Below, piece after piece: positions 1 through 24,691 of a stretch of DNA of 24,691 bases. Made by a program: the position numbers and the translations under genes. The stretch comes from Chiloscyllium plagiosum (Eukaryota), in NCBI RefSeq assembly GCF_004010195.1, contig NC_057749.1:7585416-7610106 (forward strand). Direction: 5' to 3'. How positions within the stretch are numbered: position 1 is the first letter of the stretch; each line of letters opens with the position of its first letter. The notes beneath the pieces are model-generated. The model did no database searches. It was not told where the DNA came from and worked only from the letters and a program-made list of their open reading frames with translations.

Positions 1-9700: not shown

Positions 9701-11324
9701 TATTTACAAGCACTGTACACAAGTCAAACTAGTATGTGTCACTTTTCAAATGTTATTGGCATTTCTAGCTGGGAACAATAAAACACTTTTCTTTCTTCAG
9801 CAAAAGATAGGAGAGTATTAAGGAAAACAGAATACAGATATATGGTGAAAGGCTTAGATAAGAGAGAGGTGGGTGATGTTGGGGAGCAGGAGATGGTGAA
9901 GATTCGTATGAATTACAGAACATCACGACTGACATATTTGGCTGAATGACTTTATTCTGCACCATGTAAGCTGCGGAAAACAAAAGCAGGAAGGCTAAAG
10001 CAAGGCCAATGCTAGTACATTCAAAAATGTTTGCCTTTCTTTGAAGTGGCACCTCACTGCTTTAAAACGTGGTGAAGCAGTTGATAGAATGAATGATAAA
10101 TGATGACAGCTGCCATTTTGTCCCAGTAACATTTCACAAAACATTCAAATTCCACTGAGTCTAGTGGGAGGAATGTGGACCAACCAACCAGGAGAAGTCC
10201 CTGCTGTTCTTCAAATACGGAGCCAAAATGGAAACCTCAATGCCCACAGGAACAGGAGCTCACTTTAATATTGGGTTGGATGGATGACATTCCAGAACAT
10301 TTTCCATGATTTCCCAAAGCGATGCTGTACATGTGACACACCCTCTGCAATTAGTTGCATGGCAACAACAGAAACCATGCAAATCAACTTCTGCAGCCAA
10401 AGGGAATTAACATGACAATACATGGTGACACAGAAGCAATGCAAGACAATTTAACAAGACCTGTATTGTTCAGTAGAGATAAGCAGATGCTAATTTAACA
10501 TTTAACACGAAGCACTTCCCAGATCGAGAATTCATATGTTTCTCTGTATAACTGTCACTTATTTTTTCCCCTCTATCCTTCATTATACAAAAATAAAGAC
10601 TACATAGAATATAAAACAGTACAGACCCTTCCACCCTCGATGTTGTGCTAATTTGTACCTTCTACATTATTGCGACTGAACTTGCTAAGTTTCTGTAATT
10701 GTATTCTTAGATGATTCCTTCTCTTTCTCCATTTATCTTTTTGGTGTCACATTTAGTAGTGGCATTTCTTCCAAACTTTGAGATTCCTTTTTGACTCTGT
10801 GTGAACTGTCTCACCAATTCATGTTATCTTTGCGCCATCACTTTATTTTTCTGAAAGGCAACATAACTGGACTGAACACGTACAATGAGTACTCAAGGAG
10901 ATGATGCTACTCAATAGGTTGCCTATTAATGGGAGCGTATTTCGTAAAAGTAACTTTTGGCGTACAGTATATTGCAAAAATCTGAACTTTTGTTACATTG
11001 CCCTCTCCACCGCCCCCTCTGCTTGGGAGGTGTAATTAAATATTAGTTCAATAATGGTAATGGAAATTGTGAGCAACAGTTCATCCTGCTGCATCCAGTA
11101 CAAAACAAAAAGATGCACTAGAGAGGGTGCCGAGGAGATTTGCCAATACGTTATCTGGGCTGGAGAATTTTATTTACGAGGAGCGATTTTGGATAGACTC
11201 GAGTTATTTTCCTTCGAGCAGAAAAGATTGAGAGGGGACATGCCAGAGGTACAAAATTATACAGGATTGACAGAAAAAAAAACTTTTCTCCTTGATGGAG
11301 GGATATGACCAAAAGGTTTAAAAA

Positions 11325-11658
11325 GTGGCACAGTGGCTCAGTGGTTAGCACTGCTGCCTCACAGCGCCAGCGACCTGGATTCAATTTCAGCCTCAGGCCA
11401 TTGTCTGTGTGGAGTTTACACATTCTCCCAGTATCTGTGTGGGTTTCCTCTGGGTGCTCCAGTTTCCTCCCACAGTCCAAAGATGGGCAGGTTAGGCGAA
11501 TTGGCCGTGCTTAATTGTCCATTGTGTCCAGGGATGTGCAGGCTAGGTGGATTAGCCATGGGAACTACAGGGTTGTGGGGTTGGGTCTGGGTGGGATGCT
11601 CTTCAGAGGGTCAGTATGGGCTGAATGGCCTGCTTCCACACTGTAGGCATTATATGAT
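11325..11658 (+). mobile_element. HE1 SINE
   Basis: gtggctcagtggttagcactgctgcctcacagcgccag head, V-domain, and ggcctgcttccacactgtagg tail. Confidence 0.9.
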
Positions 11659-11819
11659 GAAAAGATATTGGGGAGGTGGTTTAAAGGAGATAGGAGGAAA
11701 GACTTTTCACCAAGGGGGTGGTGGGAATCTGGAACTCACCGTCTCAAAGGGAGGTAGAGACAGAAATCCTCATTACATTTATTTTCACATGTGCACTTGA
11801 GTTACCAAGGCGTGCAAGT

Positions 11820-12048
11820 TTAGAGTCAAGATTAGAGTGGTGCTGGAAAAGCACAGCAGGTCAGGCAGCAACCGAGGAATGGAAAAAAAATTAATGTTTC
11901 GGATAAAAGCCCTTCATCAGGAATCAGGGCTTTTGCCCGAAATGTCGATTTTTACTGTTCCTTGGATGCTACTGGACCGGTTGTGCTTTTCCAGCACCAC
12001 TCTAACCTTGACTCTAATCTCCAGCATCTGCAGTCCCCATTTCTGCCT
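11820..12048. mobile_element. Head-to-head inverted PLE family A pLTR pair
   Basis: Left arm 11820-11924 (minus strand, begins attcCTGATGA). Right arm 11926-12048 begins at agggcttttgcccGAAA. Confidence 0.85.
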
Positions 12049-12689
12049 ACACAAGGTTGTGGGCCAATTGCTAGAAAATAGGGTTGGAATAAGGAGGTGG
12101 TTGTTTTTGATTGGTGCAGACTGATGGGCCGAATGGCCTCATCCTGTGCTGAGGAACCTCTCTGACTCTGAGGAGGAGGCTGAGGTGGGATTTTCTTTCC
12201 AATGGCCTTTCAGAAATTGAGGCTAGAGAGGCTTGAGACCCACTGTTTGTGCGAACTTTTGTGGATACTTCTGAGAAAGGTTTGAGAGATTGAGAAGATT
12301 ACACCTTCTGCATGCATGAGGCACACGAGTCTGAATGATTCATAATCAAATAAAATATCACTGAAGACATTAGGGGTTAATGCAAAGAATTCAACCCAAA
12401 ATGCAGTGGTCTGGCATAGTGATGGAAAGAGAACAGGTTGCATGTTTGGCTGCAAGGGGATAAAATAAGTGATGAGAAACAAGAAAATGGTTGTCCAAAT
12501 CTTGGTGATGCCTAAACGTTTTGGGAGATGTTTAGCTAATGTTACTGGAGAGATGGGTGTAAGTTTGCTTGCTGAGCTGAAATCTTCTCAAACTTGTTAC
12601 TGGAGAGACCCAGTACTATGGGCTATTCTGAAATTTCTTAACTTCTTACAAATGTGACGCTGCACAAAAAGAACAAAATTCCATTCTAC

Positions 12690-12895
12690 AGAGTCATAGA
12701 GCATAGAAACAGACCCCTTCGGCCAACCAGACCATGTCGACTATAATTCCAAACTAAACTAATCCCACATACCTGCTCCTGGCCCATATCCCTCCAAACA
12801 TTTCTTACTCATGTACTTATCCAAATATCTTTTAAACATTGTAACTGTACCCACATCCACCACTTCCTCAGGAAGTTCATTCCACACACGAACAA
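12690..12895 (-). mobile_element. CR1 3' end fragment
   Basis: Homologous to 7535-7720 (gaaacagacccc…ggcccatatccctccaaac…cattccacac). Confidence 0.8.
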
Positions 12896-12933
12896 CTGCT
12901 CAGATGCTTTTCCATTACATTCTTTAATTACTC

Positions 12934-13129
12934 GGAGATAGTGAGGACTGCAGATGCTGGAGAGTCAGTCGATAAAGTGTGGTGCACTAAGAGAGACACA
13001 GCAGGTCAGGCAGCATCCGAGGAGCAAGAGGATCAACATTTCGGGCTTAACCCTTCAAGAGTCATGCCTGAAACATTGACTCTCTTGCTCCTTGTGTGCT
13101 GCTGTTCTTTTCCAGCACTACACTTTATC
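12934..13129. mobile_element. Older head-to-head inverted PLE pLTR pair
   Basis: Inverted arms meet at about 13055. Imperfect flanking direct repeat cattct(t)taatt at about 12918-12929 and 13130-13140. Confidence 0.75.
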
Positions 13130-13179
13130 CATTCTTAATTTATAGCAACTTTCTCATCACAGTGGGCATGGCATCAATC

Positions 13180-14245
13180 CAAGAACAGAAGAACATAAGA
13201 AACAGGAACAGAAGTAGGCCATTTGGCCCCTCAAGGTGTTCTACTGTTCAATAAGATCTTGGCTCTCATGCCTGAGACTCAACCAGTGTTTCATGCCTGC
13301 TCAGCATAGATAATGTTTTTCAAAAAATCTCTTTCAATATTTTATGATCTGAAAGTGTTAAATCACAGCAGAAAAGCAGGACTTCTCCACCCCTTGATGC
13401 TGCATTCTCCCAGCCTCCTGTTTGTCTACCCAGGTCAAACTTTCAAGCAAAGGCGTGTGACGAGGGTATTGGTTAGAAATTACAAAGGAGTTGACTTCTC
13501 AAACTGACCATAACATGTTGGAGTGGAAGTAGGCCATTCAGCCCATTGAGTCTGCTGCACTATTCAGTGGGATTGTGGCTGATCAGTTAAGCCTCAACAC
13601 TGGATATTGCCAGTGTTGGAGGAGTTGAGTTGTAGGGAGAGGCTGAATATACTGGAGCTGTTTTTCCTGGAGCACCGGAGGCTGAGGGATGACCTTATAA
13701 AAGAGACTTACCTGGCAATTTTTCATGCAAAGGGTGGTGCGTGTATGGAATGAGCTCCTAGAGGAAATGGTGGAGGCTGGTATAATTACAGCATTTAAAG
13801 GGAATCTGGATGGTTATATGAATAGGAAGGGATATGGGCCAAATGCTGGCAAATGGGACTAGATTAGGTTAGATTCCCTACAGCGTGGAAACAGCTGTTT
13901 CCCTTCAGCCCAACAAGTCCACACCGACCCTCTGAAGAGTAACCTACCCAGACCCATTTCCCTCTGACTAACGCACCGAACATTATGGGCAATTTAGCAT
14001 GGCCAATTCACCTGACCTGCACATCTTTGGACTGTGGGAGGAAACTGGAGCACCCGGAGGAAACCCACACAGACACAGGGAGAAAGTGCAAACTCTACGC
14101 AGTTGCCCAAGGCAGGAAACAAACCTGAGTCCCTGGTGCTGTGAGGCTGCAGTGCTAACCACAGAGCTACCGTGCCATCGTGAATTTAGGATATCTGGTC
14201 AGCATGGACAAGTTGGACCAAAGGTTCTGCTTATGTGTGCATAGC
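13180..14245. mobile_element. Cluster of CR1 fragments (13180-13310 minus, 13505-13600 minus, 13605-13870 and 14185-14245 plus)
   Basis: agaagtaggccatt tails on the minus strand. On the plus strand, ggagctgtttttcctggagcaccggaggctgagggatgaccttata encodes the LFSLE..RLRGDL-like motif. Confidence 0.75.
13872..14177 (-). mobile_element. HE1 SINE inserted in a CR1 3' UTR
   Basis: tgggaggaaactggagcacccggaggaaacccac is the reverse complement of the V-domain. The head is at 14125-14177. Confidence 0.9.
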
Positions 14246-14304
14246 TCCGGCCCCCAGCCCACTATTCGTCCAACCACGTTATTGTCTTTGATTGAGGATC
14301 TAGA

Positions 14305-14410
14305 TGTCTTTGCAGGCATCATTTGAAGGAACAATGACTCAGCAAGTCTCACAGTATCTGTGGAGAGAAAGTAGTTAATGTTTTGGGTCCAGTGACCCTT
14401 CTTCAATTGA
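14305..14410 (-). mobile_element. PLE family C pseudo-LTR with degenerate hammerhead
   Basis: Minus strand ttgaagaaGGGTCactgGACCCaaaacattaact…ctctccacagatactg has the same core type as 21979-22012. Confidence 0.65.
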
Positions 14411-15054
14411 AGGAATATATTTCTCAGAAAGTAGTTTTTGGGTTGTTGCATTTATCTGCATACACAGTCACTTAAGCATGCTGTTAGCACCACTGTTATT
14501 TCACAATAAAATGTGTCTCACTATTATTTGACAAGGACTCTGTCACTTGTCCTCCTATTGATCAACAGTTTAAATAGTTTCTCTCTTTCTGATAAAAGTC
14601 TAGCCCTCCAGATTACTGGCCTCATGTAGATTGTCTTTGTCTTGACAATTGTGTTTTGATAACTTCATGTTTGGTTCGCATTACCATTTTGCTTAATTAA
14701 AATGGATTTTAAAAATGGAATTTGTTACTGTTTTTCAGAGTGCAATCATGTATTTCATTAATTAAAATGAAAACCCTCTTAATGCTCAAATCTATCAACT
14801 TAAAATAAGCTTACACATTTTCAAAATTGTTCAAATTATGTTATATTCTGTCAAATGAACTCACCACTTGTTTGTTCAAATTTCCAAGAAACAATCATAA
14901 TCATGAATAATTCACTCAGTCTGAACATGAGAGGGTGAGAGTGAGAAAGAGAGAGCATGCAAAAGACCATGTACAAGAGAGCAACAGAGTGCACATAAGA
15001 ACATGCTGGTGAGAACGAGTGTGTATTGGGGATAATTAGGGGGTTACGCATGTA

Positions 15055-15257
15055 CAGGTAGTTCTTCTATAATGCAATGGTTGCATTCTTGTGAAACCCC
15101 GCATTATATAAAAATCACACTTCAGAAACAGCGCTTAAAGTGTTGGTGTTGTAACCACAACACACATTTTAAAAGTTGTAGAAACAGCATCCCCAATTCG
15201 TCAATTGCATTACACTGAATTCACATTGACGAAATGCATCTTATAGCAGACGAAATA
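15055..15257. mobile_element. About 200-bp Tc1/pogo-type MITE
   Basis: TA-CAGGTAGTTCTTCTATAATGC at the left end and ...gcatcttatagcagacgaaata-TA at the right form imperfect TIRs. Confidence 0.75.
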
Positions 15258-15374
15258 TAGACTTCTCAAAAGTATTAACATCAGGTTGTTTTTGAAAAGA
15301 AACAGACTACTATCAAACATTTGAATAGTAATTAATCCATTATAGGCATTATCTAACAATCAAGCAAAAAAATT

Positions 15375-15455
15375 AGGTTAGGGTATCTGGTCTGCATGGA
15401 CAAGTTGGACCAAAGGGTTTGTTTCCATGCTGTACATCTCTATGACTCCATGACT
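15375..15455 (+). mobile_element. CR1 extreme 3' end
   Basis: gcatggacaagttggaccaaagggtttgtttccatgctgta followed by a ctatgactccatgact tail. Confidence 0.8.
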
Positions 15456-15902
15456 GGGAGGCTTCACTGGATTTCAGAGGGATCCAGCCTGCAACAACTA
15501 TATTCATCTGTCTACTGAAATGTCAATGCTACCATCATCATTGCAGCTAACAACTGGTTAAATACCTCCATTCCCAGACAACATGCTGTGCCTGTGTGAA
15601 GGCCAGTCATAGAGGAAACAAAAACACTCCAGGGCAGCCCCACACCAAGTCATGTTCTTGTTAAATCGCAACCTATTTCAAGAAATTCTGGAATGTACAA
15701 GTGACAGATGTAGAATCAAGCTGGAAGACTAGAGGAAGAGAAACAGCACACAGAAAGAGCATGAGGTGGGGATGAAGATAACATTCCACAGTACAAATGA
15801 AAGCCAAATGTTACATAGCTCAATTTCATTGTTGATCCAGCGTGTTTGTTACCTTGGAAGATAAGCACACCAATACTCGGTGTCATATTTGCTTATACTA
15901 AC

Positions 15903-15965
15903 CTAATGTGAAAGCAATTCCAATATGTAGTTGCCTCAATATTGTATTTCCTGAGCAAACTATAT
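15903..15965 (-). CDS. Possible 63-bp exon of the host gene
   Basis: ccatctttgcag|ATATAG…CACATTAG|gttagt. It is open in the phase required by exon 18773-18860 (D-IVCSGNTILRQLHIGIAFTL), but also open in one other frame, so support is weak. Confidence 0.3.
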
Positions 15966-16186
15966 CTGCAAAGATGGGATGTACAAGAGTTTGCAAGAGC
16001 GAGGCAGAGATAGACCATGCACAAGAGGGCAAGAGTGAGGCAGAGAGCATGTGCATGGTAGGGTGAGAGTCAGGAAGAGAGAGTATGCAAAAGACCATGT
16101 GCAAGAGAGCGACAGAGAGTGTGCATAAGAGAACATGATGGTGAGAATGAGTGTGCATTGGGGACATTTAGGGAGTTAAGCATGTA

Positions 16187-16386
16187 CAGGTAGTTCTATA
16201 ATGCGATGGTTGCGTTCTTGTGAAACCCCACATTATAGAAAAATCACACTTTAGAAACAGTGCTTAAAGTGTTGGTCTGTAATCACAACACACATTCTAA
16301 AAGTTATAGAAACAGCGTCCCCAATTTGTCAGTCGCATTACAGCGAATTCACATTCACAAAATGCATCTTATAGCAGAACAAAATG
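16187..16386. mobile_element. About 200-bp Tc1/pogo-type MITE (duplicate of 15055-15257)
   Basis: TA-CAGGTAGTTCTATAATGCG at the left end and ...gcatcttatagcagaacaaaatg-TA at the right. Confidence 0.75.
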
Positions 16387-16461
16387 TATATTTCTTTACT
16401 GACAGTTTTTAAAAGAAGGTGCAATTGCTGCTTATAAACCTACAAACAAATCACAACTTCT

Positions 16462-16722
16462 GCCACCGACAAACAGAGCCCACCACTCAGGATATACTTC
16501 CCTCCCCAGCCCTATAAGCGCTCCAGAGAGACCGTTCCCTCAGCGATGCCCTTGTCAGATCCACGCCCACCCCACCAGCCCTACTCCACTCCCGGTACCT
16601 GGCCCTACCACAGCAAGAAGTGCAAACCATGTACCCACACCTCCCGCCTCACCTCCATCCAAGGCCCCAAAGGTCCTTCCACATCGAACAGAAATTTACC
16701 TGTATCTCCACAACTGTCATCT
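16462..16722 (+). mobile_element. PLE ORF fragment: RT-to-endonuclease linker with Cys motif
   Basis: With frameshifts it reads ..PSPAL.AL.RDRSLSDALVRS..PGTWPYHSKKCKPCTHTS.LTSIQGPKG..FHI..KFTC.STTVI, the region just upstream of GIY-YIG in Neptune-like PLEs. Confidence 0.8.
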
Positions 16723-18300
16723 AGTGAGCGAGCAGAAATAAAGAGCATCTCAAGGCATTTTATTCATATCTAAGAAGCAAGAAGGTAACTAGAAAAAGGG
16801 TTGGTCCACTAAAGGATAAGGAAGGAAGGTTGAGCATTGAACCTGAGAAAGTGGGTGAGATTCTCAATAACTACTTTGCATCAGTGTTCACTGAGGAAAG
16901 GGACATGATGAATGTTGAGATTAGAGAAAGAAGTTTTTTGCTCTGGATCACGTTGACATAAGCAGAGAAGACACGTTAGGTAGAAAGGATATTTTGGTAG
17001 ACAAATCCCCAGGGCTAGATGGAATCTATCCCAGGTTGCTGAGGGAGATGACAGAGGAAATAGCTGGGGCCCTGACAGATATCTTTGCAGCATCCTTATA
17101 CGCAAGTGAGGTGCCAGAAGGCTGGAGAGCTGCTAATGTTGTCCCCCCGGTACAAGAAGGGTAGTAGGATTATTCCAGGTAACTACAGACCAGTGAGCCT
17201 GATGTCAGTGGTGGGAAAGTTGCTGGAGAAGTTACTGAGGGATAGAATCTATTTATATTTGGAAAATAATGGGCTTATCAGTGATATTGGGGAGACAGGC
17301 CGGCTACTTGCGGAGCGTTTCAGAGAACACCTCTGGGACACCCGGACCAACCAACACAACCACCCTGTGGCTCAACATTTCAATTCCCCCTCCCACTCCA
17401 CCAAGGATATGCAGGTCTTTGGACTCCTCCATCGCCAGACCACAACAAAACGACGGTTGGAGGAAGAGCGCCTCATCTTCCGCCTAGGAACCCTCCAACC
17501 ACAAGGGATGAACTCGGATTTCACCAGTTTCCTCATTTCCCCTCCCCCACCCTGTCTCAGTCAAATCCATCAAATTCAGCACCGCCTTCCTAACCTGCAA
17601 TCTTCTTCCCGACCTCTCCGCCCCCACCCCAGTCTCACCTATCACCCTCACCTTGACCTCTTTCCACCTATCACATTTCCGACGCCCCTCCCCCAAGTCC
17701 CTCCTCCCTACCTTTTATCTTAGCCTGCTGGACAAACTTTCCTCATTCCTGAAGAAGGGCTTATGCCCAAAACGTCGATTCTCCTGTTCCCTGGATGCTG
17801 CCTGACCTGCTGCGCTTTTCCAGCAACACATTTTCAGCTCTGATCTCCAGCATCTGCAGACCTCACTTTCTCCTTATCAGTGATAGGCAATATGGTTTTG
17901 TGCGGAGCAGATCATGCCTTACCAAGTTAAAGTTTTTTGAGGAAGTGACCAAGTTGATAGATGAAGGAAAGACTGTAGATGTCATATACATGGACTTTAG
18001 TAAGGCATTTGAAAAGGTTCCTTATGGTAAACTAATGGAGAAAGTGAAATCATATTGTGCACACGATGTTCTAGCGAGGTGGATAAACAACTGGTTGAGC
18101 AACAGGAGACAGAGTAGTAGTTGAAGGGAGTTTCTTGAAATGGAGAAAGGTGACCAGTGGTGTTCCACAGGGGTCAGTGCTGGGGCCACTGTTGTCTGTG
18201 ATATACATAAATGATTTGGAAGAGGGCACTGGTGGTCTGATCAATAAGTTTGCAGTTGACAAGAAGATTGGTGGAGTAGCAAAAAGCATAAGGGACTGTC
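16723..18300 (+). mobile_element. CR1 ORF2 RT region, decayed, interrupted by a PLE
   Basis: PGNYRPVSLMSVVGKLLEK; QYGFVRSRSCLT; VDVIYMDFSKAFEKVP; VTSGVPQGSVLGPLLSVIYINDL; KFAVD (degenerate FADD). Confidence 0.92.
17287..17872 (+). mobile_element. 5'-truncated PLE family A: GIY-YIG endonuclease C-terminal part, 3' UTR and pLTR, with 13-bp TSD
   Basis: IGETGRLLAERFREHL…HPVAQHFNSPSH…LEEERLIFRLGTLQPQGMN. cttatcagtgata occurs at 17274-17286 and 17873-17885. Confidence 0.92.
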
Positions 18301-18306
18301 AAATGG

Positions 18307-18428
18307 CTGATGAAGGGCTTATGCCTGAAACATCGATTCTCCTGCTCATCAGATGCTGCCTGACCTGCTGTGCTTTTCCAGCACCACACTCTATTCTGAT
18401 CTCCAGCATCTGCAGTCCTCGCTTTCCC
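18307..18428 (+). mobile_element. Solo PLE family A pLTR with hammerhead motif
   Basis: Begins CTGATGAagggcttatgcctGAAAcatcga and ends ccagcatctgcagtcctcgctttccc. Confidence 0.85.
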
Positions 18429-18772
18429 CTACCACTCATTGGTTAAGTTTTATTTTGATAATAAAACATCAATTGAATTAATAAGAATGTTGGTTGATTG
18501 ATTTCTGAAATTTGAAACCCAATATAGATGAATGCACTTAATTTGGCACCTCAGAAACTGGGAATAGTTCATTTTACACCATGACCCATGCTGGACTGGG
18601 ATTAGAGCATTGGTGTATTCCTCCATACTCAGTCGTAACAGAGAAGTGGGGTCTCACAGCAGGATACCCAGTGTGGGTTACTGCTTAGTTGGAAGTAGAG
18701 TTGCAATAATTTTATACAAAAGATAAAAGTAAAATATACGAGATCCCCTGTGATTAGAGTGACGGCACATAC

Positions 18773-18860
18773 CTTCCTCCTTGGTCTTAACACATGGAAC
18801 AAAATCTCTCAAGTAGGGATAAACTGACTCAAGCAACTCGGGCAAAGGTACAGCAGGGAT
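18773..18860 (-). CDS. Candidate internal exon of an unidentified host gene (88 bp, phase 0 to 1)
   Basis: acattcttacag|ATCCCT…GAGGAAG|gtatgt. Only one frame is open: IPAVPLPELLESVYPYLRDFVPCVKTKEE. The sequence is non-repetitive and phase-matched to the upstream exon. Confidence 0.6.
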
Positions 18861-19379
18861 CTGTAAGAATGTGTCTGTCATTGAGAAACTGTCAAAATAT
18901 CTTAAAGTAGCCTTTGAGAAAAACTGACCAAGGGGTCAGATTAGGCATCACAAGGTTGAAGCCAAGGTAAAAGGACAATTCTGCAGCCTGCATTTTGCAA
19001 TACTGGATCAGTTCCTTATACATAGTTAGTAACAGTAAATGATGAGTTAGTGAAAGATTGTGGTGTATCTCAATGATCCAACGAATGTTCATTTCACTGA
19101 GTGTTCAATCAGGAGAAAAACATGGGACCATGTAATTATCAATTCCATTGAGGAGAAAAAGTGTGTTTTATTTTGGTTAATAGTTATGGCAAATCTACAA
19201 AATGTTCAGTCTCTGCCTAATACAACAAGTGCCAAACTATCCAGTCTTTAAATGTTAGTTTGCAATTTGTGGATTGCCAGAGGTAAGGGTGTCACAATGG
19301 GCTGTAGTTAATATCAGAGGGGTCTGAAGTATTATAATGCAAGAGTGGAGTCAAACACATACTAATGTCATCATATTAC

Positions 19380-19567
19380 CAAGCAATGAATATTGCTGCA
19401 GAAGGAAGGGTACAGATTCTGAAGAGATCCTTGCAAAAGGCTTTGCTCACTGACAAGCTCGGCAAGAACTCTATGTTTCTCTTTGACACTGGCTCGACAA
19501 TTTTCTGTTCTCTTACAGAAAGTCTCTAACAAATTGTTCACTTTACAAGTCATGATCAAGCATGTTC
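19380..19567 (-). CDS. Candidate internal exon of an unidentified host gene (188 bp, phase 1 to 0)
   Basis: ccttgttctag|GAACA…TGCTTG|gtaata. Only one frame is open: TCLIMTCKVNNLLETFCKRTENCRASVKEKHRVLAELVSEQSLLQGSLQNLYPSFCSNIHCL. A 519-bp intron separates it from the next exon. Confidence 0.55.
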
Positions 19568-20274
19568 CTAGAACAAGGTGTAGTTTGTTTAATGCTGATC
19601 ACAGTGACAAAATAAGAAAATCAGTAAGACAAAGCAGAGATCAGACATGTTACAACGGGAATGAAACTTCAGAAGGTTATGGTGAAAATCCACACAGTAT
19701 AAAGAGAACTGAGTGCTTGGAGATTGGATACATTTCTATGACCAAACTGGATCAATTAATCACCTCGCCCAACTACTCCACGCATTGAGCAGAATATTAA
19801 AATTTAGCACAAACATGCACAAAATGTTGGGAGAGGCAGCTCGCACTATAGTAGAGAATAGCAAATTAATTTGGAGTAGGGAGAATGTAATGAAGATTGG
19901 GCTGTAATTGCTGGACATGTCAGTTTAACTTCAGTGGTGGGGAGAAAGTCTGAAAACAACTAATTAAGATAGAATTTGTAGCCACATGGTAGGGCTCTTA
20001 TGGAACAATGTCTCTAACACTGGACCAAGAGTTCTGGATTCAAGTGCCACCTATTCCAAAGGTGTAATAAAAGCTCTGAACAGGTTAATTGGAAATATCT
20101 TTATAGTCATATGGAAAAGAAGTGTCAGCACGGATTTGTTAACAGAACTTTCCTTAAAACTAACTTGCTGGAATTTGTTGCAGAGGTAACACAGGGTTGA
20201 AGAAGGCAAGGCTGTTGATATGGTGTACAAGGACTTTCAAAAGGTGTTTAACACAGTGTTACACAACTGACCTC

Positions 20275-20553
20275 AGAGTCCCTGCACTGTGGAAGTAGGC
20301 CATTCAGCCCATCGAGTCTACACCAACCCTCCAAAAAGCATCCTGCCCATACCCAATCCTGTCCCTGTAATCCTGCATTTCCCATGGCAATCCACCTAAC
20401 CTGTACATCTTTGGACTGTGGGAGGAAACCGGAGCACCCAAAGCAAACCCACACAGACTCTGGGAAAATGAGGCAGTCACCTGTGAGTGGAATTGAACCC
20501 AGGTCCTTAGTGCTGTGAAGTAGCAGTGCTAACCACTGAGCCAACTTGCTGCC
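20275..20553 (-). mobile_element. HE1 SINE
   Basis: Reverse-complement V-domain gtgggaggaaaccggagcaccc and head gcagtgctaaccactgagcc. Confidence 0.9.
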
Positions 20554-21067
20554 TCCTGTGAGGAATGGAATAAAGGGCAACATGGATACTAAACTGTCTA
20601 AATGACAGGAAACAGAGCAACGTTGATGGGTAAATATGTTGGGACTGGAGGGGGGTTTGTAATGAAGCTCTCCAGTGGTCAACATCGAGACCCCTGCTTT
20701 TCCTTATAATAACAATCTGGATCTTAGTCTGTATGTGACTCAAACCTGAAGAGAATGGAGAACTGAGGATGACAGCATAAAACTTCAAAACTTCCTTGAC
20801 ACGTTGTTGTAGTGGACAGATAGGTGGCAGATCTCATTCAACGTGGAGAAACACAAAATGATGTGATTTGGTCGAAAAAGGATGTTTAAAAGAATAAAGA
20901 ACTAGGTCTACATGTCTAATGCATGAAAAGGTATCAGGGTGTATAGTAACAAAACACAGTATGGGAGGCTTAATTTACAGGGGCATAGAGTACAAGAGCA
21001 TGGAGCTTATGCTGAACTTATGCTAGCTCCAGCCAGTGCATTGTTTTTTAAATTCTTTTTTATTTTT

Positions 21068-21385
21068 AATTCATTCACAGGACAAGGGCATCACTGGCCA
21101 AGCCAGCATTTATTGCCCAGAGGCCAGTTAGGAGTCAACCACATTGCTTTGGGCCTGGAGTCACGTGTTGGCCAGACAGGGTAAGGATGGCAGATTCCTT
21201 CCCTAAAGGGGAATAGTGAACCAGACGGGTTTTTCCAATAGTCGACAATGGTTTCATGGTCATGGTTAGACATTTTCCGATTTTACTGTGTTCAAATTAC
21301 ATCATTTGCCATGGCGGGATTCAAACCCTGGTCCCCAGAACATTGCCTGAGTCTTTGGATTAACAGTCCAGCAATAATATCGCTA
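21068..21385 (-). mobile_element. tRNA-derived SINE (non-HE1 family)
   Basis: Minus-strand head with a B-box-like gggtttgaatccc. The body is homologous to 2160-2375. Confidence 0.7.
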
Positions 21386-21974
21386 TTGTCCTGAGCACCA
21401 CATTTTAGGAAGGATGTGAATACATTGGAGAGTGTGAAGGGGAGATTTATGGCAATGGTTCAAGGGATGAGGACCATCAATTATGAGTATTACTTTATGA
21501 AGTTGGGGGTATGTACCTTGAAAAGATGGCAGCTAAGGGGAGATTTGATAGAAGTTTTTAAAATCTGAAGTGGTCTGAATAGTATAGGTAACAAAGCTAT
21601 TCCCACCTGTAAAAAGATCAAGAACTAGAGGGCATTGATTTAGAGAAAGCAATGCAAGGTAAGAAAAACGATTTTCGCACAGTGAGTAGTCCAGGTTTGG
21701 AATGCATTGGCTGGAAGGGTGGAGGAGGAACATTCAATTGATGCAATCAAGAAAATATAGTTTATATTTAAATAAACATCCAACGTGCAGGGTTATAGGA
21801 CAAGGCAGATATTTGGAAAAAAGTCAAAATGCTCAGGGAGCCAGTGCAGACAAAGAGTCAAACAGCATGGAAACAGACCCTTCAGTCCTGAAGAAGGGCT
21901 TATGCCCGAAACATCGATTCTCCTGCTCCTTGGATGCTGCCTGACCTGCTGCGCTTTTCCAGCAACACATTTTC

Positions 21975-22012
21975 AGCTCTGAGGAAGGGTCACCTGACCC
22001 GAAACGTTAACT
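21975..22012 (+). ncRNA. Minimal hammerhead motif, family C type
   Basis: agct-CTGAGGA-a-GGGTCA-cc-TGACCC-GAAA-C-GTT-aact: core intact, perfect inverted helix II arms, AACGTT palindrome. Confidence 0.7.
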
Positions 22013-22413
22013 CTCTCTACAAGGATTTCAGTGAGTCCCTCTCTCACTGCACACCCCAAGTCATCTCCTCTGCACAGAAACTCTTCAGCCGCGTTCTCAA
22101 ACAGACTCGCTACCACAGCCACATCTCCTTCCTCAGCACCTGCCTACGGAACCGACTGACCCCGCACGGACTCCGGACTACGTTCCGACCGACAAAATTT
22201 GGACCCAACCAGGACAACCAGTACCTACAACAAATCTGAAGCCTCCAGCAACAGACCTCCCTCCGGATCCTCCGCTCCACACTTGCAGCCATGCGCCGCT
22301 ACCTACATTCCCTGCAATTAGACCTACCCCAGCTCAGGACAACACTCTCACAGACCTGTAAAGGACCTCTACTGTTCTTCATCCACAGAAGAATCTTTAC
22401 ACTAAACAAACAG

Positions 22414-22449
22414 ATTTCTGAAGAAGGGCTTATGCCCGAAACGTCGATT
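22414..22449 (+). ncRNA. Minimal hammerhead motif, family A type (intact core)
   Basis: attt-CTGAAGA-a-GGGC-ttat-GCCC-GAAA-C-GTC-gatt, with a predicted cut after C22445. Confidence 0.7.
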
Positions 22450-23989
22450 CTCCTGCTCCTTGGATGCTGCCTGACCTGCTGCGCTTTTCCAGCAATACAT
22501 TTTCAGCTTCAGTCCACTTGTATATGCTGACCAGATATCCCAATCTGACCCTAGTCCCATTTGACAAAAATTTGGCCCTTCCTCTTCATGTACCCATTCA
22601 GATGCCTTTTAAATGTTACAAGTTCACCCACCTCCAGCACTTCCTCTGGCAGCTCGCTCCTTGGATGTAACACCCTCTACATGAAAAGCTGTCCCTCAGA
22701 TCCCTTTCAAATCTCTCCCCTCTAACCTTAAAGCTATGACCTCTAGTTTTGGACTCCCCTACACTTGGGGAAAAGACCTTGGCTAATCACCCTATCCATG
22801 CCCCTCATGATTTCATAAACATTTGTAAAATCACCCCTCAGCCTGCAATACTCCAGGAAAAAGCTGGGGCTTTTTTCCAGCCTCTCCCTAAATCTCAAAC
22901 CCTCCAGCAACATCCTTGTATATCTTTTCTGCATCCTCTCAAGTTTAACAACATATTTCCTAGAGATGCATACAAAGAATTGTACATAGTAATCTAAATG
23001 TTTGCTCACCAATGCCCATACAGCCTAAACATGATACTGCAGTTCTTATACTCATTGTACTGACCAATGAAAGCAAGCGTGTCAAATACCTCCTTCACCA
23101 CCCTGCCTAATGCGAGTCCACTTTCCATGAAATATGTACCTGCACCACCAGATCTCTTTGTTCGGCAGGACTCCCCAGGGACACACCATTAACTGCATGA
23201 GCCCTGCCTTACCAAAATGTAACTCCTCATACTTATCAAAATTAAACTCTGTCTGCCACTCCTTGACCATCTGCTAACTTACTAACCAGGTCTCCCACAT
23301 TCACACCCAAATCATTTATATAACCTACGAAAAGCAGTGGACCCAGCATTGATCTTTGTGGCACACCATTGGTCACAGGGCTCCAGTTCGAAAAGCAATC
23401 CTCCACCACCACCTTCTGTCTCCTACCTTCAAGCCAATTTTCTATTCAAATAGCTAGCTCTCCCTGGATCCTATGTCATTTACTAACCAGTCTATCACCT
23501 TGTTGAATGCTTTGCTGAAGCCTATACAGACAATGTCTATTGGTCTGCCTTCAATCTTCCTTGTCACCTCTTCAAAAAACTCAATCAAATTAGTGAGTCA
23601 TGATTTCTAGTGCACAAAGCCATGATGGGCTGAGTGACTTCTTTCTACACTGTAACAATTCTGTGATTGTGTCAGTAAACTGATGGCATTAAAGTCAATT
23701 TTCTAGATTAGTATTGCAAGACCTTCAAAATACAGGTAAATGGTACAGGATCACCTTGAATCATACACAACAGTTGGTGTGAACTTCAAGAAGGTGCAAA
23801 AAAAAAAGTTAACTAATCAAATTTTTTCTTTCAAATCTGGCAAAGTGGCAATTATCATCTAAGTGAAACTCTATGGATTTGCTAAGATGACATGAATAGA
23901 GGAATCTTTGTTTCCAAAAGTATAAACTCAAATCCATTTCATAAAAAAAAGGAAGGTTTGGCATTTACAAAGAACCTTAGCCTGTTCCA

Positions 23990-24210
23990 CAGTATTTTAC
24001 AACTACTGAAATATTTCTCAAGTGTAGTTACTGCTATAATGAGGGAAACATCAAATGCCAATCTGCACACAGCAAGCTTCCACAGATAGCAACGTGATAA
24101 CCATAAAACAGTTTTCTTTGAGATGGTATGGAAGAGATAGAAATTCATCAGCATGGTGACAGGAAATGTTTTCTTCTTCAAAAAGCCACGGGGTCGTTTA
24201 CATCCATTTG
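23990..24210 (-). mobile_element. Deu-domain SINE remnant
   Basis: aagtgtagttactgctataat…gccaatctgcacacagcaagcttccaca…cttcttcaaaaagccacgggg resembles the reverse complement of the Deu core and tail. Confidence 0.6.
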
Positions 24211-24379
24211 CATGTGGCTGTTACCCTCAAGAAAGTGGAGGTGATTTGCCCCTTTGGATAACTGCTGCCCATTTGGTGCAGATAGTCAGGCCACAAAAAA
24301 GTTAAAAAGGGTGTTTCAGGATTTTGCCCAACATGACTGGACAAAACATTGTACTCAGCACCAATACCACCCCATTCAG

Positions 24380-24691
24380 AGTCATAGATTCCATAAGACC
24401 ATAAGACCATAAGACATAGGAGTGGAAGTAAGGCCATTCGGCCCATCGAGTCCACTCCGCCATTCAATCATGGCTGATGCGCATTTCAGCTCCACTTACC
24501 AGCGTTCTCCCCGTAGCCCTTAATTCCTCTAGACAACAAGAATCTATCAATCTCGGCCTTGAAGACATTTAGCGTCCCGGCTTCCACTGCACTCCGTGGC
24601 AATGAATTCCACAGGCCCACCACTCTCTGGCTGAAGAAATGTCTCCGCATTTCTGTTCTGAAATGACCCCCTCTAATTCTAAGGCTGTGAC
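24380..24691 (-). mobile_element. Young CR1 3' end with 8-bp tail repeat, continuing beyond the window
   Basis: (cataagac)x3 tail, ggccattcggcccatcgag, and gaattccacag…ccactctctggctgaagaa (FFSQRVV.LWNSLP on the minus strand). Confidence 0.9.

Follow-up and report, generated by a model that had tools for sequence, protein, structure and literature searches.

When a short stretch of DNA carries a hammerhead ribozyme in each of its direct repeats and no reverse transcriptase (RT), is it a retrozyme, or is it a damaged copy of something more familiar? The question is raised by a locus in the genome of Chiloscyllium plagiosum. The window, that is, the whole stretch of 24,691 nucleotides of contig NC_057749.1 that was analyzed, contains a compact unit with three hammerheads, and a first-pass annotation made from the letters alone described it as a young, retrozyme-like unit that would represent either an undescribed shark family or a one-off switch of template between two families. 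The unit is most likely a known sort of element, namely, a rearranged copy of a Penelope-like element (PLE).

A single insertion in a host repeat

The insert occupies positions 21889 to 22506 of the window and, as annotated, measures 618 bp and is framed by two copies of the 9-bp sequence CTTCAGTCC (Table 1). The sequence on both of its flanks belongs to a host repeat. What does this repeat look like when the insert is missing? In contigs assembled from three public runs (3, 4, and 2 contigs, respectively), position 21888 is joined straight to position 22516 and the insert is skipped; in two of the three runs, a single A stands between the two sides of this join. The genome also contains one exact paralogous empty site, at C3:120936890-120936912, which is known as a matched string only. 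Since insert-free copies of the host repeat exist, the stretch from 21889 to 22506 is one insertion event: the 9-bp target site duplication (TSD) is real, and the 618 bp came in together.

Table 1. Features of the unit and of its target site, in window coordinates
Feature	Position	Strand	Remarks
TSD, left copy, 9 bp (CTTCAGTCC)	21880..21888	+	Last C is common to the first hammerhead core
5' family A tail (pLTR piece, 91 nt)	21888..21978	+	Minimal core 21888-21915; predicted cut after 21915
Family C patch	21979..22010	+	Core 21979-22005; predicted cut after 22008
Family A N-terminal ORF piece, 403 bp	22011..22413	+	TGA in frame at 22237-22239
3' family A tail	22414..22508	+	Core 22418-22445; predicted cut after 22445
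TSD, right copy, 9 bp	22507..22515	+	First two bases overlap the tail end

Is the insertion also young? In a tree built from the ORF piece (described below), the private branch of the window copy is 0.027, which is not below the family median of 0.019, and that part of the annotation is not supported. The stop codon carried by the window copy is absent from most of the related contigs of the public runs. In base composition, the unit stands out from its surroundings, with a GC content of 52% versus 43% for the window.

Tails, direct repeats, and hammerhead cores

The unit begins and ends with a tail of the family that we call A. The two tails have in common a direct repeat of 91 nt (21888-21978 and 22418-22508) that is 98% identical, the only mismatches being at 21913/22443 and 21966/22496, and a hammerhead lies at the head of each copy. 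The annotation had given the same length, the same number of differing sites, and the same placement of the hammerheads. The 3' tail starts with ATTTC (22414), a discrete 5' end that recurs among tails of this kind, and it finishes with ..TTTTCAGCT, the shorter of the two 3' ends that are usual in family A.

A hammerhead pattern consisting of CTGANGA, a G-rich helix II, and GAAAC matches the unit at 21888, 21979, and 22418, so all three of the hammerheads first noticed are found by pattern as well, and none of 100 shuffled sequences contained any match (0/100). A fourth match to the pattern lies elsewhere in the window, at 6632. How closely do the three cores in the unit follow the minimal hammerheads of PLEs? 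The criteria set out in part of PMC4209133 are CUGANGA, an extra base before helix II, a G10.1-C11.1 pair, GAAA, and a palindrome at positions 15.2 to 16.2. An extra base following position 9 and a G10.1-C11.1 pair are found in each of the three cores. The palindrome, ACGT, which forms helix III in a dimer, is intact in the cores at 21979 and 22418. In the core at 21888, this 4-nt palindrome is broken by the difference at 21913, as had been remarked on at the outset, and this is the sole point on which that core departs from the published description. The equivalent cuts predicted for the two family A cores are indeed 530 nt apart.

Searches with the Rfam hammerhead models returned no match to the cores, either at the gathering thresholds or at E <= 10. 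That minimal cores go unscored is to be expected and does not tell against the motif; the hammerhead call is based on the published criteria for the minimal type, not on the Rfam models. Folding of the cores as single molecules predicts helix II only, which is likewise expected for the minimal type. A minimal type I hammerhead in a terminal repeat is a feature of PLE membership that is present here, and so are pseudo-LTRs arising from partial tandem copies, a layout found also at three related loci (L002, L006, and L069).

The ORF piece and its relatives

Between the tails lies a piece of the N-terminal coding region of family A, which matches many copies in the genome at 94 to 96%. It begins about 12 codons into the ORF, and the usual start codon is missing. 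As annotated, one frame runs from an ATG in the tail, at 21934, to 22413 and is open through the ORF piece except for a single stop codon. The in-frame ATG, however, is peculiar to this copy; it is an accident, because the stretch that has been replaced upstream of the ORF piece (see below) differs by 64 nt from that of other copies.

Where is the RT? There is no RT sequence inside the 618-bp insert, just as had been claimed for it. The closest annotated proteins come from carpet sharks, and one of these begins MPSLKKLSSSLYKDF.. and runs into the ORF piece of the window. Pfam gave no match for the N-terminal ORF pieces. At locus L012, the ORF extends into a segment whose homologues score 32.9 and 35.0 bits with the RVT_1 model, for which the cut-off is 29.6. 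Judging from these homologues of the L012 continuation, the autonomous relatives in family A appear to encode an RT. Along with the pseudo-LTRs, the tail that bears the hammerhead, and the features of the ends (described below), the RVT_1 homologues mark family A, as far as sequence can tell, as a Penelope-like element. At locus L024, an 85-amino-acid open piece upstream of the tail may resemble the ends of PLE EN, the GIY-YIG endonuclease with which the ORF of autonomous canonical PLEs terminates.

A patch from a second family

The stretch between the 5' tail and the ORF piece comes from elsewhere. Here, 28 to 33 nt of a family C hammerhead stand in place of about 92 nt found in other family A copies, which comprise the optional 35-nt extension of the tail, the 5' untranslated region (UTR), and the start codon. 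Family C is an abundant relative with the same tail architecture. Both borders of the patch are ambiguous: on the left, TCAGCTCTGA (21973-21982) is common to families A and C, and on the right, CTC(TC) at 22011-22015 is common to C and the ORF. The first reading of this region, as a family C hammerhead attached at a sequence shared by A and C and replacing the usual end of the pLTR, proved correct. Among 14 aligned family A copies, 12 have the canonical order of tail, about 92 nt, and ORF, and none (0/14) has the C patch.

Does the patch record a one-off switch between families? The annotation had proposed a check on whether the joints are unique, and we ran it over the 3.56-Gb genome, allowing up to 3 mismatches for the two joints of the patch. 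The C-to-ORF joint has a single match, which is the window itself, and the exact ORF-to-tail joint (discussed below) is also unique, but the A-to-C joint has two matches, the window and locus L032. In L032, a longer piece of family A runs into a complete family C tail, with TCAGCTCTGA exactly at the joint. Since the family A tail of L032 is of another subtype, showing 3 differences over its initial 45 nt, and its C tail is complete, the A-to-C joint probably arose twice, going by these two copies. A one-off template switch between families thus fits the A/C patch.

Preferred ends of family A tails

Where do family A copies end? At the 3' side, 9 of 12 copies stop at CAGC(T..) and 2 of 12 stop 35 nt further on. 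Two alternative 3' ends, differing by an optional tail of 30 to 40 bp, are a PLE feature and are present here at the level of the family; the unit itself has the short end. The PLE traits described in part of PMC8557442 are pseudo-LTRs, an adjacent inverted and truncated copy, and a tail of 30 to 40 bp. In vitro work on a lizard PLE has shown that reverse transcription starts at two internal sites that bound the tail, that the first 172 nt of the ORF are needed in the template (the 5' end of the ORF being the binding site), that both DNA strands are extended, and that hammerhead mutations are without effect on insertion (PMC11167929). The 3' ends of family A match the "tail" between the two internal RT start sites of PMC11167929, and the inverted neighbors of related loci match the pattern given for PLEs in part of PMC8557442.

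Set beside canonical EN+ PLE units (PMC11167929 and parts of PMC4209133 and PMC8557442), the shark unit is alike in its direct pseudo-LTRs and in having a type I hammerhead of the minimal sort within the repeat. The 3' ends 35 nt apart, the 5' truncation and inverted neighbors in sister loci, and a duplication of several base pairs are further points in common. The unit differs in that the ORF is missing after about 400 nt and in that the tail extension, 5' UTR, and start codon have been swapped for the hammerhead piece of another family.

The 5' side of the tails was surveyed by counting exact 30-mers genome-wide. With C before ATTYC, 26,012 tails read through this point; 5,912 tails have a G before ATTYC, and 3,954 have an A or T. 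Read-through therefore accounts for 72% of intact tails (26,012/35,878), and the ATTYC end is a minority class. In the sample of loci, the family A core has 78 distinct contexts, and in 31 of them the canonical sequence upstream breaks off after exactly six letters. A G precedes 26 of these 31 six-letter stops, but that sample was biased by the query that fetched L073 to L090, the other subset gives 8/13, and the genome-wide counts supersede this figure. The excess of G before ATTYC may suit a copied cap, and other causes are possible too. L1 copies reportedly have an extra G at capped 5' ends.

Short forms elsewhere in the genome

Is the window copy alone in having lost the remainder of its ORF? 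Among loci fetched by similarity to the unit, supplemented by an exact pattern search, there are 18 ORF-to-tail joints in 17 loci, and no two are alike. The pattern search contributed 9 exact cases, including the window, against 0 in the control; an extra joint, at C3:57429931, is known as a matched string only. At 11 other places, the ORF-to-tail joint of the window is spanned at 79 to 89%, each time with a junction of its own. Of the 18 joints, 10 start with ATT[C/T]C or ATCC on the tail side. The ORF-side ends are spread over an AC-rich stretch of about 45 nt, except for one outlier about 105 nt further on, and overlaps of the TTCC(T)/CAT type occur at some joints. Locus L027 consists of a left half only, ending at AAACAG like the window.

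The surroundings of these copies are also informative. Inverted copies adjoin the 5' side in 10 of 14 related loci, and five short copies are 5'-truncated and adjoin an inverted tail at that end. A search for TSDs around the other short copies yielded no clear duplications, their 5' sides being mostly inverted copies. In full-length-type copies, the zone in which the ORF breaks is stable, with 97 exact 32-mers spanning it genome-wide. Counting the copies long enough to include this part of the ORF, short and full-length types stand at about 9 versus 97.

Are the short forms inherited from one another, or are they made afresh? A tree of the ORF piece, obtained by a quick search, holds 35 rows (13 short and 22 full type), all of them loci fetched by similarity to the unit. 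It requires 7 changes of label to account for the short copies, and no branch reaches 95; the subfamilies are unevenly sampled, and the signal is too small to decide how many origins there were. A cluster of six short copies is nevertheless present, with an SH-aLRT value of 94. A lineage of short elements was considered for this cluster and dropped, because the marker of the cluster is also present in 26 full-length-type copies, 16 of them identical across the zone and 10 with one or two small changes. The cluster thus reflects a full-length subfamily missed in the sample, not descent of short copies from short copies. Given that all joints differ, that the zone is stable, and that the marker is shared, the short forms look as if they were re-made at each event and not inherited.

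What makes the joints? Hammerhead cleavage was tried as a candidate and rejected: no joint (0) lies at a cut site, and the C patch ends 2 to 7 nt beyond its own site. Splicing was rejected as well, since the joints lack precision and are found upstream of the candidate GTAAGT, which is about 40 nt downstream of the zone. A literature search on template jumping by PLEs and on short forms of shark PLEs returned nothing specific among the matches listed.

Probable template switching at preferred ends

In composition, the unit is a family A tail, followed by 28 to 33 nt of family C hammerhead, 403 bp of family A ORF, and a second family A tail. Such a composite is probably best explained by one target-primed insertion of a non-autonomous cDNA made by the RT of an abundant shark PLE (family A) that switched templates at preferred ends. 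We infer the 5' end of the RNA, the template jumps, and the order of those jumps from the DNA joints only. The RT would start at its usual internal site, where the tail ends (..CAGCT), copy to the 5' end of the RNA at ATTYC, and then move to a second template, entering it in the AC-rich zone some 400 nt into the ORF. From there, it would copy this ORF template back to about codon 12, slip onto a family C RNA at CTC/CTCT, pass from the C RNA to another family A tail at the TCAGCTCTGA that both have, and halt at the 5' end of this last tail RNA.

There is a parallel in the chimeric retrocopies produced by template jumping of LINE RTs, in which, according to part of PMC2104539, pieces of RNA are fused in one insertion with one duplication and the joints lie at RNA ends or at short shared sequences. 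In the shark, the enzyme would be a PLE RT, and the pieces are PLE RNAs of two families, not cellular transcripts.

Some observations sit less easily with the template-switch model. The patch ends, as mentioned, 2 to 7 nt past the C cut and not at a recognizable border between modules. The switch onto C has just 3 to 5 nt of shared sequence to explain it. Finally, the six-copy cluster (SH-aLRT, 94), taken alone, would suit a lineage of short elements.

What could the unit do once it had inserted? With no RT, no start codon, none of the sequence normally upstream of the tail, and one broken palindrome, it is most likely inert, dead on arrival. As an inert, rearranged copy of a retroelement, the locus itself would be of little weight. 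The family-level pattern, on the other hand, is of some use for understanding PLE mobility: an ATTYC end that often follows a G (5,912 copies), a pair of 3' ends separated by 35 nt, a zone some 400 nt into the ORF where breakpoints recur, and joints between families. These in-genome footprints fit the internal-initiation model, so far based on one lizard element in vitro, and they suggest that the PLE enzyme jumps templates at RNA ends.

Other routes to the same structure

Might a longer family A copy have inserted first, to be rearranged later at the level of DNA? The remainder of the ORF would have been removed by a microhomology-mediated deletion, and a C tail would have donated the patch by gene conversion or repair. 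There are short shared sequences at both borders of the C patch and overlaps at some ORF-to-tail joints, and tens of thousands of PLE tails are available as possible repair donors. Against such a history, the same two breakpoint zones turn up at 17 separate loci, yet among full-length-type copies the zone is stable, and the breakpoint on the tail side is a discrete end that is seen also in thousands of solo tails. The five short copies that are 5'-truncated against an inverted tail show a pattern of insertion, not of later decay. For the unit as a whole, we consider later rearrangement unlikely; for the C patch taken alone, later patching at the DNA level may also be possible.

There is an outside chance that the short form is a replication product in its own right, made over and over again. 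In that case, a capped, sub-genomic PLE RNA, starting at ATTYC, taking in the hammerhead tail, and reaching about 400 nt into the ORF, would be copied end to end or round a circle, with a fresh joint each time. Such an RNA would carry every cis signal, namely, the RT start site, the protein-binding 5' part of the ORF, and the hammerhead. It would amount to a retrozyme-like parasite borne by PLEs, in which something other than the ribozyme makes the junction of the circle or concatemer, and the window copy would be a case of RNA recombination between families. Among the known non-autonomous derivatives of PLEs is MRC1 of Chlamydomonas, a short element that, as described in part of PMC8557442, has pseudo-LTRs and shares its 3' end with an autonomous PLE. 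MRC1, however, is a propagating family according to the same part of that source, whereas among the shark short forms no joint is shared and nothing points to one copy having descended from another.

Is the unit a retrozyme?

Finally, could the unit propagate as a retrozyme-like element proper? Its transcripts would be cut at both family A hammerheads, the C core, at a distance of 90 nt, serving as the dimer partner, and would be ligated into a circle of about 530 nt to be copied by a PLE RT. In outline, the unit does resemble a retrozyme: there are hammerheads in both direct repeats, no RT, and a duplication. It also keeps the 5' part of the ORF that is needed for use as a template (PMC11167929), and part of 10.64898/2026.07.22.740005 links PLE tails to vertebrate retrozymes. 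The short forms are not rare, with 9 exact short joints versus 97 exact full-type sequences, and six of them cluster in the tree. That cluster, though, has its marker in 26 full-length-type copies, as mentioned, and all 18 of 18 joints differ, with none at the hammerhead cut site, which is where a circle made by the ribozyme would join. The dimer palindrome of the 5' core is broken, and hammerhead mutants did not affect insertion in vitro (PMC11167929). We regard this route as very doubtful.

The features expected of retrozymes were looked for one at a time. (i) Tandem units are absent: a tandem repeat of the unit was found in 0 of the 14 related loci laid out (L006 has an extra upstream tail), the window itself has one 530-bp period plus 91 nt, and TRF, with a longest period of 500, finds nothing. 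(ii) The canonical form of the type I hammerhead, in which helix I is closed and the loops make contact, is absent: Rfam gave no match at E <= 10 and folding gave helix II only. (iii) Low GC and a highly self-paired RNA are absent, the GC content being 52% and the fold of the 530-nt RNA having a z score of -0.40 relative to 100 shuffles, 31 of which fold as well. (iv) No one unit structure is shared across copies, since the 18 joints differ and the C-to-ORF joint is single. (v) As for linear and circular RNA of unit length, none of the joints listed from three contig runs whose RNA nature is a guess (15 listed, with 51 more) is of the "go back" kind, and one raw RNA run had 0 reads on the window; neither result bears on expression or on circles. 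The unit fails features (i) to (iv) as examined. The proposal of an undescribed retrozyme-like family is not supported either; short forms are present in 17 loci, but their joints all differ, there is no single lineage, and the features that could be tested are lacking.

How does the unit compare with the retrozymes already described? Metazoan non-LTR retrozymes, as presented in parts of PMC7229834 and 10.64898/2026.07.22.740005, are likewise non-coding, hammerhead-bearing, akin to PLE tails, and resident in genomes that hold PLEs. What is their own, in the same parts of these sources, is an arrangement in short tandem arrays of 150- to 450-bp monomers with canonical type I hammerheads, a low GC content, and abundant, highly paired circular RNAs. 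The shark unit, in contrast, has one 530-bp period, minimal hammerheads, 52% GC, no excess of structure, and a joint that differs from copy to copy. Plant LTR retrozymes have the same geometry, with two hammerhead-bearing direct repeats, a non-coding middle that measures a few hundred bp, and a duplication; peculiar to them, according to part of PMC4918200, are type III hammerheads, repeats of about 350 bp, a PBS and a PPT, 4-bp duplications, and mobilization by Gypsy elements. The shark unit instead has the type I order (CUGANGA, helix II, GAAA, cut, and open helix I), 91-nt repeats, and a 9-bp duplication. Caution is therefore in order: a short non-coding core flanked by direct repeats, each with its hammerhead, is not on that account alone a retrozyme.

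That the assembly merely collapsed reads of different PLE tails into a chimeric stretch is scarcely credible: PLE arrays are known to trouble assemblies (part of PMC8557442) and none of the public runs examined spans the whole stretch, but a random collapse would not give an exact 9-bp duplication in a host repeat that is interrupted precisely where its empty-site forms close.

Copy number and host repeat

Tails of family A, the abundant shark Penelope-like element (PLE), are far more often found alone than attached to coding sequence. Genome-wide, 35,878 intact family A hammerhead 30-mers were counted, versus only about 97 exact copies that extend to the 5' part of the ORF, so that solo tails exceed ORF-bearing copies by hundreds to one. 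The contig depth profile across the 618-bp insert has the same excess. The insert itself is embedded in another abundant repeat (window 21854-21888 and 22516-22555), the depth of which, summed over contigs, reaches a maximum of about 39,000 in one bin and the copies of which diverge considerably immediately to the right of the insertion point.

Fold-back joints and tail structure

How do the tails meet one another? Across the genome, family A tails are found paired head-to-head, meeting at a GGAATTCC palindrome immediately 5' of the hammerhead (see the table), and the 5' end of the tail is a hot spot for fold-back joints. At one locus related to the insert, L067 (G000:C9:21199706-21202782), the AC-rich end of the PLE ORF is folded back on itself. 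This locus has two differing ORF-to-tail joints, one per strand, both of which enter the tail within the hammerhead rather than at its start.

Canonical tails (window 21930-21978; copies such as those at the related loci L002 and L066) also carry two potential pairing arms, GGATGCTG.. and ..CAGCATC(T), which could form a long hairpin enclosing both alternative 3'-end sites. Both arms are present in the related family C too and, being identical in the two families, display no covariation between A and C.

Coordinates of examples of head-to-head family A tail pairs in the genome, and of features in the window
Feature	Position	Strand	Remarks
Head-to-head tail pair	G000:C1:18547204/18547230	-/+	GGAATTCC palindrome
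Head-to-head tail pair	C1:19034657/19034683		GGAATTCC palindrome
Head-to-head tail pair	C9:59655020/59655054		one of several among matches to the ORF-to-tail joint
Inverted hammerhead piece	window ~6400-6450		within PLE nest
Family A 3' UTR and tail	window ~6460-6755		within PLE nest
Diverged second tail, degenerate core	window ~6756-6890		immediately after the preceding tail
5S rRNA match	window 1428-1535	-	45.2 bits (gathering score, 38)

Other PLE-related and repeat features

Besides the insert, the window contains another nest of PLE ends at 6400-6890. The family A N-terminal ORF is also found in two annotated shark gene models, P0001 and P0003, under the names "mucin-2-like" and "prostatic acid phosphatase-like isoform X1"; these models are probably annotation artefacts or exonised pieces of the element. 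Elsewhere in the window, the 5S rRNA match lacks some of its acceptor-end pairs; it is possibly a 5S pseudogene, or else the head of a SINE derived from 5S rRNA.
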